Origin: Candidatus Iainarchaeum sp.
Lineage (GTDB): Archaea; Iainarchaeota; Iainarchaeia; Iainarchaeales; JAFCCJ01
Assembly: GCA_017610305.1 (NCBI GenBank)
Contig: JAFCCJ010000003.1
Coordinates: 1 to 44,471, forward strand
Direction of reading: 5' to 3'
Length of the DNA stretch: 44,471 nt
In this document: positions 1-44,471 of the stretch, one piece after another
Numbering within the stretch: the first letter of the stretch is position 1
How the letters are laid out: each line of letters begins with the position of its first letter
Program-made: the position numbers and the translations under genes
Notes under the pieces: model-generated
What the model was told of the DNA's origin: nothing
The model's input: the letters and a program-made list of their open reading frames with translations, nothing else
The model's database searches: none

Positions 1-1179
1 ACAGACTCCGGAACAGGTGCGTCCGGAATTGAAAAGGTTGCCTTCTACAGGAAAGAAGAGGATGCCTGGGTTGAGATTGGTGAGGGAATCGGCGAGGGCG
101 AAAGATATTCCCTTGACTGGAACACATTTAATGCCCCAAATGGCAGGTATTTATTTAAGGCAGAGGTTACTGACAAGGCGGGAAATTTAGATAGTGAGGA
201 ATTCCTGATTAATGTTGAAAATACAGAATTCATCAGGGCCCAGGCAGAAACGGCGATTTCTAATGCAGAATCAGACAGGAACGCCACAAATGAATTTGTC
301 ATGAATCTGGCAAACCAGAATATCGATTCCAACAAGCTGGCGGAATTTCTTTCATGGGCGGATTCAAATGTGCTAAAAGCTCAGGACCTTTATGAAAGGG
401 GTTTTTATTTTGAGCGGGCTAAGGACCACGCAGAAACAGCCACAGAAATGTACCTCGGGGCTAAAGAAAAAGTTAAGGCAGAGAGCTATAAAACCGTAAA
501 GAAGGTATTTGATGATGAGCAGCTTATTCAAGTGCTTAACTCTGCGGGGCTGCAAGAGCATCTGCAGGAAGATTCTGCGGCACTGATTAAGAGATTCCAT
601 GCGGAACGAAAAATGAGAGTCCTAAAAGTTACGGACTTTGGCGAAACATATTATCTTGCCAATATTGTAATTTCAATTGAAAACAACGACAGGGATGAAC
701 TTAACATAAATATAATAGAAATTATTCCCAAAGAAGTGGTAGAAAATATCGAAGCAATTGAAACAAGCACCCCCTTCGATGTGTTAAAAGGGGATCCGAT
801 AATTGTATTCTCTCCTGAAACTATTCTCTACGGCAAACAGGCGGAAATCAGTTATGGTTTTGGGGGAGTCATGGATAAAGCAGCAGCTGATGCCCTTATT
901 GCTAGAGAGCTTGCCGGCAAATACACCGCCCCACCGATCTTTCTTGACTCATCTATAGAGGTAACCCCGTCCACAATATCGGCACCGTTGTTTGACATAG
1001 ATCTTTCAGGGATTTTATCAGGAGCCGATCTAGGCATTGTACTTATTGCCGGCGTCGTTATCATAATTTTTGTGATTGTTGTGGTTGTGATTGTCGTTGC
1101 GCTGATTATAGGGATTTTCTTTTTCATGAAAAGCAGAAAGAACTCAAGGCAAAAGGATCTGAAAGACTTTTTAAGGTGA
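1..1179 (+). CDS. Membrane-anchored surface protein with Ig-like domain (5'-truncated)
   Basis: Frame is open from base 1 (TDSGTGASGIEKVAFY...YSLDWNT...GRYLFKAEVTDKAGN, an Ig-like signature) into the 301 ORF; long C-terminal hydrophobic helix followed by a basic tail. Confidence 0.75.
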   Translation, partial: TDSGTGASGIEKVAFYRKEEDAWVEIGEGIGEGERYSLDWNTFNAPNGRYLFKAEVTDKAGNLDSEEFLINVENTEFIRAQAETAISNAESDRNATNEFVMNLANQNIDSNKLAEFLSWADSNVLKAQDLYERGFYFERAKDHAETATEMYLGAKEKVKAESYKTVKKVFDDEQLIQVLNSAGLQEHLQEDSAALIKRFHAERKMRVLKVTDFGETYYLANIVISIENNDRDELNINIIEIIPKEVVENIEAIETSTPFDVLKGDPIIVFSPETILYGKQAEISYGFGGVMDKAAADALIARELAGKYTAPPIFLDSSIEVTPSTISAPLFDIDLSGILSGADLGIVLIAGVVIIIFVIVVVVIVVALIIGIFFFMKSRKNSRQKDLKDFLR

Positions 1180-2240
1180 AAATTTTGAGCCTTGACAAAT
1201 ATCTCAAAAAATCCGCCTCAACAACCGACAAGGCCATTGAAAAGGTACTGCCAAAAAAAGCAGGGAAGAAATGGCTTGAGCAGATTGTGGGCAAAACAAG
1301 ATTTCAACTGGATTCCAAGGCAATAAATAACTCTGTTTCAAAACCAATCTGGGACTTTCTAAAACGTGGCGGAAAGAGATGGAGGCCCGCACTAATGCTG
1401 CTTTCAATCGGGGCGGTTGGGGGGAAACCATCAAAATTCAGGGAGTTTACCGCAATTCCGGAACTAATCCATACCGGAACAATAATAGTTGATGATGTGG
1501 AGGACAACTCAACCATGAGGAGGGGAAAGCCCTGCCTGCACTGCCTTTATGGCACAGACCTTGCAATTAACGACGGAAATCTCCTTTATTTTCTCCCGCT
1601 TTCACTTGTTTACAAAAACAGCAAAATTCCAAACAAGACCAAGGCAAGCATTTATGATTTTTATGCCGAGGAACTGATGAAGCTTTCCCTTGGGCAGGCT
1701 CTTGACATTTATTGGCATCAGGGCCACGCGAAGAAAGTTACAGAAAGTCAATATATGCAGATGTGCGAATTCAAGACAGGAACCCTGGCGAGATTTTCCG
1801 CGAAGCTTGGCGCCCTGCTTGGTGGCGGGCGCGAAAGACAAATTACGGCTCTTGGAAACTTCGCGGCAATGATTGGCGTCGGTTTTCAGATTCAGGATGA
1901 TATTCTTAATATTGCCCCCTCCAAAGGCTGGGGAAAGGAGATTGGTGATGACATAAGCGAGGGCAAAAGAACATTACTGGTTCTTCACACACTGAAAAAG
2001 GCCGGCCCAAGAGACAGGAAAAGGCTCCTGAAAATACTGGATATGCAGACCAAAAACAGGAAACTTGTAAAAGAGGCAATTGCATTAATTAAAAAATATG
2101 GTTCAATTGATTACGCAAAAAAGAAAGCAAAAAAACTCGTAAAGGACAGCTGGGAAGAACTGGATTCTGTGCTAAAAGAAAGCAGTTACAAAAAAAGGCT
2201 TAAAGAATTTGCCGATTTTCTGATAGACCGGGAGATTTAA
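1176..2240 (+). CDS. idsA: Polyprenyl (geranylgeranyl) diphosphate synthase
   Basis: GGKRWRP, ELIHTGTIIVDDVED..RRG (FARM), GQALD, KTG, FQIQDD (SARM), DDISEGK. Confidence 0.93.
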   Translation: MKILSLDKYLKKSASTTDKAIEKVLPKKAGKKWLEQIVGKTRFQLDSKAINNSVSKPIWDFLKRGGKRWRPALMLLSIGAVGGKPSKFREFTAIPELIHTGTIIVDDVEDNSTMRRGKPCLHCLYGTDLAINDGNLLYFLPLSLVYKNSKIPNKTKASIYDFYAEELMKLSLGQALDIYWHQGHAKKVTESQYMQMCEFKTGTLARFSAKLGALLGGGRERQITALGNFAAMIGVGFQIQDDILNIAPSKGWGKEIGDDISEGKRTLLVLHTLKKAGPRDRKRLLKILDMQTKNRKLVKEAIALIKKYGSIDYAKKKAKKLVKDSWEELDSVLKESSYKKRLKEFADFLIDREI

Positions 2241-2250
2241 TTAAAATCCC

Positions 2251-3003
2251 CTAAGCATCCTCATATTCTTCCTCAATTTTATGGATGGTTACTCCCTTCT
2301 CACTAATTTCTATCGGGTGCAAGTCCTCTGAGTGATGTGTTGCTCTCATTTTTCTGATGTGCATGGTTCTGTTGGACTGTGTCCCAATACCCATGTAATG
2401 CAGAACAATCACGCCATCAACAACATATTCCTCCACACCATACTTCCCATACTTATTAGCGCCCTCCTGAATCTCAGAGGTAAGTATTGAGGTAACGCCA
2501 ATACGCATAAGCAAATAACTGAGTTTTAAAATGGCCTTCCTTATCTCGTTTGAATTTTCAAAGTTGAAACCAAGTGCAGGAATTGAATCAATAACAACCC
2601 TCTTTGCCCCAATCCTTTTTGTCACATGCATTATTTCCAGGAGCAGTTTATCAAGGTCAAAGCCTGTTGCAGGCATTGAAAATTCTTCCTCCGAAGGAAT
2701 TCCGATCTTTGCAATGCTCCCATCAATAATCTGAAGCATATTTTCCTCTTCAAGCTTTCTCAAATCCCAGCCAAATCTGGTTACGTCCTGCCTTATGAGG
2801 TCAGGCCTCTCATCTAAAGTTACATAAACCCCTGGCTCAGAAAACATCTTTGCCCCGTTGTAAAGATACTGCATTGAAAGAATGGTCTTCCCTGTTCCGC
2901 AGGCACCGGAAACAAGAATGGTTCTCCCCTCAGGAAAACCCCCCTCCATTAGTTCATCCAAGCCCTTAATGCCTGTAGCTATCCTTTTCAAAAAAATCAC
3001 CAA
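2251..3003 (-). CDS. Single-domain KaiC-like RecA-superfamily ATPase
   Basis: TGIKGLD, Walker A GACGTGKT, Walker B VVIDSI, EYVVDG, KMR; probable start TTG at 2991 after GGTGA. Confidence 0.9.
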   Translation of the reverse strand: MVIFLKRIATGIKGLDELMEGGFPEGRTILVSGACGTGKTILSMQYLYNGAKMFSEPGVYVTLDERPDLIRQDVTRFGWDLRKLEEENMLQIIDGSIAKIGIPSEEEFSMPATGFDLDKLLLEIMHVTKRIGAKRVVIDSIPALGFNFENSNEIRKAILKLSYLLMRIGVTSILTSEIQEGANKYGKYGVEEYVVDGVIVLHYMGIGTQSNRTMHIRKMRATHHSEDLHPIEISEKGVTIHKIEEEYEDA

Positions 3004-3170
3004 AATAAATTAACACTAACTACTATTTATACCTAATTGATGGGTGAATTGTTCCCGTAATTCAAGTTTAACAGGGTAAAAACAAAAAACAGCAGAATTA
3101 ATTACGAAAAGAATCACAATTATAAATCTTTAGATGTTATTAATATGCGGTCATGTGAGGTGCGTATGCG

Positions 3171-4406
3171 ATGAATAAAAAGATTTTAATTTTGTTTTCA
3201 ATTTTGCTGCTTTCGGTGGCGGTTTCAGGGGCGGACATTGACCGCTTGCTTAAGGTAAATAATGATTATTCCTATTCTCCCTCAAACCCCTATGTCGGGG
3301 ATGTTATAACGCTAAATGCCTCAATTGAGAATGTCGGCAACAGAAACGCCGCAACCGGTATAAAGGCCGAACTCTTCCTTAACGGCAATTACTTTGAGTC
3401 GATTGATATTGTGGAGGAAATAGAAAGCATCCCCCCAGGCCAGACAGCCCCAATATTTTTCCAGTATAAAATTAAGGATAACGCCTATACCGGAATTTAC
3501 AAATACAACATAAACCTTAGCTTTTTCAATGGTCAGCAGGACATAGAATACACCTACGACCTAAATCTCTTTGTGACAGAATGTTATGTCCTCGATATTG
3601 AAAATATTTCGCTTGACAATTACGCCCCGCACATAGGGGAGAGGTTCAATGTTAGTGCAAAGGTGAAAAATACCTGCTTCAACAATGTTCGCGACGTTAT
3701 CGTTGAGCTTGAACCCGTGACAAATTCAACTTTCGACCCATTTATCCTGCGCTCAAGTTCAACAATCAGACTCCCATTAATAGGGCCAGGGGAATCCAAG
3801 CAGGTTTCATTCTCCCTTCAGCCAGGCGAGAACACAGATCCCGGGCTGTATGTTTTCAGCATAGGCGCAAATTGCGTTGACTGCACACAGGTTTATTCAA
3901 ACAATTTCTCCTTTGAGGCAAAAGGCGAGCCAGCCCTCATCTTCTCAGGGATAGAGATTTCGGTGAACAGCCCGCTTGGGGACAAAAGAATAATGCAGGG
4001 AATGCCCTTTTCACTTTCAGTCCAACTGGACAATATTGGCACAGAAACCGCGAAAAAAATTGCAGTGAACATAGATGTTGATGGCGGCATAACAGGCGTA
4101 ACAGAATCATATATTGGAAACCTTGATGAAGACGATTCAGGGGCGGCAATATTTGACCTTGACACCTCCCTGTTTGCAGAATCAGGGGAGCATGTGGCAA
4201 CCATAACTGTTTCATACCTTGATGAAATGGGCGAACCACAGGAATTCTCCCAACCATATACAATTTATGTGGCTGAGCAGCCGCCAACCTCCCCGCTAAT
4301 ATGGATTTTAATCCTTATTTTGTTAATTGTTGTGTTGGTGATAGCCTACTTCATAATCAAGATGGTTCTGAGGCAGCTGGCAATAATTAAGTCACAGTCG
4401 CGATGA
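3171..4406 (+). CDS. Secreted CARDB/S-layer-like (COG1361-type) protein, ABC-transporter associated
   Basis: Signal peptide, repeated NxG...V.V.L / I.PGE Ig-like modules, C-terminal TM; overlaps the permease start. Confidence 0.8.
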   Translation: MNKKILILFSILLLSVAVSGADIDRLLKVNNDYSYSPSNPYVGDVITLNASIENVGNRNAATGIKAELFLNGNYFESIDIVEEIESIPPGQTAPIFFQYKIKDNAYTGIYKYNINLSFFNGQQDIEYTYDLNLFVTECYVLDIENISLDNYAPHIGERFNVSAKVKNTCFNNVRDVIVELEPVTNSTFDPFILRSSSTIRLPLIGPGESKQVSFSLQPGENTDPGLYVFSIGANCVDCTQVYSNNFSFEAKGEPALIFSGIEISVNSPLGDKRIMQGMPFSLSVQLDNIGTETAKKIAVNIDVDGGITGVTESYIGNLDEDDSGAAIFDLDTSLFAESGEHVATITVSYLDEMGEPQEFSQPYTIYVAEQPPTSPLIWILILILLIVVLVIAYFIIKMVLRQLAIIKSQSR

Positions 4407-5539
4407 TTAAATTATCATTCCTTAACCTGTTCAGGAGAAAGAGCAGGACCTTTCTTACCCTGCTTGCAATAGCGGTAGGTGTGGCATCAATAATTGTCCT
4501 GGTTTCCCTTGTGGACGGGGTTGTTGCTGACTTTACCGAAGTTTTTGAGCAGTTTCAGGGGCTCATAGTTCTGGAAAAAGGCGCTGCTGATGTTCCCTTC
4601 TCCAAACTTGACCGTTCCTTTGAGCATAAGCTGGAAAAAATAAATGGCGTGAAAGTTGCAATACCTGAAATATGGGTCCTGCCTAATAAAATTGATGGCC
4701 AAATACCAGAATTTTCCCTTGCAACAGTCATGGTTTATGGCCTGGACCTGGATAAATATCATGTTTCCTCAGGGTCTGGCTGGATTGCAGAGGTCGAGAA
4801 AGGCAGTTTTATAAGAAACAGCGACACCGATAGCGTTGTAATTGGAAAAAAAATTGCAGAGGATTATGATAAGTTTGTAGGTTCTGTACTTGACATAGAC
4901 GGTAAAAAATATAGGGTAAAGGGTATTTTTGCCGGGCAATCAGAATTCATTGAAGGGGTAATTGTAATGCCGCTTGAAGCCGCCCGCGAATTGGCTGATT
5001 TGGATGCGGATAAGGTAAACAGCTTTACAGTAGGCCTTACTGACCCGAGCAAAGATAAGCAGATTGCGGAACAAATAGAATTCATTTATAGTGATGATTT
5101 GCAGGCGCTTTCAATGTCACAATACTCTGAGCAGTTTGGCGAGATCTTTGGGAGTTTAAGGCTGCTGGTATGGGCAATAGCCGCAATAGCGGCAGTTGTT
5201 GCAGGAGTCGGCATAATAAACACGATTCTCATGAGCATTTTAGACCGCACTGCGGAAATCGGCACATTAAAGGCAACTGGATGGACCAATGAAAATGTTT
5301 TCATGATGATAATGTATGAGGCACTTTCAATAGGCATTTTAGGGGGAATAATTGGCCTGATTTTAGGATTTATGGTTGACCTGTTTTTGGCATCTATTTT
5401 AAACATAAATTTCCTGATTACAGTCCCCCTTCTGTTGCAGGCCTTTTTGTTTGCATTGTTTATAGGCCTTATTGCGGGAATTTATCCCGCTTATAGGGCA
5501 GTAAAACTTGATCCAATAGAAGCTATAAGGAGTGGTTGA
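4403..5539 (+). CDS. MacB/FtsX-family ABC permease
   Basis: RRKSRTFLT, GIINTILMSILDRTAEIGTLKATGW, PAYRAVKLDPIEAIR. Confidence 0.93.
   Translation: MIKLSFLNLFRRKSRTFLTLLAIAVGVASIIVLVSLVDGVVADFTEVFEQFQGLIVLEKGAADVPFSKLDRSFEHKLEKINGVKVAIPEIWVLPNKIDGQIPEFSLATVMVYGLDLDKYHVSSGSGWIAEVEKGSFIRNSDTDSVVIGKKIAEDYDKFVGSVLDIDGKKYRVKGIFAGQSEFIEGVIVMPLEAARELADLDADKVNSFTVGLTDPSKDKQIAEQIEFIYSDDLQALSMSQYSEQFGEIFGSLRLLVWAIAAIAAVVAGVGIINTILMSILDRTAEIGTLKATGWTNENVFMMIMYEALSIGILGGIIGLILGFMVDLFLASILNINFLITVPLLLQAFLFALFIGLIAGIYPAYRAVKLDPIEAIRSG
5172..5223 (+). repeat. 52-bp exact direct repeat, copy 1 (copy 2 at 7017-7068)
   Basis: GGGCAATAGCCGCAATAGCGGCAGTTGTTGCAGGAGTCGGCATAATAAACAC is identical in both permease genes. 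Confidence 0.9.
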
Positions 5540-5540
5540 A

Positions 5541-6233
5541 ATGATTGTTGCTGAAAATGTCACCAAAGAATACAAAATGGGCGAGGTAATTGTCCGTGCC
5601 TTGGCAGGGGTTTCAATTAAAATTGAAGAGGGGGATTTTGTAGTTATAGTTGGCCCAAGCGGTTCTGGAAAGAGCACATTAATGCACATACTTGGCGCAT
5701 TAGATAAACCAACTGCGGGAAAGGTATTAATTGACGGGGAAGACATTTCTGAAATGGATGATTGGGAGCTTGCAATGCTGAGAAGGAAGAAGATTGGCTT
5801 TATTTTCCAGAATTTCAATCTAATTCCCACACTTAATGCACTTGAAAATGTGGTAATTCCAACAGAACCCCTACCCGGAGATAAAACAAAATATGACCAG
5901 AGAGGAATTGAGCTCCTGAAAATGCTTGGCCTGGGCGATCGCCTATTGCACAAACCAAGTGAACTCAGTGGCGGTCAAAGGCAAAGGGTTTCTATTGCAA
6001 GATCCCTGATAAATAATCCTGAAGTGATTTTTGCCGATGAGCCCACAGGAAACCTCGATACCGTAACCGGCAACCACATAGTTGAAATAATGAGAAAACT
6101 CAATAAGGAAGAAAAAAAGACATTTGTAATAGTAACCCATGACCAAAGCCTTTTGGATTATGCAAACAAGCAGGTTTTCATCAGGGATGGAAAGATCGAG
6201 AAACAAACAAAAAAGAAAATAATTAAGAACTAG
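5541..6233 (+). CDS. LolD/MacB-type ABC ATP-binding protein
   Basis: GPSGSGKS, LSGGQRQRV, ADEPTGNLD, VTHD; ATG 5541 preferred over GTG 5532. Confidence 0.95.
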   Translation: MIVAENVTKEYKMGEVIVRALAGVSIKIEEGDFVVIVGPSGSGKSTLMHILGALDKPTAGKVLIDGEDISEMDDWELAMLRRKKIGFIFQNFNLIPTLNALENVVIPTEPLPGDKTKYDQRGIELLKMLGLGDRLLHKPSELSGGQRQRVSIARSLINNPEVIFADEPTGNLDTVTGNHIVEIMRKLNKEEKKTFVIVTHDQSLLDYANKQVFIRDGKIEKQTKKKIIKN

Positions 6234-6238
6234 ATTAG

Positions 6239-7399
6239 GTGAAGAATATGCTGGGAATAGCTTTTTCAAATATAACAAAAAGCAAGACACGCACACTTCT
6301 CTCACTCATTGGAATCATTATCGGAGTGGCGGCAATCATTATAATGGTTGCAACAGTGCAAGGCCAGCTTGAAGAGGTTCAGGAGGCAATCTCCAATGTG
6401 CAGGGCATTAGAATTGCGCCGGCAAATCTCCTTCAAGCTTTTGTGCCAAGCATGGATATTGAATGGGTCGATAAGCTTGAATCAATAAGGGGCGTTAAGG
6501 TGGCGGTTCCTATTATTTCTGGAATGTTGACCTCAGTAGACGGCAAAGACCTAATGTTAATGCCGCTCAAGTTTATTGCTCCAGACCCTTACAGGCTTTC
6601 AAAGGCAGGTGATGTAGGAATCGGCGGAGAGGTTCCAAGAAATCAGGGAAGGATGCTGGAAGCAGGGGATACAGGCGTGGCAGTAATAGGTTCTGTCATA
6701 GCTGATGATTATGGTAAATCTGTTGGAAGCACGATAAAGCTCCAGGAAACAAAATTCCGGGTTATAGGCATATTTTCTTCAGGCTCTGCCCTTTTGGACA
6801 CCCTTATTCTGATAAGTTTGGAAGACGGCAGGGAACTTTTGAAGGGGGATAATGACAAGGTAAGTGCCTTTGTGGTTGCTGCAAATAATCCTGAGGAAGA
6901 GTCAAAAGTAGCAAGGCTAATAGAGTTCAGGTATGGGGAGGAGGTTACTGCAATTCAGACCAACAGCCTTGCAGACCAGTTTGGCGAATTTATTCTTATT
7001 TTTGAGGCATTGGTTGGGGCAATAGCCGCAATAGCGGCAGTTGTTGCAGGAGTCGGCATAATAAACACAATGCTGATGAGTGTTGTTGAAAGATTTAAGG
7101 AGATTGGTGCCCTGAAGGCAACAGGCTGGAGCAACGATAATATTTTGAAAATGGTTCTCTATGAATCAATTTTGATTTCCATTTTAGGGGGGCTAATCGG
7201 AGCCATAATTGGCGTTTCAATTTCAATTTTGATTGATGTTGGTTTTGGGCTTAGAGTTTCTTTCACCTTGGTTGGGGTGCCTTATTTATTGGTTGTAATT
7301 GCATTTCTTTTTGCGGTTTTCATTGGCCTTATTGCAGGCTTATATCCGGCATGGATTGCATCGAAAATGGACCCAATTGACGCATTGAGGGCAGAATAA
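6239..7399 (+). CDS. MacB/FtsX-family ABC permease (second paralogue)
   Basis: GIINTMLMSVVERFKEIGALKATGW, PAWIASKMDPIDALR; probable start ATG 6248. Confidence 0.93.
   Translation: MKNMLGIAFSNITKSKTRTLLSLIGIIIGVAAIIIMVATVQGQLEEVQEAISNVQGIRIAPANLLQAFVPSMDIEWVDKLESIRGVKVAVPIISGMLTSVDGKDLMLMPLKFIAPDPYRLSKAGDVGIGGEVPRNQGRMLEAGDTGVAVIGSVIADDYGKSVGSTIKLQETKFRVIGIFSSGSALLDTLILISLEDGRELLKGDNDKVSAFVVAANNPEEESKVARLIEFRYGEEVTAIQTNSLADQFGEFILIFEALVGAIAAIAAVVAGVGIINTMLMSVVERFKEIGALKATGWSNDNILKMVLYESILISILGGLIGAIIGVSISILIDVGFGLRVSFTLVGVPYLLVVIAFLFAVFIGLIAGLYPAWIASKMDPIDALRAE
7017..7068 (+). repeat. 52-bp exact direct repeat, copy 2
   Basis: Identical to 5172-5223. Confidence 0.9.
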
Positions 7400-9295
7400 T
7401 TACCTTGACACTTCCAGAACGCCCTTAACAGAATTTAGTTCAGAAATCACTTTATCCAAATGTTTAAGGCCGCTGATTTTCAGCCCAAACCTGCAATTAA
7501 TATATCCCGTTTTCACAGACTTTGCATTTGCAGAAGTTACATTTATTTTGTTCCTGGAAAATACGGACAAAAGATCGCTGAGCATTCCAATCCTGTCCTC
7601 CCCCCGCACTTTCAACTCAACAGCATAATCTCCCCTGGTCCCAAGGCCCCAATCCACCTTAACCCCCTTCCTTATATTCTCCTTACCAAGCTCCTCGCAG
7701 TCCGTTCTGTGCACAGAAATCTTTCTTTTGGTGGTTATAAATCCGGTTATTTCATCTCCGGGAACAGGGCTGCAGCATTTTGCAAGTTTTATCTTACGGT
7801 CATGCTTTTTAATTGTAATTGCCTTAACCGGCTTATCCTTAATCCTGGGTTTCTTCACACTCAAGTGCAGCCTTTGCCTTATCTTATTTTTTGCCTTTGA
7901 GGTATTTACAAATCCTAACCAGCTTGTCTTTGGCTGCTGTTTAGCGGAAGTTATTATTTCCACAAGGTCGCCATTGTCAAGCTCATGGTTTAATGCAACC
8001 GCCTTTCCATTAACCTTTGCCTGTTGGCAGCGGTCACCAACCTCAGAATGCACGGCATATGCAAAATCCAATGCAGTCGCGCCTGTCGGAAGCTCAACAA
8101 CCTCCCCTTTTGGGGTTAGCGTAAATATATCGCTCTCAAAAAAGTCCACCTTAAGGGAACCGACCTCCCCGCCCTTTGACTCCTTTCTCCATTCCAGAAG
8201 CTCCCTCAACCAGGTCAGTTTCCGGTCATATTTATCCTCTTTTGCCCTTCCCTTGTAGAGCCAGTGCCCGGCAGCCCCGAATTCAGATATCTGATGCATC
8301 TCTTTAGTTCTTATCTGAATCTCAATTGGCTTTCTCCCAGGGCCTATGACTGCAGTATGCAGCGACTGGTAAAGATTTGACTTAGGTTTTGCTATATAAT
8401 CATCAAATTCCCCCGGCAATGGTTTCCAGAGAGAATGAATTATGCCCAAAATCTCATAGCACCCCTCAACCGAGTCGGTTATCACCCTTATTGCACTAAG
8501 GTCATAGATTTCCTCGAATGAACTGTTCTTCCTTTGCATCTTGTTGTAAATGCCGTAGACGTGTTTTGCCCTACCCTCAATTATTACACTTATTTTCCTT
8601 TCCTTTAATTTTTTTTCTAAGATAGATTTTGCCTTAGCAATCTCCCTTAATCTTTCCCGTTCCCCCCCCTTTATTTTTTTCTGGAGGCTATTGAAAACAT
8701 CCGGGTTAGAATTCTTGAGCCACAAATCTTCAAGTTCTGACTTAATTTGCTGGACCCCAAGCTTATGGGCAAGTGGCGCATATATTTGGTCTGTTTCCTC
8801 AAGAAGTATTTTTTGTGATTCTTTAGGGATGACCTCGAAACACCTCATATTGTGCACCATATCTGCCAACTGAATAAGCACCAGCCTAAGGTCCTTGGTC
8901 ATCGCAAGAATTATTTTTTTTGTCTGTTCCGTTCCCTGTTCCATGTTTCCCGAGAGGTAACTAAACATAAACTTGTCAAGCTCGGTAACGATGTTTGCCA
9001 CCTCACCACCCACCGCTTCGGAGATTTCCTTTTTACTTGTGCCATGGCTAATGACATTATGAATCAGTGCGGCGGCAACAGTTATTGAATCAGCATTTAC
9101 CGAAATCAAAATTTTTGCAACTTCTAAATTGTGCCACATCAATGGCCTGCCCCCGAGGTCCAATGCCCCGCTAAGCTTTTTGATTCCAAAATCATAGGCC
9201 CGTTCCAACAGAACCATATCTAATTCAGGACTGGATTTAGCCAGCTCCCTGAGATCCCCCTTCTTATCCAATTCTCTAATCTCTGCAGACGCCAT
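7400..9295 (-). CDS. relA: Long RelA/SpoT homologue, RelA-like (p)ppGpp synthetase with degenerate hydrolase domain
   Basis: YAPLAHKLG, GRAKHVYGIYNKM, DLSAIRVI, EFDDYIAKPK, YQSLHT, EIQIRT; TGS (FTLTPKG..DFAYAVHSEVG); ZFD (KCCSPVPGD..VHRTDC); ACT (DRIGMLSDL). HD motif reads HNVISH. Confidence 0.93.
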   Translation of the reverse strand: MASAEIRELDKKGDLRELAKSSPELDMVLLERAYDFGIKKLSGALDLGGRPLMWHNLEVAKILISVNADSITVAAALIHNVISHGTSKKEISEAVGGEVANIVTELDKFMFSYLSGNMEQGTEQTKKIILAMTKDLRLVLIQLADMVHNMRCFEVIPKESQKILLEETDQIYAPLAHKLGVQQIKSELEDLWLKNSNPDVFNSLQKKIKGGERERLREIAKAKSILEKKLKERKISVIIEGRAKHVYGIYNKMQRKNSSFEEIYDLSAIRVITDSVEGCYEILGIIHSLWKPLPGEFDDYIAKPKSNLYQSLHTAVIGPGRKPIEIQIRTKEMHQISEFGAAGHWLYKGRAKEDKYDRKLTWLRELLEWRKESKGGEVGSLKVDFFESDIFTLTPKGEVVELPTGATALDFAYAVHSEVGDRCQQAKVNGKAVALNHELDNGDLVEIITSAKQQPKTSWLGFVNTSKAKNKIRQRLHLSVKKPRIKDKPVKAITIKKHDRKIKLAKCCSPVPGDEITGFITTKRKISVHRTDCEELGKENIRKGVKVDWGLGTRGDYAVELKVRGEDRIGMLSDLLSVFSRNKINVTSANAKSVKTGYINCRFGLKISGLKHLDKVISELNSVKGVLEVSR

Positions 9296-9388
9296 AGATA
9301 TATTCTAAATGCGGCATTTTTTTAGGTCTTTTCATCCCCCGTTAGATATATATATTACTTCGATATTTAGTTCAAACTGGGGAATTAT

Positions 9389-10087
9389 TTGGATTTTTTG
9401 GTTATTCTGTTCGCGTTAGTCCTTACAGCAGTCCACTATTTCTCAGGAGTCTATTCAAAACCCATTGAAAAATGGCATTCGAAAATCATTTCCTTCTCAG
9501 CAGGGCTGTTTATTGCGTTCATTTTCCTTTACATTCTCCCTGAAGTTTTCGCAGGTGTTGAAATTCTGGGTGACACCATATTTCTCCTGCTTTTGCTGGG
9601 ATTTGTTATTTTCCATGTTGCCGAAAAATATATCTACCAGCATGTAAAAAACAAGGATGAGATGCTAAAAGACCTGGCAGGGATACACACCATGGGATTT
9701 TTCCTCAACCATTTTGTTGTTGGCATGCTCCTTTACTTTTCCACAGACCCTGATAAGGGGATTTTGGGAATCCTTGTTTTCCTCCCTCTCCTCCTCCACA
9801 CCCTCTCCTCGTCCCTCTCCCTCAACCACATCGACAGGCATTTCAACAGCAGACCACTTTCAATTTTAATTGCATTTTCCCCCGTATTTGGTGCCCTGTT
9901 TGCGATGTTGTTGCAGATTAATGTGGGAGTCCATTACACCTTCTATTCCTTTGCGATAGGCGCCCTTCTTTACATAGTTGTGCGGGACATGCTTCCGCAG
10001 AAAGGCGAGGGAAAACCAATATTTTTCATTATCGGATTGGTTATAAGTGCGATTCTTATCTTTGGCATTAATGGCCTGTCACTGTAA
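9389..10087 (+). CDS. ZIP-family-like metal transporter
   Basis: About 8 TM segments; SFSAG..F..ILPE, His residues in TM4/5, GALLYIVVRDMLP. Confidence 0.7.
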   Translation: MDFLVILFALVLTAVHYFSGVYSKPIEKWHSKIISFSAGLFIAFIFLYILPEVFAGVEILGDTIFLLLLLGFVIFHVAEKYIYQHVKNKDEMLKDLAGIHTMGFFLNHFVVGMLLYFSTDPDKGILGILVFLPLLLHTLSSSLSLNHIDRHFNSRPLSILIAFSPVFGALFAMLLQINVGVHYTFYSFAIGALLYIVVRDMLPQKGEGKPIFFIIGLVISAILIFGINGLSL

Positions 10088-10148
10088 ATTTCTTCGGTTT
10101 TGCATAAAGAATTAAATTCCTTTCCCAACCATAAGATTCTGTGATTAT

Positions 10149-10820
10149 ATGAAATTACCTGTCCTTTTTTTAAACTTCAAAACATATGAGCAGGGAACGG
10201 GCAAAAAGGCGCGGGAACTTGCAAAAATTGCCGAGGCAATCGCAATGGAAACAGGCAAATCAATAGCCCTGGTTGTGCAGGCAGCAGACATCCGGATGCT
10301 TGCTGAAGCGGTTGACCTTCCGATTTTTGCCCAGCACATAGATCCAGTATCCTATGGCTCGAATACCGGGAAAATTCTCCCTGAAACAGTTAAGGAAGCA
10401 GGTGCAATAGGGACAGTTATAAACCACGCTGAGAACAAGAGAGACAATAAATTTGTTGAGGATGCTGTGAAAAGGGCAAAAGAAACCGGCCTAACTGTTA
10501 TGGTTTGTGCCGAAACAACTGAAAGGGCAAAAGAAGTTGCCGCCTTCTCCCCGCAATTTATCGCTGTTGAACCCCCTGAACTTATTGGCGGGGTTATTTC
10601 AGTTTCAACCGCTAAGCCTGAAATAATTTCTGATTCAGTTGAGGCGGTAAAAGAAATCAATTCAGAAATAGACTTGATAACCGGTGCAGGGGTAAACTCA
10701 ACAGCAGATGTCGAAAAGAGCACCGAGCTCGGCGCCAAAGGCGTATTTGTGGCATCAAAAATCCTGAAAGCCGATGACCCGAAAAAAGCCATTGAAGAAT
10801 TAGTCGCAGGATTCAAGTGA
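10149..10820 (+). CDS. tpiA: Triosephosphate isomerase, archaeal type
   Basis: NFKTY, AQH, NHAE, AVEPPELIG, GAGV, GVFVAS. Confidence 0.96.
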   Translation: MKLPVLFLNFKTYEQGTGKKARELAKIAEAIAMETGKSIALVVQAADIRMLAEAVDLPIFAQHIDPVSYGSNTGKILPETVKEAGAIGTVINHAENKRDNKFVEDAVKRAKETGLTVMVCAETTERAKEVAAFSPQFIAVEPPELIGGVISVSTAKPEIISDSVEAVKEINSEIDLITGAGVNSTADVEKSTELGAKGVFVASKILKADDPKKAIEELVAGFK

Positions 10821-10824
10821 TTCA

Positions 10825-11463
10825 ATGTCTAAATTCAAAAGGCTAAAAACGGAAGAGGAGAAACCGCTCCAGATTTGGAATTATATCCCTATTGTATTAA
10901 TTATTTTGATTGCGGCATTTCTATTATGGTATTTTACCAATAGCCCGGGCATCGACCTCACACCATATCTTGAAAACGAACCAACATTAGGTTCAGCAGA
11001 CGCAAAAGTGACAATTGTTGAATTCTCCGATTTTGAATGTTCTTTTTGTGCAGCTGCTGCCTCAACTGTAAGGCAGGTTGTTAATGAATATGATGGAAAG
11101 GTAAAACTGGTTTACAAGAATTTTCCCATCCCATCCCATGACGATGCAATGGCCGCCGCCGAAGCCTCTGAATGCGCCTATGACCAGGGAAAATTCTGGG
11201 AATACCATGATAAACTCTTCGAGAACCAGGGAAATCTTGGGATTGCGAGTTTGAGGCGGTTTGCCAATGAAGTAGGCCTGAATGAGCGGCAATTTATTGA
11301 TTGTTTAGGTTCAGGGAGCAAGAATGTCGAGGTTAATGGCGACATTTCCCATGGCAAGATTGCGGGAATCACAGGAACCCCGGCTTTTTTCATAAATGGC
11401 AAAAAACTTCCGAACAATTCTATAGAAACATTTAGAGCCGTAATTAATCAGGAATTGGGCTAA
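10825..11463 (+). CDS. Membrane-anchored DsbA-family thiol-disulfide oxidoreductase
   Basis: N-terminal TM, EFSDFECSFC, GITGTP. Confidence 0.92.
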   Translation: MSKFKRLKTEEEKPLQIWNYIPIVLIILIAAFLLWYFTNSPGIDLTPYLENEPTLGSADAKVTIVEFSDFECSFCAAAASTVRQVVNEYDGKVKLVYKNFPIPSHDDAMAAAEASECAYDQGKFWEYHDKLFENQGNLGIASLRRFANEVGLNERQFIDCLGSGSKNVEVNGDISHGKIAGITGTPAFFINGKKLPNNSIETFRAVINQELG

Positions 11464-11605
11464 ATTAACCAATTAACGTTATATAGTAATCCTTATATAT
11501 TACCTCGACCCCTAATTAATAAGCCGAAATACGTTCTAAATCATTGGCTTTTTAAATATTTATTAAAGGAATAAATAAAGATTACTTTTTGGAGGGGAAA
11601 TCAAA

Positions 11606-12379
11606 GTGAGTGATGAAAAAGGGACATTTAATGAAAATAACTTGCTTCCAATAAGCATTGTAATTGCTTCGCTTATTGTTGCAGGAACAGTTTTTATGGT
11701 TGGAGGAAATCTATCCGGCCAGATAACAGGTTTAACAGTCGCAATAGATTCTATTGAGGTTACTGGAGGAGGGGACTCAGGAGATTCAGGAGCAGTTGTT
11801 GTTCCGCCAAAAAATGATGGTGACAGTGGCAATGACACCCCGCCCGTACCGCCGCCAACAGCAGATGTAGGAGAGCTTGTAGATGATGACGATGCTGTAA
11901 GGGGCCCAGAGGACGCAAAGATAACAATAGTTGAATTTTCCGACTTTGAATGCCCTTTTTGTGGCAGGGCAATTCCTGTCGTGGAACAGGTTATGGAGGA
12001 ATATGAGGGAGACGTTAAGTTGATTTTCAAGGACTTCCCACTAAGTTTCCACCAGAATGCACAGAAGGCCGCAGAGGCTGCAGAGTGTGCCGGAGAGCAG
12101 GACCAGTACTATGAGTACCATGACGTGCTCTTCGACAACCAAACCGCGCTGTCAATTTCGGATTTGAAGCAGTATGCCGCCGATTTAGGGCTGGATACTG
12201 AGGCTTTCAACTCATGCCTTGATAACGGGGATATGGCTGCAGAAGTGCAGGCAGATTTCGCAGCAGGACAGGCGGTAGGAGTAAGCGGAACACCGACATT
12301 CTTTATCAATGGACAGAAGATTGTTGGGGCTCAGCCATTCTCTGCATTTAAGCAGATAATTGACGCAGAACTTTCATAA
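11606..12379 (+). CDS. Membrane-anchored DsbA-family oxidoreductase (second paralogue)
   Basis: TM, G/D/P-rich linker, EFSDFECPFC, GVSGTP, GAQP. Confidence 0.93.
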   Translation: MSDEKGTFNENNLLPISIVIASLIVAGTVFMVGGNLSGQITGLTVAIDSIEVTGGGDSGDSGAVVVPPKNDGDSGNDTPPVPPPTADVGELVDDDDAVRGPEDAKITIVEFSDFECPFCGRAIPVVEQVMEEYEGDVKLIFKDFPLSFHQNAQKAAEAAECAGEQDQYYEYHDVLFDNQTALSISDLKQYAADLGLDTEAFNSCLDNGDMAAEVQADFAAGQAVGVSGTPTFFINGQKIVGAQPFSAFKQIIDAELS

Positions 12380-12385
12380 GTGAAT

Positions 12386-12428
12386 AGGGGCATAAAAACC
12401 CCCGTTCTCTTTCTTTTTCTCTTTTTTT
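12386..12428 (+). terminator. Putative terminator: short hairpin plus T-rich tract
   Basis: GGGG-CATAAAAA-CCCC followed by TTCTCTTTCTTTTTCTCTTTTTTT just after the stop codon. Confidence 0.6.
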
Positions 12429-12473
12429 CGTCATCATTAATATTATATATTTATCATACTCAATTTTTGTGAG

Positions 12474-12716
12474 GTGAAGCAATTGAACGTAACAGTATAT
12501 TCAACATCAACATGCCCTTATTGTCAGATGGCAAAAGAATTCCTTAAGGAGAACAATATTGAGTTTCAGGAGGCCGATGTTTCTGCGGACTCTGAGAAGC
12601 TCAAAGAGATGGTCGATAAGTCAGGCCAGCAGGGAGTTCCTGTTCTCGATATAGGTGGCAAAATAATTGTCGGATTTGACAAGGGAGCTATAAAAGAAGC
12701 CCTTGGCCTCAAATGA
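12474..12716 (+). CDS. Glutaredoxin/NrdH-like redoxin
   Basis: CPYC, GQQGVPV, IIVGFD; start may be TTG 12483. Confidence 0.92.
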   Translation: MKQLNVTVYSTSTCPYCQMAKEFLKENNIEFQEADVSADSEKLKEMVDKSGQQGVPVLDIGGKIIVGFDKGAIKEALGLK

Positions 12717-12734
12717 CTTTTCAGGATTGATTCT

Positions 12735-12995
12735 ATGGCTGTAATCGTATATACTCTGCCTAATTGCCCGACCTGCAATCTGGCAAAAGAATTCCTCAAG
12801 GAAAACAATGTGGAATTTGAAAGCTATGATGTAATCGAGAACAAGGAAAGGGCAAAAGAAATGGTGGAGAAAAGAAGGTCAGTAAGAACTGATGATGATA
12901 GGGACGTTCATTTTCCGGTTATTGATGTAAATGGTAAAATTCTAAATGGTTTCTCGGCAGAAGAATTGGGTGAAGCGCTGGGCCTGAACAAGTAA
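12735..12995 (+). CDS. Glutaredoxin/NrdH-like redoxin
   Basis: CPTC, FPVIDVNG, GF. Confidence 0.88.
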   Translation: MAVIVYTLPNCPTCNLAKEFLKENNVEFESYDVIENKERAKEMVEKRRSVRTDDDRDVHFPVIDVNGKILNGFSAEELGEALGLNK

Positions 12996-13016
12996 TTCTA
13001 AAGGAGCACACAAATA

Positions 13017-14183
13017 ATGCCTGACATATATGAAGAATCGGTTGCGTTGCACAGGAAGCACAAGGGAAAGCTTGAGGTAAACTCAAAGCTTCCGATAAAA
13101 ACAATGAAGGATCTCTCCCTTTGCTACACCCCTGGAGTCGCACAACCCTGCAGGCTTATTGCCGAAAAGCCTGAGGAGGTGTTTTCCCTGACAATGAAAG
13201 CCAATATGGTTGCTGTTGTAAGTGATGGTTCGGCCGTTCTTGGTCTTGGAAATATTGGTCCTGAAGCGGCGCTCCCTGTTATGGAGGGGAAGGCTGCATT
13301 GTTCAAAGAATTTGCAGGAGTCGACGCATTCCCAATATGCCTGAATACGCAAAATCCTGAGGAAATAGTTGATGTGGTGAGAAAAATCTCGCCCGTTTTT
13401 GCGGGAATAAACCTTGAGGACATTTCAGCTCCCAGATGCTTTGATGTCGAATCCAAACTCCTTGATTTAGGAATCCCTGTTTTTCACGATGACCAGCACG
13501 GAACCGCAATAGTGGTTCTTGCGGCGATAATTAATGCCTCAAAAGTCATAGGAAAGGAGATTCCTGAAATGAGTGTTGTGATAAATGGCGCAGGTGCAGC
13601 AGGGACTGCGGTCGCGGAGGCCCTGCTTAATTACGGGATAAAAAATATTGTCGTGTGTGACAGCAAGGGGATAATTTCAAAAGACAGGGAAGGCTTGAAT
13701 TCCTACAAAAAAGAACTTGCGGAAAAAACAAATCACTCAAACTTAACAGGGGACCTTTCTGTTGCGGTAAAGGGCATGGATGTTTTTATCGGCGTTTCCA
13801 TAGCAGGGGCATTAAAGAAAGAAATGGTGCAAACAATGAACAAAAACCCAATTATTTTTGCCATGGCAAACCCAACCCCTGAAATAATGCCTGATGAGGC
13901 AAGAGATGCCGGTGCGGCAGTTATTGGGACTGGGAGAAGCGATTTCCCAAACCAGATAAACAATGTTCTTGCCTTTCCGGGGATTTTCCGTGGTGCAATA
14001 GACGCAAAGGCAAAAGAGATTAATGTTGAAATGAAGCTTGCGGCGGCAAAGGCCCTCGCTTCATATGTGAAAGAGCCAAAGGCGGAAATGATTCTTCCCG
14101 ACCCCCTTGACAGGGGCGTTGCTGAGGCGGTTGCAAAGGCGGTTGCGGCCGCAGCCGAAGAAACAGGCGTTACAAGGAAATGA
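13017..14183 (+). CDS. NAD(P)-dependent malic enzyme
   Basis: YTPGVA, DGSAVLGLG, MEGKA, NLEDI, FHDDQHGTA, GAGAAG, ANPTPEI, NNVLAFPGIFRG. Confidence 0.95.
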   Translation: MPDIYEESVALHRKHKGKLEVNSKLPIKTMKDLSLCYTPGVAQPCRLIAEKPEEVFSLTMKANMVAVVSDGSAVLGLGNIGPEAALPVMEGKAALFKEFAGVDAFPICLNTQNPEEIVDVVRKISPVFAGINLEDISAPRCFDVESKLLDLGIPVFHDDQHGTAIVVLAAIINASKVIGKEIPEMSVVINGAGAAGTAVAEALLNYGIKNIVVCDSKGIISKDREGLNSYKKELAEKTNHSNLTGDLSVAVKGMDVFIGVSIAGALKKEMVQTMNKNPIIFAMANPTPEIMPDEARDAGAAVIGTGRSDFPNQINNVLAFPGIFRGAIDAKAKEINVEMKLAAAKALASYVKEPKAEMILPDPLDRGVAEAVAKAVAAAAEETGVTRK

Positions 14184-14226
14184 CAAGCTTTAAATTGATT
14201 GAATTTGTATTTATTTTGGTGATTGA

Positions 14227-14421
14227 ATGGCTTTTGAAATAACACATGAAAGGGACAAGTGCATTGGCTGCGGGACCTGTGTTGCAATCTGCCCTGATAA
14301 TTGGGAGCTGAAAGAGGATGGCAAGTCCTCTCCAAAGCAGACATCTCTTGAGGAAGTCGGCTGTAATAAGGATGCGGAAGAAAATTGCCCGGTTAAAATA
14401 ATCCATGTGGCAGAAGTGTAA
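14227..14421 (+). CDS. Monocluster ferredoxin
   Basis: CIGCGTCVAICP ... CPVKII. Confidence 0.92.
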   Translation: MAFEITHERDKCIGCGTCVAICPDNWELKEDGKSSPKQTSLEEVGCNKDAEENCPVKIIHVAEV

Positions 14422-14435
14422 GAAAACCACCTTTA

Positions 14436-14870
14436 TTATTTCAGAGTATGTGAAATTATTGCAGGGCAAACCCTAGTTACCCCATCCATCTTTGAAACCT
14501 TCTCTTCGATGAAATCGGTGAGTGTGCGATTGTCCTTTATCCAAATCTCAGCCATAATCATATGGTCGCCGGTTGAGGTTGAGAGCGATTTAATTTCATC
14601 AAATTCCGCAATCTTTTTCGCGACTTCGAGGAATTTATCGGGCGCTGTGTCCAAACCAACCAATGCAACAGTGTTGAAGCCAAGCTTTTTAGGGTCAAGG
14701 ACAACACAATATCCCTTGATGATTCCTTCCTTTTCCAGCTCCCCGACCCTTTTCCTTACGGTTGATTCACTGACATTTAGAGCCTTTGCTATGGCAGTAA
14801 ATGCAACCCTCGCATTCTTCTCCAGCATATTGATTATCTGGAAATCCCGGTCATCAAGAATATAGTTCAT
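14436..14870 (-). CDS. lrpA: Lrp/AsnC transcriptional regulator, LrpA-like
   Basis: HTH NARVAFTAIAKALNVSESTVRKRV; GDHMIMAEIW and VCPAII resemble Pyrococcus LrpA. Confidence 0.88.
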   Translation of the reverse strand: MNYILDDRDFQIINMLEKNARVAFTAIAKALNVSESTVRKRVGELEKEGIIKGYCVVLDPKKLGFNTVALVGLDTAPDKFLEVAKKIAEFDEIKSLSTSTGDHMIMAEIWIKDNRTLTDFIEEKVSKMDGVTRVCPAIISHTLK

Positions 14871-14884
14871 AGTAAAAGCAATTC

Positions 14885-14958
14885 ACGAAATATATATAAA
14901 TTTATCACTAATTTCGTTATTATTTCATAAAAGTTCGTTAATAATTTAAATATTTTCG
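14885..14958. promoter_or_regulatory. Candidate phased Lrp operator in the divergent lrp/ogg promoter
   Basis: TTCG at 14913, 14934 and 14955 (exact 21-bp period); inverted pair ACGAAAT (14885) / ATTTCGT (14911). Confidence 0.5.
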
Positions 14959-14984
14959 AACCCAGTTGCTTTATCGTGGTTTAA

Positions 14985-15599
14985 ATGATAGAAAAAGACA
15001 TTTCCTTACTCAGGCAGAATTACCGCCAGAGGAAGGAAGAAATCAGGAAAAGGCTTGAGGAATTTTCAAAGGTAAAGGGGAGTGGCGTTTTCTACGAACT
15101 TTGCTTTTGCCTTCTCACCCCGCAGTCAAATGCCAAGGGCTGCGATGCCGCAGTAAGAAGGCTTAAGGCACAGGGATTTTTCAAAAAGGACATTGACCCA
15201 AAAAAACAGGTTAAACCAATAAGATTTTACAACAACAAATCAGCATATCTTATTCACGCAAAAAATAACTACCCTGAAATAAAGTCCAGGATTAATTCAA
15301 TTGAAAAATCATCCGAACTCAGGGAATGGTTAGTTAAAAATGTAAAGGGTTTTGGATACAAGGAGGCAAGTCATTTCCTCCGTAACACCGGCCACAGAAA
15401 TCTCGCAATTTTGGACAGGCACATCATGAAAAATCTTTTCAGATTCGGGGTTATTGATGAGATTCCGAAATCACTCACGGCAAAAAAATACCTTGAAACT
15501 GAAAAGAAATTCCGTAAATTTTCAGGCAGGATTGGAATCCCGATGGATGAACTGGACTTGCTTTTCTGGAGCATGGAAACCGGGGAGATTTTCAAATGA
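14985..15599 (+). CDS. ogg: 8-oxoguanine DNA glycosylase/AP lyase (OGG2 type)
   Basis: ELCFCLLT, RFYNNK, KGFGYKEASHFLRN, AILDRH, LDLLFWSMETGEIFK. Confidence 0.93.
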   Translation: MIEKDISLLRQNYRQRKEEIRKRLEEFSKVKGSGVFYELCFCLLTPQSNAKGCDAAVRRLKAQGFFKKDIDPKKQVKPIRFYNNKSAYLIHAKNNYPEIKSRINSIEKSSELREWLVKNVKGFGYKEASHFLRNTGHRNLAILDRHIMKNLFRFGVIDEIPKSLTAKKYLETEKKFRKFSGRIGIPMDELDLLFWSMETGEIFK

Positions 15600-16252
15600 A
15601 GGGCGGAAAAGAAATATCCGGCATAGTAACCGGGATTAAAAAATTCCTTGGCAAAACCAAACCAATAATATCCTACCAAAATCCGTTCAAGGTCCTAATT
15701 GCAACTGTCCTAAGCGCAAGGACAAGGGATGCAAATACTGCAAAGGCCGCAAAGAGCCTTTTTTCGGAATACAACAACCCTAAAAAATTGGCAAACGCAA
15801 GAACGAAAGATATTGAGAAACTGATAAGGGTGAGTGGTTTTTACAAAACAAAAGCAAAACGAATAAAGGAATTAAGTAATGTGTTGATTATGAATTTTGG
15901 GGGAAAGGTTCCCGATAATTTAGAAGATTTGGTTTCCCTTCCAGGGGTCGGAAGAAAGACGGCGAACTGCGTTCTGTGCTATGCATTCAATATTCCCGCA
16001 ATAGCGGTGGACACGCACGTCCATAGAATTTCCAATCGTTTGGGTTTGGTTAAAACAAAAATCCCCGAGGAAACTGAGAAATCTCTTTTGGAAACACTCA
16101 CAAAGAGATACTGGCTTGACATCAATGAATTAATGGTTAAGTTCGGCCAAAAAATGTGCCTCCCACGTTCCCCGAAATGCGGAAAATGCCCTATCAATTC
16201 TTATTGTGATTATTATGAAAATATTTATTTGCCTGAAAAAGGAGGGGCCTGA
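15596..16252 (+). CDS. nth: Endonuclease III
   Basis: LIATVLSA, LPGVGRKTA, AVDTHVHR, C-x6-C-x2-C-x5-C Fe-S motif. Confidence 0.95.
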   Translation: MKGGKEISGIVTGIKKFLGKTKPIISYQNPFKVLIATVLSARTRDANTAKAAKSLFSEYNNPKKLANARTKDIEKLIRVSGFYKTKAKRIKELSNVLIMNFGGKVPDNLEDLVSLPGVGRKTANCVLCYAFNIPAIAVDTHVHRISNRLGLVKTKIPEETEKSLLETLTKRYWLDINELMVKFGQKMCLPRSPKCGKCPINSYCDYYENIYLPEKGGA

Positions 16253-16488
16253 TGATTGAGATATACCAATTAGAAGAGTGCGGTTACTGCAGAATAGTAA
16301 GGGCAAAGCTTGCAGAACTTAGAATAGAATACAAAACCCACGATGTTCCGAGGGATAAAAATGACAGGGATGAAGTCGATAAGATTTCCGGCCAAAGGCT
16401 TGTGCCTGTGCTGGTTGACAGGGAGAATGGCATAGTGCTTTCCGATTCCGAAAAGATAGTTGAATATCTGAAAAAGAATTACGGGTAA
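16252..16488 (+). CDS. Glutaredoxin/GST-N-like protein
   Basis: CGYC, SGQRLVPVLVD, DSEKIVEYL. Confidence 0.88.
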   Translation: MIEIYQLEECGYCRIVRAKLAELRIEYKTHDVPRDKNDRDEVDKISGQRLVPVLVDRENGIVLSDSEKIVEYLKKNYG

Positions 16489-16492
16489 AAAA

Positions 16493-17416
16493 ATGGGAAT
16501 AACTCTGCCAAAACCCCTGGAAGAAAGAATGCAAAAACTGCTTGGTAAGGACTTTTTGCAGTTTATTGACGCAATCCAGGATAAGCCAGTTAGGGCAATA
16601 AGGCACAACACCCTAAAATGCGGCAAAAGTGAAATGCTAAAGGAACTTTCTTTGGAGGGGATAACCGCAAAATCATTTCCTGCAATAAAAGGCGCATTCC
16701 TTGTGCAGGAAGGCGTTAGGTTTAGCGAACTTGATTCCCATAAAAATGGACTTTATTTTGTGCAGGACCTTGCTTCAATGCTCCCCCCGATAATACTCAA
16801 ACCCGTCCCTGGCGAAAGGGCACTTGACCTTGCCGCCGCACCAGGGGCAAAGGCAACCCAAATTGCGGCGATGATGGAAAACAAAGGAATACTCTTTGCG
16901 GTGGAATCAAACAGGAACAGGATGAATTCACTTAGATTCAACATTAAAAAATACAGGGTAACCAATACGCTTGCAGTTTCCGGAAATTTCCTGGCCCAAA
17001 AATTTCCTGAAAAATTCGATAGGATTCTTGCGGATGTTCCCTGTTCGGGGGAAGGAATAATCGCAAAGGATAAGGCAGTTCTTAAAATCTGGAGTGAAAA
17101 AAGAATCAAAAAAAATGCAAAGCTGCAGAAAAAGCTGCTGCTGAAAGGATTCTCGTTTTTGAAAAAAGGAGGGACACTTGTTTACTCCACCTGCACCTAT
17201 GCCCCTGAGGAAAATGAGGAAGTTATACAGCATTTGATTGACAAAAGCGAGGATGTGGTAATTGAAAGGATTTCGTTAAAAGATTTAAATTTCCACAAAG
17301 GGCTCGCCAAATGGAGGGACAAAAAATTTACTTCCGACATGAAAAACTGCGCAAGAATTTATCCGATGGATTTCAATTCCGAGGGCTTTTTCATCGCGAA
17401 AATTTCCAGGAAATAA
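16493..17416 (+). CDS. RsmB/NOL1/NOP2 RNA m5C methyltransferase
   Basis: QDLAS, LDLAAAPGAK, DVPCSGEG, YSTCT..PEENE. Confidence 0.93.
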   Translation: MGITLPKPLEERMQKLLGKDFLQFIDAIQDKPVRAIRHNTLKCGKSEMLKELSLEGITAKSFPAIKGAFLVQEGVRFSELDSHKNGLYFVQDLASMLPPIILKPVPGERALDLAAAPGAKATQIAAMMENKGILFAVESNRNRMNSLRFNIKKYRVTNTLAVSGNFLAQKFPEKFDRILADVPCSGEGIIAKDKAVLKIWSEKRIKKNAKLQKKLLLKGFSFLKKGGTLVYSTCTYAPEENEEVIQHLIDKSEDVVIERISLKDLNFHKGLAKWRDKKFTSDMKNCARIYPMDFNSEGFFIAKISRK

Positions 17417-17830
17417 CTATTTATTTTTCAGGATTTTTTTGATTTCAGTTAAATCTGCCTGAATTTCCCCAATTTCCCTCTCGGCTTTTCTGTTGATATA
17501 GTAGTCCCTTTCGGCCTTTGTCCTGTCCCTATGCATCTGCCTGTTCTGGCTCATGAGTATTACTGGCGCCTGTATTGCCGCAAGGCAGGAGAGAGCTAAA
17601 TTAAGCAGGATAAAAGGAAAGGGGTCAAATGCATTTTCATTGGTCAGATAAAATATATTTATTGCCATCCAGACAATAAGAAAAAAGAAAAATATCAGGA
17701 TAAAGGTCCAGCTTCCACCGAACTCCGCAATGGCATCTGCAGCTTTCTGGCCAAGTGTCCGTTTCTCCCTGGCAGGATGGTCCAAATCAATGTAATGGTG
17801 CTTCCCAGTATCCTTTGGCTTTTGGTTCAT
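17417..17830 (-). CDS. DUF1003 membrane protein
   Basis: ADAIAEFGGSW, FDPFPFILLNL, AAIQAPVILMSQNRQ. Confidence 0.9.
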   Translation of the reverse strand: MNQKPKDTGKHHYIDLDHPAREKRTLGQKAADAIAEFGGSWTFILIFFFFLIVWMAINIFYLTNENAFDPFPFILLNLALSCLAAIQAPVILMSQNRQMHRDRTKAERDYYINRKAEREIGEIQADLTEIKKILKNK

Positions 17831-17879
17831 AAAATCTATTATATTAACCCTTGCTCTTATTTAAATATTTCCTCAGGCC

Positions 17880-18827
17880 CTAAATATCTTCAATCCCATT
17901 TTCCGTAACCCGGTATATCGCCTCACCATCAGGAAGTGACGGTGAATCCACAAGCTTTGCAACCCTCTTGTCCTCCCTGCTCTTTCTCAGATAGAGCCTG
18001 GTTTTTGATGCATGCCCGACAATATTTCCCCCAATTGGCGCAGTAGGGTCGCCGAACAGAATGTCCGGCCTTGACATCACTTGGTTGGTTACGAGAACCG
18101 CAACATTATTCATCTCTGCAAGCTTCTGCAATGTTCTCATATGCAGGTTAAGCTTCTGCTGCCTGTCAGCCAATTTTCCCCGTCCTGGGAATTCAGACCT
18201 GAACTGGGCAGTTAAGGAGTCAACAATAACAAGCTTGATATTCTTCTCATTCACCATTTCAGCCGCCTTGTCTGCCAGCAGCATTTGATGGTCGGCATTA
18301 TAGGCACGCGCAACGAAGATATTTTTCAACACTTCCTCCGGCTTAAGCCCCTGCTTTTTTGCAACCTGCACTATCCTTTCAGGCCTGAAGGAATTTTCTG
18401 AATCAATGTAAAGGACATTCCCGCCCAACCCCCCCTTTTCAACAGGAAGCTGCGTAGTCACCGCAGTCTGAAAGCACCACTGGCTTTTTCCTGAAGCCAT
18501 CTTTCCGTAAATTTCAGTAATTGACTGGGTTTCTATTCCCCCGCCAATAAGGGTATCAACCTCTTTAGAGCCTGTTGTTATTCTTCCAACAGTTTTTCTC
18601 CTTTCCGCCAGCTTATCGGCCGACTCAAAACCCATCTCAAGCGCATCTCTTGCGGCTTTTATGGCTTTTTCTCCAGTCCCATCCCCTAAACCAGCAATCT
18701 CCTTTAATTCCATTGGAGACGCTACCGCAACATTCTCCAAAGATTTATATCCTGCAGAAAATAGTTTTTCGGCCGCGGCCGGACCCACACCAGGCAAATC
18801 CTTAACTTCAGTAATCTTCTTTCCCAT
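17880..18827 (-). CDS. radA: DNA repair and recombination protein RadA
   Basis: HhH LPGVG, GGGIETQSITE, GKMASGKSQ, IVDS, TNQV, PIGGNIVGH, DSPSLPDGEA; start ATG 18827 after AGGAGG. Confidence 0.97.
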   Translation of the reverse strand: MGKKITEVKDLPGVGPAAAEKLFSAGYKSLENVAVASPMELKEIAGLGDGTGEKAIKAARDALEMGFESADKLAERRKTVGRITTGSKEVDTLIGGGIETQSITEIYGKMASGKSQWCFQTAVTTQLPVEKGGLGGNVLYIDSENSFRPERIVQVAKKQGLKPEEVLKNIFVARAYNADHQMLLADKAAEMVNEKNIKLVIVDSLTAQFRSEFPGRGKLADRQQKLNLHMRTLQKLAEMNNVAVLVTNQVMSRPDILFGDPTAPIGGNIVGHASKTRLYLRKSREDKRVAKLVDSPSLPDGEAIYRVTENGIEDI

Positions 18828-18840
18828 ATTATCTCCTCCT

Positions 18841-18899
18841 GTGAAGGTCGGTGTTTGGGGAACACCTTTTGAGATAGGTTTCCCCCTGACTGCCTTCAC
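18841..18899 (-). promoter_or_regulatory. Structured radA 5' leader (long hairpin abutting the SD)
   Basis: GUGAAGG...CCUUCAC closing stem and GGGGAAACCU/AGGUGUUCCCC inner stem; TTTATAAA at 18922-18929 predicts a start near 18899. Confidence 0.55.
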
Positions 18900-18955
18900 T
18901 CATACTAATTAGATTCAGCCCTTTATAAATAGTTTTGGAGGTGGGTTTCCGGTGC

Positions 18956-19041
18956 GAAACCCCTATCCGGGTTTACGGGGCCATCCCTGCTTTGCATCCT
19001 GTTGGGCGCACGCAGGGATATTGCTCGGGCTTCGCCCTCGC
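18956..19041 (+). repeat. tRNA-trailer-like three-hairpin element, stand-alone copy (E4)
   Basis: AAACCC-CTATCC-GGGTTT-AC, ATCCCTGC..GCAGGGAT, TGCTCG-GGCTTCGCC-CTCGC; same architecture as the tRNA-Gly trailers. Confidence 0.7.
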
Positions 19042-19079
19042 TAAAACTTTAAATACCAGTTTGGACTTATTTGTGTCAA

Positions 19080-19403
19080 ATGAAGAAAGAATTTTTTATC
19101 CTCAAATCTTTCCTGAAGATATTTGTGATTTTAATTGCAGTGATTATCGGGGCAATCGTAATTATTACTATGCTGACAACTATCCCTGATGTCCCGGAAG
19201 ATATGAAAATACTCGCCAATGCTAAAATCGAATGTTTAAATCAATATTACGACGAGGCCTCCTGTAAAGCAGATGCTGATGGGTTTGGTAATTTTGGTGG
19301 CGACAAATGGAAGATTGCCTGTTGCTGGTATGTTGAAGAAGAAGCGTGTTTTGCCAAAAAATATTATGGGGAAACAATTCCTTCTCCTCTTGAGAACTGC
19401 TAA
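19080..19403 (+). CDS. Small membrane-anchored Cys-rich hypothetical protein
   Basis: N-terminal TM plus 6 Cys; TTTAAATA at 19048 fits a leaderless start at 19080. Confidence 0.65.
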   Translation: MKKEFFILKSFLKIFVILIAVIIGAIVIITMLTTIPDVPEDMKILANAKIECLNQYYDEASCKADADGFGNFGGDKWKIACCWYVEEEACFAKKYYGETIPSPLENC

Positions 19404-20702
19404 TTACCCAATCCTACTAACAACAACCTCATCATCACCATACATATTTTTCTTTACCCTGCCAATAATTGTAATTTCCTTCTCCTTTAATTTCGGCAGT
19501 AATTCCTCAACAATATCCTCAGGGTTTTTCCTTTCAAGTAGCTCCCTGAACTCATTGTTATCCAAACCCAGCAATTTCTCCCCATCCCCGCCAAAACCAA
19601 CAACCCCGATGCTTGCGGTGTCGTCTTCAACCTCCACCTTAACCAATGCCTTCTTTTTTGGAGTTTTAACCTCTCCACACTTATCGCAAATGAAATTCTC
19701 CCCCAACGAAGAAACAGATTTCCCGCACTTATCGCAAACAAGATAATGCAGTTTCCCGGCTCGAATTTCAGAAATCTTTCCGATGATTTTAACCATCTCA
19801 TTTCCCACAATCTGGTTAATTTTCTTCCCCTCCACCTCTTCAGCACACAATTCCGCCAGGGCAGGCATTTCCCTTTTCGGGTTTTTCAGAATCCTCGCCT
19901 TCCAGCCCAAATTCAATTCAACCCCCTGCAGCCCTTCCTTTGCATAGGCCCCCTCGATTTTTATCAAATCGCCGACATTCAATTCCCTCAACACATCCAC
20001 CATCTCATTCCAAACAGCGGCCCTGCACCTTCCCTTTTCATCGGCAAGCATAAAATTCCCGACCTTTCCTGAACCCTTTTCAGAACTGAACTCCCTGGCC
20101 TCAAAGATTGCGGCAATCCTTGCAACAACATCAACATCCCCCAAACCCACAACCAATTCATTTAGCTTTAAACTTTTTGATTCAAGTTCGGCAAGTTCCA
20201 TCTTCTGCTTCTCATCCAGCAACAATTGCCCGCCCCGCCCCAAATTCAGCTGCAGTTTATCATTGAATGATTTAGTATAACATCCCTTCAGCATAATTGT
20301 GGAGCCGCGCTCAATCTTAAGGTCATTTAATTTATCCACATCATCATTCCAGATGGTTAATCTCATTTCCCCGGAATCGTCATCTATGATAAGGCTGCAT
20401 AATTTTCCTGTTTTCCCGTCCTTCTCAAAACTCTTCGGCTGGAAAATCTGCTTTGCCCTGACAATTAGCGAGATGCCGTTCATCCCCTCTTCCAGATCAG
20501 AAATTTTCTTCCCCTTGCTGCTGCCTTCAGAAAGCCCAATCCCCATCTCTTTTGCAACCATAAATGCCGCGCCCTGCTCGCTCAGCAAACCGGAGAATTT
20601 TTCCATCTTTTCGGAGATTTTTTCTTCTGCCTCTTCCTTACTTTTGCCTGCAGAAACAATCTTTTGGATAATCTCCTCTTTTGATTCAAGTGAAGGGTTC
20701 AT
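19404..20702 (-). CDS. rpa: Replication protein A (multiple OB folds plus Zn ribbon)
   Basis: SGLLSEQGAAFMVA N-terminus, DDSGEMRLTIWN and ADEKG..AVWN OB motifs, CDKC..CDKC, DDTASI. Confidence 0.88.
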   Translation of the reverse strand: MNPSLESKEEIIQKIVSAGKSKEEAEEKISEKMEKFSGLLSEQGAAFMVAKEMGIGLSEGSSKGKKISDLEEGMNGISLIVRAKQIFQPKSFEKDGKTGKLCSLIIDDDSGEMRLTIWNDDVDKLNDLKIERGSTIMLKGCYTKSFNDKLQLNLGRGGQLLLDEKQKMELAELESKSLKLNELVVGLGDVDVVARIAAIFEAREFSSEKGSGKVGNFMLADEKGRCRAAVWNEMVDVLRELNVGDLIKIEGAYAKEGLQGVELNLGWKARILKNPKREMPALAELCAEEVEGKKINQIVGNEMVKIIGKISEIRAGKLHYLVCDKCGKSVSSLGENFICDKCGEVKTPKKKALVKVEVEDDTASIGVVGFGGDGEKLLGLDNNEFRELLERKNPEDIVEELLPKLKEKEITIIGRVKKNMYGDDEVVVSRIG

Positions 20703-20824
20703 TTTTAATCAACAGCCTGAAATATTTTGAAACTGAAATATTCTAAAGGGGGTATGTTATGTAGAAGTTATTCCCTTAACAAGCTTTTTAAGATATTTCG
20801 CCCTCTCTTTTTGAGTGATTTTGC

Positions 20825-21475
20825 TTGTTTGAGGAGGTTTTTCCCAATTTATTTGCTTTTTACGCAACCGATTACAGTGCGAATTCCTACCTTTTAGTGG
20901 GCAAAAAGACGGTTTTAATAGACACAGGGTTAAAATCAGGGGGGCCTGCATTAAAGGATTCTTTAGCAGCTGTTGGATTTGCGCCTGAGGACATCGATTC
21001 GCTACTCCTAACACACGGCCATTCTGACCATTTTGGCGCCTCATATCTCTTTCCAAATGCCGAGATATATATGCACAAATTTGATGCCACCTATGTGAAT
21101 ATCAAGGACGTAATATTCACTGCCTCGGCAAGGCTCAATAACCTTTATTTTCCCAGAATCACCAAAAATTATGAAATTGATTCCCTTATTGATGTGGCCC
21201 CCTTTAAACTGAGGGTTATAAGCACTCCAGGGCATACTAAGGGAAGTATCTGCCTGTATGAGGAAAAAAGCAAATTCCTTTTCAGCGGGGACACCATTTT
21301 CAGCGGTTCTGTGGGCAGGCATGACCTCCCCAGCGGAAGCAAATTAGAGCTTATTGATTCCTTAAAAAGGCTGCAAAAACTGGATTTTGACTATCTTTTC
21401 CCAGGCCATGGATTAATGCTAAAAGAGGGGCAGGAAGAGAACATTAAAATGGGGATTGAGCTGCTTTCCCAGTGA
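20825..21475 (+). CDS. Metallo-beta-lactamase-fold hydrolase (glyoxalase II-like)
   Basis: LIDTG, THGHSDH, TPGHTKGS, FSGDTIF, PGHG. Confidence 0.92.
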   Translation: MFEEVFPNLFAFYATDYSANSYLLVGKKTVLIDTGLKSGGPALKDSLAAVGFAPEDIDSLLLTHGHSDHFGASYLFPNAEIYMHKFDATYVNIKDVIFTASARLNNLYFPRITKNYEIDSLIDVAPFKLRVISTPGHTKGSICLYEEKSKFLFSGDTIFSGSVGRHDLPSGSKLELIDSLKRLQKLDFDYLFPGHGLMLKEGQEENIKMGIELLSQ

Positions 21476-21525
21476 TAAGGATTTTTATAAATCTATCCTA
21501 CCAAATAATATTGAAGGTAATCTAT

Positions 21526-22314
21526 ATGACGAAGCATTTTGGGCAGTTCTATAAGAGAATGGTGGATGACATTTCCGAACTTGGAGGATTAACCTTTTTG
21601 GTTATTGATCCCCCAAACCAGTCGCCAGAGATAGCCGGCAGGACAGCAAAACTCGCTGAAGAGGTTGGCGTAAACGCAATTGCGGTCGGGGGAAGTGTTG
21701 GTGCCCAGGGGGAATTATTGGATGGGACAATTTTACAGATAAAAGAAAATTCTTCGCTTCCTGTTGTGCTTTTCCCTGGAAACATTGCAACCATTTCCAA
21801 ACATGCAGATGCAATTTATTTTATGTCAATGCTGAATTCGCTTGACCCCTATTACATTTCCGGCGCGCAGACAGTTTCCTCAATGCCGATAAAAAGATTG
21901 GGCCTTGAGCCAATCCCGACCTCATACATAATAGTTGAACCTGGAAGGGCAGTTGGCTGGGTTGGAAGGGCGAAAATAATTCCCCGGGAACTTCCCTATC
22001 TTGCGGCAGCAACTGCTTTGGCCGGGGAGTTTATGGGAGCGCATACTTGTATTTTGGAGGCAGGCGGAGGAGCACCCTCTCCGGCACCTATTGAGATGGT
22101 GAAAATGGTAAAGGACACAATCAACATACCCTTAATTGTCGCAGGCGGGGTAAGGAATGAGAAGTATGCCTATGATACAATAAGGGCGGGTGCTGATGTA
22201 ATCCATGTTGGAACCGCAATTGAGGAAACAAGTTCTGATTTAAAAGCCGCAAAATCCAAACTCACAAAAATAACCTCCGCAGTCAAAAAGGCGGGGAAAG
22301 AAAAGTTGAAGTAA
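21526..22314 (+). CDS. pcrB: Geranylgeranylglyceryl phosphate synthase
   Basis: IDP, VGGS, LFPGN, ADAIYFMSMLNS, LEAGGGA, GGGVR; ATG 21526 preferred. Confidence 0.9.
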   Translation: MTKHFGQFYKRMVDDISELGGLTFLVIDPPNQSPEIAGRTAKLAEEVGVNAIAVGGSVGAQGELLDGTILQIKENSSLPVVLFPGNIATISKHADAIYFMSMLNSLDPYYISGAQTVSSMPIKRLGLEPIPTSYIIVEPGRAVGWVGRAKIIPRELPYLAAATALAGEFMGAHTCILEAGGGAPSPAPIEMVKMVKDTINIPLIVAGGVRNEKYAYDTIRAGADVIHVGTAIEETSSDLKAAKSKLTKITSAVKKAGKEKLK

Positions 22315-22323
22315 CTCTGATTT

Positions 22324-22542
22324 TTATTTTTGCCTTTGTTCAAGCCAACTTTTTAAATGAGGCACATTCCTAAAACGAAATTCTGAAGCAACAGATCGTA
22401 ATGTTTGTGGAGAAGGATTTTTACCAAGAGATTTTAAAATTTGAGACATATTTCTAGTTCCCCTAGAACCATACCTTGCAATAAAAGCTGCCTGAGTGCC
22501 AGTTGTTGGTTTTTTTCTCTGAAGCAATCCCATCATTTTCAC
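22324..22542 (-). CDS. Small basic hypothetical protein
   Basis: 72 aa ORF filling the gap and overlapping the epimerase stop; no recognisable motif. Confidence 0.5.
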   Translation of the reverse strand: MKMMGLLQRKKPTTGTQAAFIARYGSRGTRNMSQILKSLGKNPSPQTLRSVASEFRFRNVPHLKSWLEQRQK

Positions 22543-23453
22543 CCAATTAATTTCTCCTCTTTCATCTCTTTAAGCATTTCCTTTATTCCCTGCTCGGTGG
22601 AGTACTTCGGTTTCCAGCCCAGTTTTTTGATTTTTTCGATTGAATAGTTTCTCTCCCTGACAACCCTTTTCACATGTGCAGGGGTGAGTATTGTTTTCCC
22701 GCCCAGGATTTTTGATTTCAGCAATGAGAAATATGAAAGTATTTTGGCAACAGGGTAGGGAATGCTCCCAACAGTTTTCTTAATTCCCAGTTCCTGGTAA
22801 ATTATTTCATAAACCGCCCTCAATTTCTTCCCCCCGTCCTCGGCAACAATGTAAATCTCGCCGCTGCTTTCCTCCCTGTCAATGGCAAAAGCAATTGCGC
22901 TGACCAAATCATTCACATATATCATTTGCCATGAATTCTTTCCGCCCCCGACCAAGGGAAAGCCGCGCTGTATAAATCTCACAATTTTCCTCCAGTATTT
23001 GTTGTTCCCGTAAACAAGAGCGCTACGCAGAACCATCACAGGCATAATTTCCTGATAACTTAAAACCGCCTTTTCGGCCTTGGCCTTGCTTTCCTCATAT
23101 TTTGTTTCAGGATTCACAGGAGTTTTCTCATTTGCCCGCCCCTTTAATTTTCCCATCACTCCGCAGGAGGAAAGATGAATAAATTTGCCAACCCCTGCCT
23201 TTGTGCTTGCCTCGAGAAAATTTTTCGTCCCATCAACATTTATTGAAAACAAGTCAGGTGAATTTTCATCCAGTTCTGCGGCAAGGTGAACCACTGCATC
23301 AATGCCCTTTACAGCTTCCCTTGCCTGTTTGGCGTCCCTAACATCCATTTCAAGCTCGCGGGAAAATTCCTTAATTTTGTGCCCCTTCTTATTCAGTGCC
23401 ACAACCAGCCTTTTTCCCACAAAGCCCCCTGAACCGGTGATTAAAACATTCAT
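22539..23453 (-). CDS. NAD-dependent epimerase/dehydratase (extended SDR)
   Basis: TGSGGFVG, VHLAA, YEESK, VYG. Confidence 0.92.
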   Translation of the reverse strand: MNVLITGSGGFVGKRLVVALNKKGHKIKEFSRELEMDVRDAKQAREAVKGIDAVVHLAAELDENSPDLFSINVDGTKNFLEASTKAGVGKFIHLSSCGVMGKLKGRANEKTPVNPETKYEESKAKAEKAVLSYQEIMPVMVLRSALVYGNNKYWRKIVRFIQRGFPLVGGGKNSWQMIYVNDLVSAIAFAIDREESSGEIYIVAEDGGKKLRAVYEIIYQELGIKKTVGSIPYPVAKILSYFSLLKSKILGGKTILTPAHVKRVVRERNYSIEKIKKLGWKPKYSTEQGIKEMLKEMKEEKLIG

Positions 23454-23506
23454 ACATTTCTTTGGATTGAATCTTATTAAAAGCTTTTTTTGTCGAAGGA
23501 ATTAAT

Positions 23507-24529
23507 ATGATTGGTATTGATGCCGCCCCTGGAGGGCAGGTTTTTAGGACCTCAATAGGCCTTGCGGCACTTACAGGGAAGGAGGTTGAAATAAGGAATA
23601 TCCGTTCGAAAAGGCCAAATCCTGGTTTAAGGGCACAGCATCTAACTGCACTACAAACAGTGGCAAAAATGTGCAATGCAACTATTGAGGGGGCATCCAA
23701 AGGCTCTGGAACGGTAAAATTCTCGCCCGGGCAATTGAAAGAAACCGCTCTGAAAGTGAATATAGGGACGGCAGGTTCAGCAACGCTACTTTTACAATCC
23801 GCAATGTTTCCTGCACTGAAATCCGAAAATAAGTTGCGGGTGAATGGAGGCACTGATGTTGAATGGAGTCCGCCCTTTGCATATCTGGATAGGGTGCTGC
23901 TCCCTGTCCTGAATTCAATCGGGTGCAATTTCTCCGCTGAATTAGTGAAAAGGGGCTACTACCCAAAAGGCAATGGAATAATTTCCTTCAAATCCTCTCC
24001 CGCAAAACTTCCCCTCAAACCGCTGAACATCACTAAAATTGAGGATATTGAAATAATCAAGATTTTCTCCCACTCAGCATCCCTGGCTGCCGATGTCGCA
24101 AGAAACCAGATGATTGCCGCGAAAAAAGAACTGTTGCCACTTAATGCCGATTTTGCCGAATGCATTGAAACCAAAGAGAACAATGAAACCATTGGTTCGG
24201 GCATTGAGCTCTTTGCCCAATTCCCCTCAAGGGTTTTTATCGGCGCAAATGCCCTTGGAAAAAAAGGGCTTCCAGCCAACGAGGTTGGCAAAAAAGCGGC
24301 GAGAAAATTAATTTCTGAGCTGGAAAAACAAAGCCCTGTCGACAAACACCTTATGGACCAATTAATTCCTTTTATGGCGCTTGCAAAAGGTAGGAGTGAA
24401 ATAGCCTGCACAGAAATAACTGAGCACACAAAAAACAATATTTCGGTGTGCGAAAAAATTCTAGGTGTTAAATTCGAAATTGAAAAAGATGAAAGAAATA
24501 TTTCTGTTGAGGGAATTGGTTTCAAATAA
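23507..24529 (+). CDS. rtcA: RNA 3'-terminal phosphate cyclase
   Basis: GGQVFRTS, NIRSKRPNPGLRAQHL, GGTDV.WSP, RGYYPKG, DKHLMDQL. Confidence 0.93.
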   Translation: MIGIDAAPGGQVFRTSIGLAALTGKEVEIRNIRSKRPNPGLRAQHLTALQTVAKMCNATIEGASKGSGTVKFSPGQLKETALKVNIGTAGSATLLLQSAMFPALKSENKLRVNGGTDVEWSPPFAYLDRVLLPVLNSIGCNFSAELVKRGYYPKGNGIISFKSSPAKLPLKPLNITKIEDIEIIKIFSHSASLAADVARNQMIAAKKELLPLNADFAECIETKENNETIGSGIELFAQFPSRVFIGANALGKKGLPANEVGKKAARKLISELEKQSPVDKHLMDQLIPFMALAKGRSEIACTEITEHTKNNISVCEKILGVKFEIEKDERNISVEGIGFK

Positions 24530-25603
24530 TCAGTTTGCCTTGACTTTAATAAAAACATCAGGCCCGATTGTTTTAAATTCTGCGTTTTCGAACTCAACCC
24601 ATTTTTTCAGTTTAATGCCGCTGAAAACATCCAAACCCCTGCCTATAATTTTAGGTGAAATGAAGAAATAGAATTCATCAACAACCCCTGCTTTAATTGC
24701 AGAGGCATTAAGTGCTGCTCCGCCCTCAATCAAAACACTTTGAATGCCCATTTTAACCAATTCCTTCATCAGTCCATTAAAATCAACAACCCCTTCACGT
24801 TCCTTTACAATAACCGGCAATGCCCCCATCTCCATAAGCTTCTGCATCCTTGCCTTTGGCGCCCTTTTGGTTGTTGCAACAACCGTAAGCCCCTTTTGCT
24901 TCAGTATCTTTGATTTAAGCGGAATCCTGCCGTTGGTATCAAGAACAACCCTCACCGGATTTCTCCCGCCCTTAATCCTGCATGTAATTTTCGGGTCATC
25001 CCTCACCACAGTGTTTATCCCGATCATTACTGCATCAAACCTGTTACGCATTTTTTGAACCAGGTTTCTGCTTTCTGCAGAGGAAATCCATTTGCTTTTC
25101 CCGCGTTCATTGGCAATCTTCCCGTCAAGGCTTATTGCCGCCTTTAGTGCCACAAAGGCGGTGCCGCTTTTTATGCGCTTGAAATAGAATTTGTTAAGTT
25201 CAATGGCTTCCTCAAGTTCAATTAATTTTGTTTTGATTTTCGCCTTTTTTAATATTTTTTCCGAATTGGCGCATGCAACAGGGTTAGGATCTTTTGATGC
25301 GAAAACAACCGTCTTAATCCCTGCCTGAATTATTGCCTCGGTGCAGGGCGGGTTCTTTCCATAATGGCAGCATGGCTCTAAAGAAATGTACAGTGTTCCT
25401 CCCCTTGCCCTTCTCCCTGTCTTTTCAAGTGCAACAACTTCCGCATGCCTTCCCCCGAACTTTTTATGGTGGCCCCTGCCGACAACTATTCCTTTCTTTA
25501 CAACAACAGCCCCAACTAATGGATTTGGCGAGACCTTCCCAATACCTTTTCTTGCGAGTTTTACTGCTTCAAGCAGGAATTTTTTATCATCACTCACACC
25601 CAT
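24530..25603 (-). CDS. ribD: Bifunctional deaminase/reductase RibD, bacterial type
   Basis: PNPLVGA, HAE, LEPCCHYGKNPPC, SLDGKIA, SKWIS, DDPKIT, IEGG. Confidence 0.94.
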   Translation of the reverse strand: MGVSDDKKFLLEAVKLARKGIGKVSPNPLVGAVVVKKGIVVGRGHHKKFGGRHAEVVALEKTGRRARGGTLYISLEPCCHYGKNPPCTEAIIQAGIKTVVFASKDPNPVACANSEKILKKAKIKTKLIELEEAIELNKFYFKRIKSGTAFVALKAAISLDGKIANERGKSKWISSAESRNLVQKMRNRFDAVMIGINTVVRDDPKITCRIKGGRNPVRVVLDTNGRIPLKSKILKQKGLTVVATTKRAPKARMQKLMEMGALPVIVKEREGVVDFNGLMKELVKMGIQSVLIEGGAALNASAIKAGVVDEFYFFISPKIIGRGLDVFSGIKLKKWVEFENAEFKTIGPDVFIKVKAN

Positions 25604-25614
25604 AAAAATCAACT

Positions 25615-26460
25615 TTAGAAAAGCAGCATTTCAATCACATTTGGATACAATAGCACAATCAAAACCCCTGCAAAAATAAATGGGGCAAATTTCGGGAGGT
25701 TTCTGTAAACCGCAATCTCGCCTATTTTCAACTCTTTTAGTTTCTCAATTTCCTTCTTTCCGATAGTTTTCTTTATACCCAGCCCTGCCTTTTTCGCAAT
25801 TTCAGAATCAATAAACTCAAGGGCTACAAGTTCGTCCTCCTCAAGTTTATCCAATGAAACCGTCTCCAGATTGAATTCTTTCCTGATTCCCTTTTCCAGC
25901 GCAAGGCGAATTAAAACAATCAGCATTAAACTTCCCATGAAAAGGACAAAGTTTATTGAAACCCCGAACTGCATAATGAGATAGAAGTAAACCACAAGAA
26001 ACAAGGCAAGAACCCCACCCATAATGAACCCATTTTTATTGTAATCAAAATCTATTCCCTTTCGCACATATTTAATAATGTAATAAATTGAGTTGAACAA
26101 AACAGCAAGTGCTATTCCAACAAACAAAACCCCGGCAATAAATGGTGTGTCGGTTTCGCCAAGATAGGGGATAATAAAATTCCCCTGCCCGAAAAAAGGC
26201 ATTAGCAATGCAATTCCGGTTAACAGCTTCACATCCCCCCCGCCAATCTGCCCTAAGAAGTAAAGAAGATATCCTCCCCCAAAAACAGCTGCCGCAATGA
26301 TAAAGGCATTCAAATTAAACTCAATCAGGCTGAATAAAATCCCGATTGCAATCATCGGGTATGTGATATAATCATTTATCAAACCAGTTTTTGTGTCTGT
26401 ATAGGCAGCAGCCGCAGACCCCAAAACCAGAACAAAAATTCTGAAAATCAGCAATTCCAT
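25615..26460 (-). CDS. Prepilin/prearchaellin peptidase (A24)
   Basis: TDTKTGLI, GGGDVK, PKFAPFIFAG; multi-TM. Confidence 0.88.
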   Translation of the reverse strand: MELLIFRIFVLVLGSAAAAYTDTKTGLINDYITYPMIAIGILFSLIEFNLNAFIIAAAVFGGGYLLYFLGQIGGGDVKLLTGIALLMPFFGQGNFIIPYLGETDTPFIAGVLFVGIALAVLFNSIYYIIKYVRKGIDFDYNKNGFIMGGVLALFLVVYFYLIMQFGVSINFVLFMGSLMLIVLIRLALEKGIRKEFNLETVSLDKLEEDELVALEFIDSEIAKKAGLGIKKTIGKKEIEKLKELKIGEIAVYRNLPKFAPFIFAGVLIVLLYPNVIEMLLF

Positions 26461-26494
26461 GTTATAATTTGCTATTGAATGGTTTTAAACTTAA

Positions 26495-26776
26495 TCAGTA
26501 ATTCGATTTAGTTCTGACGCGTTTTTTAGGAAACTCTGGTCTGTCCATTTTGTCTAACATCCGATTAATAATGTATTCTTCAATATCTGCTTCAGTAACA
26601 CTAACTTCTTCAGCGGAAACCCCCGTTTTCTTAGCTTTCCATTCCGCGACCCATTTAGTATTAATATGCTTAGGCCTTTCTGCCTTCCCCACCGTATTTT
26701 TTGACCTGCCTTGCCGTGGATCTTTTTTCTTGTTAAATTTATTTCTTCCAGGTCGCTTCCTACCCATAAGCATCAC
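26495..26776 (-). CDS. Small basic hypothetical protein
   Basis: K/R-rich at both ends; overlaps the srp54 stop; probable start ATG 26767. Confidence 0.55.
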   Translation of the reverse strand: MMLMGRKRPGRNKFNKKKDPRQGRSKNTVGKAERPKHINTKWVAEWKAKKTGVSAEEVSVTEADIEEYIINRMLDKMDRPEFPKKRVRTKSNY

Positions 26777-28116
26777 CTAATCCTCATCTTCTTTTTCCTG
26801 CCGAAACCTTTCATCAGTTTCTCCAGGTCCATTCCGCCCTTTTTCTGCATCTTCTCCAAATCAATCTTTGCCATTTTCTTAGCCATCTTTTCCATGACCT
26901 TGTATTGCTTTAGCAATTCCCTTACATCCGCCTCCTTTTTCCCTGAGCCTTTTGCAATCCTCTGAATCCTGTTCTTGTTCAAAAGTTCCGGCTCTTCCTT
27001 TTCCTTAGCGGTCATGGATTCCATAATAACCTTAAAGCCATCAAGCTTTCCCTCGCCCAATTCCATCATTTCCTTCGGGACCTGCTGGCCCAATCCAGCC
27101 ATGTCCATTACCTTATCCAAAGGGCCCATCTTCCTTGCGGCCTTCAATTGGTTGTAAAAAATTTTCAGGTTAAATTTACCCTCCATAAAGGCTTCGGCAT
27201 TTAATTCCTCTGCCTCAATTTCCTTAACCTTCTCCAGCAAACCCTGCAAATCACCATAGCCCATAATTCTCGAAAGGAACCTTTGCGCGTCAAATGCCTC
27301 CAGATCCGCTGGCTTTTCCCCAGTGCCGATGAAAATAACCGGCGAATCTGTCTCACTGCAGGCAACCAATGCCCCTCCGCCTTTTGCCGAACCATCCATT
27401 CTTGTGAGGATAACTCCATTGACTCCGATAGAATCATGGAATGCCTTTGCCTGCTTTTTAGCAAGCTGCCCGATATCCGCGCCCAAAACCAGCCATGTGT
27501 TGTCCGGCTTCAGAGTCCCGCCTATGGCGACAACCTCTTTTTTCAGTTCAGAATCCAGCGCACTTCTTCCTGCAGAATCAACAATAACCAAATCCTTGCC
27601 CTTGAATTCCTTCATCCCTGCCTCAACAATTCTTGCGGCATTCTTTTCCTTTTTATCCCCGTAAAAATCAATCTTAACTTTTGATGCAAGCTGCATCAAT
27701 TGTTCGTATGCGGCGGGCCTGAATGCATCTGCCCCAATTAGGCCAACTTTCAGCCCGCGCGTTGAATAGTATTTGGCAAGCTTTGCGGCGGTTGTGGTCT
27801 TTCCAGAACCAAATAGCCCCACCAATAAAATCCTTTCAGGTTTTTCAGGGGCATTTCCCTCACCGCCCAATTTCTCGGCAAGCAAATCATAAGTAGTTTT
27901 AATCACATGCTCCCTTCGATTAATTCCCTTAGGGAGATCCTGAAATGCGGCATCCTCAATTTTTTTGCTTATTTCAAGAACCAGTTTAACATCAACATCG
28001 CCGGAGATCAGCGCCCTTTGCAGTTCCTTGACTGCTGCTTTGACGGTCTCCTTATCAAGAACAGAGGAATTTCTGATTTTTTCAATTGCTTTCCTTAAAT
28101 TTTCTCCCAATCCCAT
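26773..28116 (-). CDS. srp54: Signal recognition particle protein SRP54
   Basis: GLFGSGKTT, DSAGR, DGSAKGGG, Met-rich M domain with SMTAKE and RIAKGSG. Confidence 0.97.
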   Translation of the reverse strand: MGLGENLRKAIEKIRNSSVLDKETVKAAVKELQRALISGDVDVKLVLEISKKIEDAAFQDLPKGINRREHVIKTTYDLLAEKLGGEGNAPEKPERILLVGLFGSGKTTTAAKLAKYYSTRGLKVGLIGADAFRPAAYEQLMQLASKVKIDFYGDKKEKNAARIVEAGMKEFKGKDLVIVDSAGRSALDSELKKEVVAIGGTLKPDNTWLVLGADIGQLAKKQAKAFHDSIGVNGVILTRMDGSAKGGGALVACSETDSPVIFIGTGEKPADLEAFDAQRFLSRIMGYGDLQGLLEKVKEIEAEELNAEAFMEGKFNLKIFYNQLKAARKMGPLDKVMDMAGLGQQVPKEMMELGEGKLDGFKVIMESMTAKEKEEPELLNKNRIQRIAKGSGKKEADVRELLKQYKVMEKMAKKMAKIDLEKMQKKGGMDLEKLMKGFGRKKKMRIR

Positions 28117-28192
28117 TCAATCACTTCTATATAGATATATAAGATTTAATAAAGAAAATATAAAAATAGAATAAAATGAAAAAAGAAGAGAC

Positions 28193-28342
28193 TTATTTAG
28201 TCTCTATCTTTTTGGTTCTGAAGTTGGCAAAAGGCCTGTATTTGGTCTTTGTCCATGCCTCTGGCTGCTTCTTCCTGAGCCTAAATTCCTCAGCAAGCAA
28301 TTTTAGCCTGAGTTCTTCAGTAGGTTGTATAGTAACTTCCAT
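28193..28342 (-). CDS. Unannotated 49-aa small protein
   Basis: MEVTIQPTEELRLKLLAEEFRLRKKQPEAWTKTKYRPFANFRTKKIETK*; starts 8 nt after the TRAM stop and is followed by a T-rich tract. Confidence 0.6.
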   Translation of the reverse strand: MEVTIQPTEELRLKLLAEEFRLRKKQPEAWTKTKYRPFANFRTKKIETK

Positions 28343-28350
28343 TAGACTCA

Positions 28351-28836
28351 CTACTCCGTTTTTTCTTCCTCAGTTTCAGTGGCTTCTGCCTTTTCTGATT
28401 CTTCGGTTGCCTCTTCCTTTGCAGGTTCGTCCTCTGAAGCCTCTTCAGATTCATCTTTGGAATCCTCAGATTTTTCTGCCTCTTCGGAATCTGCTTCGGT
28501 TTCCTCAGCATCTTCCTCTGCAGGTGCCTCTTCTTCGGTTGCCTCTTCTGTGGCTCCCTCTTCAGAAACTTCCTCATCTGCAGCTTCAGCAGGTGCTTCT
28601 GTGCTCTCTGAATCTCCGACAACCTCGCCGAAAGAAACCTTTCCCCTGACAGCTGTGATTTTTACCTGTACCTTATCACCGCTTTTTGTGCCAGGAACGA
28701 TAACAACGAAACCCTCAATTTTTGCGATTCCGTCGCCCTTCTCTCCGACGCCGATTATCTCCATTTCCCTGATTTCCCCTTCCTTAAGTGGGGGGTCTTT
28801 TTCGAACCTTTTGGTATTGTATTTACTAAAACTCAT
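28351..28836 (-). CDS. TRAM-domain RNA-binding protein with acidic tail
   Basis: PPLKEGE..IIGVGEKGDGIAKIEGFVVIVPGTKSGDKVQVKIT; about 85-aa E/A/S/D tail; start ATG 28836 after AGGAGG. Confidence 0.9.
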   Translation of the reverse strand: MSFSKYNTKRFEKDPPLKEGEIREMEIIGVGEKGDGIAKIEGFVVIVPGTKSGDKVQVKITAVRGKVSFGEVVGDSESTEAPAEAADEEVSEEGATEEATEEEAPAEEDAEETEADSEEAEKSEDSKDESEEASEDEPAKEEATEESEKAEATETEEEKTE

Positions 28837-29079
28837 TTGAATCCAATCCTCCTTGATAGGCAACCAATGCAACCAATCCCATGCAGGCAAATCCGGGCTT
28901 AAAAAGCAGATTTAATGCTAAGAACCAGTTATTTCAATTAACCTTATTTCATTATTTTATTTCCTCAAATTTGAGTGTTATGTATTCATTGGCCGTTTAA
29001 GTCCTTTTAAAGGCTTCGGTCGCTGATTCAGCCCCAAATTCAGCAAAATAATAAATATTTGATGGAACCTTAGTTTTCT

Positions 29080-30009
29080 ATGCCTAAAGAATTTGATTGG
29101 CCAGTTATGAGGGACACTATGAGGGCACTTGCTCATGATTCAATGCAACCATTAGGCATTGTCAGTTCATCCTTAGCGTTACTTAAAGAGAAATACCCAA
29201 ATTCGAAATTAGATAGGCTTTATAAGGAACTTCATTTAGCGATAGATGCAATTCGGGAAGTACACATTAACTTTGGCGAATTTAGGAGGGCGGATGAGCA
29301 ACCATCCGAACTAGAACTGAAAAGAACCATAGTTCAATACAGAAAGCAGCTTGCAGAGGCGGATAAAAAACTGTTTTCAGTTTTTGATGGATTTAAAGTA
29401 TTTCACGACCAACACAAGCAAGAACTGCGCAGCAAGACGGAGAAAGAGATTAACAACTTGTTTTATGGCGAACGGGAGTATAAGTCTCAATTTTCGTCAA
29501 AATGGCTTGGCAAGAAAATGCCTGTACGTTTAAAACAGCAAAATATGCATAAGTTTCTTGATTGGTTTCTTAAGCAGAAATTTGTGGACAGGGACGGAAA
29601 CGCAGTAAAAATAGAGTTTTGGGGAAAGGATGTGGGGGAAGCAACTTTTGATGGTAAACTACTATATCGCTCCCTTCATAACCTTGTTACCGATTCACTG
29701 AGCCACACCCCTGGCAGGCCAATCTATATTTCCTTGAATCGGGAGAAAGGAAAGATTATGATAGGAGTCACAAATGAGGGTCCGAATCTCAAAAAGCATG
29801 AAATTAAGAAAATAGGAAAAGTCCGTTTCACAAGGGCAATGCATGACCCAAAAAGAGGCTATGGCAAAATTTCAAGTAGGCTGATTACCGAAGCCATGGG
29901 CGGAAAATTCAAAGTAGACAATTCGCACTTCGGCCCAAGGCTTTCAATGACCTTTCCAGTGGCAAAAAGTAAAAGCCCTACTCCCGTAAGAAGGAGAAGA
30001 GCAGCATAA
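29080..30009 (+). CDS. Histidine-kinase-like protein with degenerate ATP-binding domain
   Basis: H-box LAHDSMQPL; N box NLVTDS; G1 VTNEG; G2 RGYG..SRLITEAMGG. Confidence 0.7.
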   Translation: MPKEFDWPVMRDTMRALAHDSMQPLGIVSSSLALLKEKYPNSKLDRLYKELHLAIDAIREVHINFGEFRRADEQPSELELKRTIVQYRKQLAEADKKLFSVFDGFKVFHDQHKQELRSKTEKEINNLFYGEREYKSQFSSKWLGKKMPVRLKQQNMHKFLDWFLKQKFVDRDGNAVKIEFWGKDVGEATFDGKLLYRSLHNLVTDSLSHTPGRPIYISLNREKGKIMIGVTNEGPNLKKHEIKKIGKVRFTRAMHDPKRGYGKISSRLITEAMGGKFKVDNSHFGPRLSMTFPVAKSKSPTPVRRRRAA

Positions 30010-30015
30010 AATAAA

Positions 30016-30303
30016 CTATTCCAAAACAGTTAATTTACCGTTTTTGCCTGTGCCTACTTGAATCTGGCCCTGGTATTCGCTGCACCAGCCTTCTTCAATC
30101 TTGACCTTATCTCCCTCTTTAACCTGCTCGGTCTGCTCATTCCAAAGGGTCATCTTTACTTCGCCAGTATCATCCTTCAGGGCGGCATTTGCCACTTTTC
30201 CGCTTCCCCTATCATTTGCGAAGCTCCTTACTTCCCCAATGGATACAATTTCCCCCTCAAGGGAGTCAATAGCCGCTTTTGCCTTTAATTCATTAACCTT
30301 CAT
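30016..30303 (-). CDS. ssb: Single-OB-fold ssDNA-binding protein
   Basis: MKVNELK, KVANAALKDDTGEVKMTLWNE, GDKVKIE. Confidence 0.85.
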   Translation of the reverse strand: MKVNELKAKAAIDSLEGEIVSIGEVRSFANDRGSGKVANAALKDDTGEVKMTLWNEQTEQVKEGDKVKIEEGWCSEYQGQIQVGTGKNGKLTVLE

Positions 30304-30526
30304 CGTTCTACCTCCTAAAAAAAGAACTTATCCATTTAGGTCAGAAACGATTATAAAGGTTTTTTCTTCTCAGGGAGCTAAATGGGCTATTGTTAATGGA
30401 TAATCCCGGAACAAACCTGCAAATCCTTGAAGCAAACATATTTTCCACCTCCGGAAAAAGTGAGTTCAAGGCCTTTTTAAAGAACAAAGGAAGGGACCTC
30501 GTTTCCGGTGCGGATTTGCCTTATGG

Positions 30527-30913
30527 TTATTTCCGGTGCGGTTTTAAGAAATAGAAAGCCACTGCAGATATTGCCACTATTGCCAAACCCACAAGGCCAT
30601 ATGTCAACAAATTCACCAATTCCTCAGAAACATAAAACCCGCATAAATCTGCCCTGTAAGCTTCCCCAAAATAATGTTCGGGATTTTCTATGTGCGTTTC
30701 CCTCATTATCCCCGTTACCTCGGATCCGCAGTCGTGTTGAAAGTGCTCGCCCCCATATGGCGCCATAGAATAAACTTTGTTTTTGTATATGTAAAGGCAT
30801 GCCTCCCCTTCTGCTTCAACCTCCTCCCTCGTCATACATTCCGCTTCCTCAGCAAAAACAAAGGGGGAAATTAAAACAAAAACCAAAAAAACCAATATAA
30901 TTAATTTTTTCAT
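30527..30913 (-). CDS. Membrane-anchored cytochrome b5-like domain protein
   Basis: Signal peptide; MTREEV..CLYIYKNKVY..EH..CGSEVT..H..Y..L follows the b5 fold pattern; C-terminal TM. Confidence 0.55.
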   Translation of the reverse strand: MKKLIILVFLVFVLISPFVFAEEAECMTREEVEAEGEACLYIYKNKVYSMAPYGGEHFQHDCGSEVTGIMRETHIENPEHYFGEAYRADLCGFYVSEELVNLLTYGLVGLAIVAISAVAFYFLKPHRK

Positions 30914-30965
30914 TCCCAAGAATAAGTGCAAAACTAGTATTTATGATTATGTAATTTTGTGGAAA

Positions 30966-32084
30966 TTAAGAAATAATCCTATCTAGAATATATTCCGGCT
31001 TGAATTCCACCAAATCCTCATACCTTTGCCCTGTGCCGATAAACACAATCGGCTTTTTCAATTTATACAAAAGTGAAATTGCGGTTCCGCCCTTTGTGTC
31101 GGTGTCAATTTTAGTTAAAACAAATCCATCCAAACCCAAATGCTTGTCAAATTCAGTTGCCTGGTTCAAAAGAGCCTGCCCGGTAAAAGCCTCGCCAACA
31201 TATAATTTCAAATCAGGCTTTGCAACCCTGTTGATTTTCTCCAATTCACCCATCAGATTTTTGTTGGTTTCCTGCCTCCCTGCAGAATCAATCAAAACAA
31301 CATCGATCTTTTTTGCCTCGGCAGCCCTCACAGCATCAAATGCAACTGCTGCAGGATCCGCACCATACTGGTGCTTTATAACCCGAACTCCCAATTTTTC
31401 AGCATGGACCTCAATCTGCTCAATGGAAGCGGCACGGAATGTATCGGCAGCTGCCAAGATACAAGTAATATTCCTCTCCTTAATTGCATGGGCAATTTTC
31501 GCAATAGAAGTGGTTTTCCCCGCACCATTAGGCCCCAGAAACATAACAACAAACGGCTTCTTCTTTTCAGCCATCCCGAAAAAATCAATTTCTTCAGTGG
31601 AAATCATTGATGAAAGAACTTCCTTAATCTCCTCTTTCAAAAAAGCAGTAACATCCTTCCCCCTCGGAACTTTCTTGCCCACTAACTGCTCCTTTAATTC
31701 AGTAATCAATTCAGCGGCGGTTTCCTGCTCAACATCCGCCCCCAAAAGCGAAAGCTCAAATTCATCCAAAAAATCAGATAAATCCTTTTCCTCAATTTTT
31801 ATTTCCCCTGAAATAAAACCCTTAATCTTGCTCTTAACAGAAACCTTTGCCTTTAGTTCCTTTTCTTCCTCTCCCCTGACTTCCCTCAATTTTTCCTCAG
31901 GGGCCCTAACTTCCCCTGCGCTGGCTTCAACATATTCTTCTTCAGTTGCCGCAGGCTCTTCCTTCTCATAAACAGATTCTAATTGTTCCTCTCCCCCAAC
32001 AGCTTCTGCTGGCTTCTTTTCCTCAAGCTTTCCGGTTAGTTTTTCGGCAAAGGAGCCAATCTTTTTCTTAAGCAGGTCGAACAT
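30966..32084 (-). CDS. ftsY: SRP receptor FtsY
   Basis: Acidic N-terminus, GPNGAGKTT, DTFRAA, DSAGR, TKID..KGG. Confidence 0.97.
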   Translation of the reverse strand: MFDLLKKKIGSFAEKLTGKLEEKKPAEAVGGEEQLESVYEKEEPAATEEEYVEASAGEVRAPEEKLREVRGEEEKELKAKVSVKSKIKGFISGEIKIEEKDLSDFLDEFELSLLGADVEQETAAELITELKEQLVGKKVPRGKDVTAFLKEEIKEVLSSMISTEEIDFFGMAEKKKPFVVMFLGPNGAGKTTSIAKIAHAIKERNITCILAAADTFRAASIEQIEVHAEKLGVRVIKHQYGADPAAVAFDAVRAAEAKKIDVVLIDSAGRQETNKNLMGELEKINRVAKPDLKLYVGEAFTGQALLNQATEFDKHLGLDGFVLTKIDTDTKGGTAISLLYKLKKPIVFIGTGQRYEDLVEFKPEYILDRIIS

Positions 32085-32129
32085 TTGCACCACTAGACAA
32101 CTAATGAATCAGAGGAAAAAAGGAAAAAT

Positions 32130-32558
32130 CTATTTATTGGCTGAAGCAATGCTGCCCACGGCCTTTGAGAGATTATCCAGATTTTTGTATGTTTTCTGAA
32201 TCTCCTTTTCAGTCAATGAAAGATTCTTCTCAACTCCCTCAAGCCTTTTCCCCATCTCTTTAATGGCATTTTCAGGAGTATAATCTAGCATCACATTTCC
32301 AGGGAGGTTTAACTGAACTTTCTCCAGTTTATCAATATTTACATCAATAAGTGCCCCTCCCCCAAGCGGAATTTTAACGGCCTGACCCTTCTTGGCTTTT
32401 GAAAGGACTTTCAGGGCATCTATTGCGCCCCTTGTTTCATTAACAGCTTCACGCATATCATTAAATCTCCGGTTCAATTGTTCCATCTTTTTCTTTTCGG
32501 ACTCAAAAATTCCGGCCAATTGCTGCGGATTTATCTTAATTTCTTTTGGACTTTCCAT
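32130..32558 (-). CDS. pfdA: Prefoldin alpha subunit
   Basis: Coiled coils flanking IPLGGG; conserved position before ftsY. Confidence 0.85.
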   Translation of the reverse strand: MESPKEIKINPQQLAGIFESEKKKMEQLNRRFNDMREAVNETRGAIDALKVLSKAKKGQAVKIPLGGGALIDVNIDKLEKVQLNLPGNVMLDYTPENAIKEMGKRLEGVEKNLSLTEKEIQKTYKNLDNLSKAVGSIASANK

Positions 32559-32774
32559 TTACTTCGCCTCCGACAATTTCATCTCATTTATTTTAATGAC
32601 CCTTCTCTTCAGTTTATGCTTTGAGCCCATCAATGCAAATAAATTCTCCTTCGCGGTTCTTTCATTAAATCCAAAAACTAGCTTTGTGAATGTCTTCTCT
32701 ATGCCCTTATCTACAAATGTTCCGCTGGCTTCAAACGTTTGCTGTTTCAGTTCTTTCGTCTCTTTCTTTGCCAT
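32559..32774 (-). CDS. rpl18a: Ribosomal protein L18Ae/LX
   Basis: FTKLV...MGSKHKLKRRVIKI; operon position. Confidence 0.9.
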   Translation of the reverse strand: MAKKETKELKQQTFEASGTFVDKGIEKTFTKLVFGFNERTAKENLFALMGSKHKLKRRVIKINEMKLSEAK

Positions 32775-32775
32775 C

Positions 32776-33432
32776 TCATTCCCCTCTCAATCCTTCATCA
32801 ACCCTTATCAGCTCATGCCCCGAGGTATTTGCCCCGACAACAGCAGCCTTGCTATTTGCGAGAATATCATTCCCCACAAAAGGGTCGCCGTAATTTAATG
32901 TGGTTGAGCTCCCATTAACCCTGAAAAACTTTTCAAGTTCCGAAAACTCACCCTTTCCAATATTAGGGTGCACAATAAAGCCTTTATTTGTTACTGTAAG
33001 CGCAGCCCCGGGCAAATCAAACCCTGCAACTTGTTTCTGCAAAAACTCAACCCCGAAAAAATCCTGCATCTTATCAACAACCTTTTTTCCAATAAGTGGT
33101 GAGGCAATTCCCCCATTTTCATTCAGTGCAACAAGGTTTCCAAGTGCGCTTGAATGCAGCGAAATTACCTCCAATCCATTATCCTCAAATTTTTCAATCT
33201 CCTCTTTCTCCGTAAAATATGGCAAAACAAATTTCTTTCCCAAACCCGCAACAAACACCCCTATCAATGAACTGCTTGCAACAGAAACATTAAATATTTC
33301 CACATCCAATATTTTGAAATTTTTAACTTCCTTTTCCTCAACCCTGTTTGGAAGCAGTAAAACATCATCGGTTGCAACGCAAAAAACCCCCAAAAAAGGG
33401 CTAGCATTGACAGTTGATTTAACTATCTCCAT
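32776..33432 (-). CDS. eif6: Translation initiation factor 6
   Basis: FLGVF, SSLIG, ALGNLV, VTNKG, TLNYG, ANSK, TSGHEL. Confidence 0.95.
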   Translation of the reverse strand: MEIVKSTVNASPFLGVFCVATDDVLLLPNRVEEKEVKNFKILDVEIFNVSVASSSLIGVFVAGLGKKFVLPYFTEKEEIEKFEDNGLEVISLHSSALGNLVALNENGGIASPLIGKKVVDKMQDFFGVEFLQKQVAGFDLPGAALTVTNKGFIVHPNIGKGEFSELEKFFRVNGSSTTLNYGDPFVGNDILANSKAAVVGANTSGHELIRVDEGLRGE

Positions 33433-33440
33433 TATTTACC

Positions 33441-33890
33441 CTACTTTCTCTTGATTGCCGCCTTTTCAGCAGCCCTTTCCCTTTCCTTTTTGTCGGCCTT
33501 TTTCTTGTCTTCCTCGTCCTTAACTGCCTTCTGGGCATCCGTCATGGCATCTTCCTTGCCCTTCTTATCTTTTTCTTCCTTCTTTTTCTTCTTCTCTTTC
33601 TCCTTATCGGCCTTTAATTTCTTGTCATTTGCCAGTTCCTTGCTTCCCTTGGCATAAACCCTTAAAATCTCCCCATCCTTCCAGAAAACAACCTCTAGTT
33701 TTCTTGGGGGGTGATGTGATTTTTCCAGAATAATCTCATTCAAATCATTGCTAATCAAAACCTTGTCCATATGGGTGTGCTTTGTAGCAAATCTCCTCAC
33801 AGCTGTCACAGCCTTTCTTGACCTTTTTGTTTTTGGGTTGTTGAAAACCTTTCTCAACGGAATTATATATTCTGCCTCTTCCCCTTTCAT
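33441..33890 (-). CDS. rpl31e: Ribosomal protein L31e with charged C-terminal extension
   Basis: YIIPLR..KRSRKAV..VRRF..KH..LNE..PP. Confidence 0.9.
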   Translation of the reverse strand: MKGEEAEYIIPLRKVFNNPKTKRSRKAVTAVRRFATKHTHMDKVLISNDLNEIILEKSHHPPRKLEVVFWKDGEILRVYAKGSKELANDKKLKADKEKEKKKKKEEKDKKGKEDAMTDAQKAVKDEEDKKKADKKERERAAEKAAIKRK

Positions 33891-33895
33891 AAAAA

Positions 33896-34171
33896 TCACT
33901 TCCTGCCCTTGTCTCCTCTCTTAATGGTCTTCTTCTCTATCTTCCCGGACTTGACAGGCTTCTTGTTCTTAATCTTACCCTGCTCAACCTGCTTCTTCTT
34001 AAACTTCATCCCTAAAGCTGTGCTTCTCCAGTGCCTTTTCTGCCTTCTGTTCCATATTCTTTTCCCGGCCTTTTGCATAATCCAGACAGGCACATTGGTC
34101 AGCCCTGCACCGACCTCTTTTCTTGCCGCTGTCAGGAATTCCTTCTTTTCTTCAGTCTTGTTTCTTGCCAT
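33896..34171 (-). CDS. rpl39e: Ribosomal protein L39e with basic C-terminal extension
   Basis: MARNK..KK..L, VPVWIMQK, RHWR. Confidence 0.88.
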   Translation of the reverse strand: MARNKTEEKKEFLTAARKEVGAGLTNVPVWIMQKAGKRIWNRRQKRHWRSTALGMKFKKKQVEQGKIKNKKPVKSGKIEKKTIKRGDKGRK

Positions 34172-34176
34172 AAAAA

Positions 34177-34497
34177 TCACTTTCTTTTAATGTTGATTTC
34201 TTTTTTTGCGCCCATTTTTGAAAGCAAATCCTTTAACTCAGCATCACCCATCTTGCCCTGCAGCCTCTTTGCCTGCACAAAGTAAAGCAAGGCCTGTGAC
34301 ACCTTGAGATAAAGTTCCTGGTTAACCAATTTCACATTATTCAGCCTTGTCCTTGCCTCATCAGTCAGAACTTTCCTCAGAACCGCGCTAAGTTGGGCCT
34401 CAGCCTCCACCTGTCTTTGTTCTTCAGTATTTTGCTGGGCATATTGCTGTTTTAGTTCCTCCATCTTCCTTTTGCGAATCTCATCTTCTTCATTCAT
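34177..34497 (-). CDS. PDCD5-family DNA-binding protein
   Basis: IRKRKMEEL, LRKVLTDEARTRLNNVKL, INIKRK; start ATG 34497 overlaps the S19e stop. Confidence 0.92.
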   Translation of the reverse strand: MNEEDEIRKRKMEELKQQYAQQNTEEQRQVEAEAQLSAVLRKVLTDEARTRLNNVKLVNQELYLKVSQALLYFVQAKRLQGKMGDAELKDLLSKMGAKKEINIKRK

Positions 34498-35071
34498 TTG
34501 ATTTTTCCTCTTTCTTAGGTGCTTCCTTCTTCTTCTCAGCACCCTCTTTCTTGGCCTTTTCCTTGTCATCCTGGCCCTTTAGGGCTTTTTTGACCTCTGC
34601 GGCAGCCTCGTCCTTTATCCCTTTATTAAGTTTCAATTCCTTCACAATAGGCTTTCTGTCCTTAATCTTAACTGCAACTTCCTTGGCTTTCTTTGCAAGG
34701 AATGATTCCCCCTTGGCGGAAATTCCCCTGCCTTTCTTAGCCTTCTTAATCAGCCCCTCTTTTTCCAGTGCCTGCAAACAGGCCCTTACAACTTTCCCGG
34801 AGGCCTTCTTGAACTTCTCAGGCCTTACGCCCCTGTTCCTCTTTCCGCCGTAATAAGTCCTCAAAGATTCAGTTCCAACAGGCCCATCCTTGTAAACTCT
34901 GTAAAGTATGCTTGCCGCCCTTACATAAAACCAGTCAGGTCTAAGAGGAGCTCTTTCCCTATGGGCTCCGCTCTTTACCCATTTAATAAAATCAGGCTGC
35001 TGTAATGTTGCCTTAAATTCTTCTGCAACGCCATCAATAAGCTCTGTTGCTGGTACATCGTAAATTCCCAA
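34490..35071 (-). CDS. rps19e: Ribosomal protein S19e
   Basis: YDVPA, VKSGAHRERAP, DWFYVRAASI, LRTYYGG, LQALE; TTG start after GAGGTGA. Confidence 0.97.
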   Translation of the reverse strand: MGIYDVPATELIDGVAEEFKATLQQPDFIKWVKSGAHRERAPLRPDWFYVRAASILYRVYKDGPVGTESLRTYYGGKRNRGVRPEKFKKASGKVVRACLQALEKEGLIKKAKKGRGISAKGESFLAKKAKEVAVKIKDRKPIVKELKLNKGIKDEAAAEVKKALKGQDDKEKAKKEGAEKKKEAPKKEEKSNE

Positions 35072-35140
35072 TCAATCACCTCTCCTTTCGGAGTTTCTTT
35101 GTTCAAGCGCAATTTGCGCGAACGCCAAAAAAAGCGTTTT
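35072..35140 (-). promoter_or_regulatory. Structured leader of the rps19e operon
   Basis: Hairpins AACGC/GCGUU, GCGC-AAAUU-GCGC and CUCC-GAAA-GGAG, the last touching the SD. Confidence 0.45.
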
Positions 35141-35182
35141 ACTATTACATAAATTTCCTTAATAAGCTTTAAAAAGCCTTCC

Positions 35183-35716
35183 TTAGGCTGCTTTGAGGAT
35201 TAGGCCATCCATATAGCAGTCACCTGACGCAGTAACTTCAATAGTATTTGTAGCTAGGATGCAGTCATAACTCTGTTTCTCATATTTTCCCCCTATTGTC
35301 TCCCCGCCGGTAAATGTGCAATCAGAGATAGTTACTCCTGTACAAGTTCCGGATTGGGCGTTTTTAACCCATATTCCTGCTTTGGCTTCCCTTCCAACCA
35401 TAATTTGCAAATGTGAGCCTGTCTGCGTTGTGGTCCCCCCATTCATATGAAGCGCCTGGGCATTGAAGTAAGAATCAGTGACTATGGATCCCCCTACGAA
35501 CTCAGCAGGTGATCCACCTGGCGGATCCTCAAAACTCCCGTCTTTAATCTTCGAGCCTGTGCTAACCTGTTGCCAGAGGACATCCCTGAATGTGGTATCG
35601 GTGTTGTCTATTCCCCCGCCCGAAATTACATAAAGCAGGGTGATAATTACCACTCCCACCATAACGGCTCCGCCAATAAGCAGCAGATATTCCAGCGAAC
35701 CTTGTGCCTTGCTCAT
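35183..35716 (-). CDS. Archaeal type IV pilin-like protein (class III signal peptide)
   Basis: MSKA/QGSLEYLLLIGGAV followed by a hydrophobic helix; beta-rich domain with 4 Cys. Confidence 0.85.
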   Translation of the reverse strand: MSKAQGSLEYLLLIGGAVMVGVVIITLLYVISGGGIDNTDTTFRDVLWQQVSTGSKIKDGSFEDPPGGSPAEFVGGSIVTDSYFNAQALHMNGGTTTQTGSHLQIMVGREAKAGIWVKNAQSGTCTGVTISDCTFTGGETIGGKYEKQSYDCILATNTIEVTASGDCYMDGLILKAA

Positions 35717-35758
35717 GACTAATTAATAGAATTCAAGAAGTATTTAACCCTTTCCCAT

Positions 35759-36052
35759 CTATTTCCTGGTTTTTCTGACAGCGCCGCATTCAAGGCATTT
35801 AATCTCAAGAATTTTCCCGGAAACAGTCTCTTTTGAATTCTTCCCTTTTTTCAGAAATGCCCCGCATTTTTTGCAGAATTTTGTTTTCAGTTCTGCGGGA
35901 ATAGTGACCCTGTTTTTTGTGCCAATCTTCCTCGCCAGTTCAACATATCTTTTGCTCCTTTCCGGATGTTTAGGAAACTCCTTTTCAGCAAGTTCAAACA
36001 GGCGATAAACCCTTTCCAGGGAAATTTTCTGTACCGGTGAATTCTCCCTCAT
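35759..36052 (-). CDS. rnp4: RNase P protein component 4 (Rpp21)
   Basis: ERVYRLF..A, RYVELARKI, FCKKC, KCLECG. Confidence 0.93.
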   Translation of the reverse strand: MRENSPVQKISLERVYRLFELAEKEFPKHPERSKRYVELARKIGTKNRVTIPAELKTKFCKKCGAFLKKGKNSKETVSGKILEIKCLECGAVRKTRK

Positions 36053-36067
36053 AATATCAATCCAAAT

Positions 36068-36565
36068 TTAAAAATGCATAGGCCTTCTATTATTTTTTAT
36101 GATCGATGCTGATGGTTTCTTATATTTGTCTTTAGGTTTTACGGAGTTTATTCCCAGTCCAGGCCTTTTAGATCCACCCTTCTTACCTTTTACAATATCC
36201 TTTATGTTAATCAACTTCTCCCTTACCATCTCTTCCTCGATCGTTAGAATTCTTCGTGGCTCCACGGCGATAGCCCTTTCCCCCTCTAACTGCACGCTTA
36301 AAAAATCTGCAATCTCAGTAGCACTAAGTTTGTTGTGATATTTCAAAACAGTTCTTCTTAGGCGTGCCTGTAACCAATCACTAATTTCAATTAAGGTTTC
36401 AAGCTTAATCCTAACACTTTTTGCCCGGTTTCCGCCCCTATAAAGCATAAGCCCCTTAAAAAGAATTTTTTGGATTGACTTAGGCGTTGACCTTCCAGAA
36501 TGTTTCAAAATAGCATGAATAATAGTCTCAAAATTAGGCTCACTTATTTTTTCCCATCGTTTCAT
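36068..36565 (-). CDS. Basic hypothetical protein, possible HTH
   Basis: 165 aa ORF filling the gap; LSATEIADFL is HTH-like; K/R-rich tail. Confidence 0.6.
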   Translation of the reverse strand: MKRWEKISEPNFETIIHAILKHSGRSTPKSIQKILFKGLMLYRGGNRAKSVRIKLETLIEISDWLQARLRRTVLKYHNKLSATEIADFLSVQLEGERAIAVEPRRILTIEEEMVREKLINIKDIVKGKKGGSKRPGLGINSVKPKDKYKKPSASIIKNNRRPMHF

Positions 36566-36583
36566 ATTAAAACCTTCTTTTTG

Positions 36584-36645
36584 GCGAGCGTAGCGAGCAT
36601 AGCCTCCCGAAAGGGGCTATTCCGTCAACCCGAATAGGGGTTGGA
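36584..36645 (-). repeat. tRNA-trailer three-hairpin element E1
   Basis: TCCAACCCCTATTCGGGTTGAC-GGA-ATAGCCCCTTTCGGGAGGCTA-TGCTCGCTACGCTCGC directly after tRNA-Gly(TCC). Confidence 0.75.
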
Positions 36646-36758
36646 TGCAGCCGCCGGGATTCGAACCCGGGTCAAGAGCTAACCTCTTCCTTTTTGCAAA
36701 CTTTTTGCCGGCAAAAAGGTTTTGGAAGGCTCTGATCCTACCACTAGACCACGGCTGC
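36646..36758 (-). tRNA. tRNA-Gly(TCC) with a 42-nt intron at 37/38 (intron 36681-36722)
   Basis: GCAGCCG/CGGCTGC acceptor stem, TAGTGGTA D arm, AGAGC-CTTCCA[intron]A-GCTCT, GGTTCGAATCC T arm; BHB-like pairing; CCA not encoded. Confidence 0.93.
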
Positions 36759-36816
36759 CTTGCCTAATATCTGTAATTCAGGAATATTTAAATACTTCAT
36801 TGGTTCTAATAACTCC

Positions 36817-37761
36817 ATGCAATACGCGAATATCCTAAAGGATGCTTTTAGTTCCCTTAAATACGGAAGTACCTGGCTTTATGCTGTGGCATTTCTAATA
36901 GCAATGACAATCTATTATGTCCTGTACTTTGCAATAATATTTGGCACAGTGATTAATCCTCTTGTTTTGTTGTTAATAATTCCCCTCCAAATACTTCTTA
37001 TCCTGGCTATGATTTTTATTGCGGCCCGTATAGTGTTAAAGGCTCTCAAGATATTTGGTTTGCCGACAGCAGCTTTCGACATTGTTAAATTTCTAAAGCT
37101 GTTTCTTTTGTCAATAGTTGTGGCCGTAATTTCCATATTGTCGCTAATAATTATCATCGGCATTCCCGGATGGATTGTTTCGATTCTTCTTGGAAGCCCT
37201 GCAGATATGTTGGTGCAGGTAATTCTGTTCATTGTTTGGAGTATCGTAGTTGCTTACTTGGCGCTAAGGTTTTTCCTCTATATGGCAATTTTTATTTCAA
37301 AGGATATTGGCATTATAGGCGCCCTTAAAGAAAGCTGGAATGTGACAAAAGGAAATATCCTAAGCATTATCGTTGCACACATATTATTTTTCATAGTTCT
37401 TTTCGTCCTCATGATTGTTTTATCCGTAATAGCAGGAATATTATTTTTCATAGTGACAATAATTACAGCCATAATTTCAGCGGCGATAGGGGACCTGACA
37501 ATCGCCTTTATTTTGGTTGGTTTACTCTACCTGATTTTAATTCTTGTAATGTCTGTGATTTGGGGTGCCCTTGTAGTCGTCCAGACCTATTTCCAGGTTG
37601 CAATCTATAGGGATTTGTTGGGAGGCAGATCTTCCCCACAAACCCAGTCAGAAATCCAGAAACCACAAGCCTCTAGAGCTCAAAAGCCGGCGGCACAAAA
37701 GCCAATTTCCCAATCGGGAAAATCTCAAATTTCAGGCTTGCGCAGCTCAAGAATGCCCTAA
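36817..37761 (+). CDS. Polytopic membrane protein with Q/S/K/P-rich tail
   Basis: 6-7 hydrophobic segments, GIIGALKESWNVTKGN motif; ATG 36817 is more plausible than TTG 36760. Confidence 0.75.
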   Translation: MQYANILKDAFSSLKYGSTWLYAVAFLIAMTIYYVLYFAIIFGTVINPLVLLLIIPLQILLILAMIFIAARIVLKALKIFGLPTAAFDIVKFLKLFLLSIVVAVISILSLIIIIGIPGWIVSILLGSPADMLVQVILFIVWSIVVAYLALRFFLYMAIFISKDIGIIGALKESWNVTKGNILSIIVAHILFFIVLFVLMIVLSVIAGILFFIVTIITAIISAAIGDLTIAFILVGLLYLILILVMSVIWGALVVVQTYFQVAIYRDLLGGRSSPQTQSEIQKPQASRAQKPAAQKPISQSGKSQISGLRSSRMP

Positions 37762-37849
37762 AATTTTTAAGGCCTTTTTTGTAAATACTCCAATTAATCT
37801 GATTCCAAAGGAAAGGGTTTTTAATTAAGTGAATCTAATTATAGATTAG

Positions 37850-38482
37850 ATGCCAAAAGGAAAATTTGTAGTTTTTGACGGGCTGGACGGCTCAGGCAAG
37901 GGAACAATCCTGAAAAAGATAGCGGATTATTTGGTTAAGAAAGGCATTCCTAAAAAGAATATCCTTTCCACCAAGGAACCAACAGATGGGGAGTATGGAA
38001 AGAAAGTGAGGGAACTGCAGCGCAGTGATTCATTGCCTGAGGAAGCCGCCCATGAAATGCTTGATTACTATGTGAATGACCGAATTGAGCATCTGGGCAT
38101 GGAAATAATCCCTGCCCTGAATAAGGGAAAAATCGTTTTATGCGACCGTTACAAATACTCGACAATAGTTTACCAATTTGCACAGGGCCTCCCCCTGGTT
38201 GAACTAATCCGTTTGCATGAAAAGATGCTGGTTCCGGATTTAGTGCTAATTTTTGATGTCCCCTCAGAAATAGCGCTGGAAAGGATAGTGAAGGACAAGA
38301 ACAGGGACTTGATTGAAAAGTTCGAGAAAAAAGACTTTCTAGATAGGGTAAGAAATAAGTTCCTGGATTTGCCCAATTTCATACTCGGCGAAAACATAAA
38401 AATAATAGATGCCTCAAAACCAGTTGATGATGTGTTTGAGGAAACCAAAAGCGAAATCGACAAGCTACTGAAACTTTCATAG
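37850..38482 (+). CDS. tmk: Thymidylate kinase
   Basis: FDGLDGSGKGT, KEPT, DR.EH, CDRY..S...YQ, PDLVL, IIDAS. Confidence 0.95.
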   Translation: MPKGKFVVFDGLDGSGKGTILKKIADYLVKKGIPKKNILSTKEPTDGEYGKKVRELQRSDSLPEEAAHEMLDYYVNDRIEHLGMEIIPALNKGKIVLCDRYKYSTIVYQFAQGLPLVELIRLHEKMLVPDLVLIFDVPSEIALERIVKDKNRDLIEKFEKKDFLDRVRNKFLDLPNFILGENIKIIDASKPVDDVFEETKSEIDKLLKLS

Positions 38483-38491
38483 TGACAAGCA

Positions 38492-39076
38492 ATGCCTCCT
38501 AGAAGAACACAGAGAAAAATATCCGTGTGCAAAATAACTGAACCAATGGCTGATGAATTTTTCTGGAATCATAACACGCCCCCCAAAGTAAAGGTCCACT
38601 CAATCGCTGTCAGTAGGCTTGCCAAAAATCTTGCTGAACAAGCGGTAACGAAACCAAAGCTAAAAATGGAAACAACTCCTGAGCACTTATACTTTGCTGG
38701 TTTGTTGCACGATGTCGCAAAAAACCCGGGAAAAAGGTCAAATGACTTTGATCCCGAACACTCTTGGAAGGGGGGAATGGCATTGTTTAAGGCCGATAAA
38801 GAGGTCGCAAAAATCGCAGGTTATCATGATTTTTTGAATTTTGCAAGATCCGACCTCTCATTTGACCAGAAATTACTTATTTACTGCGATTTGCGGATAG
38901 TGGGGGGAAAAACCGTTACCCTAAGCACAAGAATTAATGCAATCATAAAAAAATGGAAAAAAAGCCCCCGATATAAAATCTGGGCGGAAGAAGTTAAAGA
39001 AGCAAAAAGCCACGCATTTGCATTTCAAAGATTGCTGGAAGAAAACGGAATCAAAATTAATTCAAAGATCCACTGA
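38492..39076 (+). CDS. HD-domain metal-dependent phosphohydrolase
   Basis: HSIAV, AGLLHDVAK, EH...G, YHD, YCD. Confidence 0.85.
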   Translation: MPPRRTQRKISVCKITEPMADEFFWNHNTPPKVKVHSIAVSRLAKNLAEQAVTKPKLKMETTPEHLYFAGLLHDVAKNPGKRSNDFDPEHSWKGGMALFKADKEVAKIAGYHDFLNFARSDLSFDQKLLIYCDLRIVGGKTVTLSTRINAIIKKWKKSPRYKIWAEEVKEAKSHAFAFQRLLEENGIKINSKIH

Positions 39077-39082
39077 TTTTCT

Positions 39083-39148
39083 GCGAGGCTAAAAGCCGAG
39101 CAAGGCCCCCCGAAGGGGGGTGCCTTGTCAACTGAGGCTTCAGTTGAA
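39083..39148 (-). repeat. tRNA-trailer three-hairpin element E2
   Basis: TTCAACTGAAGCCTCAGTTGAC-AAGGCACCCCCCTTCGGGGGGCCT-TGCTCGGCTTTTAGCCTCGC directly after tRNA-Gly(CCC). Confidence 0.78.
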
Positions 39149-39219
39149 TGCAGCCGCCGGGATTCGAACCCGGGTCAGAAGCTTGGGAAGCTCCTATGCT
39201 ACCACTACACTACGGCTGC
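39149..39219 (-). tRNA. tRNA-Gly(CCC)
   Basis: GCAGCCGTAGTGTAGTGGTAGCATAGGAGCTTCCCAAGCTTCTGACCCGGGTTCGAATCCCGGCGGCTGCA folds as a 71-nt cloverleaf. Confidence 0.96.
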
Positions 39220-39273
39220 ATCATAAAACTTTCCCACGAAAGCAATTTAATTGTTTTATTTAGTGTTTTATCA

Positions 39274-40404
39274 ATGGACGAGCTAAAACTGATTTATCTG
39301 ATCAATTTCCTGCGAAGAATCTTCATATTCTCCACACAATTCTACCTCCCCTTTTATTTCCTTGAACTGGGATTCAATGGTTTGGAGGTGGGAATCCTCT
39401 TTGCCCTGTTTGCAATCCCCTCACTCCTAACAACCCTTCCCACAGGCCTGCTTAATGACAGGTTTACGGTAAAAAGATTAATCTTCGTAGGCCTGCTGAT
39501 GCTTATGGCCCATTACATAGGCCTTGCACTGATTAATTCCTTTTTTGGCATGGCAATACTCCTTTTCATCGGGGGACTGGGAAACAACATCTCTGAAACC
39601 TCAATAAGCTCATTTGTCCTGAAAAAGGTAAAGGGCGAAAAGGGAAAGGAATTCAGCATTTACACCTCGGCAAATTTCCTCGGCGTTGCGGCAGGCTTCC
39701 TGATAGGGGGAATTCTTCTCCAGTTCATTCCCTTTACAACAGTTTTCTGGATTATTGCCGCACTTTATTTTCTGCTCCTGTTCCTCACATTCCCGCTTTC
39801 AGAAACAATTTTCCACAGCGAGAAATTGGGAAAATACAAATCAGATTTGCTCAACCGCAATGTCCTTGTTTTTGCCCTGATCCTCTTCCTCTTCTCCCTC
39901 CACTGGGGGGCGGAAAGGGTCTCCTATTCCCCGTTCTTAAGGGAGGTGCTGAACCTAAACTTCTTTGAATCCGCAATTTATATGACCCTCCCGCTAATTG
40001 CACTTGCCGCGGTTGTGCTTCTCCTCGGGAGGAGAATCGATAAAGTGAAAAGTGTGAGAAAATATTTCTTTGCGGCAATCTTCCTAAGTGGCGCCGGGCA
40101 TATAGCAATGACAATCCCTGATTTGGGAATTTCATTTATTTCCCGAGTAATCCATGAAATCGGGGACGGGGTTCTTGATCTTGTTGTGCTTATAGGGATC
40201 GCAAAGCTTTTCAAAGATGCAAGAATCGGGGGCAATTCCTCATTCATTTTTTTGATGGCAACAACAGGTTTATTTGTAGGCTCCCTAATTTTCGGTCCAA
40301 TAGCAGAAACCTATGGCCATTCAATGCCCCTAATCATTTCAGGAATTATTTCATTAGTTGCATTGGTGATTGCATTCTTTGGAATGGACTGGATAAAGAA
40401 ATAA
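39274..40404 (+). CDS. MFS transporter
   Basis: About 12 TM, motif A GLLNDRF; start 39274 (the upstream ATG lies antisense within the tRNA). Confidence 0.9.
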   Translation: MDELKLIYLINFLRRIFIFSTQFYLPFYFLELGFNGLEVGILFALFAIPSLLTTLPTGLLNDRFTVKRLIFVGLLMLMAHYIGLALINSFFGMAILLFIGGLGNNISETSISSFVLKKVKGEKGKEFSIYTSANFLGVAAGFLIGGILLQFIPFTTVFWIIAALYFLLLFLTFPLSETIFHSEKLGKYKSDLLNRNVLVFALILFLFSLHWGAERVSYSPFLREVLNLNFFESAIYMTLPLIALAAVVLLLGRRIDKVKSVRKYFFAAIFLSGAGHIAMTIPDLGISFISRVIHEIGDGVLDLVVLIGIAKLFKDARIGGNSSFIFLMATTGLFVGSLIFGPIAETYGHSMPLIISGIISLVALVIAFFGMDWIKK

Positions 40405-40412
40405 ATTAATTA

Positions 40413-40473
40413 GCGAGGCTTAAGGCCGAGCAATCCCCGAAGGGGAGTCATGTCAACTGGAATGGCAGTTGAA
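40413..40473 (-). repeat. tRNA-trailer three-hairpin element E3
   Basis: TTCAACTGCCATTCCAGTTGAC-ATGAC-TCCCCTTCGGGGA-TTGCTCGGCCTTAAGCCTCGC directly after tRNA-Gly(GCC). Confidence 0.78.
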
Positions 40474-40544
40474 TGCGACCGCCGGGGGTCGAACCCGGGT
40501 CAGAACCTTGGCAAGGTCCTATCCTACCACTAGACTACGATCGC
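40474..40544 (-). tRNA. tRNA-Gly(GCC)
   Basis: GCGATCGTAGTCTAGTGGTAGGATAGGACCTTGCCAAGGTTCTGACCCGGGTTCGACCCCCGGCGGTCGCA folds as a 71-nt cloverleaf. Confidence 0.96.
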
Positions 40545-40602
40545 CTTAATTAGATAAAAAAGCTATAATATTTTTCTGAAAGGAAAGCCTTTAAAACAAA
40601 TT

Positions 40603-42318
40603 TCAGGCCCTCTTCCTCAGAAAAAAGAGTTGCTGCACTATTACCATAGCAATTATTCCCACAAGAACCCCGATTCCTATGAACGTAAGCCATTGCCTAC
40701 CAAGCAATTCCTCAATTAAGTTTTTTGGCTCGGGTTTTGGCGGCATTTCCCCATTTTTGAAAATCTCGAGGGAATCGTCCTCCCCTATCTCAATCCTGTA
40801 AATTTCCGGAGTGGTTGCGCCTATTTTAAGGTAGATGCTCCCGGGAACAAAATTATTGAAGGAATAGGAAAATGTTCGCCTTCTCTTTCCCGGGACCAAC
40901 TCCTCATACTCCGTAAACTTCCCTGAATAATTCAGCTCGATTGGAATACTGCCATCATTCAAACCGCTGTTGTAGAGTGCAATCTTAATGGTCAGGCTCT
41001 CCTCATCGATGGATGGAATAATGTCCTCCACCTCGATTAATGCCTCCACCTGCTGCCCGGCATAATAGGGATAAACATCAATGCCCCCTGAAAAATTCTG
41101 GTCCATTCCCTGCAAACTAAATGAATAGCGTTTCTTGAAACCATCATCCCCCTCCAGCGGAGCATAGATTTCCCAGGAAATTGTTTTGCTTTCTAGTGGT
41201 TTCAGCCAAACCATCCTCTTTTTGTCACCAAACTCAAAATCCTCGTGCATTGAAAGGCTTAAAGGATAGATGATGTGCTCCCCTGTTTTATTTTCAATAA
41301 CTGCATTGATGTCAAATAGCTGGTTTAGATAAAGGAAATCAGGCGCAGAAATTTCCATAGATGTAATCCCCTCAAAGAATTCAACAGAATTTATTTCAAC
41401 CTCGGGCTCATGAAGCTGGGTTGAGACAGTTATCGGCCTTCTGCTCCTTAATGTAACAATAAGGTTTATCGTCGCATTTGCATCGATTTCTTTTGCCAGT
41501 GAAATATGGGTCCCGTCAAGATAGCCCGCCTCACCATATGTGGAATCCACCCCAACCCATTTATCCCCTGCCAGTGCCTCAATCCAGCCATGGTTGCCGA
41601 ATTTCTCCCCGTCAAAACTGATTCCTGAAACATATCTTGCAGGAATTCCCTTAATCCTCAGGAATGCCGCACTGAGATTTGCGAATTCATCACAAACCCC
41701 CCTCCTGCTCAGATAGGTTTCCTTCGCACTCCAGGTCCCCTCATAGTAATCATAATCATACTCAATATTCCTGTTTACCCATTCAGTAATATCCCGCATT
41801 GCAAGAATTCCCGAGTCAGATGCAAATTCCAGGTCTGCCTTTTGAATTAGCTCTGAGTCATTGGATTCAATATGCTTGGTATTCCAGGTGAATTTCTGCA
41901 GCGATGGAATAATCTCGACAGGGATGCTGAAATCATCCTTAATTCCCGGCAATGATTCTGTAACCAGGTCGGCATTTATCTCAACCGTAAAGTCCCGGCT
42001 ATCTTTGAATCTTTGTAAATCACTAACATCAAATGCGGCATACCTGTTCCCGTTGTCAATTTCATGCCTTGGCCTGAAAACCTCGTCGCCGATAAGCAAT
42101 TTCTCATCAATATTGGTTATGCGGTGGTCCAAGGTGTCGGAAAAGGTGAGCATATTCACAATCATCAGGTCGCCATTTCCAATATCTCCCTCAATAGTTC
42201 CTGTGGCACGTAATTTTACGGAGACATCAATTGATTTTACCTTGTTTGGCGCAAATGCATAAGTGTTAATTGAAAGCGTCAGAAGCAAAAGCAGGATAAT
42301 GGCAATTGATTTCTTCAT
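40603..42318 (-). CDS. Secreted, membrane-anchored transglutaminase-like protein
   Basis: Signal peptide MKKSIAIILLL; GVCDEFA, GIPARYVSG, HGWIE, W..VDST (Cys-His-Asp triad); C-terminal TM. Confidence 0.9.
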   Translation of the reverse strand: MKKSIAIILLLLLTLSINTYAFAPNKVKSIDVSVKLRATGTIEGDIGNGDLMIVNMLTFSDTLDHRITNIDEKLLIGDEVFRPRHEIDNGNRYAAFDVSDLQRFKDSRDFTVEINADLVTESLPGIKDDFSIPVEIIPSLQKFTWNTKHIESNDSELIQKADLEFASDSGILAMRDITEWVNRNIEYDYDYYEGTWSAKETYLSRRGVCDEFANLSAAFLRIKGIPARYVSGISFDGEKFGNHGWIEALAGDKWVGVDSTYGEAGYLDGTHISLAKEIDANATINLIVTLRSRRPITVSTQLHEPEVEINSVEFFEGITSMEISAPDFLYLNQLFDINAVIENKTGEHIIYPLSLSMHEDFEFGDKKRMVWLKPLESKTISWEIYAPLEGDDGFKKRYSFSLQGMDQNFSGGIDVYPYYAGQQVEALIEVEDIIPSIDEESLTIKIALYNSGLNDGSIPIELNYSGKFTEYEELVPGKRRRTFSYSFNNFVPGSIYLKIGATTPEIYRIEIGEDDSLEIFKNGEMPPKPEPKNLIEELLGRQWLTFIGIGVLVGIIAMVIVQQLFFLRKRA

Positions 42319-44471
42319 TTGGACACGCCTTTCTCGAGTAACTTCCCAATCCATGCCCTAATGTTCTTCCCCAAAAAGCCCAGTACAAGGAGCATGACAA
42401 TCTGAATTATCAGGACAGCTACTGACGCAATCGAACCGACAAACACATACAAAAGTGCCGGAACTGCACCGAAAAGTATTGAGAATATAATCCTGCTGCC
42501 AAATCTCACAATCCGCAAAGGCATGTTTTCCATGTCCTTTACGGCAGGGATGAAATAACTGGCCTCAATAAATGCCAGTATCGTAATCAGTATATATGCC
42601 ATTATGAACAGCAGAGCAAAGAGCAGATTCTCCTTAACCAAGTCATCATCCAGAATAATTACTGTCTGGTCCGGCAGCACGAAAACTGTTTCAGATTCCT
42701 TGCGTCCGTGGAAATTTTTCTCCAGAATATATTTTCCAATGCTGACATTAAGCAATATCTGGCCGGCTTCCCTCACCTGGAAGGTCAATTCCCCATATTC
42801 ATCAGATTCCATCTCCTGCTCCCTTCCTGACTCATATATTACCTTGACCTTGAAAGGCATTTTTTTGCCGCTTTTCCCATTAAACAAAACAATGCGCTGA
42901 TTATCGCCAATTTTAACAGTTGAGCTGTAGTCGATGCGCCAATTGTTGCTTTGTGCATCCAATGGGTCAGTGCCCTCCTGAACCTCATCATAATCATTTA
43001 CCAAATCCCCGTCAGTATCCTCGTGATAGAGGTCAGTCCCTATCTGTAATTCATCCCAATCGTTCAGGCCTTCGCCGTCAGTGTCCAACTGTTTTAGCGT
43101 TTCCTCGTCCAAATCATCTGTTGAAACACACCTGCCGCTAACACAATGGGTGCCTTTATTGCACTCCCTGATGAATTTCTCCTTGTCGTTGCAGTCCCTA
43201 TCTTTTGGAACCCCGTCACCATCTTCGTCATTTGGGTCTCTCTCCCCCCCAGTTCCTGGTGAGCCTGAATACTGCTCTGGCGGATTGCATCCCGGCCTTG
43301 GTGTGTTCATGCAGTATGATGTTGGCAATCCCTGATTAAAGCATTCGTCTATTGTACAATCGTTACTATCAATACAGCCTCCTGAATCAAAGCAGGCAGG
43401 GCTTACACAAGATCCACTGCTGCAAACTTCCAAAACACCGCACACAACATCACTTGGGCAGGTTGAGCAGTCCTCTCCAGAATCAATAGAACCATTTCCG
43501 CAGTCTGCACCACAATCATCATCCTCTCCGGAGGTACATCCAGCTGGGCAGACCCCATCGTCATCACCACACACTGCGGCAACATTTTCGCACAATGCCT
43601 CACAACTTAATGGGTTTAAACAGGTATCAATTGTTGCCGGATTTCCGTCATCACATGCGGCATCATCCGCACAGGGGGCCGTACGCACATCAGAACAGCA
43701 AAAACCATCCACATATGCGGTGCCTCCACAGTCACATCTTGAGCTAATTTCGCCCTCAGGGCATATTTCGCATGCAAGGTCCTCGCCTTCACAATCCTGA
43801 TCAATCCCATCAAGGCAAATTTCAGTGGTGGGGTCGATTGAACCTGTACAATCTCCCCAAAGGCCGGCATTGCATGATTCTAGCCCCTCGATGCATGCAC
43901 CCACATCAGTTCCACAGGCCCTTGTGACATCATTGTCTATTGTCCCATCACAATCATTATCAAGGTTGTCGCAGGTTTCATCAACAGGCTCAACACTCCC
44001 CTCACAAACCCCCCAACTGCCGGCTACACAGTCCTGGATACCTGTGCTGCACTCCCCCGCATCAGTTCCGCAACTTTGGGTGTCAGGTGCTATACAAGGA
44101 CAACCCTCATCAGTTTCCCCATCACAGTCATTGTTTAGGCCATCACAATTGTCTGGGAAGATTTCCTCTGAAACAAAATCAGGACCATAATCACACGGGC
44201 TCCAGCCATCACTCCCGTCACAAGTCCTGTTGGATGTTGCCCCGGCACAAACACCCTGACTTAGGGGACAGGAAGGTGCTGTCAAATCCTCATCAACTGG
44301 CCCATCACAATCATTGTCCAGACCATCACAGAATTCGTTTGATGGCAATATTTCTCCTCCGCAACTAGACCATTCACCACTAACACAATACCTTATTCCT
44401 TGTTCACACACCCCGACACTGCTTCCACATGCCTCGCTTGCGCCAAATTCACATGAACAGCCTTCATCTAT
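42315..44471 (-). CDS. Large Cys/Asp-rich repeat surface protein (5'-truncated)
   Basis: Frame is open to the window edge; repeated E.CDGLDNDCDG..DE and CGTD.G.C..G...C..G.W..C units, DxDGDG repeats, 3 C-terminal TM helices. Confidence 0.88.
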   Translation of the reverse strand: MDEGCSCEFGASEACGSSVGVCEQGIRYCVSGEWSSCGGEILPSNEFCDGLDNDCDGPVDEDLTAPSCPLSQGVCAGATSNRTCDGSDGWSPCDYGPDFVSEEIFPDNCDGLNNDCDGETDEGCPCIAPDTQSCGTDAGECSTGIQDCVAGSWGVCEGSVEPVDETCDNLDNDCDGTIDNDVTRACGTDVGACIEGLESCNAGLWGDCTGSIDPTTEICLDGIDQDCEGEDLACEICPEGEISSRCDCGGTAYVDGFCCSDVRTAPCADDAACDDGNPATIDTCLNPLSCEALCENVAAVCGDDDGVCPAGCTSGEDDDCGADCGNGSIDSGEDCSTCPSDVVCGVLEVCSSGSCVSPACFDSGGCIDSNDCTIDECFNQGLPTSYCMNTPRPGCNPPEQYSGSPGTGGERDPNDEDGDGVPKDRDCNDKEKFIRECNKGTHCVSGRCVSTDDLDEETLKQLDTDGEGLNDWDELQIGTDLYHEDTDGDLVNDYDEVQEGTDPLDAQSNNWRIDYSSTVKIGDNQRIVLFNGKSGKKMPFKVKVIYESGREQEMESDEYGELTFQVREAGQILLNVSIGKYILEKNFHGRKESETVFVLPDQTVIILDDDLVKENLLFALLFIMAYILITILAFIEASYFIPAVKDMENMPLRIVRFGSRIIFSILFGAVPALLYVFVGSIASVAVLIIQIVMLLVLGFLGKNIRAWIGKLLEKGVSK

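Follow-up and report, generated by a model that had tools for sequence, protein, structure and literature searches.

A RelA-like long RSH with a degenerate hydrolase site and a complementary hydrolase-type paralogue in Iainarchaeota

Signalling through (p)ppGpp is considered a property of bacteria and plastids. The stretch of DNA analyzed here (44,471 nt in total, referred to as the window) comes from the DPANN phylum Iainarchaeota, presumably the group called Diapherotrites in older usage, and encodes a long RelA/SpoT homologue (RSH), designated RSH-A. The question raised by this locus is whether an archaeon could make (p)ppGpp, how the alarmone would be removed and from where the genes were acquired. 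The initial annotation had described RSH-A as a hydrolase-dead, RelA-like synthetase whose partner hydrolase was unknown. The analyses reported here make it probable, on sequence evidence, that RSH-A is the synthesizing enzyme of a two-enzyme alarmone cycle in this Iainarchaeota archaeon, with a second RSH of the same genome, RSH-B, as the degrading half and with a single bacterial Rel-like gene, duplicated and split, as the most likely source of the pair. This reading draws on what was observed for the A/B pair, namely its domain architecture, conserved residues, distribution, gene neighbourhoods and position in the trees.

RelA/SpoT homologues have been reported in archaea before. In the accessible part of a 2011 paper, long RSHs were stated to be absent from archaea (PMC3153485). 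The initial annotation had mentioned reports of long RSHs in some DPANN, and the available text of PMC8407392 bears this out, giving RelA/SpoT in 69.0% of Diapherotrites with a predicted acquisition from Bacteria. This figure compares with RSH-A matches in 109 of 151 phylum genomes (approximately 72%) counted here; hydrolase-dead and synthetase-dead paralogues are not told apart in that text. Literature searches combining Iainarchaeum, DPANN or Diapherotrites with ppGpp, alarmone or SpoT found no description of a split pair; among the papers listed, judged by title and abstract, PMC8407392 was the only relevant one. Moreover, the accessible text of Jimmy et al. (10.1101/575399) recognizes 13 long-RSH subfamilies, with membership defined in supplementary tables that may already include Iainarchaeota RSHs. 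The family, its chemistry and the presence of RelA/SpoT in DPANN are already known, and the pair is no new kind of system.

The domains of RSH-A follow the order pseudo-HD, SYNTH, TGS, short linker, ZFD and ACT (Table 1). The Pfam domains HD_4, RelA_SpoT, TGS and ACT_4, which define a long RSH, were all found above their cut-offs, and the NCBIfam model TIGR00691 (spoT_relA) gave 585.6 bits, well over its cut-off of 499.2, which places RSH-A in the long RSH superfamily. Matches to PDB RelA/Rel chains ranged from E 1e-118 to 5e-133. A Foldseek search with the full-length model identified RelA on the 70S ribosome as the top match (E 1.1e-40), and the N-terminal half of the model superimposed on S. 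aureus Rel with a TM of 0.89 and an rmsd of 2.3. The SYNTH-TGS-ZFD-ACT architecture and the long RSH in an archaeon that had been read from the letters were thus recovered by Pfam, TIGR00691 and alignment to solved chains, with two additions, the N-terminal pseudo-hydrolase domain and a nearly absent alpha-helical (AH) domain. Past its TGS region, RSH-A continues for only about 155 aa, compared to about 250 in bacterial long RSHs. In the interval between TGS and zinc finger, where ribosome-dependent stringent factors carry a full-length AH domain, the model contains only two helices (457-462 and 466-475), and 69 alignment columns occupied in bacteria are gaps in A.

Table 1. Coordinates of RSH-A, its domains and motifs, the neighbouring transporter and RSH-B (window positions unless a contig is given)
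Feature	Residues	Position	Strand	Evidence or remark
RSH-A gene, 631-aa long RSH		7400..9295	-	ATG start, stop codon included; ORF, Pfam, TIGR00691, PDB, Foldseek
Pseudo-hydrolase (HD_4) domain	34-181	8753..9196	-	Pfam, 108.5 bits
HNVISH, at HDxxED motif position	79-84	9044..9061	-	Aligns with HDTVED/HDVVED in solved Rel structures
(p)ppGpp synthetase (RelA_SpoT) domain	241-350	8246..8575	-	Pfam, 143.5 bits
EFDD, at RxKD position	296-299	8399..8410	-	Alignment to Rel and RelA chains
TGS domain, with His416	392-449	7949..8122	-	Pfam, 77.4 bits
Zinc-finger (RIS/ZFD) region, with C507, C508, H529, C533	~493-536	7688..7819	-	Partial PF19296; model
ACT (RRM) domain	555-631	7403..7633	-	Pfam ACT_4, 68.9 bits
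ABC transporter (MacB_PCD/FtsX permease, ABC ATPase, second permease)		4403..7399	+	Pfam; frequent RSH-A neighbour
RSH-B, 484-aa RSH paralogue		contig C26, 9954-11405	-	Same genome; directly downstream of argS (arginyl-tRNA synthetase)

The closest relatives of RSH-A beyond the phylum are all bacterial (31-47% identity), as would be expected if a bacterial fragment had been misbinned or misassembled into an archaeal genome. However, archaeal genes flank RSH-A on one 44-kb contig. The profile search of the window identified RadA (467.9 bits, TIGR02236), and RPA, an archaeal-type TIM (PRK04302, 272.9 bits) and SRP54 are likewise encoded there; a tRNA match of 113 nt implies an intron. GC content is even across the window (0.39-0.46), and the source genome of 1.24 Mb has a completeness of 89.1% and a contamination of 0.52%. 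The closest public RSH-A orthologue (86%), titled Candidatus Iainarchaeum archaeon, comes from an independent MAG and has the same neighbour gene, and orthologues occur across the phylum, in some cases in closed or nearly closed genomes. Because of this phylum-wide distribution and the archaeal neighbours on both sides, the contig is considered archaeal and non-chimeric; chimerism, the weak point named by the initial annotation, was ruled out together with contamination, and a bacterial fragment is so improbable as to be negligible.

The hydrolase site of RSH-A is degenerate. Where HDxxED has D, E and D, the motif HNVISH carries N, S and H, at positions that we take to be D78, E81 and D82 in RelSeq numbering. 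Furthermore, LADMVHNMR aligns opposite LADRLHNMR of the solved Rel/RelA chains, and a D occupies the position of the R in the R..SG.PY..H motif. The loss of the hydrolase motifs that had been proposed for this gene is therefore confirmed by alignment to solved proteins, and the intact HD site of bifunctional Rel/SpoT enzymes (H, HD, ED, and the D and N of LADxxxN) is not present. RSH-A does retain H55, H79, D145 and N149, the first three presumably being three of the four Mn2+ ligands, and because these ligands are largely kept, residual or altered HD chemistry is possible. An HD domain that continues to hydrolyse (p)ppGpp, or that is a hydrolase of altered specificity, in an enzyme that is bifunctional like Rel, would also accord with the HD fold, which is retained at high model confidence. 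This explanation is nevertheless very unlikely given the replaced residues, the absence of the full catalytic set from all 40 A-type orthologues, in which A33 is the only invariant column of the HD domain, and the separate hydrolase paralogue in the genome. The domain is more probably a pseudo-hydrolase retained as a scaffold or regulator.

By comparison, the synthetase site of RSH-A is complete. R242, K244, K252, D265, R270, Y309, H313, E325 and Q327, to which catalytic roles are assigned here on the assumption that they match those of RelSeq, are present in RSH-A and in 40/40 A-type sequences and make up the set GRxK, D of DLxAxR, YxxxH and ExQxRT. At the RxKD position, PGEFDDY of RSH-A stands opposite PGRFKDY in two Rel chains (8fr8_I, 6yxa_A) and opposite PDEFDDY in E. 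coli RelA; among the A-type sequences, D299 is invariant while D298 and E296 are found in 32 and 21 of 40, respectively. Loss of the hydrolase motifs (HNVISH) together with ExDD in place of RxKD constitutes the functional signature of RelA, and the initial reading of an ExDD-type synthetase was confirmed. This signature indicates a RelA-like mode of function, not RelA orthology. RSH-A is predicted to be a RelA-like monofunctional synthetase, with (p)ppGpp as the predicted product. The highest similarity of RSH-A is to the bifunctional Rel of Bacillota and Actinomycetota (6yxa_A, B. subtilis Rel, E 4.7e-120; 8fr8_I, E 4.6e-133); bacterial Rel genes are 40-47% identical to RSH-A and have the same synthetase residues and N-terminal fold. 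However, Rel carries HDxxED, LADRLHN and RxKD and hydrolyses (p)ppGpp, whereas RSH-A has HNVISH, LADMVHN and EFDD at these positions.

In RelA-ribosome structures, the TGS His touches the CCA end of the tRNA, and contacts are also made by the zinc-finger region. The motif YAVHSEVG of RSH-A aligns with YAVHTEVG/YHIHSDVG of the solved Rel/RelA chains, so that the TGS His is retained, as had been noted from the sequence; H416 is kept in 40/40 A-type sequences compared to a TGS His in only 2/30 B-type sequences. The RelA_AH_RIS match in RSH-A was below cut-off and covered only the RIS/zinc-finger part (residues 450-536, profile positions 84-175 of 185), but C507, C508, H529 and C533 are found in 40/40 A-type sequences, and the model has zinc-finger strands at 493-530 and an ACT domain of the order beta-alpha-beta-beta-alpha-beta. 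At the level of residues, RSH-A therefore has both the TGS His and the zinc-finger ligands of a stringent factor. Its TGS, zinc-finger and ACT domains are the counterparts of those with which bacterial RelA/Rel read deacylated tRNA on a stalled ribosome, and the invariance of His416 and the zinc-finger ligands in A, with the loss of the TGS His in most of B, fits selection for tRNA and ribosome contacts specific to A. Activation by an archaeal ribosome with uncharged tRNA, as well as the downstream targets, are predictions.

A different mode of regulation can also be envisaged. Many proteins bind small ligands through their ACT domains, and RSH-A might make (p)ppGpp under the control of its C-terminal domains as an autoinhibitory or ligand-binding module, or as a sensor of a host signal, with the archaeal ribosome carrying deacylated tRNA having no activating role. 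The shrinkage of the AH domain to two short helices would agree with this, and literature searches yielded no archaeal ribosome-RSH complex. Since the AH domain is nearly absent and archaeal ribosomes are unlike bacterial ones, RelA-type docking of RSH-A is not assured. On the other hand, the five tRNA- and zinc-related residues are invariant in A-type sequences, the TGS His is mostly lost in B, and in structure the full-length model comes closest to ribosome-bound RelA. Regulation independent of the ribosome is thus possible but doubtful. It is compatible with RSH-A being the synthetase half of a two-enzyme cycle.

Among the closest known counterparts of RSH-A is E. coli RelA, the monofunctional, ribosome-dependent (p)ppGpp synthetase I (PDB 5iqr, 5kpv), to which the full-length model is structurally most similar. 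The two proteins have in common the order pseudo-HD, SYNTH, TGS, ZFD, ACT, the lost hydrolase motif, an identical EFDD, and the retained TGS His and zinc-finger ligands. However, RSH-A has approximately 90-100 fewer residues after TGS, with the AH domain nearly gone, scores below the cut-off of the RelA model NF008124, stays apart from RelA in the best trees and belongs to an archaeon with an archaeal ribosome.

A synthetase without hydrolase activity leaves the removal of (p)ppGpp to be explained, and the partner hydrolase had initially been listed as unknown. This was not borne out for the genome of the window, since the search for a separate hydrolase recovered RSH-B on contig C26. RSH-B has every hydrolase residue, and its synthetase motifs are degenerate. 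The AH and zinc-finger domains are missing from it, and in this genus it stops right after TGS and is without ACT. The two HD_4 and two RelA_SpoT matches in the genome are accounted for by RSH-A and RSH-B, and an argS homologue was found at 25 of 29 other B loci. RSH-B would represent the degrading half of the cycle, with a complete HD site and a dead synthetase, both this activity and that of RSH-A being predicted. A known counterpart is the synthetase-dead SpoT of PDB 7qpr, presumably from Acinetobacter baumannii (match of RSH-B to 7qpr_A, E 9.8e-37), which is likewise a long RSH that combines an intact HD site with a degenerate synthetase in a genome that also carries a hydrolase-dead synthetase paralogue; RSH-B differs from SpoT in the missing AH, zinc-finger and, in the genus, ACT domains. 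As predicted from sequence, RSH-A (make only) and RSH-B (destroy only) mirror the E. coli RelA/SpoT pair. As for other hydrolases, the genome also encodes one Nudix protein of 139 aa.

The complementary loss of active sites extends across the phylum. RSH-B matches were found in 106 of 151 phylum genomes, and by hand count at least two matches were present in 62-64 of the 151. The hydrolase set was found in 0/40 A-type and 30/30 B-type sequences and the synthetase set in 40/40 and 0/30, respectively; in all 30 B-type sequences the catalytic Glu is replaced by Lys and K.KD is present, and the invariant alignment columns agree with this split. The broad distribution suggests vertical inheritance of A and B. 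Nine related genomes carry the A-type gene alone, and a search of them for a second HD_4 domain was negative, indicating that the synthetase can exist without B.

The origin of the pair was analyzed with a PMSF quick tree of 112 rows, a second tree of 56 rows and likelihood comparisons on 66 rows, with SH-aLRT branch support taken from the quick trees. Sampling covered bacteria and the A and B sequences of Iainarchaeota, the one DPANN phylum included; the gammaproteobacterial loci L270 and L282, which have no ORF of at least 600 aa with the F[DN]DY motif, and L292, whose genome is flagged unpublished, were omitted. In the 112-row tree, RelA and SpoT of E. coli lie inside the bacteria, and archaeal A, archaeal B and bacteria each fall on one side of a branch (SH-aLRT 97, 100 and 98, respectively); the 56-row tree agrees. 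The best 66-row tree under LG+F+G4 places A as sister to B, from searches that were non-exhaustive, as the search constrained to A+B ended slightly worse than the free one under this model; under LG+C20+F+G4, the top two trees are those that unite A and B. That both lineages sit on long branches counts against this grouping.

An alternative origin is that A and B arrived by separate transfers, with A derived from a proteobacterial RelA that was already hydrolase-dead and ExDD-bearing, such that hydrolase loss in A was not an independent event. A and B are each closer to bacterial Rel than to one another (44% identity between A and a Bacillota Rel, against 34% between A and B), and A shares ExDD and a dead HD domain with RelA. 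With two RelA sequences, joining A to RelA costs 4.2 log-likelihood units (p-AU 0.535). With 12 RelA sequences, however, the cost rises to 41-50 units, with p-AU 0.030 under LG+F+G4 and 0.055, above 5%, under LG+C20+F+G4, and A was never joined to RelA in any best tree. The p-AU values for B with SpoT in the same three tests were 0.131, 0.066 and 0.051, with a cost of 43-46 units and p-AU of 0.05-0.07 on the 66 rows under LG+F+G4 and C20, and an origin of A from RelA together with B from SpoT was rejected (p-AU 0.0097). Best trees thus favour a joint group of A and B, distinct from the sampled bacteria and from RelA and SpoT of Proteobacteria, with borderline alternatives (AU p 0.03-0.07).

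Evidence outside the trees bears on the same point. The subfamily models proposed as a check on RSH-A separate family from orthology, since RSH-A passed TIGR00691 but reached only 419 bits against the cut-off of 728 for the RelA equivalog NF008124 and 444.7 bits against 947 for the SpoT equivalog NF008303 (scored for A, not B). Four A-type sequences keep the HD dipeptide and one keeps the Arg in GRFDD, as expected for decay inside the archaeal clade, and the AH deletion of 69 columns is common to A and B. Separate transfers are therefore unlikely. The suggestion of the initial annotation that hydrolase loss was independent of proteobacterial RelA is partly borne out: it agrees with the best trees, but the AU tests are borderline with 12 RelA sequences and do not reject A with RelA when two are used. 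The preferred history, duplication after a single acquisition, would involve one Rel-like gene from bacteria whose functions were divided within the archaeal lineage, in parallel to RelA/SpoT in Proteobacteria, with the RxKD to ExDD change occurring in the synthetase-only copy as it did in RelA.

RSH-A and RSH-B provide a concrete gene pair for asking whether an archaeon has a stringent response. If archaeal ribosomes activate RSH-A, a bacterial sensor of stalled ribosomes would have been refitted to another ribosome while carrying a far shorter linker domain. With this pair, Rel would have split into synthetase-only and hydrolase-only enzymes a second time, probably independently and with the same RxKD to ExDD change, which would support the link between this motif and monofunctionality that the accessible text of PMC2666561 puts forward as a proposal. 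A bolder reading, to which about even chances are given, is that one archaeal phylum re-invented the RelA/SpoT split from one bacterial Rel-like gene by duplication into a hydrolase-dead, ribosome-sensing synthetase with a convergent ExDD charge reversal and a synthetase-dead, argS-linked hydrolase, and has a working stringent response on the archaeal ribosome, with some sister lineages lacking a recognizable RSH hydrolase.

At the locus itself, the stop codon of the ABC transporter abuts that of RSH-A, and a permease homologue was found at 14 of the 19 A-type loci examined, an association of gene proximity that does not imply a functional link.

Searches of the window's own genome with the HD_4 and RelA_SpoT families each gave exactly two places, namely RSH-A, the long RelA/SpoT homologue (RSH) encoded in the window, and RSH-B, a second RSH on contig C26 that shares 34% identity with RSH-A. 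RSH-A passes the general RelA/SpoT model TIGR00691 (585.6 bits; cut-off 499.2) and falls below the equivalogs for E. coli-type SpoT (NF008303, 444.7 bits; cut-off 947) and RelA (NF008124, 419 bits; cut-off 728). By sequence, its top solved relative is chain 8fr8_I (E = 4.6e-133), and it also matches B. subtilis Rel (6yxa, E = 4.7e-120) and ribosome-bound E. coli RelA (5iqr, E = 9.2e-118). In the alignments to solved chains, HNVISH stands opposite HDxxED and LADMVHNMR opposite LADRLHNMR, EFDD stands opposite RFKD of Rel and is the same as in E. coli RelA, and the TGS histidine is kept. These alignments bear out every motif reading of the initial annotation and, together with Pfam and TIGR00691, support its view of the protein as a long RSH predicted to be a hydrolase-dead synthetase.

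Features of the two RSHs and of other loci discussed in the text (nucleotide positions refer to the window unless a contig is named; G000 is the window's own genome)
Feature	Location	Strand	Source or remark
RSH-A ORF, 631 aa, ATG start	7400..9295	-	ORF call
HD_4	RSH-A residues 34-181		Pfam
RelA_SpoT	RSH-A residues 241-350		Pfam
TGS	RSH-A residues 392-449		Pfam
RelA_AH_RIS, zinc-finger (RIS) part only	RSH-A residues 450-536		Pfam, sub-threshold
ACT_4	RSH-A residues 555-631		Pfam
RSH-B, 484 aa as listed	G000:C26:9954-11405 (locus L003:607-2061)	-	outside window
L099	G006:C1, about 524677-525012
ABC transporter	4403-7399	+
First CxxC ORF	10825-11463	+
Second CxxC ORF	11606-12379	+
tRNA match, 113 nt	36646-36758	-	Rfam, 53.8 bits

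RSH-B is SpoT-like, with an intact HD domain and an apparently dead synthetase. It has a strong HD_4 match (130.3 bits), a weak, truncated RelA_SpoT match (52.0 bits), a TGS domain and nothing thereafter. Its hydrolase motifs are whole (HDVLED and KLADKLDN), alignment to B. subtilis Rel shows degenerate synthetase motifs, and the protein further matches small alarmone hydrolases and Mesh1. The gene lies 20 bp downstream of an arginyl-tRNA synthetase gene (argS) on the same strand; across the phylum, an argS homologue is found inside 25 of the 29 other B-type loci. The B orthologue of the sister genome (L044, G131:C26) gave a match with one TGA inside the first few query codons; because of this early TGA, RSH-B probably begins not at the listed TTG but at a Met six codons further on.

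Conservation was scored in a joint alignment of 40 A-type sequences (the window's, its 19 top matches and 20 that are more divergent) with 30 B-type and 16 bacterial sequences and E. coli RelA and SpoT, using residues whose roles we take to be those described in work on RelSeq. The full set of seven hydrolase residues (H, H, D, E, D, plus D and N of LADxxxN) was found in 0/40 A-type, 30/30 B-type and 15/16 bacterial sequences, and the full set of nine synthetase residues in 40/40, 0/30 and 16/16, respectively; the synthetase catalytic Glu is replaced by Lys in all 30 B-type sequences. This complementary conservation, like the architecture and distribution of the two types, is observed directly. 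At the RxKD position, bacterial sequences mostly carry R.KD (R in 12/16, K in 13/16), all 30 B-type sequences carry K.KD, and 32/40 A-type sequences carry x.DD, with a leading Glu in 21/40. The TGS His is present in 40/40 A-type sequences versus 2/30 B-type ones, and all 40 A-type sequences retain the four zinc-finger ligands. In B-type proteins of other families, an ACT domain follows straight after TGS.

Compared with bacterial long RSHs, RSH-A has nearly lost the alpha-helical (AH) domain between TGS and zinc finger. In this region, 69 alignment columns filled in bacteria are gaps in RSH-A, and the stretch after the TGS region is only about 155 residues long, versus about 250 in bacteria. 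In the AlphaFold model (mean pLDDT 78.2), the AH domain is cut down to two short helices; the best PDB match of the model is RelA on the 70S ribosome (E = 1.1e-40), and the rmsd between its superposed catalytic half and S. aureus Rel is 2.3.

As to activities, trigger and targets, which we infer, RSH-A would convert ATP and GDP or GTP to (p)ppGpp, and RSH-B would degrade the alarmone so made. Because the TGS His and zinc finger are conserved, RSH-A probably still senses uncharged tRNA on a stalled archaeal ribosome, and the argS linkage would place RSH-B in a tRNA-charging context. Atkinson et al. 2011 (PMC3153485) describe archaea as lacking long RSHs. In a 2021 DPANN comparative study (PMC8407392), 69.0% of Diapherotrites are reported to have RelA/SpoT, with a predicted origin in bacteria, so the presence of RelA/SpoT in these archaea is already known. 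Supplementary tables of Jimmy et al. (10.1101/575399) classify long RSHs into 13 subfamilies. Among the texts covered by the literature search, none describes a hydrolase-dead plus synthetase-dead pair in archaea. The split pair is a variation on a known system, and the pair itself is apparently undescribed.

In a sample of 151 genomes from the phylum (the window's own among them), 109 had an RSH-A match at E <= 1e-10. Two or more matches were counted by hand in 64/151 genomes in the RSH-A survey and 62/151 in the RSH-B survey, some being possibly split genes. In the RSH-A survey, a few small families had no match, and none was found in the 17 genomes of genus g14 (family f10), several of them 92-96% complete, where the system was probably lost. 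Nine related A-only genomes, G001 (closed), G002, G010, G016, G031, G100, G074, G040 and G029 (loci L026, L075, L082-L087 and others), had no second HD_4, the sole match being the vestigial domain of the A-type gene (18-103 bits). The initial annotation's claim of an unknown hydrolase is thus mistaken for the window's genome, judging from the whole hydrolase motifs of RSH-B, and holds for these A-only lineages, which appear to have a synthetase without any recognizable RSH hydrolase. In a closed 0.8-Mb genome of family f6, locus L099 encodes a 463-aa protein with an intact-looking synthetase and TGS. No HD_4 was detected in this protein, its C terminus carries neither zinc finger nor ACT domain, and it may derive from the A type by further reduction.

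The outside relatives of A and B are solely bacterial Rel proteins from many phyla (32-47% identity). A quick PMSF tree of 112 rows used 451 columns from the N-terminal region that the sequences share and held 23 A-type and 17 B-type sequences; 17/40 A-type and 13/30 B-type sequences were left out to limit size, as was the divergent L099. Its 72 bacterial rows comprised 63 of 145 recovered ORFs (at most two per class, four for Pseudomonadota), seven sequences from a public scan and E. coli RelA and SpoT. A, B and bacteria each occupied one side of a branch (SH-aLRT 97, 100 and 98), with E. coli RelA and SpoT inside bacteria, and a 56-row subset gave the same three splits. Forcing A with RelA cost 4.2 log units in AU tests on these 56 rows, which held only two RelA sequences (p 0.535), and B with SpoT gave p 0.131; both groupings forced jointly were rejected (p 0.0097). 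Once a class-wide sample had contributed ten more RelA genes (66 rows), the best LG+F+G4 tree placed A sister to B, with costs of 49.6 units for A with RelA (p 0.030) and 45.7 for B with SpoT (p 0.066). Re-scoring the same topologies under LG+C20+F+G4 left the two A-with-B trees as the best two (A with RelA, p 0.055; B with SpoT, p 0.051). These results are moderate evidence that one acquisition, followed by duplication inside the archaeal lineage, gave A and B; this falls short of proof, since both A and B sit on long branches and the tree searches were not exhaustive. Four A-type sequences keep remnants of the HD dipeptide, one retains an Arg (GRFDD), and A and B have the AH deletion in common; all three observations fit decay inside the archaeal clade. 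The earlier suggestion that hydrolase loss was independent of proteobacterial RelA is favored by trees with RelA inside bacteria, and is tempered by the AU range for A with RelA (0.030-0.535).

Contig chimerism, raised in the initial annotation as a possible source of a bacterial gene, was excluded. The 44-kb contig carries archaeal genes for RadA (467.9 bits), replication factor A and SRP54 and a short, archaeal-type triose-phosphate isomerase, its GC is even (0.39-0.46), and orthologues occur across the phylum Iainarchaeota, which the lineage record places in the DPANN archaea. The nearest public orthologue, in a MAG titled Candidatus Iainarchaeum archaeon, is 86% identical over all 631 residues, and all remaining matches in that scan were bacterial (31-44%). 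The window's genome is a 1.24-Mb assembly of 89 contigs (89.1% complete, 0.52% contaminated).

Elsewhere on the contig, the tRNA match, absent from ARAGORN output, spans a length that implies an intron, consistent with an intron-bearing archaeal tRNA. The ABC transporter, in which two MacB_PCD/FtsX permeases flank one ATPase, lies tail to tail with RSH-A, with adjacent stop codons and no evident functional link; a MacB/FtsX permease homologue is found inside 14 of 19 A-type loci. Judged by their translations, two neighboring ORFs, each with an N-terminal hydrophobic segment and a CxxC motif (CSFC and CPFC) in similar contexts, look like putative paralogous secreted DsbA-type thiol oxidoreductases.

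Follow-up and report, generated by a model that had tools for sequence, protein, structure and literature searches.

E4, the 87-nt element next to the radA promoter, is a genuine tRNA-free copy of a family of three-hairpin repeats, confirmed by a covariance model built from tRNA-linked relatives alone. The DNA analysed (the window, 44,471 nucleotides) is contig C86 of the assembly G000, a 1.24-Mb genome that is 89% complete; it was compared with a sister species (G001), with a complete genome of the order (G017, 99% complete) and with a sample of 151 genomes of the order. The reading we favour, at roughly even confidence, is that the family is a REP/MITE-like, gene-less intergenic repeat, which propagates or recombines at the DNA level and persists at sites where its transcript is cut away or does no harm. 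Full-text literature searches, judged from their listings, brought up no published description, and the family appears to be undescribed so far.

E4 has the same hairpin order as E1-E3, the three copies that lie directly after the tRNA-Gly genes of the window (Table 1): H1, with an AAC..GTT stem and a CTATCY loop; a variable H2; and H3, with GCTCG..CTCGC. The 21-nt H1 motif (18958-18978, plus strand) has a single further match in the window at up to three mismatches, on the minus strand at 36622-36642 directly behind tRNA-Gly(TCC), and it gave no match in 100 shuffles. The long form of H2 recurs in four further copies of the present genome and two of the sister species, and the CA/CA mismatches of its inner hairpin become tandem G.U pairs on the minus strand; on that strand H3 is a helix, GCGAG...CGAGC, in which a tandem G.A/A.G loop forms. 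The two strands of E4 fold equally well, at -41.2 kcal/mol (z -3.6) and -41.1 kcal/mol (z -3.8), with none of 200 shuffles as stable on either, and there is no asymmetry within E4 itself.

A covariance model from E1-E3 only (R1, alignment A1, structure written by hand) found E4 at 23.9 bits (E 2e-4) in a search of the window with filters off, against 13.2 bits (E 0.08) for the best match outside the family, and at 37.3 bits (E 3e-6) in a search of the whole genome. A second model from 34 copies (R2, alignment A6) scores E4 at 68.8 bits (E 1e-17) on the minus strand. The earlier note on this DNA had staked its reading of E4 as a fourth, tRNA-less copy on a significant score for a model of the first kind, which E4 obtains. 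What that note had reported of the sequence was correct throughout on re-inspection: the closing pair changes compensatorily from C-G in E1 to A-T in E4, the middle hairpin is lengthened, the GCTCG...CTCGC end is shared, TTTATAAA and the TTTAAATA TATA box of the next gene are present, and no tRNA lies upstream, ARAGORN and Rfam placing the tRNAs of the window only at the three tRNA-Gly sites (36646-36758, 39148-39220 and 40474-40544). Since E4 and eight other copies in the genome have no tRNA contact, such contact does not define the family.

Table 1. Positions of E4, its relatives and the associated features. Positions are those of the window unless a contig of G000 is given.
Feature	Position	Strand	Description
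radA	17880-18827	-	ATG at 18827, 5' UTR of ~70 nt; Pfam Rad51 4.5e-95 and HHH_5
TATA box TTTATAAA	18922-18929	-	assigned to radA
Upstream motif of radA promoter	18945-18956	-	CGCACCGGAAAC on the minus strand; part of a short palindrome
E4	18955-19041	-	87-nt three-hairpin repeat copy; strand assigned via family-level asymmetry
H1 of E4	18957-18974		6-bp stem AAACCC/GGGTTT, loop CTATCC
H2 of E4, long form	18983-19019		8-bp outer stem and inner hairpin
H3 of E4	19023-19041		GCTCG-stem-loop-CTCGC
Insert	19042-19399	+	358 nt, missing in G001; own TATA at 19048-19055 and conserved 5' region
ORF in insert	19080-19403	+	107 aa; no Pfam match
Gene of RPA-like ssDNA-binding protein	19404-20702	-	same strand as radA; Pfam Rep_fac-A_C 5e-14 and OB folds
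E1	36584-36645	-	directly after intron-bearing tRNA-Gly(TCC) (36646-36758); ATG of next ORF 18 nt on
E2	39083-39148	-	directly after tRNA-Gly(CCC); plus-strand 196-aa ORF ends 6 nt ahead
E3	40413-40473	-	directly after tRNA-Gly(GCC); plus-strand 418-aa ORF ends 8 nt ahead
Promoter-module loci	18922-18956; C43:10918, C28:25073, C30:23300, C41:21134, C23:17037, C84:5226, C13:315, C71:63, C71:677, C10:6261, C10:7551		12 loci of G000
Small-ORF family loci, examples	C32:1261, C75:6550, C75:8052, C55:4356, C18:1525, C38:20505		in addition to window 19042-19403

R2 detects 29 copies at E < 0.01 in the present genome, among which the ends of contigs C70 and C81 may hold one and the same locus, 25 copies in the sister species and 13 in G017. 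At least one copy occurs in 37 of the 151 sampled genomes, representing 28 of 66 genera, and copy number ranges from 0 to ~30 among related genomes. A genome-wide count of tRNA-linked versus free copies, proposed in the earlier note, comes to 20 versus 9 in G000 and, together with a tRNA-less copy beside radA in G001, bears out its view that the element can exist without a tRNA. Thirteen of the linked copies begin 1-3 nt after the tRNA discriminator in the sense of the tRNA, with a second, tandem copy behind one of them; four are reverse complements placed 0-1 nt before tRNA-Ser(CGA, GGA, UGA) and tRNA-Cys; one occupies the 5' edge of the intron of tRNA-Ala(CGC), and one follows a 13-nt duplicate of the tRNA-Gln 3' end that has been displaced. 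Five free copies, including E4, abut a recurrent promoter module and four lie elsewhere. R2 misses a copy without H3 behind tRNA-Leu(CAA), and with this copy counted the repeat touches 19 of the 42 tRNAs called by ARAGORN.

The H1 end faces the tRNA in every tRNA-linked copy, in other genera as in this one, and the copies of the present genome all end in CTCGC, whichever the tRNA. Among 59 hits in other genera, nine are leaders, found in other families of the order before tRNA-Ser, Cys, Arg, Trp, Val, Ile, Asp and Ala; four are trailers and one sits just ahead of the 3' exon in a tRNA-Asp that has an intron. For the other 45, ARAGORN calls no tRNA within 15 nt; many of these are tandem copies or directly precede a start codon. 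Spacing to the tRNA ends is 0-3 nt across genera. Rfam 15, including RtT and the C/D sRNAs, returned only tRNA matches at the gathering score for the window and 16 loci, and nothing for 18880-19100 at E up to 10. DPANN genomes are very small, yet here a single structured repeat occupies ~2 kb and adjoins nearly half of the predicted tRNA genes, which raises the questions of how such tRNAs are processed and what moves a gene-less element for which no transposase, reverse transcriptase or matching integrase was found.

The hairpins are supported by covariation. In the alignment 94.1% of the cells at paired positions are paired, compared with 69.4% in shuffles, and none of 500 shuffles comes up to this level. 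Both sides vary in 15 of 17 pairs and all three stems covary (H1 in alignment columns 71-76/83-93; H3 as pairs 1-22, 2-21 and 5-18 to 8-15). The relatedness of the copies inflates such figures; slid controls, which preserve it, give 28-41% paired. The AAC...GTT triplets of H1 are constant as the inner stem covaries, and are not kept in all genera (G049 is one exception). Across genera the conserved core is a GCGAG-hairpin-CGAGC unit followed by a GUGCCAU...AUGGCAC hairpin. The ends of the element, read on one strand, are GCGAG and GTTNA; they are not inverted repeats, carry no GTAG head and do not pair with each other, and AAC/GTT occurs only inside H1. By eye we saw no BHB splice motifs, K-turns, C/D or H/ACA boxes or ribozyme cores.

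The two strands differ at the level of the family. The reverse complement of the strand read in the earlier note has the lower folding energy in 36 of the 41 distinct copies (mean -30.6 versus -25.5 kcal/mol), holds 30 G.U pairs in A6 against 10 on the other strand, and converts the UC/UC loop of H3 into tandem GA/GA in 31 of 34 aligned copies. A crude ORF count gave 37 of 87 copies with a co-directional ORF (60 aa or longer) ending no more than 60 nt upstream, compared with 11 of 87 for the opposite orientation, and many copies lie 1-15 nt past a co-directional stop codon. The strand of the earlier note has many UUCG-type loops, and the 13 trailers and the intron copy of the present genome are co-transcribed with their tRNAs in this weaker-folding sense. 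The 13 copies of G017 show no obvious strand switch along the genome. This family-level asymmetry indicates that a single strand is under selection, either as RNA or as single-stranded DNA.

We propose that E4 is one copy of a set of 65-87-nt, gene-less, three-hairpin intergenic repeats that has multiplied in this Iainarchaeota-like DPANN genus. Copies would lie with H1 up against a structured boundary that was there before them, in most cases the 5' or 3' end of a tRNA or an exon-intron junction, and in five copies, E4 among them, the short palindrome of the recurrent promoter module. The radA copy would have inserted into the spacer that separates the RPA-like gene from the conserved radA promoter, oriented like these two genes, and copies would spread or recombine as DNA through an enzyme yet to be found, with the selected single-stranded fold on the strand that runs with radA. 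Where an upstream mRNA ends in this strand, or a tRNA-Ser or tRNA-Cys has it as its 5' leader, the transcript would form a hairpin cluster to be trimmed off by tRNA-processing enzymes; the effect may be nil, or RNA ends may be mildly protected or insulated. RNase Z would take off the trailer copies, and the splicing endonuclease those in introns. The TATA box of the four leader copies ends 25-30 nt before the 5' end of the element, and that of element-less tRNA genes mostly starts 31-41 nt before the called tRNA start. Because this spacing fits and the RNase P RNA is present in the genome (100 bits), the leader copies are likely to be made as RNA and then cut off.

The same strand asymmetry and GA/GA motif would also be expected of a functional structured RNA made from the strand co-directional with radA and bound by a protein through the tandem-G.A helix and H2, E4 being one such unit. 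RNase P would free the copies in tRNA-Ser and tRNA-Cys leaders, the others would be mRNA tails, and the role would be end protection, punctuation or regulation. The proper promoter spacing of the leader copies, the recurrence of the leader arrangement in other families of the order (9 of 59 hits) and the conservation of the core and its GUGCCAU...AUGGCAC hairpin across genera are all consistent with such an RNA. Against it, H2 is freely swapped between sister species, many copies are transcribed in the other sense, related genomes range from no copies to about thirty, and neither an Rfam match nor a partner protein was identified; we consider this account unlikely.

Comparison with the sister species provides signs of turnover. 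G001 has two tandem copies at a site that is 9 nt long on contig C16 of the present genome, and tRNA-Val(CAC) is followed by a copy in G001 but by none in the present genome; both empty sites hold ~6 nt resembling the distal arm of H1, and neither shows a clean target duplication. At orthologous tRNA sites the position is kept with flanks 85-100% identical, and H1, H2 or H3 differ. Tandem head-to-tail copies exist. These patterns fit insertion or deletion, in either direction, together with exchange between copies, and the repeat is probably mobile. Candidate enzymes were also sought. The Y1 transposase (PF01797) was not found in G000, G001 or G017, the three genomes richest in copies, and is present in 13 of the 37 genomes that have the element and in 30 of the 114 that lack it; it was rejected as a partner on this absence and on the lack of association across the 151 genomes. 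A reverse transcriptase (RVT_1) is present in none of five copy-rich genomes. Only two PF00589 tyrosine recombinases were found, one Xer-like by eye and the other a rare integrase, and neither was typed as IntI. This integrase, which is SSV-like and lies on contig C55, was also set aside, as it occurs in 7 of 151 genomes, is absent from G001 and G017, and does not track the element.

These observations bear on the idea that the element acts as DNA, as an integron attC-like or Xer-like recombination site in which one strand is folded and at which small gene cassettes and hairpin modules are exchanged, E4 marking one such site next to radA. The one-strand asymmetry, the constant AAC...GTT triplets around a covarying inner stem, the tandem copies and the H1-like 6 nt at both empty sites are compatible with such a site. 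Single ORF inserts adjoin element copies, and at radA the 358-nt ORF insert that is absent from G001 begins right at the end of E4, with sequence identity between the species breaking just after H1. Yet the element ends do not pair as attC R boxes do, the triplets are lost in some genera, no arrays of alternating ORFs and sites were seen, and of the only two tyrosine recombinases found one is Xer-like by eye and the other is the rare integrase that does not track the element. The main text of a report on archaeal integrons makes no mention of Iainarchaeota or tRNA (PMC9668308). We regard a recombination site of this kind as unlikely.

The 0-3 nt contact with tRNA ends is tighter than plain tolerance of insertions predicts and is not explained by the REP/MITE-like reading. 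For this reason we also consider a targeting of tRNA architecture, in which a mobile element would recognise that architecture and H1 would be joined, in mirror image, to the RNase P site, the RNase Z site and both exon borders; we give it the same low standing as the recombination site. If true, it would amount to an undescribed insertion mechanism aimed at cloverleaf-forming strands, with E4 and the four other promoter-side copies showing the same machinery on a palindrome as surrogate target. Alternatively, the contact would represent an archaeal form of 'punctuation' in which tRNA-processing enzymes cut beside a protective hairpin cluster and so set the ends of adjacent RNAs, as in MALAT1-mascRNA.

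The earlier note had suggested that TTTATAAA could transcribe the element divergently from radA. The block GTTTCCGGTGCG (18945-18956), with a TATA box ~14 nt on, occurs at 12 loci of the present genome (Table 1), seven without an element copy and five with one, and at all 12 an ATG ORF lies 18-126 nt past the TATA box, on the side away from the block or element. An ACCGG-A motif 8-22 nt upstream of a TATA box precedes radA at 14 of 27 loci from other genera, and a related GGAAA-type motif does so at three more; these promoters have no clear element copy, only one weak relic. At E4 the left arm of the promoter palindrome overlaps an arm of H1. Because the module recurs without the element and precedes radA in other genera, the TATA box at 18922 is assigned to radA, and TTTATAAA with the ACCGGAAA motif is the predicted radA promoter, the element lying upstream of it on the strand of radA. 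This corrects the annotation: the TATA box belongs to radA, and the element is an insertion upstream of a conserved promoter.

These data tell against E4 as a stand-alone sRNA gene on the plus strand, transcribed from TTTATAAA with a start at ~18952-18956. The palindromic TATA box does end 26 nt before the element, the TATA box with a 25-nt block is common to five element copies of the present genome, and RNase Z cleavage of tRNA-linked copies would yield a plus-sense RNA whose 5' end is almost the same. BRE scores are -1.75 versus -1.01 for the two directions with a matrix from 30 G000 tRNA promoters that is too weak to separate them, leaving the direction unsettled. A stand-alone sRNA gene would have its own promoter, facing the RNA and conserved with it; the module faces the other way, and the opposite strand folds better across the family. 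We consider such a gene improbable; weak divergent initiation may nevertheless occur. The earlier proposal of a mobile unit or stand-alone sRNA thus divides: signs of mobility are seen in the filled and empty sites, the module swaps and the patchy distribution over 37 of 151 genomes, and the sRNA with its own promoter is not supported.

Besides radA, the module precedes ORFs whose N-termini resemble by eye those of MCM, a RecJ/GAN-type DHH protein, an XPD-type helicase, a LAGLIDADG protein, and PIN and HicB-like proteins. The module may be the operator of a replication and repair regulon, and there is some resemblance to E2F sites.

A transcription terminator or insulator, shielding the radA promoter and the tRNA genes from read-through, would account for the many copies placed 1-15 nt after a co-directional stop codon, for those just upstream of regulated-looking promoters at five loci and for those that, like E2 and E3, face tRNA 3' ends behind convergent genes. 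Four copies in the present genome and nine elsewhere nevertheless lie between a promoter and its tRNA, where read-through is needed; no T-run follows the element, and element-less tRNA genes have plain T-rich trailers. A terminator or insulator is very improbable on this evidence.

The radA locus itself is well conserved in the sister species, where radA is 96% identical and the gene, its 5' region, the TATA box, the pre-H1 block and H1 are identical or nearly so; the tRNA-less copy is kept there with a different cassette as H2 and H3. Since 19042-19399 is missing in G001, only 19 nt separate the stop codon of the RPA-like gene from the element there. This interval includes a T-rich run, and for this reason the radA copy may not be transcribed at all. 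Among 30 radA loci R2 matched only those of G000 and G001, together with a weak G004 relic (17 bits, E 0.0024) that also adjoins the promoter motif. No tRNA or tRNA relic lies upstream of radA in G001 or at the 27 loci of other genera. Because these other loci lack both a tRNA and, the G004 relic apart, an R2 match, E4 is best described as an insertion confined to the present genus, perhaps with an old relic elsewhere, and not as a decayed tRNA locus. The earlier note had named an intact tRNA at this position in relatives as the mark of simple tRNA decay, which the comparison leaves unsupported. That E4 is the remnant of a tRNA-linked copy is scarcely credible: the pre-H1 block GGGTTTCCGGTGCG loosely recalls a T-arm and acceptor 3' strand and the C32 copy keeps a displaced 13-nt tRNA-Gln end, but the block is the conserved promoter motif, and this identity and the tRNA-less radA loci largely refute such an origin.

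Two further features of radA were noted. Its 5' UTR (18828-18903) holds an upstream frame of 24 codons that starts 20 nt past the TATA box, and since a 1-nt indel breaks it in G001 it is probably non-coding. In G002, G010, G032, G025 and G027 the RadA match is either broken up or contained in a longer frame (860-1325 aa), the pattern that intein-bearing radA genes would give in some genera of the order.

The ORF beside E4 belongs to a family of small ORFs with ~14 other loci in the present genome, several with lipoprotein-like signal peptides ending in Cys. Members have a nearly identical TATA box and 5' region (AATAAATAC-AGTTTGGACTTATTTGT) and often lie right behind tRNA genes or element copies. 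On contig C32 (1034-1565) the order is tRNA-Gln, a small-ORF insert of ~370 nt, a 13-nt copy of the tRNA-Gln 3' end, and an element copy. This order is the signature of what would be a site-specific integration into the tRNA 3' end, displacing the old end and the element; the duplicate, the sole tRNA-end duplicate found beside a copy, belongs to the neighbouring ORF insert. An SRP or other RNA gene between tRNA-Gln and the C32 copy was considered and rejected, Rfam finding nothing in this gap, which is the small-ORF insert.

Other events at tRNA ends were observed. On contig C55 (1870-4617) the first nucleotides of an integrase-type tyrosine recombinase ORF duplicate the 3' end of tRNA-Ala(CGC), the tRNA itself lying 1.7 kb away with an element copy in its intron; the region looks like an SSV-type integrated element. 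At the tRNA-Gly(CCC) locus of G001 (C22:1737-2407) the gene appears to have been replaced, since only the first 19 nt of the G000-type tRNA are left and a different tRNA-Gly(CCC) without an element behind it comes next. Many tRNAs of the present genome have long introns (27-89 nt), among them tRNA-Gly(TCC) at 36646-36758 with 42 nt. ARAGORN labels two intron-bearing tRNAs 'Pyl(cta)', which are probably miscalls.

Among known systems the closest parallel is with the REP and BIME sequences of enterobacteria. These are short, gene-less, hairpin-forming intergenic repeats present in tens of copies, often just behind stop codons, with a strand or orientation bias and in tandem or inverted clusters that are co-transcribed with their neighbours; a REP is palindromic, short and imperfect, with GTAG conserved as its 5' tetranucleotide, and RAYT (Y1) transposases are associated with the group. 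The present repeats are likewise gene-less, hairpin-forming, intergenic, present in tens of copies, strand-biased, clustered, co-transcribed with neighbours and found behind stop codons. They differ in being archaeal, in their unit of three hairpins with a tandem-G.A helix, in their tight tRNA contact, and in the absence of a GTAG head and, from the three richest genomes, of a Y1 transposase. MITEs have terminal inverted repeats and target-site duplications; the element ends are not inverted repeats, and the two filled/empty pairs show ~6 nt resembling the H1 arm at the empty site and no clean duplication.

Structured RNAs adjoin a tRNA or tRNA-like fold in dicistronic genes, such as plant tRNA-snoRNA and Nanoarchaeum tRNA-C/D sRNA, and in MALAT1-mascRNA. 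As in these systems, cleavage by RNase P or RNase Z would define the end of the present element, which differs in having no C/D or H/ACA boxes by eye and no Rfam match, and in occurring in both orientations relative to the tRNA.

The transposed tRNA introns of Thermoproteales, as outlined in PMC4090602, are near-identical short sequences present in many tRNA genes through a DNA-level mechanism (Fujishima et al. 2010). Unlike those introns, most copies of the present family adjoin the 5' or 3' end of a tRNA from without or, as with E4, are remote from tRNAs; two copies do sit in tRNA introns at the exon border. In comparison with integron attC sites, those of archaeal integrons included (PMC9668308), the element has no end-to-end pairing, and no cassette arrays or gene typed as IntI were found with it; it shares with them the primacy of structure over sequence, the favouring of one strand, the AAC/GTT triplets and the nearby small ORF cassettes.

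What the first reader, a model, noticed from the sequence alone, without database searches (positions are those of the whole stretch)
36584..40473. Unannotated three-hairpin element family attached to the 3' end of every tRNA-Gly
Seen: each of the three tRNA-Gly genes is followed, from the base after the discriminator, by a 61-66 nt element (36584-36645, 39083-39148, 40413-40473). All share one architecture: hairpin 1 TYCAAC-N-GTTGAC; hairpin 2, GC-rich and capped by TTCG; hairpin 3 TGCTCG-[stem-loop]-CTCGC. Stem sequences differ while pairing is kept (CAACCC/GGGTTG vs CAACTGA/TCAGTTG vs CAACTG/CAGTTG), which points to selection on structure rather than passive co-duplication. Inference: an undescribed tRNA-linked ncRNA or processing signal, or a non-autonomous mobile element that targets tRNA 3' ends. 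I do not recognise it as a known family.
Basis: partly seen in the sequence, partly recalled or inferred. Interest (0 to 1): 0.85.

Follow-up and report, generated by a model that had tools for sequence, protein, structure and literature searches.

The report
Mobile three-hairpin repeat beside tRNA genes
The three tRNA-Gly trailers are copies of a small, tightly folded repeat that has spread through the genomes of one group of tiny archaea, landing exactly at the ends of many different tRNA genes by a mechanism that is still unknown.

Summary
Each of the three minus-strand tRNA-Gly genes is followed, from the base after the discriminator, by a 62-67 nt three-hairpin element with no Rfam match.

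It is not specific to tRNA-Gly. A covariance model finds 30 copies in this 1.24 Mb genome, 27 in a congener, and copies in 34 of 151 sampled related genomes. Named relatives are titled Candidatus Iainarchaeum, a DPANN archaeon.

Copies occur in five settings:
- at tRNA 3' ends on the tRNA strand (13 of 37 tRNAs here);
- flush at tRNA 5' ends on the opposite strand (4 of 37);
- inside tRNA introns at the 5' splice site;
- in tandem;
- alone behind TATA-like boxes.

All three hairpins covary strongly.

The family behaves as a mobile repeat. There are two clean presence/absence differences between congeners. In one relative a 24-base stretch recurs 18 times (15 exact), and about 11 insertions carry 10-28 bp flanking duplications with an exact 5' end and a variable AT-rich tail.

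The stabilising motifs (tandem G·A, GNA loops) lie on the strand opposite the tRNA-Gly genes. No reverse transcriptase, Y1 transposase or TnpB gene was found in copy-rich genomes, and RNase Z is present.

Best reading: old copies of a non-autonomous, structure-dependent mobile element, co-transcribed with the tRNA and trimmed off. How it moves is unresolved.

The parts
36646..36758 (-). tRNA-Gly(UCC) with a 42-44 nt intron
   Evidence: Rfam RF00005, 53.8 bits; ARAGORN
36583..36645 (-). Element copy E1. H1 36625-36644, linker 36619-36624, H2 36601-36618, H3 36584-36598 (GCTCG CTAC GCTCGC short form).
   Evidence: R1 60.6 bits. Independent model R3 40.3 bits. Segment map. A 165-aa ORF on the same strand starts at 36565, 17 nt further on.
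39149..39219 (-). tRNA-Gly(CCC)
   Evidence: Rfam RF00005, 67.2 bits
39082..39148 (-). Element copy E2. H1 39128-39147, linker 39122-39127, H2 39104-39121, H3 39083-39101.
   Evidence: R1 68.3 bits; R3 46.5 bits. It fills the gap between the stop of the convergent plus-strand ORF (ends 39076) and the tRNA.
40474..40544 (-). tRNA-Gly(GCC)
   Evidence: Rfam RF00005, 60.1 bits
40412..40473 (-). Element copy E3. H1 40453-40472, linker 40447-40452, H2 40434-40446, H3 40413-40431.
   Evidence: R1 68.9 bits; R3 31.1 bits with filters off. It fills the gap after the convergent plus-strand ORF that ends at 40404.
18955..19042 (+). Fourth copy in the window. It stands alone and has a long branched H2 (18982-19020). 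H1 18956-18975, H3 19023-19041.
   Evidence: R1 56 bits
18922..18954 (+). TATA-like box TTTATAAATA (18922-18931) followed by the conserved stretch GTTTTGGAGGTGGGTTTCCGGTG, directly upstream of the fourth copy. By the usual archaeal spacing of about 25 nt (recalled rule), transcription would start within a few bases of H1.
   Evidence: Sequence read. The same TATA-plus-stretch precedes other stand-alone copies here and in G001 (upstream flanks). It is 95% identical to G001 over 149 nt (alignment). Promoter function is inferred, not shown.

Best explanation
E1-E3 are three resident copies of a multi-copy, non-autonomous mobile element. It is 60-90 nt long and consists of three hairpins plus an AT-rich tail. 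It has colonised genomes of one DPANN order whose named relatives are titled Candidatus Iainarchaeum.

SHOWN:
- It is a dispersed family found next to many different tRNAs.
- It sits within about 0-3 nt of a tRNA gene end, always with H1 next to the tRNA. It lies on the tRNA strand at 3' ends and on the opposite strand at 5' ends. It also lies at the 5' splice site of tRNA introns, after other copies, in operon junctions, and behind its own TATA-like boxes.
- Copies come and go between congeneric genomes.
- Recent insertions have an exact H1 end, a variable AT- or T-rich tail and 10-28 bp flanking duplications.
- All three hairpins are kept by compensatory changes.
- The stabilising non-canonical motifs lie on the strand antisense to H1->H3.

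INFERRED:
- At the tRNA-Gly genes the element is co-transcribed as the 3' trailer and cut off after the discriminator by the encoded RNase Z. It has no role specific to tRNA-Gly.
- Movement passes through a single-stranded intermediate. This is why structure is conserved rather than sequence.
- The exact-5'-end, variable-tail, variable-duplication signature fits two routes. One is copying of the sense transcript into antisense DNA (retroposition-like). The other is transposase-free template switching of a polymerase stalled at the foot of a stable DNA fold, such as a tRNA cloverleaf formed by either strand or hairpin H3 of an existing copy. The second route would explain the mirrored, flush placement at both tRNA ends and the tandem copies. 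The enzyme responsible is unknown.
For: Family size and spread:
- 30 matches in this genome and 27 in G001.
- 13 of 41 relatives with model R1, 20 of 151 genomes of the order with R1, and 34 of 151 genomes (21 of 62 genera) with R2.

Placement:
- Here, 13 of 37 tRNA genes carry it at the 3' end in sense. Four (three Ser, one Cys) carry it flush at the 5' end in antisense. tRNA-Ala(CGC) carries it in its intron.
- The same patterns occur in other genomes: 28 sense-3' and 13 antisense-5' among 103 copies, and 8 antisense-5' and 1 sense-3' among 54. Rfam tRNA coordinates confirm flush junctions in 7 loci and one copy inside a tRNA.

Structure:
- 19 of 20 pairs change on both sides, and 89.9% of cells are paired, in two alignments of 103 and 54 copies.
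- The H3 internal-loop bases U,C/U,C are kept in 93/95, 93/95, 90/92 and 91/92 copies.

Mobility:
- G001 tRNA-Val(CAC) has a 60-nt insert that is absent from the otherwise collinear G000 site. Two tandem copies in G001 fill a site that is a 20-nt spacer in G000.
- In G010 a 24-base stretch occurs 18 times, 15 exact, against 0 for the reversed control.
- 7 of 13 G010 copies, against 0 of 70 copies from other genomes, have flanking repeats scoring 10 or more. Further cases, including 28-nt and 14-nt duplications around dimers and one in G110, appear.
- The L023 duplication keeps the stop/start junction of two genes intact.
- Copies are mosaic: an identical H1-plus-linker joined to different H2 and H3.

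Strand:
- GCGAG..CGAGC occurs in 76/146 copies on the antisense strand against 0/146 on the sense strand. C-GNA-G occurs in 100 against 25, and GCGNAGC in 38 against 0.
- The antisense strand is predicted more stable in 111/142 copies with RNA parameters and 110/142 with DNA parameters. This holds whichever way the neighbouring tRNA points: 25/28 sense-3' copies and 20/21 antisense-5' copies.

Other:
- E1-E3 are no closer to each other than to copies beside other tRNAs. E1's nearest is the G001 Gly(GCC) trailer (0.79). E2's nearest is a copy antisense to a tRNA-Ser in G001 (0.76). E1 against E2 is 0.57.
- RNase Z was found in 5 of 5 genomes tested.
Against: - No mobilising enzyme was found. 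PF00078 (RT), PF01797 (Y1 transposase) and PF07282 (TnpB) gave no hit in G000, G001, G010 or G017.
- In the order, RT genes occur in 20 of 151 genomes, mostly in families where the element was not found, and in none of the copy-rich genomes listed. This counts against retroposition.
- Flanking duplications were seen only in G010 and once in G110. None rose above background around E1-E3 or any other G000, G001 or G017 copy. Mobility of the window's own copies therefore rests on two congener differences, and deletion rather than insertion cannot be excluded with only two genomes.
- G·U (62) and A·C (69) pairs are equally common, so that test gives no strand signal.
- Stand-alone copies with conserved TATA-like upstream regions, and conservation of most tRNA-linked copies between G000 and G001, would also fit a host-useful small RNA.
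- No expression data could be obtained.
- Alignments A4 and A5 were fitted to the model, which inflates pairing counts.
Confidence: 0.7

Rival explanations
1. A host-useful family of small RNAs. Their genes use tRNA promoters plus RNase Z, or their own promoters, to make a defined three-hairpin RNA of about 65 nt. This RNA binds a common protein or acts in RNA metabolism, and gene copies multiply by ordinary duplication.
For: - Stand-alone copies sit behind conserved TATA-like boxes placed so that transcription would start at H1.
- G017 has promoter-led arrays.
- G010 copies end in T runs like archaeal terminators.
- There are invariant loop and junction bases.
- The H1 loop is complementary to the linker beyond the shuffled control: mean best run 3.36 against 2.87±0.07.
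- Most tRNA-linked copies are kept between G000 and G001.
Against: - Roughly as many copies lie antisense at tRNA 5' ends, or antisense inside operons, where the sense RNA has no evident promoter.
- The better-folding strand is the antisense one in 111 of 142 copies.
- Distribution is patchy: 34 of 151 genomes.
- There are flanking duplications and bursts of identical copies.
- Different subtypes occupy orthologous tRNAs in congeners.
Confidence: 0.15
2. A domesticated cis element. The hairpins would serve as two-way terminators or insulators, or as 3' end protectors for the tRNA and for the convergent mRNA, much as bacterial REP sequences are said to do.
For: - E2 and E3 exactly fill the 69-72 nt between the stop codon of a convergent gene and the tRNA 3' end.
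- The antisense strand, which is the strand of those convergent genes, carries the most stable hairpins.
Against: - E1 lies 17 nt upstream of a same-strand ORF that has no room for a promoter of its own, so E1 is probably read through.
- G010 copies sit inside operons.
- About half of the tRNAs manage with plain T-rich trailers.
- This does not explain the flush junctions.
Confidence: 0.1
3. A self-cleaving ribozyme or dedicated signal for tRNA 3' end processing, like the HDV-like theta ribozymes that follow phage tRNAs.
For: In the sense-3' copies the element starts at the base after the discriminator. It is compact, with conserved junction bases and a possible loop-linker pseudoknot.
Against: - No Rfam ribozyme family matched at E up to 10.
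- Covariation supports three local hairpins, not the nested double pseudoknot of HDV-like ribozymes.
- RNase Z is encoded.
- 24 of 37 tRNAs lack a 3' copy.
- Antisense, intronic, operon and stand-alone copies cannot serve tRNA 3' processing.
Confidence: 0.03
4. Passive co-duplication. The trailers are merely leftovers of the duplication that produced the three tRNA-Gly genes.
For: The three tRNA-Gly genes lie within 4 kb. E2 and E3 are 73% identical over model columns.
Against: - The same element follows tRNAs for Val, Arg, Met, Leu, Pro and Ala, and precedes those for Ser and Cys.
- E1 is closer to copies elsewhere (0.79, 0.74) than to E2 or E3 (0.57, 0.55).
- The stems differ by compensatory changes.
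Confidence: 0.02

Closest known systems
Bacterial REP/REPIN elements mobilised by RAYT (Y1) transposases (PMC2817692: abstract start seen; the rest recalled)
   Same: Short, extragenic, multi-copy. Hairpin structure is kept by compensatory change. Single-strand folding is presumed to matter. Often found at 3' ends of genes and in composite or tandem arrangements.
   Different: No Y1 transposase in G000, G001, G010 or G017. Three distinct hairpins rather than one palindrome. Flush association with tRNA gene ends. Long, variable flanking duplications. Archaeal host.
Eukaryotic SINEs and other retroposed small RNAs (recalled; PMC3747384 seen only as a search listing with abstract start)
   Same: Small, transcribed and non-autonomous. 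Linked to tRNA genes and promoters. Exact 5' end, variable 3' tail, flanking duplications of variable length, and mosaic copies.
   Different: No reverse transcriptase gene in copy-rich genomes. The body is not derived from a tRNA. The tail is AT- or T-rich rather than poly(A). Copies land at the exact ends of tRNA genes in mirrored orientation. Nothing of this kind turned up for archaea in my searches.
HDV-like theta ribozymes directly downstream of phage tRNAs (PMC10879173: listing and abstract start seen)
   Same: A structured RNA of about 60 nt that begins right after a tRNA.
   Different: A different fold: three local hairpins supported by covariation. No Rfam ribozyme hit. Also present antisense, in introns and far from tRNAs.
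Classical MITEs (PMC11602168 and PMC3184786: listings and abstract starts seen)
   Same: Non-autonomous, intergenic, multi-copy, with flanking duplications.
   Different: No terminal inverted repeats: reading the G010 copies, the 5' end GCCAACTGCT has no complement at the 3' end ...GCTCGCA. Duplication length varies from 10 to 28 nt instead of being fixed. The 3' end is variable. No partner transposase was found.
Transposed tRNA introns and disrupted tRNA genes of Archaea (Thermoproteales intron transposition recalled; PMC3293823: listing and abstract start seen)
   Same: A related short sequence appears in several tRNA genes at processing sites. Here it sits in the introns of tRNA-Ala(CGC) in G000 and of a tRNA in G010, flush with the 5' splice site.
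   Different: Most copies are outside tRNA bodies. I did not find that the ends of the element form a bulge-helix-bulge motif. In the tRNA-Ala intron an extra 25 nt supplies the CGAA that can pair with the anticodon-loop UUCG (reading).
Extraordinarily stable DNA mini-hairpins GCGNAGC/GCGNNAGC and d(GNA) loops (PMC13037366 and PMC3201870: abstract starts seen)
   Same: The antisense strand of H2 and H3 carries C-GNA-G in 100 of 146 copies and the exact GCGNAGC in 38 of 146, plus tandem G·A.
   Different: Those are a structural motif, not a genetic element. Their presence here is a clue that antisense single-stranded DNA (or RNA) is the folded form.

Membership tests
Any Rfam 15 family | Match to a curated covariance model | tested here: not met
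   Only tRNA reached gathering score in the window. At E up to 10 over 36300-40800, nothing overlapping the trailers came near its cut-off: DUF2815 18.8 against 41.2 bits, YrlA 21.9 against 69. Six further loci gave only tRNA.
HDV-like / theta ribozyme | Nested double pseudoknot, in which P1 pairs the 5' end with sequence 3' of P3 | tested here: not met
   Covariation supports a local H1 closed by a 6-nt loop, plus two further local hairpins. No HDV-family hit.
HDV-like / theta ribozyme | Self-cleavage at its own 5' end, directly after the tRNA | not testable with these tools
   The position is right for sense-3' copies. Cleavage needs a bench assay.
REP/REPIN-RAYT | A RAYT (Y1_Tnp, PF01797) gene in genomes that carry the repeats | tested here: not met
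   0 hits in G000, G001, G017 and G010; 1 in G026.
IS200/IS605-derived palindrome-associated elements | TnpA (Y1) and/or TnpB partner; insertion without flanking duplication | tested here: not met
   No PF01797 or PF07282 hit in G000, G001, G010 or G017. Duplications of 10-28 nt are present in G010.
MITE | Terminal inverted repeats and a flanking duplication of fixed length | tested here: not met
   Ends read are not inverted repeats. Duplication lengths are 10, 12, 12, 12, 13, 14, 22, 24, 26 and 28 nt.
SINE-like retroposon | Variable-length flanking duplications, exact 5' end, variable 3' tail | tested here: met
   In G010 the upstream repeat is flush with H1 in 5 of the 7 copies scoring 10 or more. 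The downstream repeat starts 7-20 nt after CTCGCA; across all cases, tails run from 0 to 24 nt.
SINE-like retroposon | A reverse transcriptase available in the same genome | tested here: not met
   PF00078 absent from G000, G001, G010, G017 and G026. It is present in 20 of 151 genomes of the order, but mostly in families without the element. MAG incompleteness (G010 is 83% complete) leaves room.
SINE-like retroposon | An RNA intermediate | not testable with these tools
   No sequencing run was listed.
Integron attC site | One long imperfect hairpin (R''-L''/L'-R') at the 3' end of gene cassettes, next to an integron integrase | tested here: not met
   The element has three separate hairpins and mostly does not follow ORFs. 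There are only 1-3 tyrosine recombinase genes per genome, and just one in the complete G017. Integron-type integrases were not specifically distinguished.
Archaeal BHB intron | Element ends form a bulge-helix-bulge motif recognised by the splicing endonuclease | tested here: inconclusive
   Copies lie within tRNA introns flush with the 5' splice site. By eye, the BHB central helix in tRNA-Ala is made by intron sequence outside the element. No formal BHB search was run.

The most novel reading that the evidence does not exclude
An archaeal mobile element that needs no transposase or reverse transcriptase of its own. It would move as a folded single strand, with its antisense DNA carrying mini-hairpin and tandem G·A motifs. 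It would be copied into the chromosome exactly where a polymerase or a tRNA-processing enzyme meets the foot of a stable fold: either end of a tRNA gene (the cloverleaf of either strand), a tRNA splice site, or hairpin H3 of an earlier copy. That would be a new mode of transposition, either SINE-like retroposition in Archaea or stalled-fork template switching, and a new way in which tRNA genes shape genomes.
Probability: 0.3. Interest if true: 0.85.

Novelty: new variant of a known kind. Interest (0 to 1): 0.68.

Why it matters
Small DPANN genomes are thought to carry little repeated DNA. Here about 30 copies of one structured repeat decorate half of the tRNA genes.

The mirrored, flush placement at both tRNA ends and at splice sites is unusual. 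So are the variable flanking duplications, and so is the absence of any recognisable mobilising gene. Together they point to a route of DNA insertion that is not described for Archaea in the papers I could search.

In practice, the family breaks assemblies, since many G010 copies lie at contig ends. It hides tRNA genes, since the tRNA-Ala with a 113-nt intron was missed by two tRNA scans. It would also be mistaken for a Gly-specific RNA signal if only one window were read.

Tried and rejected
- **Rfam.** Gathering and E<=10 searches found only tRNA.
- **Gly-specific signal.** Rejected by the genome-wide scans.
- **Replacement for a missing RNase Z.** Rejected, because RNase Z was found in 5 of 5 genomes.
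- **Mobilising genes.** Y1 transposase, RT and TnpB were absent from copy-rich genomes. Tyrosine recombinases were few. DDE transposases, primase-polymerases, Cas1 and HUH Rep families were NOT searched.
- **G·U against A·C strand test.** 62 against 69 overall. By context: sense-3' 8 against 15, antisense-5' 3 against 5. Uninformative.
- **'Guide' idea.** This was that the 5' strand of H1 comes from the target and pairs with an element-borne 3' strand. It was suggested by the two G000/G001 differences, where 3-5 flank bases take part in H1. I dropped it because G010 copies carry an identical complete H1 next to unrelated flanks.
- **Flanking duplications around E1-E3 and other G000, G001 and G017 copies.** None above the shuffled background.
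- **tRNA-Gly(CCC) in G001.** It lacks the element, but the locus is rearranged and an old 5' tRNA fragment remains, so it is not a clean empty site.
- **L064 against C73.** The flanks are not collinear, so this comparison was not used.
- **H1 loop-linker pseudoknot.** Complementarity exceeds shuffled partners (3.36 against 2.87, maximum 3.16 in 500 shuffles). The commonest G000 subtype has only 2 bp, and a 3-4 nt linker looks too short to span H1. Left open.
- **Exact-word scans.** Two element words gave nothing in viral contigs or metagenome contigs. In genome contigs one word hit 4 stretches, in records titled Candidatus Iainarchaeum archaeon or uncultured archaeon, which added no new context.
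- **Sequencing runs.** No RNA holder was listed and no run at all was listed.
- **Literature.** Searches returned no description of such an element. Only listings and abstract starts were seen. No paper was opened and no supplements were seen.
- **Limits.** Context classes in relatives rest on ARAGORN within short loci, so tRNAs at locus edges were missed (70 of 103 'none', partly corrected by hand). Only the best-scoring copies of relatives were fetched. L174 and L178 look like tRNA-Gly genes with the element in the intron but did not reach the Rfam tRNA cut-off.

Full report
**1. What is at the coordinates**

The window holds three tRNA-Gly genes on the minus strand:
- UCC at 36646-36758, with an intron;
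- CCC at 39149-39219;
- GCC at 40474-40544.

Read on the minus strand, each is followed directly after the discriminator A by one unpaired pyrimidine and then the element: E1 36583-36645, E2 39082-39148, E3 40412-40473.

- H1, a 6-7 bp stem around a 6-nt loop;
- a 6-nt linker;
- H2, GC-rich with a TTCG or TTTCG cap;
- TT or AT;
- H3, written GCTCG-[inner hairpin]-CTCGC.

Folding is better than shuffles for E2 and E3 and marginal for E1 (z = -4.26, -2.38, -1.55). No Rfam family matches.

**2. It is a large family, not a tRNA-Gly feature**

Simple motif scans of the whole 1.24 Mb assembly turned up the H3 box with the same upstream hairpins on many contigs. An HMM and a covariance model built from 12 copies (R1) give 29-30 copies in this genome.

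I considered 37 tRNA genes: 36 from Rfam plus a tRNA-Ala found later. Of these:
- 13 carry a copy at the 3' end on the same strand: three Gly, Val, two Arg, Met, Leu, Pro, Ala and others;
- 4 (three tRNA-Ser and tRNA-Cys) carry it flush against the 5' end on the opposite strand;
- tRNA-Ala(CGC) carries it inside a roughly 113-nt intron, starting at the 5' splice site.

The other 11 of the 30 copies are not flush with an intact tRNA gene:
- one sense-3' copy next to a tRNA cut off by a contig end;
- one in tandem behind another copy;
- one behind a duplicated tRNA-Gln 3' end;
- five behind a conserved TATA-like box plus a 20-nt stretch, including the window's fourth copy at 18955-19042;
- three or four otherwise alone.

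In every tRNA-linked case H1 is the end next to the tRNA.

E1-E3 are no more alike than unrelated copies. E1's nearest relative is the trailer of tRNA-Gly(GCC) in the congener G001 (0.79). E2's nearest is a copy antisense to a tRNA-Ser in G001 (0.76). E1 against E2 is 0.57.

**3. Distribution**

- The congener G001 has 27 copies.
- 13 of 41 relatives and 20 of 151 genomes of the order match R1.
- The broader model R2 matches 34 of 151 genomes in 21 of 62 genera. All positives are labelled same order.
- The only named records that share an exact 20-base word are MAGs titled Candidatus Iainarchaeum archaeon or uncultured archaeon.
- Model R3, built solely from 54 copies of seven other genomes, recovers E1, E2 and E3.

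**4. Structure is under selection**

| Alignment | Copies | Cells paired | Shuffled partners | Partner slid 1-3 columns | Pairs changing on both sides |
|---|---|---|---|---|---|
| A4 | 103 | 89.9% | 62.4% | 23-42% | 19 of 20 (427 cells) |
| A5 | 54 | 89.9% | 66.9% | 27-46% | 19 of 20 |

Both alignments were fitted to the model, which favours the structure. Even so, the size of the effect and the many different stem sequences leave little doubt.

The 2x2 internal loop of H3 (U,C opposite U,C) is almost invariant: 93/95, 93/95, 90/92 and 91/92. The H1 loop is complementary to the linker more than shuffled partners are (3.36 against 2.87±0.07). This hints at a pseudoknot, but I could not settle it.

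**5. It behaves as a mobile element**

*(a) Differences between G000 and G001, which are about 83% identical.* tRNA-Val(CAC) has a 60-nt copy in G001, while the collinear G000 site goes straight from the tRNA to its trailer. Two tandem copies in G001 occupy what is a 20-nt spacer between two genes in G000. Orthologous tRNAs can carry different subtypes.

*(b) A recent burst in G010.* The 24-base H1-plus-linker occurs 18 times, 15 of them exact, against 0 for the reversed control. Several copies lie at contig ends.

*(c) Flanking duplications.* I examined 83 copies with enough flank. Seven had direct repeats scoring 10 or more (shuffled mean about 5-6), and all seven were in G010, out of 13 G010 copies. 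More G010 loci and one G110 locus add further cases. These include 28-nt and 14-nt duplications around dimers and a 12-nt one flush on both sides. About 11 events in all have duplications of 10-28 nt. The upstream repeat abuts H1 exactly. The downstream repeat follows an AT- or T-rich tail of 0-24 nt that differs between copies.

*(d) Position of these insertions.* They sit antisense in operon junctions. In L023 the duplication contains the ATGA stop/start overlap, so both genes stay intact.

*(e) Mosaic copies.* An identical H1-plus-linker is joined to different H2 and H3.

**6. Which strand folds**

Counts of G·U against A·C pairs give no answer (62 against 69). The non-canonical motifs do.

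| Feature | Antisense strand | Sense strand |
|---|---|---|
| H3 box as GCGAG..CGAGC (tandem G·A) | 76/146 | 0/146 |
| C-GNA-G | 100/146 | 25/146 |
| Exact GCGNAGC | 38/146 | 0/146 |
| GNA + GNRA loops in MFE folds | 96 + 22 | 1 + 0 |
| cUNCGg loops in MFE folds | 1 | 2 |
| Predicted more stable, RNA parameters | 111/142 | 29/142 |
| Predicted more stable, DNA parameters | 110/142 | 25/142 |

On the sense strand the same H3 positions would be tandem U·C. GCGNAGC is the 'mini-hairpin DNA' motif (PMC13037366 and PMC3201870, abstract starts seen).

The antisense preference holds whichever way the neighbouring tRNA is transcribed: 25/28 sense-3' copies and 20/21 antisense-5' copies. For E1-E3 this means the better-folding strand is the plus strand, not the strand of the tRNA-Gly genes. 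The bias is therefore a property of the element itself, not of its local use as a tRNA trailer.

**7. What could move it**

- RNase Z is encoded in 5 of 5 genomes tested, so no ribozyme is needed to free the tRNAs.
- Y1 transposase, reverse transcriptase and TnpB were not found in G000, G001, G010 or G017.
- RT genes exist in 20 of 151 genomes of the order, but mostly in families without the element.
- G017, a complete single contig with 12-15 copies, has one tyrosine recombinase gene.

The signature is sense promoters and T-rich tails, an exact 5' end that coincides with an RNA processing site or transcription start, a variable tail, variable duplications, mosaics, and DNA-type hairpin motifs on the antisense strand. 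This is what copying of a sense RNA into first-strand DNA would leave. The missing RT counts against that route.

A transposase-free alternative is a polymerase that stalls at the foot of a stable single-strand fold and switches template. This alternative is pure inference. It would explain why copies abut both ends of tRNA genes in mirrored orientation, and why they abut H3 of earlier copies.

I regard the mobile nature as well supported (about 0.85) and the mechanism as open.

**8. Reading for the finding itself**

E1-E3 are old, fixed copies, with no flanking duplications left.
- E2 and E3 fill the 69-72 nt between a convergent gene's stop codon and the tRNA.
- E1 lies between tRNA-Gly(UCC) and a same-strand ORF that starts 17 nt further on.
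- They are most likely transcribed with the tRNA and removed by RNase Z. This is inferred from the flush junction.

Nothing links them to glycine tRNAs as such.

**9. Limits**

- No expression data: no run was listed.
- Two exact-word scans of viral and metagenome collections were empty.
- Papers were seen only as listings and abstract starts. Searches returned no description of such an element.
- E-values from the short-calibrated models are rough.

Noticed in passing
window 18832-18921: About 90 nt upstream of a minus-strand gene start (near 18828). The stretch is 95% identical between G000 and G001 over 149 nt, against roughly 80-86% at most other aligned loci. It contains an inverted repeat GTGAAGG...CCTTCAC. 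It could be a conserved leader or regulatory RNA for that gene. No Rfam hit at gathering score.
   Followed up: partly
window 19043-19403; also L090:254-489 (G000:C32) and the 3' flanks of tRNAs on G000:C75: Small-ORF 'cassettes' preceded by a shared promoter-like motif AAATAC(C/T)AGTTTGG(G/A)CTTATTTGTG. The window's cassette is an ORF at 19080-19403 encoding 107 aa, hydrophobic at the start and Cys-rich. It is absent from the orthologous G001 site, where 19 nt stand in its place. The C32 cassette lies between tRNA-Gln and an element copy and is flanked by a 13-nt duplicate of the tRNA 3' end. This may be a second kind of mobile unit that uses the same landing sites.
   Followed up: partly
G000:C55:4433-4616 (L085:54-237, minus strand): tRNA-Ala(CGC) with a roughly 113-nt intron at 37/38. 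ARAGORN missed it, as did the first whole-genome Rfam tRNA pass. It was found only because the element lies in its intron.
   Followed up: yes
L124 (G001:C22), around the tRNA at 2037-2107: The G001 tRNA-Gly(CCC) gene has the acceptor stem of the GCC type. It is preceded by a 27-nt fragment of the 5' end of a G000-like tRNA-Gly(CCC), and downstream synteny is lost. The tRNA gene appears to have been replaced or rearranged.
   Followed up: partly
G000:C8:27167-27261 and G000:C44:3354-3472: ARAGORN labels two intron-containing tRNAs as tRNA-Pyl(cta). These are probably misread anticodons caused by intron placement, not evidence of pyrrolysine use.
   Followed up: no
L041, L069, L072 (G017): Three loci share a conserved roughly 40-nt AT-rich upstream block (..AAAACTTTGGCAACTGAATATGTTTAATTATTTCTTTCG). 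It is followed by a copy that lacks H1 and then, in two of them, a full copy in tandem. This looks like a promoter-led array.
   Followed up: partly
window 39148-40404: The mechanical ORF list starts this 418-aa frame at 39148, inside tRNA-Gly(CCC). The real start is probably the ATG near 39275.
   Followed up: no
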